The notes under the pieces were generated by a model. The model did not search any database. It worked only from the letters and a program-made list of their open reading frames with translations, and had not been told where the DNA came from. The translations under genes and the position numbers were made by a program. Shown in pieces: positions 1 to 64,000 of a DNA stretch of 64,000 nucleotides; the stretch's first letter is position 1, and the number at the start of each line of letters is the position of its first letter. Source of the stretch: Dendrobates tinctorius (Eukaryota); NCBI RefSeq assembly GCF_039654945.1, contig NW_027361704.1, forward strand, positions 13,516,001-13,580,000, in the 5' to 3' direction.

Positions 1-794
1 ACACTGGAGCATTCCAAAGGTGGACATCAGTCACTGGAGCAGCATTTACAGGGCCAATTATACACTGGAGCATTAGAAATGGGGCCCATTATATATGGAG
101 CATTATTTGGGTCCATAAGACACTGGAGCTTCAGCCATGGTGAACAACATATACTGTAGCATTATGTGGAGCTCATCATATACTGTATGGAACAATATAT
201 GGGACCAATGATTCTGTATGGAGAAATATATGGGCCTCATTACTCTGTATGGCACACTATGCGGTGGCCATAATACTGTATGGAGGAATATACTGTCTGT
301 TTTTGGAGCTATTGGAGAATTTAAAATGGATATCAGTCATGTGATGTAAGAATTGAAGTATCTTACATTGTACTGTACCGCTATTTCTCTTCCGTATCAA
401 AGGATCATGAATTGTGTCATGTGTTAAACGAGCCCAGTGACACTCTTTGGCCCTAGGCCCACGAAAATCTGGAGCCAGCACTACCCCCCCACAACTTTAG
501 CCAAATAACCCCCAGTTTTCAATGCCTAACTATTATTATATAGTAAATTAAGGTTTACAAGCTTAAGGAATAAGAATTGATGTTTTTGGCATTAAAATGG
601 GCACTGTAGGTGTGTTTCCTGTCCTCCACTCACTGCCGACTTTTCTTCCCCATTGACTTACCTTGGGTTTCATGTTTCAGTTGGACTTCGACTTTTCACA
701 ATAATCGGCAGATTTCGTTCAACCCGACTTTTGTGAAAGTCGGGTTTCATGAAACCCGACTCGACCAGAAAAAAGGGAAAGTCGCTCATCTCTA
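1..794 (+). mobile_element. 3' terminal part of a hAT DNA transposon, same family as the 23135-30605 element (opposite orientation), cut by the window start
   Basis: 1-790 is the reverse complement of about 23135-23825 (e.g. acactggagcattccaaaggtggacatcagtcactggagc vs 23770-23824). It ends in the TIR gtcgctcatctcta at 794. Confidence 0.85.
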
Positions 795-1206
795 CTCTTG
801 ACATCATTACACGTTTGGTTTTAAAAATATAATTTGAAACATCTCAGCACTGCAGTGTCATTTTTTTGATCAATGAAACTAAATCACTCCAAGATTTGAC
901 AACGTTTCATATTACTGCAGTCCTCCCATTAACATAAAGGGGTTTTCAACTTTATGGGAAGTGGACGCAAATAGAACAATTATCAAGCAGAACAGTTACA
1001 CTCCTAAGGTTTAGCGCTAGCTCTCAGCCACTACTCAAGTCTCTGTGGTTTGGCAGCAGTGGTGATGTCAACAGCTTACTTCACTACTGCAGCCAATCCC
1101 TGGGCTCAGCAATTGACTATAAGTAGTGATGCTTGCTGTCCATATTACGTCACTACTGCAGCCAAACAGACATGAGCAGTGGCAGGGAGTCTGTATTGGA
1201 CCCCAA

Positions 1207-1359
1207 GGGCTCATACTCACTTGCGAGACCGGAGCGTGCGGCTACATGTATTTCTATGCAGTCGCATGCTCCGGTCCGAATGCCGGTGGTAGTGCCAGGT
1301 TTTCATGGGAGAGACTCGCACGAGAATTGTGTGAGTCTCTCGCAAGTGAGTATGATCCC
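1207..1359. mobile_element. Short Harbinger-type MITE
   Basis: 22-bp TIR gggctcatactcacttgcgaga / tctcgcaagtgagtatgatccc (1 mismatch). The interior resembles the MITE at 49648-49816. Confidence 0.7.
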
Positions 1360-1409
1360 TTAAAGGATGAGTATTTTCTTTGTTTATTATGTAAGTTGTA
1401 TAACTCTGC

Positions 1410-1580
1410 CTAGGGTCCACTTTCTTTAAAGATGAAAACCCCTTTAATAACTTTGATTGCTCTTCTCTGCACCTGCTCCAGTTCAGTTCTGTCCCTTTCA
1501 TACACTGTACTTGTATTCCAAGTGTGAGCTGACTAGTGGCTTGATGCAAAACTATGTTTTTATGAGCATCTATGCCCCTC
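1410..1580 (-). mobile_element. Decayed CR1 LINE fragment
   Basis: The minus strand reads ELEQVQRRAIKVIKG-like, the CR1 ORF2 C-terminal motif also seen at 5735-5780. Confidence 0.6.
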
Positions 1581-3854
1581 TGTCGTTTTATTACGGCATA
1601 CGGAACCCCTATGGTTCATAAGCAATTTATCCAAAACCAAGCCTCTTACAAGATATTAAAAATAAATATGAATGCTTTTAATTTGCTGGGGATGAGGGAT
1701 GATCACAACTTCAGATGCCGCGAGATGAGGATTTTTGCGCATTTGGGGGACATTGGGGAAAAATTAAGAGATACGCACAGTCTAAATATACTGTTTTCAA
1801 CATTGAAATTTTAACACTAAAAAGGAAAAATAGTGGAATTATGAAAATCACAGCGTGTCTATTCAACTTATTAATATGCAAATGTTGAAAAAAATGTTCA
1901 AAATATCTAAAAAAAAATTTCAAAATTGAGTATAAGCACCACAAACAAAGACATGCATTTACACTTCATAGCATGTTATCAAAGAAGTTATTTATGGTTG
2001 CTTGAGGAAGGGATATTCTGCCATACTGAATGCACTGTACTTGGGCATGCAATTTACCAAGATCCGCTGCTGGCACCTCTCTTTGTAATTGCCGATCAAT
2101 GATGTTATAGATGTGCAAAAAGGGAGATAACTACAGAACTAAAACAGGCCATAATAGCGTGGGTAGGCATTGTTATATTGATAAACAGATTCAGGGACAC
2201 TTCCATGTTTCCTTTTGAATAGGGCCACCATCAGGGCATTACTGCCCTTACTGCTGTATGGGGCTTGATGAGCAGATGTAAAGAGGGGGTGGACCCAGTT
2301 CGGCCCCCCCCACCTGTGCTTATGCTCACCAGGCTCTAGGGTATTATAAAGTATCATGCTCAGTCGCAGGGAGTCTTCCTGGTGCAGCACAGCCATGAAA
2401 ACTGAATGGACTTGCAGCTCCAAGGGAGTCCGTTCACCTCTTCTGTGATGCACAGGTGACGACACGTACGCAATGACGCCGGCATGTACACGCACCACTA
2501 GGGTATAGAGTGGGGGACAGTGAATGATGTATTGATTTGGGTGAGCACAAATAATGATGATTTAGGGGGTAGTGACAGCAAATAATTAGTGTTGAGCATT
2601 CCGATACCGCAAGTATCGGGTATCGGCCGATATTAGCTGTATCGGAATTCCGATACTTAGTTCCGATACTTTTTTCATATCGAATACCGGAATCGGAAGT
2701 TCCCATAATGCTAGGAGCCCGCTCGATTTGATTCAGCCAATGGGGATCCTCAGAAGTGTGGGCATATCCTGTTAGGCATGTAGGCATGTTAACTACTGGC
2801 ATGGGTGTGATTGGCTGCTGAAATGATGTCATGATGCACTATAAAAAGCGCTGCAGCCACCATTTCTGGTCACTCTGCTGTGAATTCAGTTAGGGACAGG
2901 CTGCTGTTGAAGACTGTGAGGGACAGTTAGAAATAGCGATTCTAAAAACAATATTGTGCTTTATCCAGGCTACATAAACCACCACTGTAGCTTGCTTTTC
3001 CCTAGCAGCGCTGTTTTCACAGCTGTCTGCAAGGGTTGTGTGAGTGCAGACCCACGCTGTGTAGTGTGTCCTGCAGGCACGTCTGCTTGTAGGCCGGCCA
3101 GCGTGTGTCTCTGCCTCATACACATTTTTCTTTTATTGCTGCTTTTTTTTTCTCCTGTATAGTGTGCTTCCATACGTATCCATATAAGTTGGTTGCAAAC
3201 ACTAAAGGAGTGGACAGCGGAGCCTTTCAGCAGCCTTTCAGTGCTATAGCCTATTTCTCTGCACTGTTTTTGGCTGTCTGATAGGTCTCTCTGTGTGTGA
3301 GTGCAGCTCACGTTGCAGTGTGTTCTACAGCCACCGCTAGCTGTAGTCCACTCAGCGTGCGTCCCTGCCTCATACATAGTCCTTTTTTTGCAGCAAATTT
3401 AGCCAGATTTTTGCTCTTATATTAGTGTGCTTCCAACCGCATCCATTGTCATTGGTTGGTTGCAAACACTATATAGGATTAGATAGAGGAGCCTTTTTGC
3501 TGGCTTGTGCCCTTCAGGGCCAGCCAGGCTAGTATCACCCTATTTTTTGGAGCCTTATCAATTGCATCGTAGGTTAGCTTCCTGCATTGTAATCGCTCCA
3601 AAAAGTTTGTGATACTATAGCTTTCAAACTTTGGTCACATCCTTTCCTTTCCCCCCCACCCAAAAAAAAAAAGGAAATAAAGTTCACCAAACACTCCACT
3701 TTACAGTTGTCTAGGCCACATTAGATCATATTAAAGTGTAGAACACACACTCTTAGCCAAATTAGTGTTTCTTATACTGGTTAGCAGGTGTTCAGGAATA
3801 AGAACACTAAGCCACCCCTTTTTTACTTTTCTGCCTATCTATCAGTCTACCAAG

Positions 3855-6800
3855 ATGAAGAAGGCAGGGAGTAAGGCACGTGGTCGTGGCCGTGGAGTTT
3901 CAGCAGGGAGAGGACGGGGGGATTCAGCAGGGAGAGGACGTGGGGATTCGGTGTCTGCTGCGGCCACCAGTGACCCGGCATCCCCCACTTTTACCAGGCA
4001 ACAGTCCTTCATGCGCAGCTTTGTAGGACCTCGCCGTACCCCACTGCTGCGTGACGAACAAATTGAAGCCGTTGTCGGATGGATGGCAGCTAACGCATCC
4101 ACTTCAATGACTTCCGCATCCTCCCAAAGGCCAGAGCACTGAAGAGCAACCATCTGTCTCTTCACCACCTGCCAAATTGCCCAGGCAGTCTGAGAGCCCT
4201 GGACAGGAGCCATCTCAATCTTTACTTCTGTTCTCAGAATCTGTTGGCTTGGAAAGAGGTGGCCAGCCAAGCAGCATTCTAGAGCGTGAAGAAGAGGGAG
4301 TATGCAGTGATGCGCAACTGCTTTGTCCCTCTGAATCTGAAGAGGCGGGTGGGCCAGTGCCTATGGTCAGCACACCTCAGTATGCATCAGATGATGATGA
4401 GACTCAGTTGCCAATTTCTGGTGCGTACGGTGCTGGCGAGACAACCCAGGACCAGCCGGTGCTTGAAGAGGGGAGTGGAGATGATGAGGTCCTTGACCCA
4501 TCATGGCGTTAGCCACAGGAAGGTGGTGGGAGCAGCTCTGAGGAAGAGATTCCCCGAACGGCCAAAAGAGGAGGGAGAGGGCGGGGGCAGACTTGGTTGC
4601 CTGTAGCCTCCACTTTGGCACCCGTGAGGAGCAATCCTCTTCCAAAACACAAAACGGGCGCTCCCAGGACTTGCAGTGCGTGGTCTTTTTTTTGACACAG
4701 TTGCAGATGACATTTGCTTTGTCAAATGCAAGCTGTGTCATCAGAAAGTGAAACGAGGGAAAAATGTGACCAACCTCAATACCACAAATATGTGGAAACA
4801 TGTGCGTACCAAGCACGAGGTGAAGTTACACAGACACACTGAAGATGTAGGCCAACCTTCAGCAGCACCTACCACCTCTTCAGCTCGTGTTGGGGCCTCT
4901 TCCTCCAGCTCACACACAGCTGGTTCGGCTTCCTCACTGGAACGCCATGGAAGAACCACTGCCACTGTTGTCCAGAGACCCAGTGAAATTCCACCCACTG
5001 AACCACGTTCGCAGTCATCAGCACACTCCCAGGCCACTCACCAGCAATCGGTAGCACAGGCATGGGAGAAAAAGCGGCCATACTCGGCAAACCATCCCCG
5101 AGCACTGGCTCTGAATGCCGGCATTGCCAAACTACTGGCCCTTGAGATGCTGTCATTCAGGCTGGTGGAGACTGACACCTTCCGGAACTTTATGTCATTG
5201 GCAGTTCCACAATACAATGTGCCCAGCCGCTTTTATTTCAGCAGGCAAGCTGTCCCTGCCCTGCAAAAGCATGTGGAGGGAAAAATTAAAAATGCGCTAC
5301 TAAATGCCGTCAGTAGCAAGGTCCACCTGACCACCGATGCGTGGACCAGTAGCCATGGACAGGGACGATACCTTTCCCTCACTGCCCATTGGGTCAATGT
5401 TGTGGAGCCGGGTACAGATCTGGAGAGTGGCTCTGTACGTATTCTGCCAACTCCAAGGATTGCAGGAATGCAGTCTGTACATATTGAGTCCTCCTCCTAC
5501 TGGGCAAAACAGTCACTGAAAAAGACCTGGGGGTATGGGTGGACGACAAACTCACATTTAGTGGCCAGAGTCAAGCAGCTGCTGCAAAGGCAAATAAAAT
5601 AATGGGATGCATTAAAAGAGGCATAGATGCTCATGAGGAGAACATAATTTTACCTCTATATAAGTCACTAGTGCGACCACACTTAGAATACTGTGTACAG
5701 TTCTGGTCTCCGGTGTATAAGAAAGACATAGCTGAACTGGAGCGGGTGCAGAGAAGAGCGACCAAGGTTATTAGGGAACTAGGGGGTCTGCAATACCAAG
5801 ACAGGTTATTACACTTGGGGTTATTTAGTTTGGAGAATCGAAGGCTTAGGGGTGATCTTATTACAATGTATAAATATATGTGGGGACAATACAAAGACCT
5901 TTCTAATGATCTTTTTACTCTTAGACCTGTGACGGGGACAAGGGGGCATCCTCTACGTCTGGAGGAAAGAAGGTTTAAGCATACTCACAGATGCGGATTC
6001 TTTACTGTAAGAGCAGTGAGACTATGGAACTCTCTGCCATATGATGTTGTAATGAGTGATTCACTACTAAAATTTAAGAAGGGACTGGATGCCTTTCTTG
6101 AAAAGTATAATATTACAGGGTATATACACTAGTCTCCTTAATATTGCGTTGATCCAGGGAGCTAGTCTGATTGCCGTATGTGGAGTCGCGAAGGAATTTT
6201 TTTCCCCAATGTGAAGCTTACTGTTGCCACATGGGGTTTTTTGTCTTCCTCTGGATCAACATGTTAGGGCAAGTTAGGATAGGATATGGGTTGAACTAGA
6301 TGGACTTAAAGTCTCCCTTCAACCTTAATAACTATGTTACTATGTTACTATGTTACTCTAGTTCCTCGGAATCAGCACTGCGTGAGCCTGTTAGGCCAGA
6401 TATGAGCACAGGTGTGGCCAAACGTCAACAGGCCATCCTTAAATTAATTTCTTTGGGGAATCGGAGCCACACAGCACAGGAGCTCTGGAATGCCATCAAG
6501 CAGGAGAGTGATGTGTGGTTTGTGCCAGCGAATCTCCAGCCAGGTTTGGTAGTGAGTGACAATGGCCAAAATCTAGTGGCAGCTCTGGGCCTAGGCAACC
6601 TCACTCACATACCATGTCTGGCACACGTGCTCAATTTGGTCGTGCAGAGCTTTCTGAGGGACTATCCGGATCTTGATGCACTGCTGCACAAGGTTCGCCT
6701 AGAGTGTGCTCACTTGCGGCGTTCCAGCATGGCAAGATCGCGCATTGCATCTCTGCAACGCCGATTCCGCCTGCCAGAACATCGCATCATATGTGACCTC

Positions 6801-8051
6801 CCCACCAGGTGGAATTCAACGTTACATATGTTGGAGCGGTTGTGTGAGCAGCAGGCAGCAGTAATGGAGTACCAGCTGCATCAGGCGCAAACAAGTCGCA
6901 CTGTGCGCCGGACACACTTCACCACCACTGAGTGGGCCACTATGAGGGACATCTGCCAAGTTTTGCGTGCCTTCGATGACTCCACGCGGATGGCCAGTGC
7001 AGATGATGCACTAATCAGTATGACTGTCCCCCTCATCTGTCTGCTTCAAAAAACCTTACAAGCACTAAGTGAGGAGGTTTTTGAAGAGGTCGAGGATGAG
7101 CAGTCAGAAATGCCATCTGCTTCTGGCAAGTCTGCGCAACGTGCTTCCACACAAAGGCCCAGGCAGGGGACACTTAGTGAGGAGGATGACGAGGAGTCAA
7201 TGGAGGAGGAGGAACACATCTCTCCAGAGGAGGGAGGTACACAAGGCTCTAGTAGTCAGTGTGTACAGCGAGGGTGGGGTGATGCTGAGCAGGCAGAGAT
7301 GCTGCCTCAAGCTGGGGACAGCGTTTCCGGTCCAGTTGGCAGTCTGCAGCACATGGTTGACTTCATGCTGCAGTGCTTGTTAAATGACAGCCGCATCGCC
7401 AACATTCTCCACACGGCTGATTATTGGGTGTACACCCTCCTAGATCCTCGCTACCGGGACAACTTACAAAGCCTCATACCACAGTTGAACCAGGAGCGAA
7501 AAATGTGGGAGTACCAAGAAACACTTGTGCAGGCCATCATGTTCTCCATTCCCCCCACAAGTGTTGCTGGTAGTGCTTTTCAAAGCAGCCATGTGGGTAG
7601 AGGCAGTGGAGGAAGCTCTGCACAAAGAGGTAGCAGAGGCAGTGCCGCAGGACAAGGCAAGGCCAGTATGGCCCAAATGTGGAAAAGTTTTGTGGGACCG
7701 TCACAAACGGCTACAACATCACAGACGGCTCCAGTCAGCAGGAGGCAACGTTTCCGTCAGATGGTGACAGACTACTTGTCGTGCCCTGTTAGTGTTCTCC
7801 CAGACGGCTCTTCCCCGTTCAAGTATTGGGTCTCTAAGCTGGATACATGGCCAGAGCTTAGCCAGTATGCATTGGAGGTGCTGGCTTGCCCTGCTGCCAG
7901 TGTATTATCGGAACGTGTCTTTAGTGCTGCAGGTGGTGTGGTAACAGACCGTCGCACGCGACTATCCGCCGATAATGTTGACCGGCTTACTTTTGTGAAA
8001 ATGAACAAGGCCTGGATCTCACCTGAATTTGCCAGTCCTCTTCCAGAATAA
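3855..8051 (+). pseudogene. Disrupted hAT (ZBED/Ac-like) transposase
   Basis: RG-rich N-terminus MKKAGSKARGRGRG, BED finger (KCKLC...MWKHVRTKH), HLTTDAWTS, CLAHVLNL, PTRWNST, C-terminal PAASVLSERVFSAAG dimerisation motif. There are frameshifts or a stop at about 4140, 4510 and 4680, plus a CR1 insertion at 5501-6356. Confidence 0.93.
5498..6357 (+). mobile_element. 5'-truncated CR1 LINE inserted in the hAT-1 transposase
   Basis: ORF 5539-6132 has CR1 ORF2 C-terminal motifs ([33 protein letters not shown]). The 3' UTR ends in a (ctatgtta)n octamer tail, and tact is present at both junctions. Confidence 0.93.
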
Positions 8052-8084
8052 ATAATTGGCTGGCAACAGGATCCAGGTCTCCTG

Positions 8085-9790
8085 TTGTGTTCATGTTTCT
8101 ATGACCTGAACTTTATTTCCTGGGCTACAGCAACGCCCGTTGTTGCTCAGAAGTGCTGTCCGCACAGACAAAACACTCGCTCATGTGTAAGTGGGGTTCG
8201 GTAACGTCAGCTGATCCCCTGCTGTGTGTATGGCAAAGTGTCCTGCTCCCTCCACAGTCAAACAACCTCAGATTTACACCTGGCTCCAAGTAGGCCTCGG
8301 CCTACTACCTCATTTTCCCTGGGCTCCGACAATGCCAGTTGGTGCTCGGAAGTGCTGTCCGCACAGACAAAACACTCGTTTATGTGTAAGTGGGGTTCGG
8401 TAACGTCAGCTGATCCCCTGCTGTGTGTACGGCAAACTCTCCTGCTGCCTACAACTTCTGACTACCTCTGATTTAATATGTTCTCTGATTTGCCCTCTGT
8501 CTCCACTCTGTTTTGAGTATTTCCTCCGGCCTACAACACCGCCTGTTTCTGCTCTCAAGTGCCGTCTGCACAATCCACACTTGTTCCTGTGGTACCTGGG
8601 TCCTGTAACATCTGCTCATCTCCAGAGTTGAGCACGGCAATGTCTCCTGCTTTGTCTACATTCCCACTACTTGTAGTGGAAATGTGGACAGAGCAGGAGA
8701 CATTGCCTGACTCCCCTCTAGGGAGAAGCTGCTGTTACAGAACCCCAGTAACACAGGAACAAGTGTGGGTTGTGCAGATGGCATTTCAGAGCAGCAACTG
8801 GCGTGGTTGGAAGCCAGCGGAAATACTCGAAACAGAGTGAAGACAGAGGCCTAATTGGAGTATGTTGACAGTTAGTAGTAGTCTAGAAACAATCGCAAAC
8901 TGCCACCAAGTAGGCCTCGGCCTACTACCTGATTTTCCCTGGGCTCCAACACCGCCAGTTGGTGCTCAGAAGTGCTGTCCACACAGAAAAACACACTCGT
9001 TCATGTGAAAGTGGGGTTCGGTAACGTTAGCTGATCCCCTGCTGTGTGTATGGCAAAGTGTCCTGCTCCCTCCACAGTCAAACAACCTCAGATTTACACC
9101 TGGCTCCAAGTAGGCCTCGGCCTACTACCTCATTTTCCCTGGGCTCCCACAACGCCAGTTGGTGCTCCGAAGTGCTGTCCACACAGAAAAACACACTCGT
9201 TCATGTGAAAGTGGGGTTCAGTAACGTCAGCTTATCCCCTGCTGTGTGGAGGGCAAACTGCTGCTGCCTCCAAATTGTAATTACTTCAGATTTAAACATT
9301 CTCTGATTTGGCCTCTGTCTCCACTCTGTCTCTAGTATTTCCCCTGACCTCCAACACCGCCAGTTCCTGCTCACAGTTGCCGTCCACGCATTCCACACTT
9401 GTTCCTGTGTTCCTGGGGTTCTGTAACGTCAGCAGATCCCCCAATATGTGTCCGTCACTGTCTCCTGCGCTGTCCACCTTCCCACTGCAAGCGGTGGGAA
9501 TGTGGACAGAGCAGGAGACAGTGGCAGACACAAATCAGGGGATCTGCTGACATTACAGAATCCCAGTAACACAGCAACACGTGTGGATTGGGCAGACGGC
9601 TGCTGTACGCATAAACTGGCGGTGTTGGTGGTCACGTGAAATCCTGGAAACAGAGTGGAGACAGATGCCTAATTGGAGCACGTTGACAGTCTGTTGTAGC
9701 CTACAAACAATCTAAAACTACCACCAAGTAGGCCTCGGCCTACACCATGATTGTCCCTGGGCTCCAACAACACCAGTTGGTGCTCGGCAG
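8085..9790 (+). repeat. ~820-bp tandem duplication built from ~200-bp units, each copy containing a long inverted repeat
   Basis: gtaggcctcggcctac recurs at 8290, 8910, 9110 and 9728. Hairpin centres lie at 8671 and 9489. Confidence 0.85.
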
Positions 9791-10860
9791 TGTCTTTGGC
9801 ACGGGGACTCCCTGTTGCCCAGCCTAATTCCAGCACGCCTGCTGTTTCCGGGTAGTGTCAAGGTCACTATGCCACCAATCCGTTGTCCTGTCGTCTTGCG
9901 GCCGGGTTAGCCGACTCTACGGTGCCTGCAGTTTAGGTGACTCCTATGTGGGCTGCGGGAACTGGCACTGAAGGCTGGATCCGTAGTGCCAATGGGACAT
10001 GGACCCCCTGTAGGACTGTGGGTTTCGGTAACTGTGGCCGGCTTGCGGCCTGGCTACTTTGCTTTCAATGGGTACCTTCTGCTACCCACCCGGGTTCCAG
10101 CACTGTCTGCTGGTTCTCGCCAGAGCCTTTGGCCTAGGTGCCTCCATCTCGGTATCCGAGGTCCAGCACCGTCAGCTGGTCCTTGGTAGTGCTTTCTAGC
10201 ACAGGTACCTCCTGCCTAGTAACCGTGGTCAGAGCACAGTCAGCTGTTCCTCGGTAGTGCCATTGGCTCTTGTAGCTTTTGCTACCCATCTGGGTTCCAG
10301 CACCGTCAGCTGGTTCTCGGCAGTGTCTTTGGCATGGGGACTCCCTGTTGCCCAGCCTGGTTCCAGCACGCCTGCTGTTTCCGGGTAGTGTCAAGGTCAC
10401 TATGCCACCAATCCGTTGTCCTGTCGTCTTGCGGCCGGGTTAGCCGACTCTACGGTGCCTGCAGTTTAGGTGACTCCTATGTGGGCTGCGGGAACTGGCA
10501 CTGAAGGCTGGATCCGTAGTGCCAAATGGGACATGGACCCCCTGTAGGACTGTGGGTTTCGGTAACTGCGGCCGGCTTGCGGCCTGGCTACTTTGCTTTC
10601 AATGGGTACCTTCTGCTACCCACCCGGGTTCCAGCACTGTCTGCTGGTTCTCGCCAGAGCCTTTGGTCTAGGTGCCTCCATCTCGGTATCCGAGGTCCAG
10701 CACCGTCAGCTGGTCCTTGGTAGTGCTTTTTAGCACAGGTACCTTCTGCTTAGTAACCGTGGTCCAGCACCGTCAGTTGGTCCTCGGTAGTGCCATTGGC
10801 TCTTGTTCCTTCTGCTACCCATCCGGGTGCCAGCACTGTCTGCTGGTTCTCGCCAGTTTC
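9788..10860 (+). repeat. 533-bp tandem duplication with ~67-bp internal periodicity
   Basis: cagtgtctttggca at 9788 and 10321. The ccagcacygtcwgytgg motif recurs at 10097, 10163, 10297, 10631, 10697, 10764 and 10830. Confidence 0.9.
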
Positions 10861-11192
10861 TCAGCCTTCTTGTACCTTCTGCTACATTTCCAAGATCAAG
10901 CTTTTTGAAATTGTCTTTGGTAATCCTTATTGATCTCCAGGACGATGACCCTGATGATGACGACCCTGAAGACCACACCAAAGAAGACCAGAAATATGAC
11001 CCTAAATAATAAGACCAAGAGGACAAAGAAGATGAAGACAACCACCAAGATACAGAACAAAAGACAGAGGAACAAGAAGCAGAAGAAGCAAAAGCAGAAG
11101 AACAGAAAGCAGAAGAACATTAAGCATAAGACAAAAAATCAGCATAGAAAAAAAAATCAAAATTATAAGCAGAAGACAACTAAGCAGTAAAT

Positions 11193-11264
11193 GGGGGCGA
11201 GTCCGTTCCTCCTCGTGGTGCCCCTGGAAAATGCCTGCTGCTGCAGGCCAAACTGAACGCGGAC
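11193..11264 (+). ncRNA. Candidate HDV-like (delta) self-cleaving ribozyme
   Basis: P1 GGGGGCG/TGCCCCT with G1-U wobble, P2 GTCCGT/GCGGAC, P3 CC/GG, L3 TCCTCGT, GG for P1.1, P4 GCCTGC/GCAGGC, J4/2 CTGA (CNRA). P3 is one base pair short of canonical and J4/2 has 2 extra nt. Confidence 0.6.
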
Positions 11265-12394
11265 AAAACCTGTTGTAAATCTTTTGTGACAGGCAGAACG
11301 TAAGGTGTAATCTTATAACTTTTATAGATAAGTACTACAGGAATGCCTGTCACCATAAGAAAATGAAGAAAAAGAAGAATAGGAAGAAGATGAAGAAATA
11401 GCATATGAAAATTAATAATAGCTGAATAAGAAAAATATGAAGAATGGAAAAAAAAAATTAATGGGAAGAAGGTGAAGAAGAAGATGAATAAGGTGAAGAA
11501 AAAGTTGATGAAAAAAATGCTACTGCTGCGGATCATGAAGGAGAAAGTGTGGGAGAAGTACAAAAGAAGGTGAAGAGCATGGAAGTTGCGAAACATACAT
11601 ATCTGACTAAATATAAAAAAGTTAACATAGTCAATATCTTTTTAACTCCGAACGTCTTGAAAAAAAAAAATTGGAATTAATGCTATGCCATGTGATTTGA
11701 ATAAACCACTATGCTTTTAATGTCTCCTCCACCTCCCACAATACATTCTACATGATTCTTATTTGTTTTCAATTATGTAGAATTAGCCAACAAGGAAATA
11801 AAGGCCTTTTTTTAATTCCGATACCCGATATTTTTTTCGTGTCGGGCGATACCATCCGATACGATATTTTTGGGTATCTTACGGTATCGCTCAACACTAC
11901 AAATAATTAATTGAGTGGGGAGACAAAAGACAGCAAATGATGAATTGAAGTTGGGAGAGCAAATGATGATGAATAGAGGGTGGGAGGGAGAGAGAACATA
12001 ACATAATGAACTGGAGCGTAGGGAGGCATGTAAATATAATGAATGGGGGAGCAGGAGGTACAGAGTGGGGGGGTGTTGAAGATGCAGGAGTATGACTGAA
12101 TTTATTAGGGAAAGAATAGAGGTGCTAATTAATTTATATATTTATTGGGTGGGGAAAGTGGCCATTTATAATTTGTTTGGGGCACAATGGTGGATTACAA
12201 CTTAAATTTGCAATGCTGGGTTGAATAATAACTAATTAGATATTAATGATGGGTAAAAGTTAGGGAAAATCTTGGGAATGTGCTCTGGAAGTGGTGCTCT
12301 AGATAACTGTAATTTTAGGCAGAGATGAGTTCTGGCTGGAAGAAGTGATGGTGGTCTGCGCTGGATGCATGAATGACTTCAACTACAGATGTAA

Positions 12395-13187
12395 GGCTGG
12401 TTTCACACTTGCGTTTTTTTTGTGCTAAATAGCGCATGCGTTTTTTTTTCCTATACTTTGCATGGGATGCGCTTATGTGCGCATACACATGCGTTTGTAC
12501 GCGTTTTTCCGCGCATGCGTTTTTTTGCGTTATGCGCTCGGGCGCACAAAATGCAACCTGTCGCATTTTTGGGGCATCCGACTTGCCTCAAAAAAACGCA
12601 TGCGCGCGCAATGTGTTTTTTTACAGCAAGACACCCATTATAAGTCTATGGTGAGCATATGTGCGCATTGGCATGCTTATGTATGCTTTTTTTGCACATG
12701 CGTTTTTTTTTTACCATTAGTAAGACAATGGAATTTAGGGGTTTGGGTTAGAGTTAGGGNNNNNNNNNNNNNNNNNNNNNNNNNNNNNNNNNNNNNNNNN
12801 NNNNNNNNNNNNNNNNNNNNNNNNNNNNNNNNNNNNNNNNNNNNNNNNNNNNNNNNNNNNNNNNNNNNNNNNNNNNNNNNNNNNNNNNNNNNNNNNNNNN
12901 NNNNNGGGTTAGGGTTAGGATCAGGGTATGGTTTGGTTAAGGGTTAGGGTTAGGGTCAGGGTTAGTAAAGTCATGGTTTGGGTTAGTGTGAGGGGCCACC
13001 TGTTTGGAAAAACCGCAAACGCGGTAAAAACGCACTAAAAACGCATACAAACGCATAAAAACGCTGCGTATTTTTCATGCATGCTCATAAAAATGCTTGA
13101 AAAAAAATGCAGCAGTTGTATGCGTTTTTTCAATGCTTTTTTTGCGGGAAAAACGCGCTGCAAAAAAAAGCAAGTGTGAAACTAGCC
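12395..13187 (+). mobile_element. Harbinger-type MITE with internal telomere-like (TTAGGG) repeats; contains the assembly gap 12760-12905
   Basis: TIR ggctggtttcacacttgc / gcaagtgtgaaactagcc, TAA/TTA flanks. A reverse-oriented sibling lies at 57836-58549. Confidence 0.88.
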
Positions 13188-13399
13188 TTACTGGTTAGTC
13201 AGTGTCTTACCTGTACACTGACACTATACACTGCTTAGTACATACAGAGCTCCTGTGTATAATATCACCGGTGATCCCTGTATTACCTGTATACTGACAC
13301 TATATATTAAATACTATGTACAAAGCTCCTGTGTATATTGGTAATTTTGGTAATATTAGTATTGTGGGTTTTTTTTTTTTATTAACGATCCGAATTGTA

Positions 13400-14008
13400 G
13401 AATTTGGTCACTATGTGGCGGTAATATATGGTCTGGACATGGTGTGGTGGTATTTATTCCTTGTATGTGGTATTATTCAGTTATTATGTGGTGGTAATAT
13501 GTGGTCTACTCATGGTGCTGTGGTATTTGTTCCTTGTATGTGGTATTATTCAGTCACTATGTTGGGGTAATATGTAGTCTGGTCATGGAGTGGTGGTATT
13601 TCTCCATTGTTCATGGTATTGTATAGTCACTATGGGGTGGTAATATGTGGTCCGGCCATGGTGTGACAGTATTTATTCCTTGTGTGTGGTAATATTGGCT
13701 ATTGTAAAGAATGAATGTCAAACATTCTTTTTGAGAAAAATAAATAAAAAATATACCTAAAAACAGTTTAGGATATTTGGCCAAAAGAAAAGCTGATGAC
13801 TATGTATGTGATCTGGTGTTCAAAGGGAACTGTTAATGTGTGATTGGTGATGACGTGGTGTAGAAGTGGAGTTTTTCCAAGAGTGGGCGGTAGGACTGTG
13901 GAAGGTTTGCAGGGTGGAGGCAGATCTAGGGTGAACCCTGGACGGAGTATCAAGAGGGCCTGAAAATGTTGCCAGTATGAGGTCCTGAAATTCCTGGTGC
14001 CAGTCCTG
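13400..14008 (+). repeat. End of a non-autonomous hAT-like element with ~73-bp tandem repeats (ggtaatatgtggtctgg...)
   Basis: The same tandem unit and terminus (gaaattcctrgtg...cctg) occur again at 35520-36072. A possible left end is at about 2220 (tagggccaccatcagg), but no TSD was found. Confidence 0.6.
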
Positions 14009-14122
14009 GGTACACCTATAGCTGTACATTTTGATCTAAGCCCAATGTCATTGAAATACCTTCTGGTTATTTGTGTAGACATTGTTTGACACATTAGGCT
14101 TGGACTGTGAGGTATAATTTTA

Positions 14123-14160
14123 GCCTGATGAAGGGTCTGCCTGAGCCCTGAAAGCTTGCA
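14123..14160 (+). ncRNA. Minimal type-I hammerhead ribozyme (Penelope pLTR-like)
   Basis: GC-CTGATGA-AGGGTC(TGCCT)GAGCCCT-GAAA-GCTT-GC, with palindromic AAGCTT stem III. AATAAA lies ~25 nt downstream, and the ~254-bp unit is flanked by tgtacat direct repeats (14023-14029, 14284-14290). Confidence 0.7.
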
Positions 14161-14586
14161 AATATAATTTCTCTGGTTAGCCAATAAAGGCATCACTCCT
14201 TGAATACCTTTCTCATTTCTTTGGGACATAAGTATTTACATTGATTTTTCTGGCTAGCACAGTGCCACAATATTATTTTGTCTTGTACATCGTAACTGCA
14301 GTACAGAATTGATCACTATGGACTATGATGAAACTAACCCCTGAACAAGTCTTCACAATAAATCATTACAAAGGTCCTACACTTGATATTATGGTGTGAG
14401 GTGACAATGTATAGTAGTCACAGTGTTACATTGATTTTGTTGTGGAATCATTGGTATTGCCATTTTTCCAAAGTTTATTAATATTACGCCAAATTGCATG
14501 TTGCTTGTGTTACTAAAAGCAGCCTATGGACTGCAGGATATTTTGACTTTCTCTCCATTGAGCATCATTGGTCAGAAATTGCAAAG

Positions 14587-14818
14587 GGAGCAGCGCAGTG
14601 GCTAACACTGTTGCTTTTTCACCACTTTGGTCCTGGGTGAAAATCTTACCTACAAAGGAACACATCTGCAAAGGATTTATAAGTTCTTCCTTTGTTTTAG
14701 TGGGTTTCCTTTGGGTACCCCAGTTTCTGCCTTCACTGCAAAGACATACTGACAGGGAATTAAGATTGTGAGGTTCAATGGGGACAGTGATGTGTGTATA
14801 AAGCTGTGCAATTAAGTA
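14587..14818 (+). mobile_element. Decayed tRNA-derived V-SINE-like element
   Basis: cagtggctaacactgttgc head, central gtgggtttcct...ccagtttc...caaagacatac V-domain-like block, agattgtgag...ggggacag LINE-like tail. Confidence 0.6.
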
Positions 14819-14821
14819 GCC

Positions 14822-16810
14822 CGATGGAGATGATAATAATGTAGGCTCCAGAGTTGCCACAAATCTCCAGAGCGCCGACCTGGGCAATACGTTGCGAACG
14901 TGCATTACTAGGGGTAACTCCTGCTGGAAAGTTCCCAGGCTGAAAATGGCAGACACCCGATACGGCCCAATCACTCTAGAACTTCAGGTCTCAGTAGCAT
15001 ACTTCCACTTGATGTTTTTGGTGGACACCCACACGTATTCATTCACACACAGGTCCAGACCTGAACATTTATTTCCACGCATGCTTTTGCCCCAAGATGG
15101 TGAACTCTTTAAGGAACCGACAACAGAGGCATCCCCCTGTGTCATCAAACTTATACCCCCACTACAAACAGAAGGAACCACCACCATCCCTCACCCCTCC
15201 TCTTAAGAGGACACAGACTCAGGGTTTACTTGTGGTGAGGGTTTAGTCTTTCCCCTACTCCCTGGCAGCAACTCTGCTGCCCCCACTGGAGTAGACAGGG
15301 TAGACTGCAGAAGGACAGAGATAATAGCTCCTGGGCAGCAGTCATTGCATGACTGGCCCCAGCTGACAACTTCCATGGATCGCCAATTTATGACCGGGTT
15401 GTGTTTTTTCAAACAAGGGAGGCCTAAGACAACGGGAGTTGGCATACCGTCCAAGATGTAGCACGACAGGGACTCTTCATGATGAGTCCCTATACGCAGG
15501 TCTATATTATTTATGACTTGGGTCACCCTCCACTGGTTGAGTGGGACAGAGTCAATGGCCTGGACCCTAAGGGGTCTCGTTAGTGTCCTACCCCTCAGAC
15601 CATGAGTATGAACAAAGTGAGAATCCACCAAATAGACTTCCGTTCCACTGTCCAATAGCACCGGTATAGTCTCAGTTACCACACCAACCACCACTTCAGC
15701 AAGGATGGTGCACTGAGATGAAAAAAATGGTGAAAATATACACACCCTGGTTGCCTCCCTCCACACGACCTTGGGGACACGGCTTATTAGATGGTGATGG
15801 TACTTTTGGTGCAAGCTGGGCAGACATTGATGAAATGACCAGACTGCCCACAATAGAAACATGCCTCCACACAACGGCGAACCGCAGGCAACCCTGTTTG
15901 AGACTCCTCCTACCTGCATAGTTTGGGCCACCTGCACCAATGTGTCCTCCTCCCTCGAAAAGACAACAGGGGGCAGATTTGGTGTATGCCTCTCCCTGAG
16001 GCGTCTATCCACTCGGATAGCAAGGGCCATGGTGGCTTCCAATGACCCAGGAGTAGTGTACTGCACCAGAGTATCTTGCAGCCTAGGTGACAGACCCTGA
16101 CAAAAAAGTCTAAGGGGAGGGTCATTCCACTGCGTGTCAGTGGCCCACCTTCTAAACTCTGAGCAGTACTGCTCGGCCGGGCCCCCTGCTTGATTTTACA
16201 AAGACGAGACTCAGCCAGGGAGATGCCATCAGAATCCTCATACACCAGTGCCAATGCCGCAAAAAACTCATCCACTGACCGCAAAGATGGGGAATTGGTC
16301 GGAATGGCGATGGCCCAGGATTGAGGATCATCCTCGAGAAGGGAAAAGGGAGACTACAATCCCCACACGCTGTTCCTCACTCCCTGAGGAATGAGGGCAG
16401 AGCCTGAAGTATAATTTACTGGCCTCCTGAAAAATCAAAAATGTATCTCTCCCTCCAGAAAACCTGTCAGGGAGACATATCTTGGGTTCCAGTTGAGCCT
16501 GCACATGAGCAGAAACCCAGAACCCTGACAACTGCTGAAGCTGCTGCACCACCTGAGAGCTCCTTAAGCTCATCAGTGAGGGTCTGGATCAGTTGGGCGA
16601 AGACCTGCTATTGAGCAATGGTTCACTGGAAAAATGTGACGGTTGGTGATAATGTCACCAACGGGTTGTCGGTCAGGGAACTGTGAAACACTCACACAAC
16701 GGGATGGTATTGAGGAGAGAAAGGCCATACCTATAGGTAATGAGGGATGGTCACCACCTGAGCTCACACCTGAGCCTGTCCCTGCACTCCCCTAATGTCC
16801 TGTGTTAACA
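14822..16810 (-). mobile_element. Gypsy (RTL1/PEG10-like gag) LTR retrotransposon remnant, internally deleted
   Basis: gag EPKICLPDRFSG...GIVVSL, protease LLDSGT and PVVLGLP, then directly the integrase C-terminal WVSTKNI...IGPYRV. An LTR-like piece lies at about 16660-16810. Confidence 0.82.
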
Positions 16811-16999
16811 TTAACCCCCGCTGGCCTGAAAGGAAAAAAGTTTTAACTGAGTAGAACCAGAGCTGCCACAAATCCAAAAATGGATCGTGACACTATGATT
16901 TTCATAATTCCACAATTGTATTTCTTGAATTTGCAAATTCAAAGGTGAGGAGTGTACTTTTTTAAATTCACAACCCCAAATTGTGTAAAATACCTAAAA

Positions 17000-18858
17000 A
17001 AATAAACTCTTATTTCCTTGGATCTATCGCTGCACACCGGGAGAACTTCACTGAGGTAAATTTGAACTGCGGTGAACTCGCCTCTGCACCGTGAGACTTT
17101 TTCTCATGGTGCTGAAGTCACCACAGTTCAATGGCCTGGCTGGAACGCAGCCTCAGTGACCGGCAGTAACCTTAATGACATCACCGCTGCTTACGATTGC
17201 TGCGCTTGCAGCAGCTCATTCATCAGTGGTTCTCAGTCTGGACGATTCAATCTTGGGACCTTCCAGGTTGAAAATTAGTAATCCCCAGACAGAGTATGGC
17301 GTGGGACAGAACAACGGACAGGTGAGGTATATTGTTGTTTTTTATTTATATTTTATTACAAAAGACGAAGGATTCAATGGAATGGGTGTTAGGTGAGTAT
17401 AACTGTGTTTGTTACTTTTAAATAAAAAGGAAAACTGTGTTTTATTTTTAGTTCAAATAAAAGACTTTATTCTGGCTGTGTCTTTATTTACCATAGGATT
17501 AGTAATGGATGGGTGTCTTATAGATGCTCCTCCATTACTAATCTGTGAGTTTGATGTCACCAGACAATACAAATGTGACATCAACCCCACAAATAAGAAA
17601 CCCTACTTGCCACCACTACAAGGCAAGATGGAAGAGACAGGCCAAGCACCAGAATCGGTATATGTAGTATATGTTTTGGGTGTCACAGGGCTGCTATTTT
17701 TAGGCTGTGGGGACCAATATCCATGGTCCCTTATCAGCCTGAGAATATCAGTCCCCAGATGTCTGCTTTAGCTTGGCTGGTTGCCAAAAATGGCGGGACC
17801 CCACTCCATATTTTAAAATTTTTTATTTACAGTGCAGGCGCTGACTGATAAATACTTCCATCTGCCACTCCTGCTCACACTGTTATTAGCAGCAGTAAGC
17901 GTCGGCTGATGGGAGCAGTAGTTCCATCAGCTGACACATGTGACCAGAGGTAATCTTTATACCTCTAATCACAGCTGCAGGCTCACCCTGTCTGTGATGA
18001 TCCATTTTTGGATCTGTCAAATTCTGGATTCTCTTTTATAAACTTTTTTCCTTTCAGGCCATTGGGGGCTAATGTCAGTTTTTGCCCCCAGTGGCCGCTG
18101 GTGTTACTACATGTTTAGTTAGTCAGCAGGTGGCGACTACTCCCACATCCCTTTATAAGGCAACCTGGTGCTGCAGATCACTGGTGGTAATACTGGTCAT
18201 TTGCTAACCAACCTTGGCGAAGATTGGACCTACCTGGTGCAGAGGGGGGTTCAGCTTTTCTGGAGCAGTGGTGTTGCTGCTGGTTGCTGATCAGGTGCCT
18301 TACTCTGCTGCTTGGAGCATTGGCAGCAAATAAAGCTAAATTTTGGTTTTTAGTTGCTTTAACCCCGTGGTGTCTCATCTTTCCTTTTGTGCTATTGTTG
18401 CAGTTCATTTTATTCACTGTCTCACCTCCTGGGGAGGGGGGTTGGGGGTTTAGCTCAGGGCTAAACAGGAGATAGGGACAGGTTGGGGACTTGGGCCTCA
18501 CTATCATCAAGTGTACCCCCAAGTTAAGGAGAGTCAGGGCACCGCCTTAGCCTTAGGGGCAGTTCAGGGGCCCAGGTTCCTCTTCCCCTGTTTTCCCCGC
18601 AACTGCCCCGTGACACTGTCATTTGAAAGCGTGGGAACCACAGCTGTCTAACCGGCAGTAATGATTTTACCACCAATCAGAAACAGTATTTGCTGCGCTG
18701 TCATGCCTATGACAGCGAGACAAACACCCAGTGTTTAGGAGGGACGAACATGAACAGTAACACAGATTTCCTGGTGAAGTCCGTATTCGGTGTCCATGCC
18801 CAAACAGTAGGTGTCCAGTATGGACGCCGAACTTTACTGTTCAGGTTCGCCCATCTCA
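17000..18858. mobile_element. Non-autonomous hAT-like repeat hosting the solo LTR; related pieces at ~43480-43710, 44300-44490, 45240-45950 and 50880-51900
   Basis: Shared motifs (gacatcaacccca...cacttgccac..cagggcaag, cttggctggtt) and hAT-like terminus ggttcgcccatctc. Confidence 0.6.
17993..18615 (+). mobile_element. Solo LTR (623 bp)
   Basis: TGTGATG...GTGACA ends with an exact 5-bp TSD ctgtc (17988-17992, 18616-18620). Confidence 0.85.
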
Positions 18859-19117
18859 AATAGTAACGTCATCATGTCTGTAGTGTGCTGGGTCTTAGAC
18901 TTACAGGTGTAGACTGATTCACTATTTTATTCAATAGTATCTGTATCCTGTGAATGCAATAGTGATGATAAGCGAGGGAAGGGCCCAGTTCCAAGTGGCA
19001 CCATACCCTTTTTCCCACGACTCACAGACCCCATAGCAGCTGCATGATCAGCCACTAAATACTTTCCTTTAGGAGAGTGATGAATCAAATGAAAGATTGA
19101 AAACAATTTAATCTTAC

Positions 19118-19158
19118 CACATGTATTCTCTTTTTAACCAGATATCCTCTGTACCAGC
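19118..19158 (-). CDS. dock2: DOCK2-like exon 3 (41 bp): (G)WYRGYLVKKRIHV
   Basis: ttttttag acceptor and gtaag donor. Size and phase match DOCK exon 3, and WYRGYL is the DOCK-A SH3 motif. Confidence 0.88.
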
Positions 19159-20780
19159 CTAAAAAACAAAAAATGCATTGTAATTACAGTGTAAATTTGC
19201 AGTACAAACACATTCATCTGCTTAACATATTCGAGGGTTAATTTGTTTTGCAAAACTTTGGGGTACATTATATATAGTAAATGTCATTATTTACACTCTG
19301 TTTCTATCCTTTTGTTACTTTGTGTCGGGGCTGTCAGTCTGTCCTGGATCTGTGCTGCCATCACCTGTGTTCATTTTCTTTAATCAGGCTTCTACTTAGC
19401 ATGCTAATTCCTCCCGCCCAGTGTCAATAGAACACTTGCTGTTGCCTGTGGAACATTGATCCCTCTGCACTCTGTGCCTGACCCAGCTTGACTTGATTCT
19501 CTTCCCAGACTCTGGCCCTTTGCTTGTGACCTGACTTCTCTTGTGCATGCTCCCTGTAAACTGTTTTGCCTCACTGGCTTTCCTGACCTCGGCTCATGTA
19601 TTTGACTTTGTCTCGGATTTCCCTTTGTCGTACTGTGCCATTTCCTGGACCCGACGTCGGATTGTTTGACCTCGCTTTATTTACAATAAGTAGTATATAT
19701 ATTTATTACCATGACTCGTGTCACATTAAACCATTGTTTTACACACACTACATTTTTTATACATCATACATGTATATTTATCTGTGGTGAATTGAATATA
19801 TAACCCAGAGAAAGCCAAGTGAAACAAACAAAAACACATAAAAGCTGCAAATTAATATTCTTTAAAGTGAATTCTAATTTTTATTTATTTCTTAATTTGT
19901 TCTTTGAATCGGAAATAAAAAACAAATCTCTAGCATAGAGGTATTTAATCTATTAATGATGCAGTCAACTTTCATTTTTGCACTTTTTGGTGTTTTTCAG
20001 AGACATATAACTTTATTTTTTATAAGCAAACTATATTAGAGCTTATTTATTGCCGGACAAGTTGCATTTTTTTCTGACACCATCCATTTTGTCACATAAT
20101 AAAAAATCTGCGTGATGTGAAAAGGTGAAAATAAAGAAAGAACAATATTGACAAGTGGTTCTGTTTTGACATTTTTAGGAGTTCCATTTTTACAGCATTA
20201 ATGTTGTGGTTTAAATTTTACAGCAACAGAATTCTCCACTTTAGTATCATTACTGCAATACCAGACAAGCATACAGGTGCTTCTCACAAAATTAGAATAT
20301 CATCAAAAAGCGAATTTATTTCAGTTCTTCAAAACAAAAGGGGAAACTCGTATATTAGATAGTCGTTACAAACAAAGTGATCTATTTCAAATGTTTATTT
20401 CTGTTAATGTTGATGATTATGGCTTACAGCCAATGAAAACCCAAAAGTCATTATCTCAGTAAAATGGAATACTTTATAACACCAGCTTGAAAAAAATGAT
20501 TTTAAAATCCAAAATATTGTCCTCCTGAAATGTATATTCAGTAAATGCGCTCCATACTTGGTCTGGGGTCCTTTTGCAACAATTACTGCAGCAATGCAGC
20601 GTGGCATGGAGGCGATCAGCCTGTGGCACTGCTGAGGTGTTAAGAAAGCCCAGGTTGCTTTAATAGCATCCTTCAGCTCGTCTGCATGGTTGGGTCTGTT
20701 GTCTCTCATCTTCATCTTGGTTAATGTCAGGCGAGTTTACTGGCCAATCAAGCACAGCGATACTGTTGTTTTAAAATCAG

Positions 20781-21939
20781 AACAAACCAAAGAGAAAATG
20801 GAGCCAGGAGCAATAGATAAAATATAAGCTTTTTTATTATACTCAATAGAATAAAATACAAATTTATAGAAAAATTGGTGTGATTAATACAAATTAAGGG
20901 AATCAGCGACACCCAGTTACCACACACAGGTTTGGGTAATGGTACAAATAGCAGTATCTAAAAAAGGCATGTAACAATGAAAAAAGCAGACTCCCTCTTT
21001 ATTATCCCTTAAATATAGTATGGAAATAATCCTCAAGTAGGAACCTGATAACCACAGGTGACCCCTACGCACGTTTTGCTTCTTGCTTCTTTGGGGGGGC
21101 GAAGCAAGCAAGAAGCGAAACGTGCGGAGGGGTCCCGCAGTCCACACTACAGATAGGTTGCTACTTGCTCCAAAACTTATTATTGATTCTTAGGCATTTA
21201 TAAATCTCTGGCTCTTTCTTTTCCAGTATCTACTACTTTTTATATTGGCTGACAGCCTTTCTGCCTGTGGTTATCAGGTTCCTACTTGTACACAGTATCC
21301 TCTCAGTGTTTACATAAAGTGCATAGTGCATAAAAAGCGGTCACAAAAATAGGACTAAGCCAAATATATAAAGGGGAATGTATAATCGTACATTAATTAC
21401 TGCCAGTATCTAAAGTAGATAAAAGTATCTGCCTGTGTGAAAAAGGTTTATATAGTATGGAAATAATCCTCAAGTAGGAACCTGATAACCACAGGCAGAA
21501 AGGCAAGTAGCAACCTATCTGTAGTGTGGACTGCTTGACCCCTACGCGCGTTTCGCTTCTTGCTTGTTTTGCGCCCCGAAGAAGCAAGAAGCGAAACATG
21601 CGTAGGGGTTACCTGTGGTTATCAGGTTCCTACTTGAGGATTATTTCCATACTATATTTAAGGGATAATAAAGAGGGAGTCTGCTTTTTTCATTGTTACA
21701 TGCCTTTGTTTAGATACTGCTATTTGTACCATTACCTAAACCCGTGTGTGGTAACTGGGTGTCTCCGATTCCCTTAATTTGTATTTCTCACACCAATTTT
21801 TCTATAAATTGTTTTTTATTCTATTGAGTATAATAAAAAAGCTTATATTTTATCTATTGCTCCTGGCTCCGTTTTCTCTTTGGTTTCTATATTGCTTTAA
21901 TGGACGAACTTTATTATTGATTGTCTCCTTGTGGTATTT
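20781..21939. mobile_element. Penelope-like inverted pLTR structure with hammerhead remnants
   Basis: 15-bp TSD ttgttttaaaatcag (20766-20780, 21940-21954). The outer arms (about 20783-21095 and 21575-21888) are reverse complements, and there are four gaagcaagaagcgaaac...gtagggg pieces. Confidence 0.75.
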
Positions 21940-22085
21940 TTGTTTTAAAATCAGGTATTGGTGCTTTTGGCATTGTGGATAGAAGCCAAGTCCTGCTGGA
22001 GAATGAAATTTCCATTTCCAAAAAACTTATCTGCAGAGGGAAGCATGAAGTGCTCTAAAATCTCCTGGTAGACGGCTATGCTGAA

Positions 22086-22709
22086 ACTACCACGCAGAGC
22101 AGGGTGACTTACCCACACTATGGGAGAGCACGGGGTCCAATACTGTTGTGAAAGTTCTGAGCACGGGACCTGCGACACTAAAGGTAGTATACAGTACCAG
22201 GCGTGGCTTAGCGTCCTGCTGCAGTAGATGACTGTAGGATTCTATTACAGGAATCCTGAAGTGAAGATTAGGTGAACTCAGGTCAGACAAGGGGGGGGGT
22301 CATACACAGAGAGGGCAGAGTGATACCAGAGGAGCAAGCAGAGAACAGTCAGAACGTAAGCAATGAGTCATACACAGAGATAGCAACGCGGTACAAGGGA
22401 GGCAGTCAGAGAGTAGTCAGTTCCAAGGCAAAAGAGTCATACACGGGAATAGCAGAGCAGTACCAAAGGAACAGGCAGAACTCATAACGGACAGAACAGG
22501 GTCAAAACCAAACAAGCATAAAGTATCACAGTCACAAGGCACACGTACGCACAAGGTCAACTAACTCAGCCGAGGGCAGGAGTATAACTGACACCGGACC
22601 TAGGTCGAGTGAGCATTAAATAGCCGCCCTCTGCCAGAGAGAGGCAGAAACAATTAACCCCTGTCTGACCAGGACGGGCTAAAGAGAAACCCCATCCTGG
22701 ATCATGACA
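22086..22709 (-). mobile_element. LTR-like arm related to the 46163-47336 palindromic element
   Basis: Ends ccccatcctggatcatgaca, the reverse complement of the tgtcatgatccaggaygggg terminus. About 250 bp are near-identical to the 47090-47336 arm. Confidence 0.75.
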
Positions 22710-24383
22710 GTGTGCCTCTCCACTCTTCCTCCAGACTCTGGGACCTTGATTTCCAAATGAAATTCAAAATTTACTTTCATCTGAAAACAACACCTTGGAC
22801 CACTGAGCAAAAGTCCAGTTCTTGTTCTTCTTGGCCCATGTAAGACGCTTCTGGCGTTGTCTATTGGTCACGAATGGCTTGACACAAGGAATGCGACACT
22901 TGTAGCCCATGTCCTGGATACAACTGTGTGTGGTGGCTTTTGAAGCAATGATTCCAGCAGCAGTCCACTCCTTGCGAATCTCCCCCAAATATTTGAATGA
23001 CTTTTTCTTAACAATCCTTTTAAGGCTGCCGTTATCCCGGTTGCTTAGCACCTTTTGGCGATCCATATGTTTTTTGTTTTTTTACTTCCCCATTGAATGG
23101 CTGTAGTACATCATGTGAGCAGATTGCTGCAGAGTAGAGTTGAGCGACTTTTGCTTTTTTAGGGTCGAGTTTCGTTTCATGAAACCCGACTTTTTCAAAA
23201 GTCGGGTCGAGCAAAATCGGCCGACTATAGGGAAAAGTTGGGGGTCCGACCGAAACACGAAACCCAATGTAAGTCAATGGGGAATTAAAGTCGGCAGTGA
23301 GAGGAGGACAGGAAACACACCTACAGTGCCCATTTGAATACCAAAAGCATCAATTCTTCCTACTTAAGCTTGTCAACCTTAATTAACTTCATAATACTAG
23401 TTACGCACTGAAAAATGGGGGTTATTTGGCTAAAGTTGTGGGGGGGTAGGGCTGGCTCCAGGTTTTCATGTCCCCTGGGCAAAAGAGCGCCCCTTTAACA
23501 CATACCACAACTCATCATGCTCCGATACGGTAGAGAAATAGCGGTATAGTACAATGAAAATTACTTCACTTTTTACATCTCATGACGAGGCCCATCTATT
23601 TCTCCATACAGAATCATTGGACCCATATAATGTTTGAAACAGTATATGATGAGCTCCACATAATGCTACAGTATATGTTGGTCCCCATGGATGAAGCTCC
23701 ACTGTCTTATGGGCCCAAATAATGCTCCAAACATAATGGGCCCCATTTCTAAAGCTCTAGTGTATAATGGGCCCTGTAAATGCTGCTCCAGTGACTGATG
23801 TCCACCTTTGGAATGTTCCAGTGTATGGTGGGCCCCATCTATCATTCTCCAGAGTATAGTGCGCCCCAAAAATTGCTGTCCCAACATTGAAAACGATGAA
23901 ATAAGTCTCCTCGCTAGGGAATCCCTGTACTAGTCTGGACTCCTCGTCGTCCCCATCTTCCATCTCACTGCACAGTATTTCAACCTTGCAAGTGCTGTGA
24001 TCCTGAGCAAGCAGGGGGGGGCCCACTCGTTGGCGACGGCACTGGCACAGGGCCCCTGATAGTACAGTGGTGTGTCTGATGGCGGGTGTGCCGAACCTGC
24101 ACTTTCATCTGCAGCTTCCTCTTTGTCACCGTGTAAGATGGAACTGTATATGCGAAGGGTAACCTGAGTTTCATCAGGGTCAGATTCAGGCCGTGTAGCG
24201 TGCGAGGGGAATGTAGTGGTCTGGGTCAATGTACCAACAGATTCATCGAGCAGTGGCTGGGCATCAGTGCACTTGTGTCGCCCCCAGGAGTACGGCCGCC
24301 ACAGTGGCATTACCTTCCTCCTAGGGAGTGTGATGTCATGCTTGGGAGCAACGAAGGATCACTCTAGCAGGTTAACTTATTGG

Positions 24384-24492
24384 GCGGCGTTATTCCCACG
24401 AGTCACGACCCTCCAAACAGCGTTCATGAAGGCAAAGTGTTTGTTTTACGTGGGCAGTATGGTTGCAAAGCTGAACCTTAAAGGAATGTCCA

Positions 24493-24523
<31 letters not shown>

Positions 24524-24847
24524 ATAATTTGACTCAACATGGGCAACCTCAACCATCCAGCCACAAAAAAGATGCACACATTGCAAGCTTAATTCCGTTA
24601 ACGAACGAGACTCCGTCATGCCCCGCGGTCCGAGTCCGGCTTACTAGAGGGACACGCGAGGCTCTGGCACGTGAGATTGGCCAATAACTGGTGTGTCATG
24701 CCATTACATGTCCGTGGCTGCATGTGCGCTACACTGAAAAGGCCAGCGTTTGTCGCTTACAGGTGCAGATAACCCGCTGAACAACGTTAGTGATGGGGAT
24801 CTGGGATTACAATTACTACCCGCGAACGATGATTTCCCACTAAGTGC
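24384..24847 (+). pseudogene. Degenerate 18S rRNA fragment inside hAT-2
   Basis: Recognisable 18S blocks in order: gtatggttgcaaagctgaa, gaagggcaccaccaggagtggagcct, taatttgactcaaca, ttaattccgttaacgaacgagactc, tagagggaca, gcgctacactga, gtgatggggatc, ttcccactaagtgc. There are many substitutions and an internal deletion of roughly 60 nt. Confidence 0.9.
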
Positions 24848-24949
24848 AGTTCCAGAATTAGGCCTAACCGTCATTGCTGAAAAAAAATGAAAAACTTACG
24901 TGTGCAAACCACAGGTGCTGTAGCTTGCTTAACAGCTCGCCAGCCGTTC

Positions 24950-25227
24950 TCAGGCCCAGTATGGATTACACAAAGGTGAGAAAGGGTACCGTATCCCCGG
25001 ATAACATGTATGGATAGCATAGTGTACACATTCAAAATATATGTCTATAGATCAGGAGGCAGGCTCAGACGGTGTCAGGCCCAGTATGGATTACACGTGA
25101 TTGCACAAAGGTGAGAAAGGGTACCATATCCCCGGATAACATGTATGGATAGCATAGTGTACACATTCAAAATAGATGTCTATAGATCAGGAGGCAGGCT
25201 CAGACGGTGTCAGGCCCAGTATGGATT
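24950..25227. repeat. Tandem repeat, 125-135-bp unit, ~2 copies
   Basis: tcaggcccagtatggatt at 24950, 25075 and 25210. Confidence 0.85.
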
Positions 25228-25647
25228 TGACGGCCCAGACTACACAGCGGAGGAGCAGGGAGAGGTAAAGATTGCAAATGCTGGGGCTCTGCCCAAGCAA
25301 GGGGGGCCCACTCGTTGGCGTCGGTACTGGCACTGGGCCCCTCATAGTACGGCGGTGTGTCTGACGGCGGGTGCGCACCACCACCGTCAGAGACACTTGA
25401 TTGCACTATGAGGGACCCTGTGCCAGTGCCCGCGCCCAAGAGTCGGCCTACCCACCTGTCCAGGGCAACGGCACTCGCACGGTTTCGTGCGCTAGGTGGT
25501 GACCCCGGCCATGGGGGGGGGAGGCAGCACAGTTACGGAGTTTTAGAAAGTGACATATGTTGATGTTGGACATTCAGCTGATGCAAAAGGCGAAATTGTT
25601 CAAGTCCCAGGAAGAGGAGGACCAAAGCAAGCCAATTTTCTGTCACC

Positions 25648-28600
25648 CTATGTGTCATCTATGGAAGGTGGGACAAAACCCTTGGAAACCCATGCATGGT
25701 TCATTTTAATGAAGGTTAGATCATCCACATTTTGGGTTGACAGACGTTTCCTTTTTTCTGTCAGATTGATCCAGCTGCACTGAAGACTCTTTCCGAGAGC
25801 ACACTTGCAGCTGGGCAAGCGAGCTCCTGTAAGGCATATTGTGCCAATTCAGGCCAGGTGTCCAGTTTAGCGGCCCAATAGTCAAAGGGGAATGACCTGT
25901 GTGGGAGAACATCGATATGGGAGGAAAAGTAGTTTGTAACCATAGTGGACAACTGCTGTCTCCTGTCACTTTCCATCGATGCAGTATTACCAGTTGTGTG
26001 AGCGGTACTTGAAAAATCAGTCCACAACATTGTCATGAAACCCCTGTCTCCAACGCCACTTCTGTGTGCACCACGAACACCTCTGCCAAGCTGCCCCCGG
26101 CCCATACGGCTCGTGTGAAAACCATTACCGCTGCTGTGTGCTGGGAATGCTTCAACCAACCGGTTTACCAGAGTTGCTTGTTTATTAGCCAATATTAGGT
26201 CAAGGTGCTCGTGTGGCATGATGTTTTGTAATTTGCCTTTATAGCGTGGATCCAGGATACTGGCCAACCAGTAGTCGTCATCGTTCATCATTTTGGCAAC
26301 ACGGGAGTCCCTTTTTAGGATCTGCAAGGCATAATCTGACATGTGGGCCAATGTTCCCAGTGTCAATGATGCACTGCGAGTGCTGGTTGGAGGAGCACTT
26401 TCTGGCAAATCCACATCCCTCCAGTCACGCACAAACCCTGTACCAGACCTTGCCACGCCAACATTTTCACTTGCCCCACGAGATGCATCCTCCACCCATA
26501 AGTAATCATCCCCATCATCATCCTCCTCTTCTTCCTCCACCTCGTCCAGGAGAGGTCCCTGAGCAGACAATGGCTGAATGTCATCAAGGATTTCCTCCTC
26601 CTCGTCAACATTGGCTGCAGACTCCTGCTCCTTAAGGTGCGTCAAAGTTTGCATGAGCAGACGCATAAGTGGGATGCTCATGCTTAGGATGGCGTCATCT
26701 GCGCTTACAAGCCGTGTGCATTCCTCAAAACACTGAAGGACTTTACAGAGGTCTTTCAGCTTCGACCACTGCACACCTGTCAACTCCATGTCTGCTCTCA
26801 AAGTGCCTGGCCGTGTATCCTCCCACAAATGCATTATGGCCTGCCTCTGTTCGCACAGCCGCTCAACCATGTGCAGGGTGGAGTTCCACCTTGTTGCAAT
26901 GTCGATAATGAGGCGGTGGTTGGGAAGGTGGAGCAATCACTGCAGCTTCTGCATACGAATGGAGTGTACAGGCGACCGGCGGATGTGCGCGCACAGTCTT
27001 CGCACCTTCTGGAGCAGGGCTGTTAACTCCGGATAATTGTTGAGGAAGCACTGCACCACCAGGTTCAAGGTATGAGCCAAGCAAGGTATGTGGCTGAGTT
27101 TTGAAAGGGATATGGCTGCCACAAAATTACGGCCGTTATCAGTACCTTGCCTGCCTCAAGATGTATACTGCCCAGGCATGACTCAGTTTGTCGCTGAAAA
27201 TACTCGGCCAGCACCTCCGCGGTGTGTCTGTCGCCCAAACACATCATCTGCAACACAGCCTGCTGACGCTTTCCAATAGCTGCTCGATAGGGGGACACCT
27301 CGTGTGCAACAGTGGCAGCTGCAGATGGAGTGCTCGTACGACTGCGCTCTGTGGACGAGCTTTCGCTTCTGGAGGAGGAGGAGGGTCGAACGCCTACAGG
27401 CTACTGTTTCCTATACCGTGGGCTAGGCAGCACTGTCCCACCACCGCTGTCCCCTGTGGACACTGCATCCACCACATTAACCCAGTGCGCAGTGATGGAC
27501 ACGTAACGGCCCTGGCCATGCATCTGTTGTGAGGTGCACCTTTCCACTCACTGACTGCTTGAGTGCATGGACAATGCAGTCTTTCACATGAAGGTGGAGG
27601 GCTGGGATGGCTTTGCGAGAGAAGTGGCGACTGGGTAGGTCATAGCGTGGTACTGCATAGGCCATGAGTTCGCGGAAAGCTGCGCTTTCCACCAACCGAT
27701 AGGACATCATCTCTAACGAGATTAGTTTGGCAATGTGGGCGTTCAAACCTAGTGTACGCGGATGAGAGACTGAGTACTTTCTTGACCTACTCATAGTCTC
27801 TGGGAGGGTGAGCTGGACTTGAGAGCTGCATATGGTGGAAGTAGCGGTGGACAAGGCGGACTGAGAGAGGGTTGATGATGGTGATGGAGTTGGTGTTCTT
27901 TCTGATGGCCTAGATTCAGTCTTTCGTTGATATAACAGTGGGATTCCCTGACTGCTTTGGCCTTGCAACGACACCTCAACATTTGCTGCTGTGCTAACCG
28001 GTGGGCTTACAGTGAGGGAAACAATCTAGCCTTGCTGACTACCTTCGTTGTGATCAGTTGCACATGTGGTACTTGAGGTTTGGTGTTGTGTCCACGCTTG
28101 CAAGTGCATGCTGGTTAAATGTCTAAGCATGCAACTGGTATTCAAATTTTTCAGATTTTTCCCTTGGCTAAAGGTCTTTGCGCACTTCTTACAGATAACC
28201 TTGGCCTGATCATGAGGATTTTGTTCAAAAAAGTGCCACACTGCACTCTTCCTACTTTGGAAGACATTTTGCGGCCTAGCACGCTGTGCTATTTTGACCG
28301 TCTGGACAAGCTGTCCAGCAACTCTTTTGATTTTTGGAACCTGTCTTTGGAGTGCTTCGGGCATGCCAGATAACAGCTGTTGCGATGTCGATGTCTGCTG
28401 TGGATGCTCCTCCTCCTCATCTGAGCTATTGGAAGCAGCACCCTCTTCCCCCAATGGATGCCAATCTGGGTCAACAACTGGGTCATCCATCATCTCCTCT
28501 TCAATGTCATGTGCACCTTCCTCTGTGTCACCGTGTATGGTGGTATAGTATGCGGGAAGGGGCACCTGAGTCATCAGGGTCAGAATCTGGCTCATTACAC

Positions 28601-29145
28601 TGCGAGGACAATGTAGTGCTCTGACTGAATGTACCAGCAGAATCATCTATCAGTGGCTGTGCATCAGTGCACTCCATGTCAGATTCATCTTGGCCTGGGT
28701 AATTCACCATTTCACTTGATAACCTAGGCATGTTATGTGAAGACAGCTCCATGGAGTAATCAGTTGTATGGCCTGCGTCATCCTTCAATCTTGGTTGGGG
28801 TGAAGGACATAAGGAAAGATGTGGTTCATGAACATGACCCTCCAATGACTACTCAGTGCTTTTATTTTTTACAACTTCAGAAGAGGAGGCGATAGAGCTG
28901 GAGGCTGAGTCAGCAATGTAAGCCAAAACTTTTTCCTGATGCTCTGACTTTAAAAGCGGTTTGCCAACTCCTAGAAAACTAAGCCATCAAGGCCTTGTGG
29001 AGCCAGACGATGATGCAGGCTCAACACCTCCTGCATTCGGTCCTATTTTGCTTTTGCCACTACCATCAGATCCACCACCAACACCATCATTACCAGCTGG
29101 CAACCCCCGCCCAATTCCACGGCCTCTTCCACCAGCCTTCCTCAT
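25648..29145 (-). pseudogene. Frameshifted hAT transposase of hAT-2
   Basis: MRKAGGRGRG start, BED finger VWHFF...ICKKC...LRHLTSMH, VHLTTDAW, CLAHTLNL, ATRWNST, PAASVLSERVFSAAG, spread over several frames. Confidence 0.92.
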
Positions 29146-29211
29146 TTTTGGTAAAAATGTACACAAAATCCCACAAACTATTTAGTAATGTAAAACAAGG
29201 TACAAGGTGTA

Positions 29212-29541
29212 TATAGGACAGGGGAGACGTCAAATTTCTGAACACACTTGTGGACACTGTTGGATTAGGCCCAGTTAATATCACACCGCTATGTCACAGG
29301 CTCAATGTCGTAGGTGTGAAAAATGTCACTATAGGACAGGGGAGATGTAGAATTTCTGAACACACTTGTGGACACTGTTGGATTAGGCCCAGTTAATATC
29401 ACACTGCTATGTCACAGGCTCAATGTCGCAGGTGTGAAAAATGTCACTATAGGACAGGGGAGATGTAGAATTTCTGAACACACTTGTGGACACTGTTGGA
29501 TTGTGTGAGGCCCAGTGAATATCACACCGCTATGTCACAGG
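29212..29541. repeat. 118-bp tandem repeat (~2.8 copies) in the hAT-2 5' region
   Basis: ataggacagggg at 29213, 29331 and 29449. Confidence 0.9.
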
Positions 29542-30677
29542 CAGAAATTGGCTAGTGTATGACAAACTACAAGGTGTATATAGAATTGGACAGAATAGGA
29601 ATCTCCCTAGAGTGTAGGTCTGTAAGAACGGAACATGTCCTCGACTTATCCTTACAGAGTGACACACAGATAGCTTCACTGTGGCCGTGATAACAGCCGT
29701 TACACGGTACTGAGATTGGAGCGTGCACGTACACCACTGTCCGGTGTCCGTAAAATTGTCAAGCTCAGTGTTTTTTAAATATACGGACTGACACACGCTG
29801 TCTCTCTATAGTTTTGAATGTGATCAAACAGCAAATATACAGACAAAACTAGAAGGTGTAGGTTTGTAAGAACGGAACATGTCCTCGACTTATTCTTACA
29901 GAGTGACACACAGATAGCTTCACTGTGGCCGTGATAACAGCTGTTACACGGTACTATGTGAGGAGCGTACACCGCTGTATGGTGTGGAAAAATGCACGCT
30001 CAGTACCTCACCAGGACAAAAAAAAAAAAAAAATTTGGATTGCTTTTAAAAAAGCAGTTTGAGGAGCAGTGGGAAAACAGCAATGCAGCTATCAGGAAGC
30101 CTTATAAGGCAGCCTAACAACCAACACAGCTGATCCAGCAAAATATAGCCTCCACTTGCACTGCACACACAGTGACTGGTGTGTTGTACAGGCAAAATCG
30201 CTAGCAGCAGAAGCAGTTTTTGGTGTCTTCTTCCCTGCCTAACGCTGTCCCTACAGAATCAGCAGCAGCAGCTCTCCCTATTCTGAGATCAGCATGAGTA
30301 ACATGGCGGTCGGCGTGCACGCCCTTTTATACCCCCTGTGACGCCCCCTAAAGCAAGCCAATCACTTGCATGCCCTTCTCAAAGATGGTGGTGACCCCTG
30401 CCTATGTCATCACGTTGCCACAGTGTACTTGGATCCTGATTGGCTGAAAAAGGGCGGAAAACAAACTTTTGAAACGCGACTTTGGCGCTAAAGTCGCCGA
30501 GCTGGTGGCCGACCTCACCCTAGGGTCGGGTTTCGTTTCATGAAACCCGACTTTTCCAAAAGTCGGCGACTTTTGAAATTTTTCAACCCGTTTCGCTTAA
30601 CTCTACTGCAGAGCATTATGGGAAAGCCAGCATTGACACACTAGATGTCATTAGCCTGCTTACTGAGTCTACATCAC

Positions 30678-31350
30678 TGGTGATGGGCGAGCACCAAAAT
30701 ATTTGGGTGCTCGTTGCTCGAGTCGAGCAAATTGGAATGCTTGGGTGCTCGACCCGAGCAATGAGTCCCAATGTAAGTTTATGGGAAACTTGAGCATTTT
30801 CCTAGTGGCCTCCCCACCAGTCTGCAAGGGACTAGAAAATGTGGAAATCGATGGGAACAGTGCTCAAATGACAGGGAAACAGCATGGGGAAGACCCTTGG
30901 AAGCATTTCTGACTCCCAGGTCACTGCTGTTAACAATGTTGTCAGAGTCTTATGCCACTTTTAGAGACTCAAAATAAAACATACAAAAAGGAAACCAAAA
31001 TGGATTTTCCTGGGAAATATGTTAAGAAACATCCTTTCCAGGGTAATGACTTGTATGTAAGGCAAAATAAATAACCAAAAACAAAAATGTTCCTCCACAC
31101 CTTGGGCAAACGTAGCGTTTTTGATACAAAGACAAATGCATTCAGTGGGAAATGTAATTTTAACATTTTACAACCTTATCTGGCCATGTGGTATGTGACA
31201 CCTCATCAGACACATCCTGTTTCATTTATGAAGGAGGGACTCTGAAAATCACAAAGCCAATTGTTATAGGGCCATCAGGCAACCTTTACTATTTTTAAAG
31301 GGCCAGCAGTCGGCCCTCACTATTCTTAGAGAGTCATCAGCCGGCTATGC
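30678..31350. mobile_element. Terminal part of a non-autonomous hAT-like element
   Basis: TIR-like tggtgatgggcgagcac plus gtgctcg subterminal repeats, as in the element at 63718. Confidence 0.6.
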
Positions 31351-31599
31351 TTTGTTGCTCCCATTATTAAACAGTGGGTCTCCTATACTGTTATTGCATA
31401 TGCAGAGAGTGGCAGGGCTGCCCAAAATTTGGACACACCCCAATACACCTTTGAAGAGATGTACAGGAGGGCTGTAGGGGGTGTGCTGGTGGCTAGCTGG
31501 TGCCCTGCATCCCTGTGCGTACCTTTCCTATGAAACCGGGTACGTTTTACATGTAATGTGTCGTGAAGTATAACTGTCTTACGGCACATTAATGTGTTA

Positions 31600-34500
31600 A
31601 ACAATGCACTGGTGTTCATGCATTGTGTATTAGGGATAGAAACAATGAAATGTAGTAGCTGGGTAAGGTTTAGTGGTAGCAAGAGGTAAAATAGGACAGA
31701 ACAGTTGGGGGCACTATAGAGTAGGAGTTTAGATTGAGCTAAGATAAGAAATAGTTAAACCAATAGGATGCTAGCTAGTGGGAGTAGATAGTGAAAGGGT
31801 GAGAAGAGTTTGTTCTGAGGTAGTAAGAGTTGTGGATAGGACAATTGATCCACCTTCTGGGTGGTGATCTTAAGTCTACCCTCCCAATTTTGCTGGGGGT
31901 AGTCCTCCGGGCAGAAATTGATGCCTAAAATTTTAGCTGAGGCCTGGAGCCCTGGAAGGGTGTCCGGGCGATCAAAACTCGGATCTCCCCCTCCCAGTCA
32001 GAGACTCTCACACTTTTACTGGTTGATCATGGACCTGGAAGCCTCAGAGTAGCGTTCGACCTCAGACATGACCCAATCCACCTTCTCTTTTGAGAATACA
32101 AAAAGGGAGACGTCATCAGCATACGCTACCACCCTCAGAGTGGCCCCCGGCTCTATCTGGTCCATCCCGACTCCCACCAATGGTCCACGATCCACCCTCT
32201 TTAAAAGGGGATTTATCGCAAACACTTATAACAGTGGGCTCAAAAGACAACCCTGGCGGACCCCAGAACCAACCTCAAAAGGGTGACCAACCCAACCGTT
32301 CACAGGCGGAAAAGTCTCTGCCCTTTTTTACAAGATCTTTAACCAATTTACAAACCTCCCAGGCAGACCGTACCTCAAAAGGACAGACCAATGGTACTTG
32401 TGATCCACTCCGTCAAAAGCCTGCGCTTGGTTTAACGACAGCAAATACCCCTTTCAGTGACCCGCCCTGCTCTGCTCCACTGCCTCCCAGACACAGAGCA
32501 CAGCGCTAAACGTACTGCGGCCTGGAACAGAGCAGTGCTGAGCCCCCGACTTCACCAACCAATTGAATAGCACCTTTGCCAGAACTTTTCGGTCCATATA
32601 GAGAAGCGCTATGGGATGCCAATTCTCAATACAGGACGAGTCTTTACCGTTTGACAGGATAATCAAGGCTGACCTCCTCATTGATCTGGGAAGCGTGCCT
32701 GAGGAAAGACACTAGTTAAAAACCTCAGTCAAGAGGAAGACCAAAGAGTCCCTAAAGGTCTTGTAAAACTCGGATGTTAAGCCATCCAGACGTGGCGATT
32801 TTTTTCAGATGGCGCCCATCAATCGCCAGTCTCACTTCCTCCTCCCTGATTGCCTCTGCCAAAACATGAAGAGAGGGGTCACCCCCTCCCTCAGGAATGG
32901 TTTCAGCCAGGAAAGCTGACATTTCATCAAGGTTCAGATACCGCTTTTCAAAGAGGCGCGAGTAAAAGGACCAGACCACCTCCAGGATCTCTGACTGGGA
33001 TCTGCTCAGGGAACCTGTACTGCCGATCAGTCCTGTCACCACCTTACAACTAATTGACATCTTACAGTTTCTGTAGAGGTCGGGCGAGCAGTACCTCCTG
33101 AAATCCCTCTCAAAAACCAGATGTGTGCCTATCATACTGAGACTTCTTGAGCAAAGACTTCACCCTGGAGATTTCCTCACTGTCATCAGTCAGTCGAGAC
33201 GAGCTGCTCGAGTTTCCTCCTCAGAGCTTGATACAAGCGATGCCTGTTCAGACTTCTGAGGCTCGAAAGCCGACAGAAGAAATTCACCACCCTCTCTTTG
33301 AAGATCTCCCACCACTCGGACTTTCTGCTACAGAGATCTAAAAGCGGTACCTGGCTCTGAAGAAAGTCCTCAAAAGATAGTCTCATCTCCGAAAATTAAA
33401 CAGTGGTCGGAGAATTCCACCTCAACGGCGGACACTGAAAAAAATGGCATCCTCAATCAAAAAACCTATCTATTCTAGACCTACTGCTTTCCTTAATAAA
33501 GGTGAAAACCCCGTGACTTGGGGTGTGCCAGATGTGGACATCCACCAGGCGAGCTTCACTAGCTATGCTATTTAGAGTATTGCTATATTATTAAGCCAGC
33601 CGGTCTCCGGGACCCCGCTATCACGGGATCTCGTAATGTTGTTAAAATCCCCACTGAAGACCACCTGCTGACTCATAAAAAGAAAGGGCTTGATCTTCAG
33701 GAAGAGACATTTTTGGTCCCACTTGGACTGTGGTCCATAAATATTTATGAGCCGAAGCTACTGTCCCCTCATGAAGATGTCCAAGACTAGACACCTCTCC
33801 ATTTCTACCTCAATCACTTATCGGCCTTCCAATGATGCGGCCCTAAAAAGGACCGCCACCCCACTATATGGCTCGGCCGCAGGAGACCATTATGAGGGCC
33901 CACTCCTCCCCTCTCTTCTGGCTTTATGAATGGCCCCCCATGTCCTTTAGTTTGGTCTCCAGCAAAAACAAAATGTCAGCCTCAATTCTGGTGAGAAAAT
34001 CAAATGCTGCAAATCCAGCCGCATCTGACTTTGTGCTGGCAACATTAATTGATGCCAGAGTCAACAGGGTGGGTTCTGCCATCATGAGTGATTAAGTTAA
34101 ATGGCCTATTTCTTCCCCACCCCCTCTTCACCCTTCCCCCATGAAGAGGAGTCTGGTTCCACCCTCCTTTTTAGGGAAACTGAGGTGTCCATTTTAGCAC
34201 TCTTCTCCTCTCCTCTGGGCTCCAGAGCAGTCTCCTCCCAGAGGAAACAACATTCTCTGGAGGGCAGACTCCACCATCCCCCCGAAAAGCCCCCCAGGTG
34301 CCGCCCATGGCCCCTCAGCCCCGACCTCCATCTCAGAGTCATTGAGGGCTTGGTACCGGTTGGAGAAGGTGATCAGAGGGGAGCTGGTGAGCCCTTACTT
34401 TGGCATACTTACGGTCAGGGGGAATTAGAAGGCTTTTTAACCTTCCCTTTTTTTCTCCTTTTTATTGGTACACTTGCCACCCTGCGTTATTGTAGGCTTC

Positions 34501-35200
34501 TCCGTGACCTCCTCATCCACACCTTCATACATGGAGGAGTTGTTAGAATCAGCCAGGTCCTCCCTCTCCATTCTCCTGACCTCCTTGCATACCTCTTCCA
34601 CCACAGAGCCTCAGAGACATTGGCCACCGCACCCAGGGGGACAAACATTACCCCAGTTGCCGAAGGCTCTCCCTGCCCCTCACCCCATGGTGCCTTGCCT
34701 GCCTCTTTTAAAGCACCTCTGGCCTAGTCCTTCCTCACCAGCCCCTCAGACCCTCTCCGGCCGCCACCACCTGCCACGGCAGAGGTTGTGCCACCAGGGG
34801 TTCCCCCCCCACAGTCCTCCCCAACCTGGCCTGCAGTGGCATTGGAAAAGGAGTGAGGGCAGCGGCTATATGGGTGACCCAGATCACCACACAGGTGGCA
34901 CCTAATGTCACCACAGGATGCGACAAGTTGACTCATTCAGCCACATAAGGCACACTTCTGCACCTTGCACTGAAGTGACGAAGATCACCACACCTGTCGC
35001 AGACCTCGGGCTGCCCCTGGTAGAAGACCAGGATCCTGTCCCTTCCCAGAAACGCCGAGGAAGCCATATGGGTATATGGGTGACGATACCTCCTGAAACC
35101 TTCAATTTCATCATGAAGGTCTAGCCCCCTGACCAGATGCCAAACTCATCCCGGTTCTTCTTTGGGATTTCCGTGACTTCACCATAACGGGAAAGCCACA
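31600..35200 (-). mobile_element. Decayed Tx1-clade non-LTR retrotransposon (ORF1 zinc knuckles, EN, RT)
   Basis: ORF1 IRCHLCGDLGHPYSRC. ORF2 starts at about 34085 and includes NWHPIALL, GCLLSP and VVAYADDV. Confidence 0.85.
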
Positions 35201-36079
35201 TGAGGATGTCTATGCCAGAAAGTTACTGTGTCACAATCTCGAGGTGGACCCTAGAGTGGACACTCTGGGTCGTGATACCAGAGCTCCTGAGGGCGAGCGG
35301 ACCAAGTGTAACCACCCCCAATACAGGGAGTGTCAGGAGCAAGCCCAAGGGAGATAGAACCACACCAGCTGGTACCAAAAGGGCAACTCAAGGAAATACA
35401 AGAGATTAACGTAGAGGAACAAAGAGGGGTACAAGGGACACCGGGACGTGAAGTGTGGAGCACAGAAATGGGAACTGCAGAGACAGAGCAGGATCAGATG
35501 GAACGGGAGCCAGCGAGGTGGTAATATGTGGTCTGGTCATGGTGCAGTGGTATTTGTTCCTTGTATGTGATACTATTCAGTCACTGTGGTGGTAATATGT
35601 GGTCTGGACATGGTGTGGCGGTATTTGTTCCTTGTATGTGGTATTATAGGTCACTATGTGGTGGTAATATTGTGTCTGGTCATGGTGCAGTGGTGTTTGC
35701 CACTTGCATGTGATATCATAGGTCATTTTAAAAATTGAAAAACAAAAAAAAAAAAAAAAAACCTAAATTGTATTGCATATTTTATCAAATGTTTAATAGG
35801 TTACAGTAGAGTAGAGCTCAGCCAAAAGAGTCTACAGTGTTGTGGTGGTGGCTAAAAATAACTTTTGGCCAAAACAAAAGCTTCTGGCTATATGTGTGAT
35901 CTGGTGATGGGAACTGTTAATGTGCGATTGGTGAGAAGTGGAGTTTTTCCAAGAAAGAGTGGTGGGACTGTGGACAGTTTGAGGGGTGTAGGCTAGGGGC
36001 TGGGGTGGAGTCTCAAGTGGGCCCCAAAAATTTTGCCGGTATGGGGCCCCGAAATTCCTAGTGGCAGCCCTGATGGAAT

Positions 36080-36748
36080 CCACAATCTACTCCAGCTCAA
36101 GTTGTACTCCAGAATTCAATTGGTGGTCCTTTCCTTTTGAACTCTGCTGTGTGCCCAAACAGTAGTTTACCACTACATATGGGGTATCTGTGTACCATTC
36201 CTTTTCTCTTGTTACCATCGAGAAAATGAAAACTTTGGGGCTAAATCAACAGTTTTGTGGGGAAATAAAATATTTTTTCATTTTAACGGCCCCATATCAT
36301 AAAATTTCCGCATTTTTAGGTACATCACGGGCTGTGCAATCGCAACATGGCTTCTACCTTCTATTCCAGCAAATTTTATGCTCCAAAAGTCAAATATTTC
36401 TCCTTCTCTTCCGAGCCCTGCTGTGCACCCAAACAGTAGTTTATCACCACATATGGGTGTCTGTGTACTTAAGAGACATTGCACAACAAATTGCACTGTC
36501 CATTTTCTCATCTTACAGTTGTTAAAGTGAAACATTTGGTTTTTAAACTATCTGGTTTAAGGGCATAAAACTCAAAGTGAGAAAATCGAAAAAATTTCAA
36601 ATTTTTGCCAAACTTTTGGGTATTTTCAGAAATAAACCCAAAACATATTGACCAAAATTTTCCATTATATTTTGCCGCTTTCCAGAGTTATTATTTCCTA
36701 AAATGATACTGGTCAGGATTGTAAAATTTATCTTAGTCAAGAAGGTAA
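36080..36748. repeat. Non-autonomous DNA-transposon fragment (piggyBac/Kolobok-like); related pieces at ~19920-20270 and 45955-47735
   Basis: Recurrent aaacagtagttta..accacatatggg motif and a degenerate gaaggggttaa-like end. Confidence 0.45.
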
Positions 36749-36759
36749 AAACAGGCTCG

Positions 36760-39700
36760 TGCCTTGGGTCCTGCTCCTTCACTAACAATTTGTCTGGTAC
36801 CACAAGCCCTACTTGATTGCTGTAATCCACCCTCCCATGGCACCCATGCAACGACAGTCAGGAACTTAGAGATATTGTTATCCCTTACGTATCCTCCTCT
36901 GCTTCCACCTCTTCCTCTGGGATCACCATCTCCTCACACAGACTTTTCAAAGTGTGCTCCAGCATGTAGATGACTGGAATAGTAATACTTATGATGGAAT
37001 CTTCAGCACTAACCATCTTAGTAGGCATTTTGAATCTGTGCAGAAGTGTGCAGAGGTCCTTTATCTGTGCCCACTCCGCAAGTGTGATTTTTCATCACGT
37101 CTGTACTGCGTTGGCAAAGGCTATGCCAAAGGACATACTGCAGTAGGGTTTGTCACTGCAACATTGCAGAATGGAATGCCACTGTTTTGGCACATCACAT
37201 GTTAAACGGTAGGCCGAAAGATCTCTGCAATGATGTAAGTCGATGACCTGCGGGGAGCGAACGGCGGAAATGAATACACAGAGACTGTACTTTCTGTAGC
37301 AGCGCATCCAAGCTGGGATAGTGGCAGAGAAATTGCTGTACCACCAGGTTGAGGACATGAGCCATACAAGGCATGTGTGTGAGGGTGAGGTGCGATAACG
37401 GGGGGGGGGGGCAACATGGCCTTTCCTGGCTCCAGGTTCAGTGTAGACAGTTATTGCTTACACTTGGCCTGGATAACTGTCCACAACTCTTGAGTCGTGA
37501 TTGCCATCTCCAAGGCTTATTAATTTAAACACTGTCTGATTGCGGTGAGCCCAGGCTGCGTAGTACGGAGATGGGGGGATTCTCTCAGCACTATTGAAAC
37601 ACATGTCTCATTAAGGGAGAGTTTGAGGGCACAGGTGGAGGAGGCAGAAGCATTGGAGGAAGTGTTAGATACATAGGTTTGTCTCGCAAGCATTGGGGAT
37701 TCCAAGTCTTGTGGAGCAGCACCTTGACCACCTGCCCCCTCAGCCATCAGAGTCACCTAGTGCCCAGTCAGTGAGATGAAATACCCCTGACCATGTTTGC
37801 TTGTCCAGTTGTCAGTGGTGAAATGCACCCTGGCAGACATAGATTTTTGCGGGGAAAGGGTGATGCTGTCTGCGACATGCTGGTGTAGCGCAGTCACAAC
37901 TTTATTAGAGCAGTAATGGCTAATGGGCAGCTGGTACTGTGGGTCTGTGATGGCCATCAACTTTTGGAAACTATCCATATCCACTAGGCGGAAAGGCAAC
38001 ATTTCCATTCTAACAGATTAGAGATATTGGAGTTCAAACTCTTAGCTTTGGCATGTGTGGGAGTAAACATTATTTTATGTGACTATAACTGCGGAACCGA
38101 GTGCAGGATGCTGTGGTGAGTGAGGGGAAGAGAGTGGGCTGGACAGCACAAACTGCTGGATTGTGAGTGAGGTGCAGAAGTTGATGTTATGGTGGAGTGA
38201 GAAACATGTGTTGTGCTAGGTGACACAAAAAGGGCAGGAATCTCCACTTCTATAACAGCTGATGGATCTCACTCACCTCGACTGTAGCGGGTAAACAAAT
38301 GGATTTTTGGGGGCCAGAGACCTGTGTGAGAACACTTGAAGCAGTGACTGGGGAGGAAAAGCAGCAGATGTGATTGATGGGACGGCTTATGGTTGAGAAG
38401 GCCCACTATTCAGCATTTTAGCATAGTGAGATTCCCAGATTAAGGCATGTTGATTGTGCATGGGCTGGTTCATGCAAGTATTTGTCAAATTATTGCAATT
38501 TTTGCCTCTACTGAGTTTTATTTTACAAATTTGGCAGATAACATGAGTTGGGTCATACTTTGTGGTCTCAAAAAAGGCCCAGGCTAGGCAGTAGTTAACC
38601 CTTGCTGCCCCTGTGAACTGCACACTTGCGACTGGTGCGGGCCAGAGCCAGAGTTGTGGCCGAGGATGCAGCGCTTGCCATGGTTGCGTCACTCCGTGTC
38701 TGCGCGGGAAGCAATAATGTCAACCCCACATCTTCTTCCTCCTCCATGTCCTCTGCTGAGCTACTCAGCTGCATACCTCTGGTTTCACACCAAGTGGGAT
38801 CTGAAACCTAATTGTCATCCTCTATTCTTTCACTCCTCACCCTCCTCCTCTTCCTGCCCTGACAGCACAGTACAGTCTGCTTGTGCCTCTGGTATCTGAG
38901 TCTCATCGGGATCACCTCCACCCCACGTGGTTAACGTCTGGTGATGAGGTTCTGTACTCTGCTCGGACCCTACTTCGTCCGGTCCTGGATCCAACAAGGA
39001 AAAATGTTATTTTTGGCATTGGTGCAGATACTTTCCTCCTCTGGATTCTCTGAATCTTTGGAGCAGACTGCTGATGCCCATGGAATAGAATGTGTGAACA
39101 GCTCTGCAGAATGACCCATAAGTGGTTCCCCACACTTAGTTTGGAAATTTGTGACGTGGTGGAATCAAGAGTAATTAGGGTGCCACCTCTGAGGATTGTA
39201 CTGTGTGTGATGTCAAGATGGAGGAAAAGGAGGAGAGGCCACTTGATGCAGTGCTTACCATCCACTTGAGCACATGCTCTTTCTGACCCACATCTACAAG
39301 GCATACCACTGTGCAGCTGCCAAAGAAAGGAAGTAGAGTAGCTTGTTCAGTAACAGATGTTGTCAGTAGTCTTTGGATAGTATGAGATTGTGTTTGTTAA
39401 GTTGAGATTTCATTAACATTATATTAGCACCATGCTGGAGTCCTGCTTTGACAGGTGTCTCTTCACTCACCCAATGCGGCGGTCAGTTCTTTCCTTCCCC
39501 ATGCTCTGCATGCTTCCATCCGGTCCTCTAACCATGTCCTTAGGGCACACGCGCGTGCACTCCCACCCTCTTAAAGGGTGAGCGCTTGCACTTGCCATTT
39601 CCTCCCCAGCCAAAAGCTGTGTGACATTATGTATATATTGCTTCCTCCCCACTGGGGAGGTGCCTGAGCAACCTTCGTGTTTCGCAGTCTAAGCTGCCTG

Positions 39701-41325
39701 CTGCACTCTAATGCAGACCCTGCCTGCTGCACTCTATTGCAGATAATGCCTGCTGCACTCTAATGCAGACCCTGCCTGCTGCACTCTAATGCAGACCCTG
39801 CCTGCTGCACTCTAATGCAGACCCTGCCTGCTGCACTCTAATGCAGACCCTGCCTGCTGCACTCTAATGCAGACCCTGCCTGCTGCACTCTAATGCAGAC
39901 CCTGCCTGCTGCACTCTAATGCAGACCCTGCCTGCTGCACTCTAATGCAGACCCTGCCTGCTGCACTCTAATGCAGACCCTGCCTGCTGCACTCTAATGC
40001 AGACCCTGCCTGCTGCACTCTAATGCAGACCCTGCCTGCTGCACTCTAATGCAGACCCTGCCTGCTGCACTCTAATGCAGACCCTGCCTGCTGCACTCTA
40101 ATGCAGACCCTGCCTGCTGCACTTTGATACAAACACTGCATGCTGCACTCATGTGCGAACTCTGTCTGCTGCACTCTGATACGAACTTTGCTGCATTCTA
40201 ATACAAACCCTGCCAGCCGCTCCCTTTAGTTTGTCCTCTGGGTCCAGCTGCTTCTGGTCCGTTGGTCTCTCCTGGAGTGGCAACTGGCATTCATGTCAAA
40301 CCTCACCATCAGAGGCTCTAGTGAACAGTCAGGTGTTTGCTTAGTCACGCCCCTCCATGATCTGTGGTGCAGTGGATCCACAAACAATGTCCGTGACACA
40401 TTAAACCTCAATCCTATTCCCTCTTCCACCAGGATGTAATTTTTTCCCACTCACCCTTCCCTTCTTGTAACCTGCTGTTTCACAACCTTAGGCCCACACC
40501 TGTCAGTCACCTGGCACTAAAGGAATAGTAAGTATTTATTTTCTAAGATCGTGTGCCTGAACACTCTTATACCTAACTATTTTGATGAGCAAATGTGGCC
40601 TCCTGAATCCTCACTGCAACAAAGTTTTGTCCCAAACGATTTGGATTAGCGATTACGGCATCCTGGCTGAACCTCTATATTAGGCCTAACTATTTTTAAG
40701 AAGAAATCTGGCCTTCTGATTTGACTACAACAGTTTTTGCCCAAACAATTTTGATTAGCAAATGGGTACTCCTGAGACAGCAACACAGTTTTAGCGTAAT
40801 CTAGTTAGATGCTGGAAGATGCATTACACACAGGACAGGATCCTATCTAGCTAACTGACAAGTTCACTTTCAGCAGCCGTAGCAGCTTCTCTACACTGTG
40901 ACACTGAGAAAAAGGTGACAGCAAAACAAGATGTCCGCTTATATGGACAGGGTCATGTGACTTAGGCAGCCAATCACAGTATACCGTGTGTAATGATGTT
41001 GTGGATGCTTTCTGCGCCCTGATTAGCTGCAGGAATGTACACAGTTAAGAAAAATAAACACATTTAAAAAACAGTCCACCTTCTAACCTCTCCACACCCC
41101 CTACCCTCATCAAACACATCCCCCCAGCTGATCATACGGCACCACTATCCTAGCCAATGTCCTAATAAAAGCATTAGTGGAAAAGCGATGATTTACCAAA
41201 CTATGACCGAATTTTGCCGACTTTGAGTACAAATGCTTGTAGAAGTGAATGCAAATCCGAATGTGCTACATTCGTACCGAATTTGAGATTGGCAAAGCTT
41301 TTCCAAACAAGTTCGCTCATCTCTA
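36760..41325 (-). mobile_element. Older, decayed hAT element (hAT-3) with transposase remnants
   Basis: BED finger AWAFFE...ICQICKIKLSRG, VHFTTDNWTS, CDVPKQWHS. The 5' TIR gttcgctcatctcta ends at 41325. Confidence 0.8.
39695..40215. repeat. 26-bp minisatellite (cctgcctgctgcactctaatgcagac)n inside an LTR-like insert (~39455-40398)
   Basis: About 14 near-perfect units followed by degenerate ones. The host ends in ...agtggatccac...gtgaca, an LTR-like 3' end. Confidence 0.9.
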
Positions 41326-41485
41326 ATCCTCATGATAGGTTAATTATTTTTTTAAAGGTTGAGGTGCAGCTTGTTGTAAAACAACAAACTGAGTTTAACT
41401 CAACATTGCCAGGTCCAGCATTGAGTCTAAAGCTATTGTGTACAGTGTTGATGTCACCATCACTGATTGTGGAAACTTCACACTA

Positions 41486-41670
41486 GACCTTGGAAATTAA
41501 GGTCCAAAATTCTGGAGGAAGAGGGCAGAGACAGACAATCCAAGCTGCTTGAAGTCTAGTGTGAAGTTAGCACATCCAGTGATGGTTTGGTGAGCCATGT
41601 CATCTGCTGGTGTAGGTCCACTGTGGTTTATCATGACCAAAGTCAGCGCATCCGTCTAACAGGAAATTTG
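41486..41670 (+). mobile_element. Tc1 transposase fragment (same family as 20274-23060)
   Basis: VMVW.AMSSAGVGPL and gtcta.caggaaatt motifs. Confidence 0.65.
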
Positions 41671-41779
41671 CAGTTTAATTTTGATTTTAATATGGAAATG
41701 TGTTTTTTTATTACTATTTTGAAAAAATAAGAAAACATTGTATATACTTTCAAAATTTCTTCTACTTCAATTGTTCTGC

Positions 41780-42774
41780 AAAGTGACCTCCAGCAGGCCA
41801 CTAACATCCATTTTTCTGCTTAAACTGTCAGAAGCAGACTCCATAGGGGGGTATGAGGGTTTGATGTCCACAAATGGGTGTTGAGCCTACAGCCCAACAC
41901 CATGCAGGGTGACTGGCTTTTGCCAGAAAATAGCAAGATTGGCAGATTCGACATTGGTGCCCTGCGCTCTTTACATTGAGCACATATGACAGATATAATA
42001 GTCTGGAGACGCTGTGGAGAACGTTATGCTGCCTGCAACATCCTTCAGCATGACCTATTTGGCAATGGGTCAGTAATGGTGTGGGGAGTCATTTCTTTGG
42101 AGGACTGCACATCCTTCCATGTGCTAGCTAGAGGCATTATGACTGCCATTAGGTACCGGGATGAGCTTCTCAGACCCCTTGTGAGACCATGTTCAGGTGC
42201 ACTGGGTTCCTTCTGATGCATGACAATTCTAGGCCTCATGTCGCTGGAGTGTGTCAGCAGTTCCTGCATGATGAAGGCATTGATGCTATGGACTGGCTTG
42301 GTCATTCCCCAGAACTAAATCCAATTAAGCACATCATGTCTCGTTCCATTCACCAATGCCACGTTGCGCCACAGACTGTCCAAGAGCTGACTGATGCTTT
42401 AATCCAGGACTGGTAGGAGGAGATCTCTCAGGAGAACATTTGTTGCATCATCAGGAGCAAGCCAAGGTATTGTAGGGAGGTCATAGAGGTACGTGGAAGT
42501 CACACATACTACTGAGCATCATTTCCTTGTCATGAGGCATTTCCACTGGAGTTGGATCAGCCTGTAGTTTGATTTTCCACTTTGATTTTGAGTTTCATTC
42601 CAAATGCAGACCTTCATGGGATATTAATTTTTTATTTACATTCATCATTTTTGTGTTTTATTGTTCTCAATGCATTCCACTATGTAATGAATAAAGATCT
42701 GCAACTGGAATATTTCATTAAGTGATATCTAGGATGTACTATTTTAGTGCTGCCTTTATTTTTTTGAGCAGGGT
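41780..42774 (+). mobile_element. Tc1-like element, 3' part; the matching 5' end of this family is at ~53563-53850
   Basis: GSVMVWG, MHDNSRPH, SPELNPI. Terminus tttttttgagcagggta vs taccctgctcaaaaaaa. Confidence 0.8.
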
Positions 42775-42925
42775 ATATTCTGTTATAGTATTGTGGAATA
42801 CATCAGCACTATATGAGTAGTGCAAAATATTAGCCACACACATTTTTAGAAAATACAGTAGATTACAAGTAAAATATCTAATACATTTTTTTCATTAAAC
42901 GATCAAGCAAAAAAATATTCCTTAC

Positions 42926-43009
42926 CATCACAAGTCTCTAAAATGTGAACTACATTTCCAATTTGAAGAGAGATTTGTGGAAATCCTTGGCTTGTAAAAT
43001 TATAAATTG
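42926..43009 (-). CDS. dock2: DOCK2-like exon 2 (84 bp): (A)[27 protein letters not shown](G)
   Basis: ctctcag acceptor, gtaag donor, phase 1-1. Matches the DOCK2 SH3 segment AIYNF...PQLSLQIGDVV.I.ETC. Confidence 0.92.
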
Positions 43010-43713
43010 CTGAGAGAGAAAAATAAACAAATAAATTACAACTATCCAGAAATAAACTTTTTTAAATTAACTACTGTATTGATACTTCTGTAAACTATAA
43101 TAATGGCAAATCTGTACACTAAAAGTAAACCAAGTTTATAGCATTTACAGTACTGTGCAAACGTTTTAGGTAGATGTGAAAAATGCTGCAAAGTAGAATA
43201 CTAAACAAACGAAAAAAAAGGCCAGAGTATAAATTGGTATGCATGCAACAGGAGCATGTTTACATTGACCAATAAACAGGCATGGCTGGGTGTCTAAAAA
43301 TGGTCCCCAGTCCTGCTATGCCCTTAGTAATATTAATGCAGTTTTTGACACATTGTAATGTTTAAATATTAGAGAAAGTATAGGACCGTCCTGATTTGAG
43401 TACACCTTGTTGCAGTGGGATAGCTTTAACGTTTTTTTTTTTTTTTTTAATTAAAACGGTGTTTACTAAGTACTCTGTTATTTATACGCTGTGCCAGACT
43501 AAAAACATTAGCTCTCAGCTGCCCCAGAAATGGTTCATCAATATGCGGTGCCAAATCTGATGCTTAGCCTAGCATTTCCCACTTGTCCTGTTGTGTTGGC
43601 AAGTAGGGTAATAGTTGTGGAGTTGATGTCAGTTTTGGCAGCTGACATCAGAACCAGGCGTGAGTAATGGAGAAGTGTGTATAAGACACCCCCGTTAATA
43701 ACCCCAGAGTTAA

Positions 43714-44290
43714 GCTGGAGTCACACATAGCGACATACCAGCGATCCCGACAACGATATCAACATGTCAGGATCGCTGGTAAGTCGCTATGTGATCGCTG
43801 GTGAGCTGTCAAACAGACAGCTTGACCAGCGATCAGCACAGCGACGCCGAGCGCGCGGCATCGCTGTATTCGTTAGCGCTGATGCCATATCCCTGTAAAA
43901 AATAGAATTTAAATAAAAAATCTTGTTATTCTCACCTTCCGACGTCCCGGCAGCCATCCTGCCTCTCTCCACGCTCCGGTCCCAGTAATCCTTTGCGAGA
44001 ATGACCTCGAGAATGTCACGCGGTCACTCGTGCAAAGGATCACTGGGACCGAAGCGTGGAGAGAGGCAGGATGGCTGCACGGGACGTCGGAAGGTGAGAA
44101 TAACAAGATTTTTTATTTTTTTTATTTTTTACAGCTGATCGCTTGTCTCCCGCCTGTCACACGGAGCAATGCGTGCTGGCCAGTGGGAGACCAGCGATGA
44201 AAAATATGTCCAGAGGTTTCTTGCAGTGATCAGCGATATCGGCAGGGGGGCCGGTTGCTGATCGCTGTCACACACAGCGATCTCGCTGGT
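43714..44290. mobile_element. Harbinger-type MITE remnant with an internal palindrome (~43900-44120)
   Basis: taa followed by gctggagtcacacatagcga. The arms aatcttgttattctcaccttccgacgtccc / gggacgtcggaaggtgagaataacaagatt are reverse complements. Confidence 0.7.
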
Positions 44291-44499
44291 GAGAAGTGAG
44301 AAGTGCCCTAAGTGAGGTCACTGGGGTTCATCAGCTATGAACTCTGGTTAACTTTCTCACGGCAGCTCAGGTGAGTATAACTTTGATTTTTTATTTTATT
44401 TTGTGGTGAATAAATGGGTTAAAGAGGGTCAGGGAGTTTTTTTTTTCAATAAAGGAATCTGGATGTTTATTTCAATGAAAAGGCATTACTCTGTCTTTA

Positions 44500-45228
44500 G
44501 TAACAGTTTTGAAGGCTGAAGGAAGACCTTATGTCCATCTAGTTAAGCCTATTTTTAGTGCAGCTGTTCTGCATTGTTGATCCTGGGGAAGGCAAAAAAC
44601 CCACAGAGTAGAAGCCAATTTTCTCCATAGGGAAAAAAATTCCTTCCCCTAAGCTGGGTCAACCATCTACCTATAATATTATGTTATTCGTAACCTTCTA
44701 TACTGTTACTCACAAGAAAAGCATCCATTCCTTTCTTAAATTCATTCAGTGAGTTGGCCATCACCCCTTCCTCAGGAAGAGAATTCCAGAGCCTCACTGC
44801 TCTTACCGTGAAGAAAACCTCTTCTATGCTGATGCAGAAATTGTCTTTCCTCCAAACGAAGAGAATGCCCCCTTGTTCTTGTCACAGTCCTTGGTACAAA
44901 CAGTTCATTGGAGAGATCTCTGTATTGCCCTCTGATATACTTATACATATATATTAGGTCTCCCCTAAGTCTTCTCTTTTCTAGAGTAAATAGACCTAAT
45001 TTTGATAACCTTTCTGGGTATTGTAGTTAACCAGCTCCATTTATCATTTTAGTAGCCCGCCTTTGAACCCTTTCAAGTTCAGTAATGTCTTTCTTAAGCA
45101 CCGGCGTCCAAAATTGCACACAATACTCCAAGTGTGGTCTGATGAGTGATTTGTACAGAGTGAGAATTACTGTATGCTTTCATGTTTTCATCTCGTGTCC
45201 CCAGACCTCTTCTAATGCATCCCATCTT
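44500..45228 (-). mobile_element. 5'-truncated CR1 LINE
   Basis: Reverse complement of RPHLEY, RRLRGDL and VRAVRLWNSLP, followed by a CR1 3' UTR. Confidence 0.85.
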
Positions 45229-46162
45229 TAATACATTTGACGATGAGGTTAGTAGTGGGGGTGTCTTATAGGTGCCTCTCCATTTCTAACCTCTGGGCTT
45301 GATGTCAGCGGCCATAAAACAGCTGACATCAACCCCATAACTATTAACCCACTTCCCACTGCACCAGGGCAAGTGTGAAGAGTTTGGCCAAGTGCCAGAA
45401 TTGGCACATCTAATAGATGCGCCTTTTCTTGGGTGGTTGCAGGCTGTTAATTTTAGGCTGGAGAGGACCAATATCAATTGCCCCTTCCCAGTCTGAGAAT
45501 ACCAGTCCTCAGCTGTCCTCTTTAGCTTGGCTGGTTATCAAAAATGATGGGGACCAAACATCTTTTTATTTTAAAATTATTTATATAAATAATTAAAAAA
45601 ATGGCATGGGGACCTCTCTATTTTTGATAACCAGCCAAGATAAAGCTCACAGCTTGGGGCTGTCGCCCATAGCTGTTGGTTTTGCCTGCTCTGGTTATCA
45701 AAAATACATGACGGAACGCAGTGTGTTCTGGCCACTCTCAGCCATGTCGCAGCCAGTATGTGATTGCCACAGACTAGACATAACTGTGATTGAGATGGAA
45801 GTGCCCACTCAGTAAATCTTGTTGATTGACTTCACTCAAGCTTTGTTCAGACTGCCTAACCTGAACAGCAACACAGACTTTCTGGAGAAGTCCATGTTCG
45901 GGGTCCGTGCACAGACCCCGAACTTTATCATTCGGGTTCGCCTATCCCTAGTAAACAATGTAAACAAATAAGTTCAAAAATGCCAAAATTACTTTTATGG
46001 TCACTGCAATACCACAAAAAAGGCTGGAACAAGCGATCAAAAAGTCACAGCTATCCAAAAATGGTTTGATAAAAACATTGTATTGCCCTGCAAAAAATTA
46101 AGCCATCACACAGCTCCATCAGATGAAAAATACATATTTTACAGATCTTGAAAAAGGTGACA

Positions 46163-47336
46163 TGTCATGATCCAGGACGGGATTTCGCTTTGACCCGTCC
46201 TGGTTAGACTATGGGTTAATTGTGCTGCCTCTCTCTGGCAGAAGGAGGCTATTTAGTGCTCACTGGACCTGGGTCCGTTGTCCGTTATACTCCTGCCCTC
46301 AGCTGAGTTAAGTGACCTCTTGTATACGTGTGCCTTGTGCCTGATAACTTGTTGCCTGCTTGGTTGGGATCTGGTTCTGTCCCTGTTACGAGTTCTGCCT
46401 GACCCTCTTGTACTGCGCTACCTCTTGTGTATGACTCTCTGCTTGTGACCCGACTTCTCTCTGCTTGTCCCCTTGGTACCACGTCGCCCTCTTGTGTATG
46501 ACCTTTGGCTTTGTCTGACTACCCGTCTGTTTGTCCTTCCTGTACCAAGTTTGCCCGTACTGTTGTGACCTCCGTTTTGCCTGACTGAGTTGTTGTATGG
46601 TGTCCTGTCATATCTGAAAGCAGGACGCTAAGCCCCGCCCCCTTGCAGTCACATGACCATAGGTCCTGTGCCAGCTTGCTCATTTTCAGTGTCCGCAGGT
46701 CCTGTGCCTCTTTACTTTCCAGCGCTGACTGGACTCTGACACTATTAGCTTGAACGCCTGGTCACCTCTGCTGACCTGCTCCCCAGGTAACTTTTAGCAC
46801 TGCTTCTGTACTCAGGACATGCGCAGTGGCTCTATGAGCAAGCTGGCACAGGACCTATGGTCATGTGACTGCAAGGGGCGGGGCTTAGCGCCCTGCTTTC
46901 AGATATGACAGGACACCATACAACAACTCAGTCAGGCAAAACGGAGGTCACAACAGTACGGGCAAACGAGGTACAAACAGACGGGTAGTCAGACAAAGCC
47001 AAAGGTCATACACAAGAGGGCGACGTGTACCAAGGGGACAAGCAGAGAGAAGTTGGGTCACAAGCAGAGAGTCATACACAAGAGGTAGCGCAGTACAAGA
47101 GGGTCAGGCAGAACTCGTAACAGGGACAGAACCAGATCACAACCAAGCAGGCAACAAGTTATCAGGCACACATATACAAGAGGTCACTTAACTCAGCCGA
47201 GGGCAGGAGTATAACAGACACCGGACCCAGGTCCAATGAGCACTAAATAGCCTCCTTCTGCCAGAGAGAGGCAGCACAATTAACCCATAGTCTAACCAGG
47301 ACGGGTCAAAGCGAAATCCCATCCTGGATCATGAAA
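46163..47336. mobile_element. Palindromic element with ~510-bp inverted LTR-like arms and TGTCA termini
   Basis: 46163-46683 is nearly the reverse complement of 46834-47336, with a ~150-bp spacer. Confidence 0.85.
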
Positions 47337-48327
47337 ACACAACCCAAAAACATTTTTTGCCAACTTATTTTTTTCATCACTAAAATAATAAAAAAAACTG
47401 GACATGTTGGGTATCATTGTAATCATAATGATGAGGAGAATCATATTGCAAGGTAATTTTTACCACAAAATGTACAAGGCATAAACAATTCCTCAAAAAA
47501 CAATGTCAGATTTACATTTTTACATAATTTCACCAGACTTTGAATTTTTTCCCCCTTTTCCAATACACTATGTGGTAAAATGAATGAATGGTGTCATTCA
47601 AAAGTACAACTCGTCTCACCAAAATAAGCCCTCATACGTCTATGTGGGCAGAAAAGTAAAAGATTTATGGCTCTGGGAAGAAGGGAAGAATGAAACAGAA
47701 ATGAAAATATGGAAATTGGGCCCCATTGTGATGTGATTGAAAAGCTTCTCCCATGTTTGTAAGTTACACTTTATTCATAGATCTCAAGATTGCTTCAGGG
47801 AACTGTCTTCAATGGAGACTAGATACTCAATGGAGAATATACTTAACCTCCACTGCATTCCTTGTCTGACAAAGACATTGAATGGAGTCAAGGTTGAGCA
47901 AGTGGTTACAAAGCCTCCACTGGCATCACTTTGGCTTCCAGTAGGTGACCACCCAAGAATCAGAAAATGTATCTCTTATTCGATGGATAAGGGTTTAATT
48001 ACTATTTATAAATTAATCCAATAATAGAGAGCTGATTTTGTTCCCATTTGTGTATTATTACAGTTAATCTTTCATTTCAGAAAATAGACATAATATTTAC
48101 TGTAAATACTGACTCTCATTCAAACATTTTAAAACTCTATTTTCCCTAAAACTAATGGTTTTGAGAAAATAGATAATCTGTTTAGTTATGTGGGTGCATG
48201 ATTTTAACAAGAACCGACTGCACATGTTACTTTCTGATCACTGCTCTCATGACTCTGCACCAACCACATCCTTCCTGGTCTAAAAGAAAACAAAATAAAA
48301 AATGTTAGAAATCCACATTAAACTCAC

Positions 48328-48370
48328 CAACTCCATATCTCTCTTTGACAGTCCTTTGCCAGGAAGGCAT
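48328..48370 (-). CDS. dock2: DOCK2-like exon 1 coding part (43 bp): [14 protein letters not shown](A); an in-frame upstream ATG at 48379 is possible
   Basis: gtgagt donor, phase 1, joining exon 2 in frame. Resembles human DOCK2 MAPWRKADKERHGVA in sequence and length. Confidence 0.88.
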
Positions 48371-48484
48371 GCTGGACATAATTGGCCTGGAAACACAGAT
48401 GCAAAACACAGAGCTTTCAAGTGTCCTTAAAGAGTTTTGGAGGGCCAGGAAGAGTAGATTTTTGGTAGCTGTTAAGGCGCAGAT

Positions 48485-48526
48485 TGAGTCATACCCTCCC
48501 AGAGACACTCCTACCAAGCACTTCCG
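48485..48526 (-). promoter_or_regulatory. Candidate proximal promoter motifs of the DOCK2-like gene (AP-1 and ETS)
   Basis: TGAGTCA (48485-48491) and CACTTCCG (48519-48526) lie 115-155 bp upstream of the ATG, in non-repetitive sequence. Confidence 0.4.
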
Positions 48527-49647
48527 TCTTCTGCATGAAATCCTGTATCTACTTAGATTACTCTTGATAAAGTACAGCAGCATCACAGTCTGTCCTAGTC
48601 ACAACACTTTCTTTTATCTTGAGTAATCTTCCACAAATGCCGTCAAGTTTGCAATAATTTGAAAAAGGATATTTAGTTGTGAAAGTCTAATAAAATTGTT
48701 ATATTAAAGACATTTTGTATCAACCAGCTCAGCTGTTAACAAATAATTGTGTGTAATAACTGAAATAATTGCAATCTCTGGATATCTACCCCTGAGATCC
48801 CATAGCCAAACTTTGTAAAGAGCCGCACTCCACTGAGACAGCTGTAAGTTCAGGAAATCTAAATTATGATTTATTTCCAAAATAATAGTACACACAAAAA
48901 GCTCAAAATGTTGAACTCATAGTCCAATAAGGTGTCATGCGCTGTCACAATACAATCATAACAAAACAGTTATATCACAATACATATATATTTTCAGTGA
49001 ATTTAGAGAAAGGATTTTTGTTAGGTCCGTGTCTAAACCCTCACCTAAATCCTCGCCCCTGTTAGGTTGTACTTACATTGTTAATGGTGCTAGATTATGC
49101 TGACATGCTCCTCTTTAATATTCAGATTACTGGGACTTGTGGTGGCACCCAGCAAGGGAATCTGTGTCTCACAGCTGAGTATTGATCAATTGCATTAGCT
49201 CATGCTGTGAAGCTTGGAAGGGGCCACGTCCTATGTAAACCCTCTGCAGCTTGCGGCGTTTTCAAGTTACAGGTGTATACCGATCCTGGTCTGCTATTTA
49301 TGGACTATCTGCTGTTTGTATTTGCTGTTGCTACTAGGTTCTGCACCTGGACAATTTAGCTTTCTGAATGCCTTACTATTTTGACTTTGTTCTCCTAGTA
49401 TTGATGTTAGCTATATCCTGACCTTATTCTGATCTTCAGTTTTTCCCCTCTATGATTACAGCCAGGCTAGACGACCTACCTTTGACAGCTGGCTCAATGT
49501 CCACCAGGACATTAGGTCAAGAGTTACCACACCATAGAACTGGATGATAACGGGTAGTAACCAACTGCTTTTTTATTGTTTTAACCCGTTCTGTGCAGAA
49601 CACTGATTCTAACTGATGGTTTCACTGTTAGGTTGGAGTCACACTTA

Positions 49648-49816
49648 GGCCGGGATCACACGAGAGAAACTCGGACGAGTCTCGCATGTTAATATCCAGG
49701 ACTCTGGAGCAGAGCATGCGGCTGCATGTATTGCTATGCAGCCGCACGCTTCGATCTGAGTGCTGGTGATTAACATGCAAGATTCGTCCGAGTTTCTTGC
49801 ATGTGTGATCCCGGCC
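49648..49816. mobile_element. Harbinger-type MITE nested in the end of another Harbinger MITE (starting 49631)
   Basis: Perfect 14-bp TIR GGCCGGGATCACAC/GTGTGATCCCGGCC and TTA TSD. Confidence 0.85.
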
Positions 49817-50094
49817 TTACCGTATAAAAAAAAAAAAAAAAAAAATAATCGGTCCGATTTTGACAGCCGAGAATTGCACAAATGTTCCCTGAACAGTGAT
49901 CCGTATGTAATCCATTTGCAATGCGAGGACGCATCTAGTAACTGTGACATGCTTATGGCATTCGTATGCAATGCAATTTTAACATGAGCTTTTGCATACA
50001 GCAGTTCTCTCTATGTAAAAGCACATGTTAAAATCGCATTGTAAAACACAACTGTAAACATTGTTTTAATACCAAATAATCTTCAAAACATATA

Positions 50095-50880
50095 CAGGTG
50101 TGTCCATAAAGTCATGGTGCACTTTTGACCAGTCACTGGAAAGCAACAAAAAATGACAGACATGTGAAATCTGCTCCAAATAAAAGAAAAACTCTCCCAG
50201 TTTCATACCTATTCAGTGCAGTTCAATGTTGGCTCCATTTGTTGCCCTATACACATTCAAACGATAGTGAAGTTCTTGCCACACACAGGTAAGGACATCT
50301 GTAGCAGAGTGAATAACGTCTGTGATTCTCTGTTTTAAGTGGTTAATGTCGTTGATACCTTCAATGTACACATGTTGCTTCACATAACCCCAAAAGTAAA
50401 AGTCTAAGGGTGTCAGATCCGGAGATCATGGTGGCCATGGCTTGACAGGACCCCTGCCTATCCACCACCAGGGGGAATGTGCTAGCCAGAAGCTAACGAA
50501 CAAAGGTGGTGTAGTGTGGAGGAGCACCATCCTGTTGAAAGATGACACCACCTGGATATTGTGGTACTGCATACAATTCCAACATGTCAAGGTACATGTT
50601 TGCCATCACAGACAGCTCCATAAAAAAAAGTGAGCCTATCACCTTATCATGCATCAGGCCACACCACACGTTCACTTTAGGGGTGTTACGTTCATACTCA
50701 ACGTAGGCATGAGTATGTTCAGCAGCCCATATTCGGACGTTATTGCGATGAACATGTCCACAGATATGGAAGGTCACCTCATCGCTAAACACAATCTTCT
50801 GCCAAAATCTTACATCATTGTCGATCTCATGAAGCATATTAATAGCAAACGTGCACCAGTTTGACAGCATCAGTTTTCTG
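50095..50880 (-). mobile_element. Tc1/mariner DD41D (rosa/Visitor-type) remnant
   Basis: IVFSDE, FQQDGAPPH, WIGRG, SPDLTPLDF. There are 41 residues between the 2nd and 3rd D after correcting one frameshift, and the end reads TA + caggtgtgtcc. Confidence 0.8.
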
Positions 50881-51927
50881 CTATTTGAGGGCATGACTGT
50901 TCACTTACCCATGCTGCCGAGTTCATCGCAGGTCAGGCTGGGCGGCTGCGCAGCATCAGTGATGTCAGCACTAGTCACTGATGCTGCTCAACCACCCAGC
51001 CTGACCTGCATTGAACTCAGCAGCGAGGGAAAATTAACTGTCACTTACCCACGCTCAAGAGTTCACTGCGGGTTGGGCTGCGAGGCTTCGCTGGCGGACG
51101 TCACTGATGCTGACGCCGGCAGCTCCTCATTCATTCCTCAGTGGTTTACAGCGGGGGCGTAGCATTAGCACCGCTCCCGGTTTTAACTATTTAACCCCCA
51201 GATATGGATTACGCCGTGGGACTGTTCACCGGACAGGTATGGTATATTGTTTTTTTATTATTTATTACAGGAGATAGAGGGCATCGTTTGGATTAGCAGA
51301 AGAATAAAGATGGCAAAACTGTGTGTTCTTTCATTTCATTAAAATACTTTATTCTGCATGCTTGTGCTTTTATTTAACCTTCTACAAAATTTAGGATTAG
51401 CAATGGATAGGTGTCTTATTGACACCTTTCCATTACTAAGCCAGGCGTAATGTCACCTTACAATACAAAGGGGACATTAACCCCTTATTACCCAATATGC
51501 CACCACTACAGGGCAGTGGGAAGACTAAGTGCCAGAACTGGCGCATCTTACAGATGGACCTTTTCTTGGGTGGCTGGGGGCAGATTTTTTTTTTAGCCGG
51601 GGGGCCAATAACCATGGTCCCTCACTAGGTTACTAAAATCTGCCCTCAGTCACTGGCTTTCCCCCTCTGGCACAGAAAATTGTGAGGGAGTCTATGCCAT
51701 TTTTTCCGTGAATACATTCTTTTAGTAAATACAGGAAAAACACACACATACTGCTAACAGTATTAGACACTGACATATATAAATCCAACTGTTCTGCATG
51801 GGTTTACTGTATGTAAACCATGTCTTCTATCCTGTCGGGTTCTGCAATGATTTTACAGAAGCTAACAAATGAATTATTGGCTATTCTGCTATCTATCTCT
51901 CTATGAAATATAAAAGATATATATATA

Positions 51928-53530
<1,603 letters not shown>

Positions 53531-54675
53531 TATATATATATATATATACATACTTTATATACCCTGCTCAAAAAAATAAAGGGAAGACATAAACAGAATA
53601 TAACTCCAAGTGATTCAAACTGTCCACTTAAGAAGCAACACTGATTGACAATCCATTTCACATGCTGTTTTGCAAATGGAATAGACAACAGATGGAAATT
53701 GTTGGCAATTATCAAGACACACTCAATAAAGGATTGGTTCTGCAGGTGGGGACCACAGGCTGGTCACATCACAGTACAAATGCTTTCTGGCTGATGTTTT
53801 GGTCACTTTTGAATGTTGGTTGTGCTTTCACATTCTTGGTAGCACTCTTGTTTTCACAATCACTGTGTATCTCTATTTGAAAATGTAGACGTTTGTGTAT
53901 TGCTTAACAGGTGTTACAGTGGAGGTGTTATTATTAAAGTTAGCAAACAATACAGGTACATTTACAAGTGGATTAAACCATTTTGTCTTGCCATGCCACA
54001 GGTCCAATATCAGAATCAAAGTAAGAAGTAAAGTGATCCCTCATTTGGATAACTTCCAATGTTCTCCTCAGAGGGTGATCTTGGTAATCCTGCAATGTGC
54101 CTACTTCAGGTTCCTCAAGTTCTAAGTGTTGTCGCTCTTTCACCAGGATGTAATTGTGCAGAACAACACACGCTTTCACTACCTCATCAATTGTCTCAGT
54201 TTTTAGATTGATGGCTGTTCCCAAAATGCACGATTCAGATGCTAGCAATCCAAAGGCACACTCCACAGTTCTGCATGCCCTTGTCAATCAGTAGTTGTAA
54301 ATCCTTTTTGTGTGAGTCAAGTCCCGACTCGAGTATGGTTTTATGAGGTTGGCACACATTTGAAACTCCTCATCCCCAACCACAACAAATGGCATTAGCG
54401 GTCCTTCAGTGTTCGGAAGAGGTCGTGGCATTCGAAAACTGAAATCATTCCCATACAAACGTAGGCCCATGTCAGAGTCTTTGAAAGTCTGAGATCAGGT
54501 AAGGATAGGGACGGTCATAAAGGAGCGCCAGCCGTGCAGGATTAGGGCAGCGTAATGCAGCTCCAGCTGGGTGCCTCAGATAAGGATGGGTGATGCAGAG
54601 CTGGGTAGGTCCGGTCAGCAGGAGCGCAAAGACAGGAGATAAATATTGGAAATTCTTCTTTTATTTCATGTATTT

Positions 54676-54715
54676 CACAACGCATTTCGACAGATAATTC
54701 TGTCTTCCTCAGGTG
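54676..54715 (-). ncRNA. Minimal type-I hammerhead ribozyme of the Penelope pLTR
   Basis: CAC-CTGAGGA-A-GACAGA(ATTA)TCTGTC-GAAA-TGCGTT-GTG: intact core, 6-bp stem II, 3-bp stem I, near-palindromic stem III. Confidence 0.8.
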
Positions 54716-55142
54716 GCAGTAACAAGATTACAAAGGGGGCAGGTATTTAAAGGGGCAGTGACCAATGGGGAATGATGGGTAATTAATTACATCATAAACA
54801 ATTATAACATAGTATAATAAAATTATAAAAATAATTACATGACAAATAAAAACAAGCAATCACAATATAATTAAGAAATGCAGAATAAAAACTAATTAAA
54901 AACAAAAATGAATAAAGTGCTTCATTAAAGGCATAGAAACCAACGGAACTCAATAAGCTTTCTCAATTGTAAGATTTAGCCCCTCTGGCGCCAGGGTGCC
55001 AAGTTTAAAAATCCAAAAGCTCTCTCTCCTAATTAGATTCTCATAGCGATTTGTCACGTCATCTCGGATATGTTCTATGATAGTGAGTTTCAGCGAGCTA
55101 GGATTTTTGTTATGTACAAGCAGAAAATGTTTAGATAAACTA

Positions 55143-55620
55143 GAATCATAGAAACGTAGAGTTGGAAGGGACCTCCTGGGCCATCTGGTCCAACCTCCTG
55201 CTCAAAGCAGGATTCTCTAAATCATCCCAGTCAGATGTCTGTCCAGCCTCTGTTTGAAGACTTCCATTGAAGGAGAACTCACCACTTCTCGTGGCAGCCT
55301 GTTCCACTCATTGATCACTCTGTCAAAAAGTTTTTTCTAATATCTAATCTGTGTCTCCTCCCATTCAGTTTCATCCCATTGCTTCTAGTCTTTCCTTGTG
55401 CAAATGAGAATAAAGTTGATCCTTCTACAATGTGACAGCCCTTTAGATATTTGTAGACAGCTATTAAGTCTCCTCTCAGTCTTCTCTTTTGCAAACTAAA
55501 CATTCCCAAATCCTGCAACCTTTCCTCATAAGACAGGGTTTGCAGACCGGTCACCATTCTGGTCACTCTTTTCTGAACTTGCTCCAGTTTGCTGATGTCT
55601 TTTTTAAAATGTGGTGCCCA
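55143..55620 (-). mobile_element. CR1 3' fragment inserted in the Penelope GIY-YIG region
   Basis: RRLRGDLIAVYKY and a tctatgattcta tail, with aaacta at both junctions. Removing it restores FLLHSLSKHF. Confidence 0.88.
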
Positions 55621-57263
55621 AAACTATGTAACAAGAACCCGTTCTTGATGTTTTGACGGTGTTTGTTAAGTCTATTGTGCATACACTGGATCGTCCTGCC
55701 CACGTATTGTAACCCACAATCAAATTCGATTAGATAAATAACGTAGCTTGACTGGCAGGTGACATGGCAATTAATTTTAAATGTCGTGCCAGTGGTACGA
55801 GATTTAAAGTGTAGCACCCCATTCAAAATGGACATACAACAAAGGCATTTTGTATTTCTACATGCAAAACACCCTGGGTTACGCAAACCCCGGGTGGTTG
55901 GTAGGGGTGAAAGCCTGATAGATGTATTGCTGGGAACCACAATGTTACGAAGGGTACGGTTTTTCCTGAAGATAATCATAGGCTGTGCCGGTATATGTAC
56001 CGACAGAACAGGATCACCCATTAAAATAAACCAGTACTTTTTAATTAAGTTGCATAAGGAGGCGTGAGATTGATTAAAGGTAGTAATTAGGCTCCATTTC
56101 ACCAAATCCGAAGGTTCAGCCCTACTTGTGCTTCTGTTTTTAATTTTCTCAATGCAACTTTTTTGTGAAAAATTATTTGCCCTGGTGAAAGCATCCTTCA
56201 AGAGTTTTTAGAGTAACCTGTATTTATAAATCGATCCTTCAGGATTTTAGCCTCTTTTATAAAATCAACATCATTGGTACAATTCTTGCAGACCCTCTAA
56301 TATTGCCTGTAGGGAACATTTAGAACCATTTAGGGAGATGGCCGCTAGAGAAATTAAGATAGCTGTTAACATCTACTTTCTTGAAGTGAGTGGAAGTTGA
56401 GATTTGACCATGATGATCAACGTTGATCATAAGGTCCAAAAATTGGATTCCTGTGGTGGATATATTGGAGGAAAACTTGAGACCCCAAGTGTTCAGATTC
56501 AAGGACTGGGTGAATTCATGAGCTTCTGACTCCGAACCAGTCCATATTATAAAGAGATCATCAATAAAGCGTCGATACGCTTGAATGCCCCCATAAACAG
56601 ATTAGCGTAACTAGGGCAAATCTCGTCCCCATCGTGCAGTCCCACACTTGGCGTTAGCAGGTGCTCTCAAAATAAAAAATATTATTATTGAGAACAAACA
56701 AAATAGCCCTTTTTAAAAAAAAATCTGTGGGGAAGATAGAAGATCATTGTTCGAGAGAAAATGTTGAAACGCCTCCAATCCCAAATCATGGGGGATATTG
56801 GTATAAAGTCTGAGAGTCATTTGCTTGTCCAAATGAGCCAACGTTCACAATGATAAACTGACAGTCAGCATCTGCAATCACCATGAGAACTATCGAAAAG
56901 TATTATTTGTAACTGAAATACTCAGACGCACTTCCAGCAGGTTTCTGAATACAAATGTGTTTGCCGTCCACAGCTCCCAAACAGTTTGGAAAATAACAAA
57001 TGTCCTGGAATTTTGCAGCATTTTCCATCCAGATTTCACTTGTGGGTTGGGGGAGGAATTCTTCATGCAGAACGTTACATAAAGCATGGCAGGCGTCTCC
57101 AACAATCCCAGAAATGGTGGACACACCAATCCGGAATTGAAAATGTAGAAATCTTAAGAATTCTCCGGTAACCGGGAAACATGGAAAAAAACAATTTTCA
57201 TTACATGGCTTCTATAACAATAATACTAATGACATGTGTTTCTTTTTAAAAAATTACATACCT

Positions 57264-60200
57264 TGGGGGGTGTGGCCTAGCTGCTGAGGAGACAGGACGT
57301 GTGGGCTTGGAGCTCCTCCACATTACCTGCTAAATTTAGAATTTTGAGAGATACTACAGCTGCGGTTTGGCTCCCAGAGCTGAGATAAACCTCTCTGGCA
57401 CATCTGAGTCGTAACGGAAGAGGGAGGCTTGGCTCTAATCACCCCTGAGGTGCTTTATAAACAAGCAGTGGAGCGTGGTTGGAAGAGACAGGCGCCATCT
57501 TGAGAGGCTGAGGGGAATGGTGGATTACAAGCTGCAAGGATTGTTGTGAAGGTAACGCTTTTGTGGAGGAGCCATTAGATAAAATCCCCAGTCAGCGACT
57601 CCCTCCCCCACCTCATTACACACTCTGTCTGGCCACATAAGAGCCTGAAGTGATAAGAGCTGCTGAGATCCATCTCTGGTGTCTGGCTCCCTCCTCATCC
57701 CCCTTCCACCTGCTGCACACAGAGAGAGACTCCTGAGATCACTTCTATGCCCCCCTCCCCTCCTCCCCAGCGAGATAGTGTTTATCTATTGTTTCTCCTC
57801 CTGTGCAACTAGAATACTGACTTCCTTAACACTAAGGCTACTTTCACACTTGCTTTTTTTTGCAGCGCATTTTTCCCGCAAAAAAAAGCATGGAAAAAAC
57901 GCATACAAACGCTGCGTTTTTTTCAAGCATTTTTATGAGCATGCATGAAAAAAATGCAGCTTTTTTATGCGTTTGTATGCATTTTTAGTGCGTTTTTACC
58001 GCGTTTGCGTTTTTTTTCCAACATTAGTTGGCCCCTCACACAAACCCAAACAATGACTTTACTAACCCTGACCCTAACCCTGACCCTTAACCAAACCATA
58101 CCCTAACCCTTAGCCAAACCATACTAACCCTAACCCTTAACCAAACCTTACCCAAACTCTAACCCTAAACCCCCTTAACTAACCCTAACTCTAACCCAAA
58201 CCCCTAAATTCCATTGTCTAATGGTCAACAAAAAAACGCATGCGCAAAAAAACACATACATGAGCATGGCAATGCGCACCCATAGACTTATAATGGGTGT
58301 CTTGCTGTAAAAAAAAACACATTGCGCGCGCATGCGTTTTTTTTAGGCAAGTCGGACGCCCAAAAAATGCAACAGGATGCATTTTGTGCACCCGAGCGCA
58401 CACCACAAAAAAGTGCATGCACGGAAAAACGCATACAAACGCATGTGTATGCGCACATAAGCGCATCCCATGCAAAATATAGGGAAAAAAAATGCATGCG
58501 TTTTTTAGCGCTAAAATACAGTGCAAAAAAACGCAAGTGTGAAACAGCCTAAAACTGGGGCCAGGAGGTGGAACTTGAGCAAGATGCCAGACCCACAGTG
58601 GTCTTTTTGGCAACATTCAGAGGGACCAAGAGAGGACAGCGTTATATAGGGGAATCACACTTTCTATTCCTCGGATAAAAGCTGAAATCAGAGAGAGAAG
58701 AGAGCGACACCTGGTGACCACCAGAGGAAGTGCTCCTCTAGCAACGTCCAGTGGCCATGTTAAGTACTGCGTTCAAATTCTAGTCAAAATGCACTATTGA
58801 ACAAGTTTCTCATATGTCCAAGTTGTCCCTAACACATCCTTCTCTTCTTATCCTGTCTGGTTTAATAGCTGTAGCTCCTCCTCCACTAAAGGGGTTACTG
58901 TGGCAATAAAAAAAGGTATCCCATTTGCCCTAAAGGACAGTTTTAAAGACCACGAAGGCCGGTATATTTTCATTAAGGGAATGCTAGCTAATACAATGGT
59001 CACCTTTGCTAACCTATATGCCTCCAACGCTCAGCAAGTGCAGTGGATTATGAAAACACTAGACACACTGCAACTATTTAAAGAAGGGCTACTGATTATG
59101 TGTGGGGACTTTAACCTCACTCTTCAACCCGAAATAGACGCTACAAGTGGTTCTTCCACCATTTCTCAGGCCTTAAGACGTAAACTTTTACATAAATTAG
59201 AAACGCTTCAACTTATCGATCCCTGACGTCTTCTACACCCCACCACGAAAGATTTTATGTTTTTCTCACCTCCCCACTCCTCATACCACCGAATTGACCT
59301 TCTCTTAGTCCAAGCACAAGCCCTGCAGTTAGTTAAATCTACTAAAATAGGTGTCATTACTATTTCAGATCATGCCCCAATCTTTCTTGATCTCTCTATT
59401 GCTACATTACCCCAGTCTGCCATGTCATGGCGTTTAAGCGAATCTCTTCTAGACAAACCAAATATTATTGAGAAATTAAAAACTACTATGGCACAATTTT
59501 TCACTGAAAATATCACTCATAATCAGCTTACCCCCAATATTTGGGAGACTCAAAGCTGTCATTAGGGGGGAACTTATCTCAATTGCTTCCTTCCATAAAA
59601 GACAAAGGGATAAGGAGCTCATGTCGCTATTACAACAAATTAGCACTTTAGAACGCATCCATAAAAAAACAAGCTCTCAGATTTCTCTTCAGGACCTCAC
59701 CTCTCTTCGCAGCAAACGTAAAGATTTATTAAACGTGAACTCCGCAAAATTATTTATGCATTTTAGACACAGATTTTATCTGCATGGGAACAAATGCAGT
59801 AAGCTCACTTCCCATATGCTCAAAAGGCAAAAAGAAAAAAAACGTTCATAATTCAGGTCTTTACTAAAGCTAACAAGAAGGTGTTTAGGTCAGACGAGAT
59901 TGCCGAGACTTTTAGACAATACTACGAATCTCTCTATAATTTAGATACCCGGAACCGATGATAGATTGCTCTACTGCAGCAGACAGGATACAGAAATTTT
60001 TAGCCCCCCTTTCCCTTCCCAAGGTCCCATTAGGAAATCATCTCTCTTCTCTCAAAAATTTCTCTCCAAGAAATGCAGGATACCTTACACACTATCCCAA
60101 ATAATAAAACGCCAGGCCCAGACTGTTTCCCTGTGATTTATTATAAAAAGTTTGCAGACATTCTCCTTCCTCACCTAGTTGACCTGTTTAATGCATTTCT

Positions 60201-62916
60201 GGATGGGAAAACCCCATCTAGACAATCTCTGGAGGCATATATTACTATCATACCCAAGGAGGGTAGAGACGGCAGCCTACGTAGCAATTATCGTCCAATC
60301 TCTTTACTTAACACTGATTTGAAGTTATGGTCGAAGATTCTAGCCTCTAGAATTAATAGTGTCCTGGAAACATTAATCCACCCTGACCAAGTGGGTTTCG
60401 TAAAGGGGAGGGAGGGAAAAGACAATGCCACAAAAACCTTACTCGCTATTTCTCACGCTAAACGCTCTGGCATTCTATTAACCATTCTGTCGACAGATGC
60501 CGAGAAGGCCTTCGATAGAATTAGCTGGCATTATTTGATTTGCACTCTGCAAAAATTTGATTTTCCTCCCCCTTTTATAGAAGCCATTATGTCTCTCTAT
60601 ACGACATCAACTGCTAAGGTCAGGGTAAATGGATTATTTTCAAACTCTTAAGATTTCCAATGGCACTAGACAGGGCTGCCCTCTCTCCCCCTCCCTTTTT
60701 GTCCTAGTGATGGAGACATTGATACAGAAAATCAGGCAAGACCCCGATATCAGGGGATTAGTGGTGGGCCAGATCGAACTCAAGATAGCTGCTTTTGCAG
60801 ATGACCTCCTACTCTTGATTACCAACCCCAACATAGCTTTTTCACACCTCTTAGATTTATTTACAGACTTTTGAATTCTCTCTAACTTCAAAATTAACAT
60901 GAGTAAATCTGAAATTTTGAATATCTCGGCATCAGTTAAAGAGGTCTCGAGGTTAAAACAAATGACACCTTTTCATTGGCCTCCTGAAAAATTAATATTT
61001 TTGGGGATTTATTTAACTGCTGACCCCTCTACTCTATATAAATTTAATTTTCTCCCTCTGCTATCCAACTTACAAACTCTACTTAATTCTTACGATTTAA
61101 CCTTTTCTTTCTTGGATGGGGAGAATCAATGTTGTCAAATCCTACATTTTTCCAAAAAAATTTTTATGTTATGAATATGGTCCCTATTCCTCTTCCCAAT
61201 TCCTTTTTTATAATGGTGAACAAACTAGTTTCAAAATTCATATGGAAAAATAAAAGAGCCAGATTGCCTCCCAGAATTTTATTTTTACCAAAAAATAAAG
61301 GGGGACTCTGTCTCCCTGACTTCAAGAAATATTACCAGGCCATCCACATCAGACCAACCCTGATCAGAAAGTTCTAAATTTGGAAGTCAGTCTGTTGGGC
61401 AATATGGCTGAGATTTTTCTTTGGTCTTCCTGTACCCCAGCTACTCACTCGATCAACGCCATAACTTATAATACATAATCTATTAGATGTTCTTTAATTC
61501 CTAATATATTACCCCATTGCTATTTTTTAGACCATATTCCAATAAGAGTCATTCCGTGGCTGATTGACCCGAACTATGTTGACATTTATGGTCTATGGGA
61601 TTTTTTACCGAATCTACCCATTTTGCATCTTCTATCTAACCAGGTCCCTTGTACAGAAGACTGGTCAAAAGATGTCAGGAAACAACCTCGAGACCTTTTA
61701 CAAAAAATCCATATACGTTTTATTATGTCTAAATTTAGGTCGAGATACAAACATGGTTTTGACTGGCTTTGGCTGGAATTTTTAATAGGTCTCCGATCTA
61801 TTCCCCCAAAACTCGTCTCTAAAATGTATGTTAATCTGGTCAGTCCGTTATCTCAATTTAAGCCACTTTATTTATCCTCATGGGAATCTGAACTAAATCT
61901 GTCTTTATCGCCCCAGGAGACTAGTCAAATCTTAGGCAACTCCCACGGTTTCTTAAGGTGTATTCTATTACAGGAAAATGCTTTAAAAATTCTTTCACGC
62001 TGGTACAGAACCCCGGACAGACTGTTCTATATGGGTTTGGCTTCCTCCCCTCTATGTTGGAGATGCTCTGGTTCGGTTGGAGCACTGACTCACATCTTTT
62101 GGACATGCCCGGATATTTCTATATACTGGTCAGGAATCAATAGTTCCCTGCGCAAATTAGGTTTGACTAATAGGAACCTAACCCCTCCAGAAGTTCTTCT
62201 ATCACTACCTGCTAGAGAGTTTAAACCCAAGAAACATAACCTACTTCCCCTCTTGATAGCGGCCGCTAAGCATCTAATTTCCATTCATTGGAAACAACCT
62301 TCCCCCCCACAATTGCTGAGTGGGTAACTAAAGTTCAAGACATCTATAGAATGGAAGAGTTGTCGAGTTGGGAGTCGCACTCACATAGCGAGTTCCAATC
62401 AACTTGGCACCCTTGGATAAATAGACCCTCCCTTATCCCTTGACAGCTCTCAGTTATTGCTATAACTATACATTCCTCATTCCCCTTTCAGAGTCCTGCG
62501 CCGAAGTTAAGGAGCCCGACCTCGAAACTGCCCCAAATTACTACAAACATTTCCAATTGTGATAAATCTAATTGCCCATCTTTTAACTCATTTGGCTGCT
62601 CTAACTGGTGCACTCCTTACTTCTATTTGTCTCATCTTTGTAGGTCTCCAGAAGGATTTCGTACGTTCTTTTGGAGCCGTTGCTACAATCACTAAGTTAA
62701 TACTACCTGAATTTAGTTCTTTATATTTTGTGGTTCCTTTTATAGTTTACCTGTTTTATGGTCTCTGCCAATACGATTTTATGGGAATTTAACTGATTCT
62801 CTATGCAATTGTCATTTTCTGATTTATGAAGCAGGCGCTGATTACATGGCTGAGCCATAACTTTGTGTTGTACTGTATGCAAAAATTTTCTTAAATGAAG
62901 AATTACAAAAAAAAAA
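57264..62916 (+). mobile_element. L1 LINE with intact ends, frameshifted ORF2 (~58870-62440) and little ORF1
   Basis: 16-bp TSD aaaaaattacatacct (57248-57263, 62917-62932) at a tt/aaaa site, G-rich 5' end and poly(A) tail. Motifs GDFN, SDHAP, NYRPISLL, DAEKAFD, GTRQGCPLSP, FADD and CWRC...HIFWTC. Confidence 0.93.
57836..58549 (-). mobile_element. Harbinger MITE with (CCCTAA)-like repeats, inserted in the L1
   Basis: TIR ggctactttcacacttgc / gcaagtgtgaaacagcc, TAA TSD, variant telomeric hexamers at 58060-58207. Confidence 0.9.
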
Positions 62917-63717
62917 AAAAAATTACATACCTCAGGGTCACCAACAAACACTCCTCAGCAGGAGTTGCTCAACATAGTTGTATGTCCTGCCTGTTGATGG
63001 ATCCTTGGACACGTAGCAGCAAGTCATTGAAGCTATATTCTGACATCCTTGTGTAGTCAAAAAACTTTTGTGGGTTTTCATGCAGCTCGGTGAACAACGA
63101 GTGGTAGGCTCCACGGCTCTATCGTAATTCAACGATGGGGTGTTGCCAATAGCGACGATGTCTTCTCCGTCTTTCTCTTCTTTCTTCACAAGCCACAGCA
63201 AATTCAAAAACCGATTTCAATGACAAATCAAGATTAAAGTTGAAGCTCTCCGTGCTAAAATCTATCTTGCAGCTGGGTACAGCACCAAAAGATGAGGATT
63301 GCATCTGTGCAGAGTGTATATTTTGAAAATCCCATGAGACACGCCCATTGTGTGTGGCTTGCAAGGAAATTCTACTGGAAACGCATTGTCCGTTCTCCTG
63401 GAAATATCGAACGCATGTGCATATACAACGCAAATGCATGCCAAAACGCATAAAAACGCATGCACACGCAGCGTTTTTTTGTATCATGTGTGAGCTGATG
63501 TGGATAAAAAATACTGTGTAAGCATACGTTTAAATGCGTTTTGGCATACGTTTGCGCACAGAAACGCTAATGTATACTAAGCCTAATACAGACGCAAAAA
63601 AGCAAACAAAAGCAAAATTTAAAGGGATGAAAGATATAAGCAAAAAATGGTGGAAAGTGTTAAGGCTGAGAAGAGGGAAGGAAAAATATGGTTTAGGCCG
63701 GTTTCAAACGTCCTGAT

Positions 63718-64000
63718 TAGTGATGAGCGGGTATACTTGTTGCTCGTGTTTTCCCGAGCATGCTTGGGTGTCCTCCGAGTATTTTGGCGTGCTCAGAGAT
63801 TTAGTTTTTGTCATCTCATCTACATGATTTACTACTTGTAGAGAGGCTGAATACATGTGGGAATTCCCTAACAAACAGGTATTCCACACATGTATTCAAG
63901 CTGTCTAGCAATCGCAAATTATGCAGATGAGACAACGAAAACTAAATCTCCGAGCACGCCAAAATACTCGGGGGACACCCGAGCATGCTCGGGAAAATCC
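63718..64000. mobile_element. hAT-like MITE (palindromic), cut by the window end
   Basis: TIR-like tagtgatgagcg. The arms ttttcccgagcatgcttgggtgtcc / ggacacccgagcatgctcgggaaaa are reverse complements. Confidence 0.75.

What the first reader, a model, noticed from the sequence alone, without database searches (positions are those of the whole stretch)
11193..11264. HDV-like ribozyme fold inside a cut-and-paste hAT DNA transposon
Seen in sequence: P1 GGGGGCG (11193-99)/TGCCCCT (11219-25) with a G1-U wobble, P2 GTCCGT/GCGGAC, L3 TCCTCGT, GG at 11226-27 for P1.1, P4 GCCTGC-TGCT-GCAGGC, and J4/2 C11253-TGA. It lies within the TIRs, on the transposase-sense strand, as a GC-rich island between purine-rich low-complexity tracts. 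Established: this is the nested double-pseudoknot layout of HDV/CPEB3/R2 ribozymes, which among mobile elements are known mainly from retrotransposons. Inference: cleavage 5' of G11193 could end read-through transcripts of the element or release the structured RNAs upstream. Caveats: P3 has only 2 clear base pairs (or P1 has 6), and there are 2 extra nt before P2'. It is antisense to the DOCK2-like pre-mRNA.
Basis: partly seen in the sequence, partly recalled or inferred. Interest (0 to 1): 0.85.

Follow-up and report, generated by a model that had tools for sequence, protein, structure and literature searches.

The report
HDV-type ribozyme module in frog hAT transposon
A cut-and-paste (hAT) jumping gene of poison frogs carries, in every copy I could fetch from three species, a 72-base stretch with the catalytic-core sequence and helix layout of hepatitis-delta/R2-type self-cutting RNAs. 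That would be a first for a DNA transposon, but cutting is untested and two core details are off.

Summary
In detail: every stated pairing sits at 11193-11264, inside a 9.3-kb hAT element (TIRs at 2587 and 11899, 8-bp duplication CAAATAAT), on the transposase strand.

The fold alone is not beyond chance. A descriptor loosened to admit it gives 0.45 hits per shuffled window, a strict one rejects it, and Rfam finds nothing.

Two things lift it above chance:
- It shares 13 consecutive bases (CCTCCTCGTGGTG: P3, L3, P3') with the published conserved catalytic region of Drosophila R2 ribozymes and with mosquito drz-Agam-1-3.
- I fetched three more complete or partial copies of the same hAT family (Ranitomeya imitator, and two from R. 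variabilis with their own duplications). All carry the motif about 700 bp from the 3' end. Its core varies at 1 of 47 columns against 27 of 128 in the flanks. All five changes fall in a P1 wobble, a linker or the ends of P4.

Weaknesses:
- There is no compensatory change.
- P3 has a U-U where relatives have A-U or G-U.
- J4/2 is 1-2 nt longer than in HDV or drz-Agam-1-3.
- There is no RNA-end evidence.

Verdict: probably a genuine HDV-like module, perhaps retroelement-derived, with activity unproven. The scan had already flagged this motif on other DNA of this genome (s1-376871, s1-376835).

The parts
2579..2586 (.). 8-bp target-site duplication CAAATAAT, left copy
   Evidence: the same 8 bases follow the 3' TIR at 11900-11907.
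2587..2597 (+). hAT 5' terminal inverted repeat TAGTGTTGAGC, followed by CGATAC-type subterminal repeats
   Evidence: The same TIR starts the copies in L001, L010 and L011.
3765..5500 (+). N-terminal part of the transposase (BED-finger region), in frame-shifted pieces
   Evidence: ORFs. It aligns at 82-88% nucleotide identity with the annotated ZBED4-like genes of R. variabilis and with the R. imitator copy.
5500..6380 (+). Nested CR1-like LINE fragment (C-terminal end of the reverse transcriptase) that splits the transposase gene; this hAT copy is dead
   Evidence: The segment is absent from the homologous copies: L001 11602 runs straight on to 11669, and L010 and L011 show the same join.
6300..8051 (+). 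C-terminal transposase ORF (583 aa) with the hAT dimerisation domain
   Evidence: The best relatives are ZBED4/6-like hAT proteins of dendrobatid frogs with PF05699 and PF27039.
8100..10860 (+). Hairpin and tandem-repeat arrays behind the transposase
   Evidence: families D2-D10, inverted repeats I1-I3. The same arrays are present in L001, L006, L010 and L011.
10930..11190 (+). Purine-rich low-complexity tract upstream of the motif; it ends with the A-rich run and ...GCAGTAAAT
   Evidence: It is poorly conserved between copies.
11193..11198 (+). P1 5' strand. The predicted cleavage site is 5' of G11193. Base 11198 is C here and T in the other three copies and in almost all laid contigs.
11201..11206 (+). 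P2 5' strand GUCCGU
   Evidence: invariant in 4 copies.
11207..11219 (+). P3-L3-P3': U-CC-UCCUCGU-GG-U. The 12-mer CCTCCTCGTGGT equals the conserved catalytic region of R2 ribozymes. C11211 and C11212 are the P1.1 partners.
11220..11227 (+). P1 3' strand GCCCCU (11220-25) and the P1.1 GG (11226-27)
   Evidence: invariant in 4 copies.
11228..11248 (+). Linker AAAAU and the P4 hairpin GCCUGC-UGCU-GCAGGC. This is the only variable part of the motif (11229, 11232, 11233, 11238).
11249..11258 (+). J4/2 CAAACUGAAC, with the proposed catalytic C11253
   Evidence: invariant in 4 copies. The spacing to P2' is 1-2 nt longer than in HDV or drz-Agam-1-3.
11259..11264 (+). P2 3' strand GCGGAC
11286..11354 (+). 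Hairpin with a 10-bp stem (GTGACAGGCA / TGCCTGTCAC), the rest of the roughly 160-bp GC-richer block
   Evidence: Two stem pairs are broken, without compensation, in the R. imitator copy.
11355..11670 (+). Second purine-rich tract, ending in an A11 run
11889..11899 (-). hAT 3' terminal inverted repeat (GCTCAACACTA on the + strand)
   Evidence: Contig depth drops here.
11900..11907 (.). 8-bp target-site duplication CAAATAAT, right copy

Best explanation
The 72 bases are a genuine HDV-like ribozyme module of the R2/drz-Agam-1 core type. The module is a fixed part of a poison-frog hAT DNA-transposon family and moves with it by cut-and-paste.

In sense-strand transcripts of the element it would fold into the nested double pseudoknot:
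- P1 of 6 bp, starting at G11193.
- J1/2 of GA.
- P2 of 6 bp.
- P3 of U-U plus two G-C pairs.
- L3 UCCUCGU.
- P1.1 of CC with GG.
- P4 hairpin.
- J4/2 with C11253 as the general acid.

It would cut between U11192 and G11193. That would sever the transposase and hairpin-array RNA, which would end in an A-rich tract with a cyclic phosphate, from the last 700 nt of the element.

Shown: the sequence, the core identity to known ribozymes, membership of the hAT family, and preferential conservation of the core. Inferred: folding, cleavage, its rate and any benefit to the element. The module most likely came from the 5' end of a retroelement that the hAT ancestor captured or was hit by, but that origin is not shown.
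For: Layout and core sequence:
- All helices are present at the stated coordinates. P1, P3 and P4 are part of the minimum-energy fold in a 180-nt context.
- It also matches drz-Agam-1-3 (...ACCUCCUCGUGGUgucagccGG..., preprint 10.64898/2026.10.01.755752).
- The exact 12-mer occurs once in the window, against 0.28 expected with up to 1 mismatch. In 340 kb of other frog DNA it occurs only in copies of this hAT family.

Family membership:
- Copies L006 (R. imitator), L010 and L011 (R. variabilis) carry the motif in the same place.
- L010 and L011 have their own TIRs and their own 8-bp duplications, CTGATTAC and ATTACAAC.

Conservation:
- There are 5 variable columns in the 72. They are a C-G to U-G change in P1, two linker bases and the two end pairs of P4.
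- P2, P3, L3, P1.1 and J4/2 are invariant.
- The core varies at 1 of 47 columns against 27 of 128 in the flanks, Fisher p = 0.002.
- Positions 11191-11220 are the least variable 30 columns of the 3' kilobase.
- 4 of 5 CpGs in the motif are shared with L006, against 3 of 22 outside.
- In contigs of small runs, word depth over 11196-11320 is 10-100 times that of the rest. This fits the motif being the best-kept part across very many copies, though the tool warns that depth is a poor measure.
Against: - No pair shows a change on both sides. The covariation score equals that of the shuffles, and there are only 3 distinct sequences.
- No Rfam HDV-like family matches, even at E up to 10 on 87 nt.
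- My strict descriptor rejects the site.
- P3 has only two Watson-Crick pairs. P3 of HDV and CPEB3 is 'highly sensitive to individual mutations' (PMC9901934).
- J4/2 is CUGAAC, against CGAAU in HDV and CCAAC in drz-Agam-1-3 (my own parsing).
- If P1 has 7 bp, J1/2 is a single nucleotide. That gave little activity in drz-Agam-2-1 (PMC4908430).
- A contig of a possibly-RNA run crosses the site (X15 record 14, 11163-11397).
- The NCBI gene range for P0059 runs to within 1 nt of the hAT 3' end in L011. Both points hint at uncut read-through RNA, if they reflect RNA at all.
- Conservation could serve a DNA-level function instead.
Confidence: 0.45

Rival explanations
1. It is a dead relic. The motif descends from a real retroelement HDV-like ribozyme that was captured by, or inserted into, the hAT ancestor. 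The U-U in P3 and the longer J4/2 have inactivated it, and it now rides along as passenger DNA.
For: - The core is identical to R2 and drz-Agam-1-3, yet has two deviations at the most sensitive junction.
- Both deviations are shared by all four copies, so they predate the family's spread.
- hAT elements of this genome carry other captured pieces, such as an 18S fragment at 24452-24883.
- No function for a ribozyme in a DNA transposon is known.
Against: - A passenger should decay like its flanks. Instead the core varies at 1 of 47 columns against 27 of 128, and keeps 4 of 5 CpGs against 3 of 22.
- The variation that does occur falls where HDV-like ribozymes tolerate it: the ends of P4, a linker and a wobble.
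- No retroelement boundaries, target duplication or free-standing copy was found.
Confidence: 0.3
2. It is a chance look-alike. The block is conserved for another reason, such as transposase or host-factor binding, a promoter or terminator, or DNA hairpins, and only happens to be drawable as an HDV fold.
For: - Fold-only hits are common: 0.45 per shuffled window, and 2 spurious loci in 340 kb of frog DNA.
- The free energy is ordinary.
- There is no Rfam hit and no covariation.
- The motif lies in a roughly 160-bp block with palindromes and a second hairpin that folds equally on both strands.
Against: - My rough estimate, not a simulation: the exact 12-13-mer of the R2/drz-Agam catalytic core, set in the right frame of P1, P1.1, P2 and P4, is expected about 1e-6 times per 64-kb window.
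- Conservation starts within 2 nt of the predicted cleavage site and breaks 3 nt after P2', where the R. variabilis copies have a 6-nt deletion.
- The neighbouring hairpin is not protected: two pairs are broken in L006.
Confidence: 0.15
3. It is a nested, still separate non-autonomous retroelement. On this reading, 11193 to about 11670 (ending in A11) is a SIDE- or retrozyme-like unit headed by its own ribozyme. Such a unit would also exist free-standing at high copy number, and the hAT would merely contain one copy.
For: - Contig word depth in ten small runs rises about 60-fold at 11196 and falls in steps near 11406 and 11616-11658.
- An A11 run lies at 11660-70.
- Earlier notes of the scan report roughly 400-nt HDV-ribozyme repeats in this genome (unchecked).
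Against: - All four hAT copies from three species have the same junctions on both sides.
- No target duplication flanks the unit.
- No free-standing copy was found in the window or in 340 kb of dendrobatid DNA.
- The depth pattern is also explained by the motif being the best-conserved stretch, and the tool warns against reading depth.
Confidence: 0.08

Closest known systems
R2 retrotransposon 5' ribozymes (Drosophila; HDV-like)
   Same: - Identical P3'-L3 core CC-UCCUCGU-GGU-R (PMC3414825).
- G at +1.
- A two-G P1.1 partner right after P1'.
- The same nested double-pseudoknot order.
- Carried by a mobile element on its sense strand.
   Different: - R2 ribozymes sit at the very 5' end of a non-LTR retrotransposon RNA and define that end. 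Here the motif lies 8.6 kb into, and 700 bp before the end of, a cut-and-paste hAT element.
- The outer P3 pair is U-U rather than A-U or G-U.
- No rRNA sequence lies upstream.
drz-Agam-1-3 (Anopheles gambiae HDV-like ribozyme)
   Same: By my own parsing of the sequence printed in preprint 10.64898/2026.10.01.755752:
- The 13-nt core and the GG for P1.1 are the same.
- Both have a short A-rich linker before P4.
- In both, J4/2 ends in AAC directly before P2'.
   Different: - J4/2 is ...CCAAC in drz-Agam-1-3 and ...CUGAAC here, one nucleotide more after the candidate catalytic C.
- P1 is 7 bp with G-C first there, and 6 bp with G-U first here.
- The Rfam model of that family does not match the frog sequence.
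Genomic HDV ribozyme and mammalian CPEB3 ribozyme
   Same: - G1-U wobble at the cleavage site, and U at -1.
- L3 starts UCCUCG as in genomic HDV.
- L3 is 7 nt and P1 begins GGGGGC..GCCCCU, as I recall for CPEB3 (from memory).
- The catalytic C lies in J4/2.
   Different: - HDV has CGAAU in J4/2 and, from my own knowledge, so does CPEB3. Both have 3 Watson-Crick pairs in P3 (PMC9901934).
- HDV sits in a viral circular RNA and CPEB3 in a host intron, neither in a DNA transposon.
Other HDV-like folds reported by this scan in roughly 400-nt frog repeats (for example s1-386030, s1-362216)
   Same: Same genome, same ribozyme class, and also carried by mobile repeats.
   Different: According to those unchecked notes, the other folds have a different core: C1-G37, an inverted P1.1 and L3 UUGNCGU. 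They head non-coding retro-repeats. No sequence similarity to my stretch was returned.

Membership tests
HDV-like self-cleaving ribozymes | Nested double-pseudoknot order P1-P2-P3-L3-P3'-P1'-P1.1-P4-J4/2-P2' | tested here: met
   (relaxed descriptor hit at 11193 +); 97% of pair cells are standard pairs in 4 copies.
HDV-like self-cleaving ribozymes | P1 of 6-7 bp beginning at the cleavage site (PMC4908430) | tested here: met
   G11193-U11225 through C/U11198-G11220 gives 6 bp, and a seventh G-U pair is possible.
HDV-like self-cleaving ribozymes | P3 of 3 base pairs (PMC3185411, PMC9901934) | tested here: not met
   Only C11208-G11218 and C11209-G11217 pair. The third position is U11207 opposite U11219 in all four copies.
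HDV-like self-cleaving ribozymes | P1.1 of 1-2 pairs between L3 and the bases after P1' | tested here: met
   C11211-G11227 and C11212-G11226, invariant.
HDV-like self-cleaving ribozymes | Catalytic cytosine in J4/2 at the usual distance from P2' (C-N-R-A, then P2') | tested here: inconclusive
   C11253-U-G-A is present, but 2 more nt (AC) precede P2'. HDV has CGAAU and drz-Agam-1-3 has CCAAC, so the spacing here is 1-2 nt longer. The strict descriptor fails on this point.
HDV-like self-cleaving ribozymes | Conserved core sequence of the R2/drz-Agam-1/HDV group (CC-UCCUCG-..-GG) | tested here: met
   The exact CCTCCTCGTGGTG is present.
HDV-like self-cleaving ribozymes | Match to a curated covariance model (Rfam HDV, CPEB3, drz-Agam and similar families) | tested here: not met
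   No such family appears at gathering score on the whole window, nor at E up to 10 on 251 nt or on 87 nt. These models are narrow, so this is weak evidence.
HDV-like self-cleaving ribozymes | Pairings supported by compensatory changes | tested here: inconclusive
   0 pairs change on both sides, and 1 pair changes C-G to U-G. There are only 3 distinct sequences.
HDV-like self-cleaving ribozymes | Site-specific self-scission giving 5'-OH and 2',3'-cyclic phosphate ends | not testable with these tools
   Only assembled contigs were available, with no raw read ends (table 6: none).
hAT superfamily DNA transposons (the carrier) | Short TIRs, 8-bp target-site duplication, and a transposase with BED finger and hAT dimerisation domain | tested here: met
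   TIR and duplication in the window and in L010 and L011. The transposase relatives carry PF02892, PF27039 and PF05699.
Ribozyme-headed non-LTR retroelements (R2, SIDEs, retrozyme-like repeats) | Ribozyme at the 5' boundary of a retro-inserted unit with its own 3' tail and target duplication | tested here: not met
   The same flanks occur in all four hAT copies, there is no duplication around 11193-11670, and no free-standing copy was found. The contig depth steps remain unexplained.

The most novel reading that the evidence does not exclude
A cut-and-paste DNA transposon family keeps an active HDV-like ribozyme under selection and uses it to process its own sense transcript, for example by making a poly(A)-independent 3' end after the A-rich tract at 11150-11192. 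This would be the first self-cleaving ribozyme shown to be a working part of a DNA transposon. Its core would tolerate a U-U pair in P3 and a lengthened J4/2.
Probability: 0.3. Interest if true: 0.85.

Novelty: new variant of a known kind. Interest (0 to 1): 0.6.

Why it matters
Among mobile elements, HDV-like ribozymes are known from retrotransposons, where they cut the element's RNA out of a co-transcript. A full-text search found no report of one in a DNA transposon.

If this module cuts, it shows that ribozymes can be recruited by cut-and-paste elements, which need no RNA intermediate. It would also provide a natural test of how much change the P3/J4/2 core tolerates.

If it does not cut, it is still a dated molecular fossil. 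It would show a retroelement ribozyme carried through at least three poison-frog species by a hAT family.

Tried and rejected
Searches that found nothing:
- Rfam at gathering and at permissive E-values: no HDV-like match.
- Other copies inside the window by BLAST: none.
- Predicted proteins overlapping the motif, to reach other copies: the minus-strand 138-aa ORF and an 86-aa array ORF found nothing.
- The exhaustive representative search with the 103-aa ORF gave only P0055, which by luck led to the R. imitator copy.
- Metagenome scan for a 23-mer of the motif: 0 matches.
- Scan notes by sequence and by relatives: blank.

Loci without the motif:
- hAT loci of Dendrobates tinctorius and Phyllobates terribilis, and three other R. 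imitator loci. These are different hAT families.
- L001 (R. variabilis), which ends before the 3' part.
- P0058, which returned no DNA because the gene range was too long.

Ideas considered and dropped:
- The block as a small intron between purine-rich exons, or the purine-rich tracts as coding sequence. Frames are not kept between copies.
- Alternative P2 register CGUUC/GAACG (11204-08 with 11255-59). It is possible on paper, but it destroys P3.
- Reading contig depth as RNA abundance with a 5' end at 11193. Rejected because the runs' type is unknown and the tool says depth cannot be used that way.

Full report
**What is there.**
- P1: GGGGGCG 11193-99 with TGCCCCT 11219-25.
- P2: GTCCGT 11201-06 with GCGGAC 11259-64.
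- P3 and L3: CC 11208-09 and GG 11217-18 around L3 TCCTCGT.
- P1.1: GG 11226-27 opposite C11211 and C11212.
- P4: GCCTGC-TGCT-GCAGGC, 11233-48.
- J4/2: C11253-TGA, followed by AC, before P2'.

**The carrier.** The motif sits in a 9.3-kb hAT element.
- The TIR TAGTGTTGAGC is at 2587 and its reverse complement ends at 11899. A perfect 8-bp duplication, CAAATAAT, lies on both sides.
- The transposase is on the + strand.
- It is split by a nested CR1-like LINE piece at 5500-6380 that homologous copies lack. This copy is therefore dead.
- Behind the transposase come about 2.7 kb of hairpin and tandem arrays, then a purine-rich tract, then a roughly 160-bp GC-richer block that opens with the motif. 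After that come a second purine-rich tract and the subterminal repeats.

**Is the fold more than chance?** Not on its own.
- The 72-mer's free energy is ordinary (z = -0.2).
- Rfam reports no HDV-like family at gathering score, nor at E up to 10 on 251 nt or 87 nt.
- I wrote an HDV descriptor. The strict form requires P1 of 7 bp, P3 of 3 bp, and C-N-R-A adjacent to P2'. It has no hit in the window.
- A form relaxed just enough to admit the candidate allows P3 of 2 bp, one spacer nucleotide, and up to 2 extra nt before P2'. It hits only 11193 +.
- That relaxed form gives a mean of 0.45 hits per dinucleotide-shuffled window, and 106 of 300 shuffles have at least one.
- It also gives two spurious low-complexity loci in 340 kb of other frog DNA.

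**What lifts it above chance: the core sequence.**
- It is also identical to the corresponding part of the mosquito ribozyme drz-Agam-1-3, as printed in preprint 10.64898/2026.10.01.755752.
- Genomic HDV has the close CCTCCTCGCTGG.
- The 12-mer occurs once in the window, against 0.28 expected with up to one mismatch. In the fetched frog loci it occurs only in copies of this hAT family.
- By my rough estimate, not a simulation, this core in the right frame of P1, P1.1, P2 and P4 is expected about 1e-6 times per window.

**The layout read by homology to those ribozymes (my own parsing).**
- P1 is 6 bp (G11193-U11225 to C11198-G11220).
- J1/2 is GA.
- P2 is 6 bp.
- P3 is U11207-U11219 plus two G-C pairs. 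R2 and drz-Agam-1-3 have A-U or G-U at the first position.
- L3 (UCCUCGU) and P1.1 are the same as in those ribozymes.
- J4/2 ends CUGAAC, against CCAAC in drz-Agam-1-3 and CGAAU in HDV.

The two flaws are therefore one non-canonical pair in P3 and a J4/2 that is 1-2 nt too long.

**Related copies.** Protein look-ups led to other copies of the same hAT family.
- L006 is from Ranitomeya imitator. I reached it through a GPCR gene model whose first exon is a hAT hairpin unit.
- L010 and L011 are from R. variabilis. I reached them through the 90% cluster of the closest transposase.
- L010 and L011 are complete elements with the same TIRs and their own 8-bp duplications, CTGATTAC and ATTACAAC.
- All three carry the motif at the same place, so it moves with the hAT.

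**Variation within the motif.** In the four-way alignment (A1) the 72-nt motif has five variable columns.
- 11198 is C here and T elsewhere, which changes a C-G pair to U-G.
- 11229 and 11232 lie in the linker before P4.
- 11233 and 11238 are the outer and the loop-closing pairs of P4.
- P2, P3, L3, P1.1, J4/2 and P2' are invariant.

**Conservation against the flanks.**
- The core varies at 1 of 47 columns and the P4/linker part at 4 of 25. The flanks (11150-92 and 11265-11350) vary at 27 of 128.
- Fisher p is 0.002 for core against flanks.
- Positions 11191-11220 are the least variable 30 columns of the whole 3' kilobase.
- Conservation begins within 2 nt of the predicted cut. It breaks 3 nt after P2', where the R. 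variabilis copies have a 6-nt deletion.
- Four of five CpGs in the motif are shared with L006, against 3 of 22 outside. By my hand calculation the hypergeometric p is about 0.009.
- This pattern is what a ribozyme with a dispensable P4 predicts (PMC9901934). It rests on three distinct sequences that are not independent, and no pair shows a compensatory double change.

**Reads.** Only assembled contigs could be laid.
- The stretch 10860-11909 is highly repeated, and the signal stops at the hAT end.
- Almost all contigs read T at 11198, and 11232 is polymorphic. These are the same sites that vary between species.
- Contigs from two organisms cross from the upstream tract into the motif (X5 records 27 and 28, X15 record 14, X17 records 18 and 19).
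- In ten small runs, about half of the sampled words are held. In the one of them that I laid (X5), word depth over 11196-11320 is 10-100 times that of the rest.
- I read this as the motif being the best-kept stretch in very many copies. The tool warns that contig depth cannot rank parts, so this is only a hint.
- No start or end pile-ups can be seen in contigs, so cleavage in vivo is untested.

**Points against an efficient ribozyme.**
- P3 of HDV and CPEB3 is highly sensitive to single mutations.
- A one-nucleotide J1/2 gave little activity in drz-Agam-2-1 (PMC4908430). This applies only if P1 has 7 bp.
- A contig from a possibly-RNA run spans the site.
- An NCBI gene range in L011 runs to within 1 nt of the hAT end.

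**Verdict.**
- The motif is very probably related to real HDV-like ribozymes; I put this at about 0.8.
- It is a conserved part of a hAT family in at least three poison-frog species.
- Whether it still cuts is open. I give 0.45 to an active, selected module, 0.30 to an inactive relic, 0.15 to a look-alike in a block conserved for another reason, and under 0.1 to a separate nested retroelement.
- A full-text search found no report of an HDV-like ribozyme in a DNA transposon.
- The scan had already flagged the same motif on other pieces of this genome (s1-376871, s1-376835).

Noticed in passing
window 24452-24883 (+): Partial eukaryotic 18S rRNA match (Rfam SSU_rRNA_eukarya, 108.9 bits, model positions 1118-1666).
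   Followed up: no
window 5500-6380: A CR1-like LINE fragment (C-terminal end of the reverse transcriptase, ORF 5539-6132) is inserted into the hAT transposase gene. It is absent at the same point in the Ranitomeya copies L001, L010 and L011.
   Followed up: partly
window 12739-12995, around the N run 12760-12905: Degenerate TTAGGG-like (telomere-type) repeats flank the masked or gap stretch (repeat finder family D11).
   Followed up: no
window 12391-12420 and 13162-13191: A 30-nt inverted repeat, 93% complementary (GTAAGGCTGGTTTCACACTTGCG...), encloses about 740 bp rich in GCGCATGCGTTTTTTT palindromes. It looks like a small MITE-type element just outside the hAT.
   Followed up: no
window 11286-11354: A hairpin with a 10-bp stem lies directly behind the motif. 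It folds equally on both strands (z about -1.7). Two stem pairs are broken, without compensation, in the R. imitator copy.
   Followed up: partly
L006 9450-9821 (-), homologous to window 10900-11130: In the Ranitomeya copies the upstream purine-rich tract is a (GACGACCCTGGAGAC)-type repeat. It reads as a 123-aa ORF rich in Asp, Pro and Glu and ends ...EQKVEEH*. The frame is broken in the window copy, so this is probably not a gene.
   Followed up: partly
L006 10001-10249; L010 and L011 gene ranges: Public gene models absorb pieces of this hAT. A R. imitator GPCR model (P0055) takes its first roughly 45 residues from a hAT hairpin unit. R. variabilis models LOC143773505 and LOC143817291 start in the transposase, and the second ends within 1 nt of the hAT 3' TIR.
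   Followed up: partly
window 10860-11700, runs X5-X14: Ten small public runs from three studies (coded P2-P4; 8-76 million letters) each hold about half of the sampled words of this stretch. In X5 the depth steps up about 60-fold at 11196 and down near 11406 and 11616-11658. The run types are unknown, so this is unexplained beyond 'the best-conserved part of a very abundant repeat'.
   Followed up: partly
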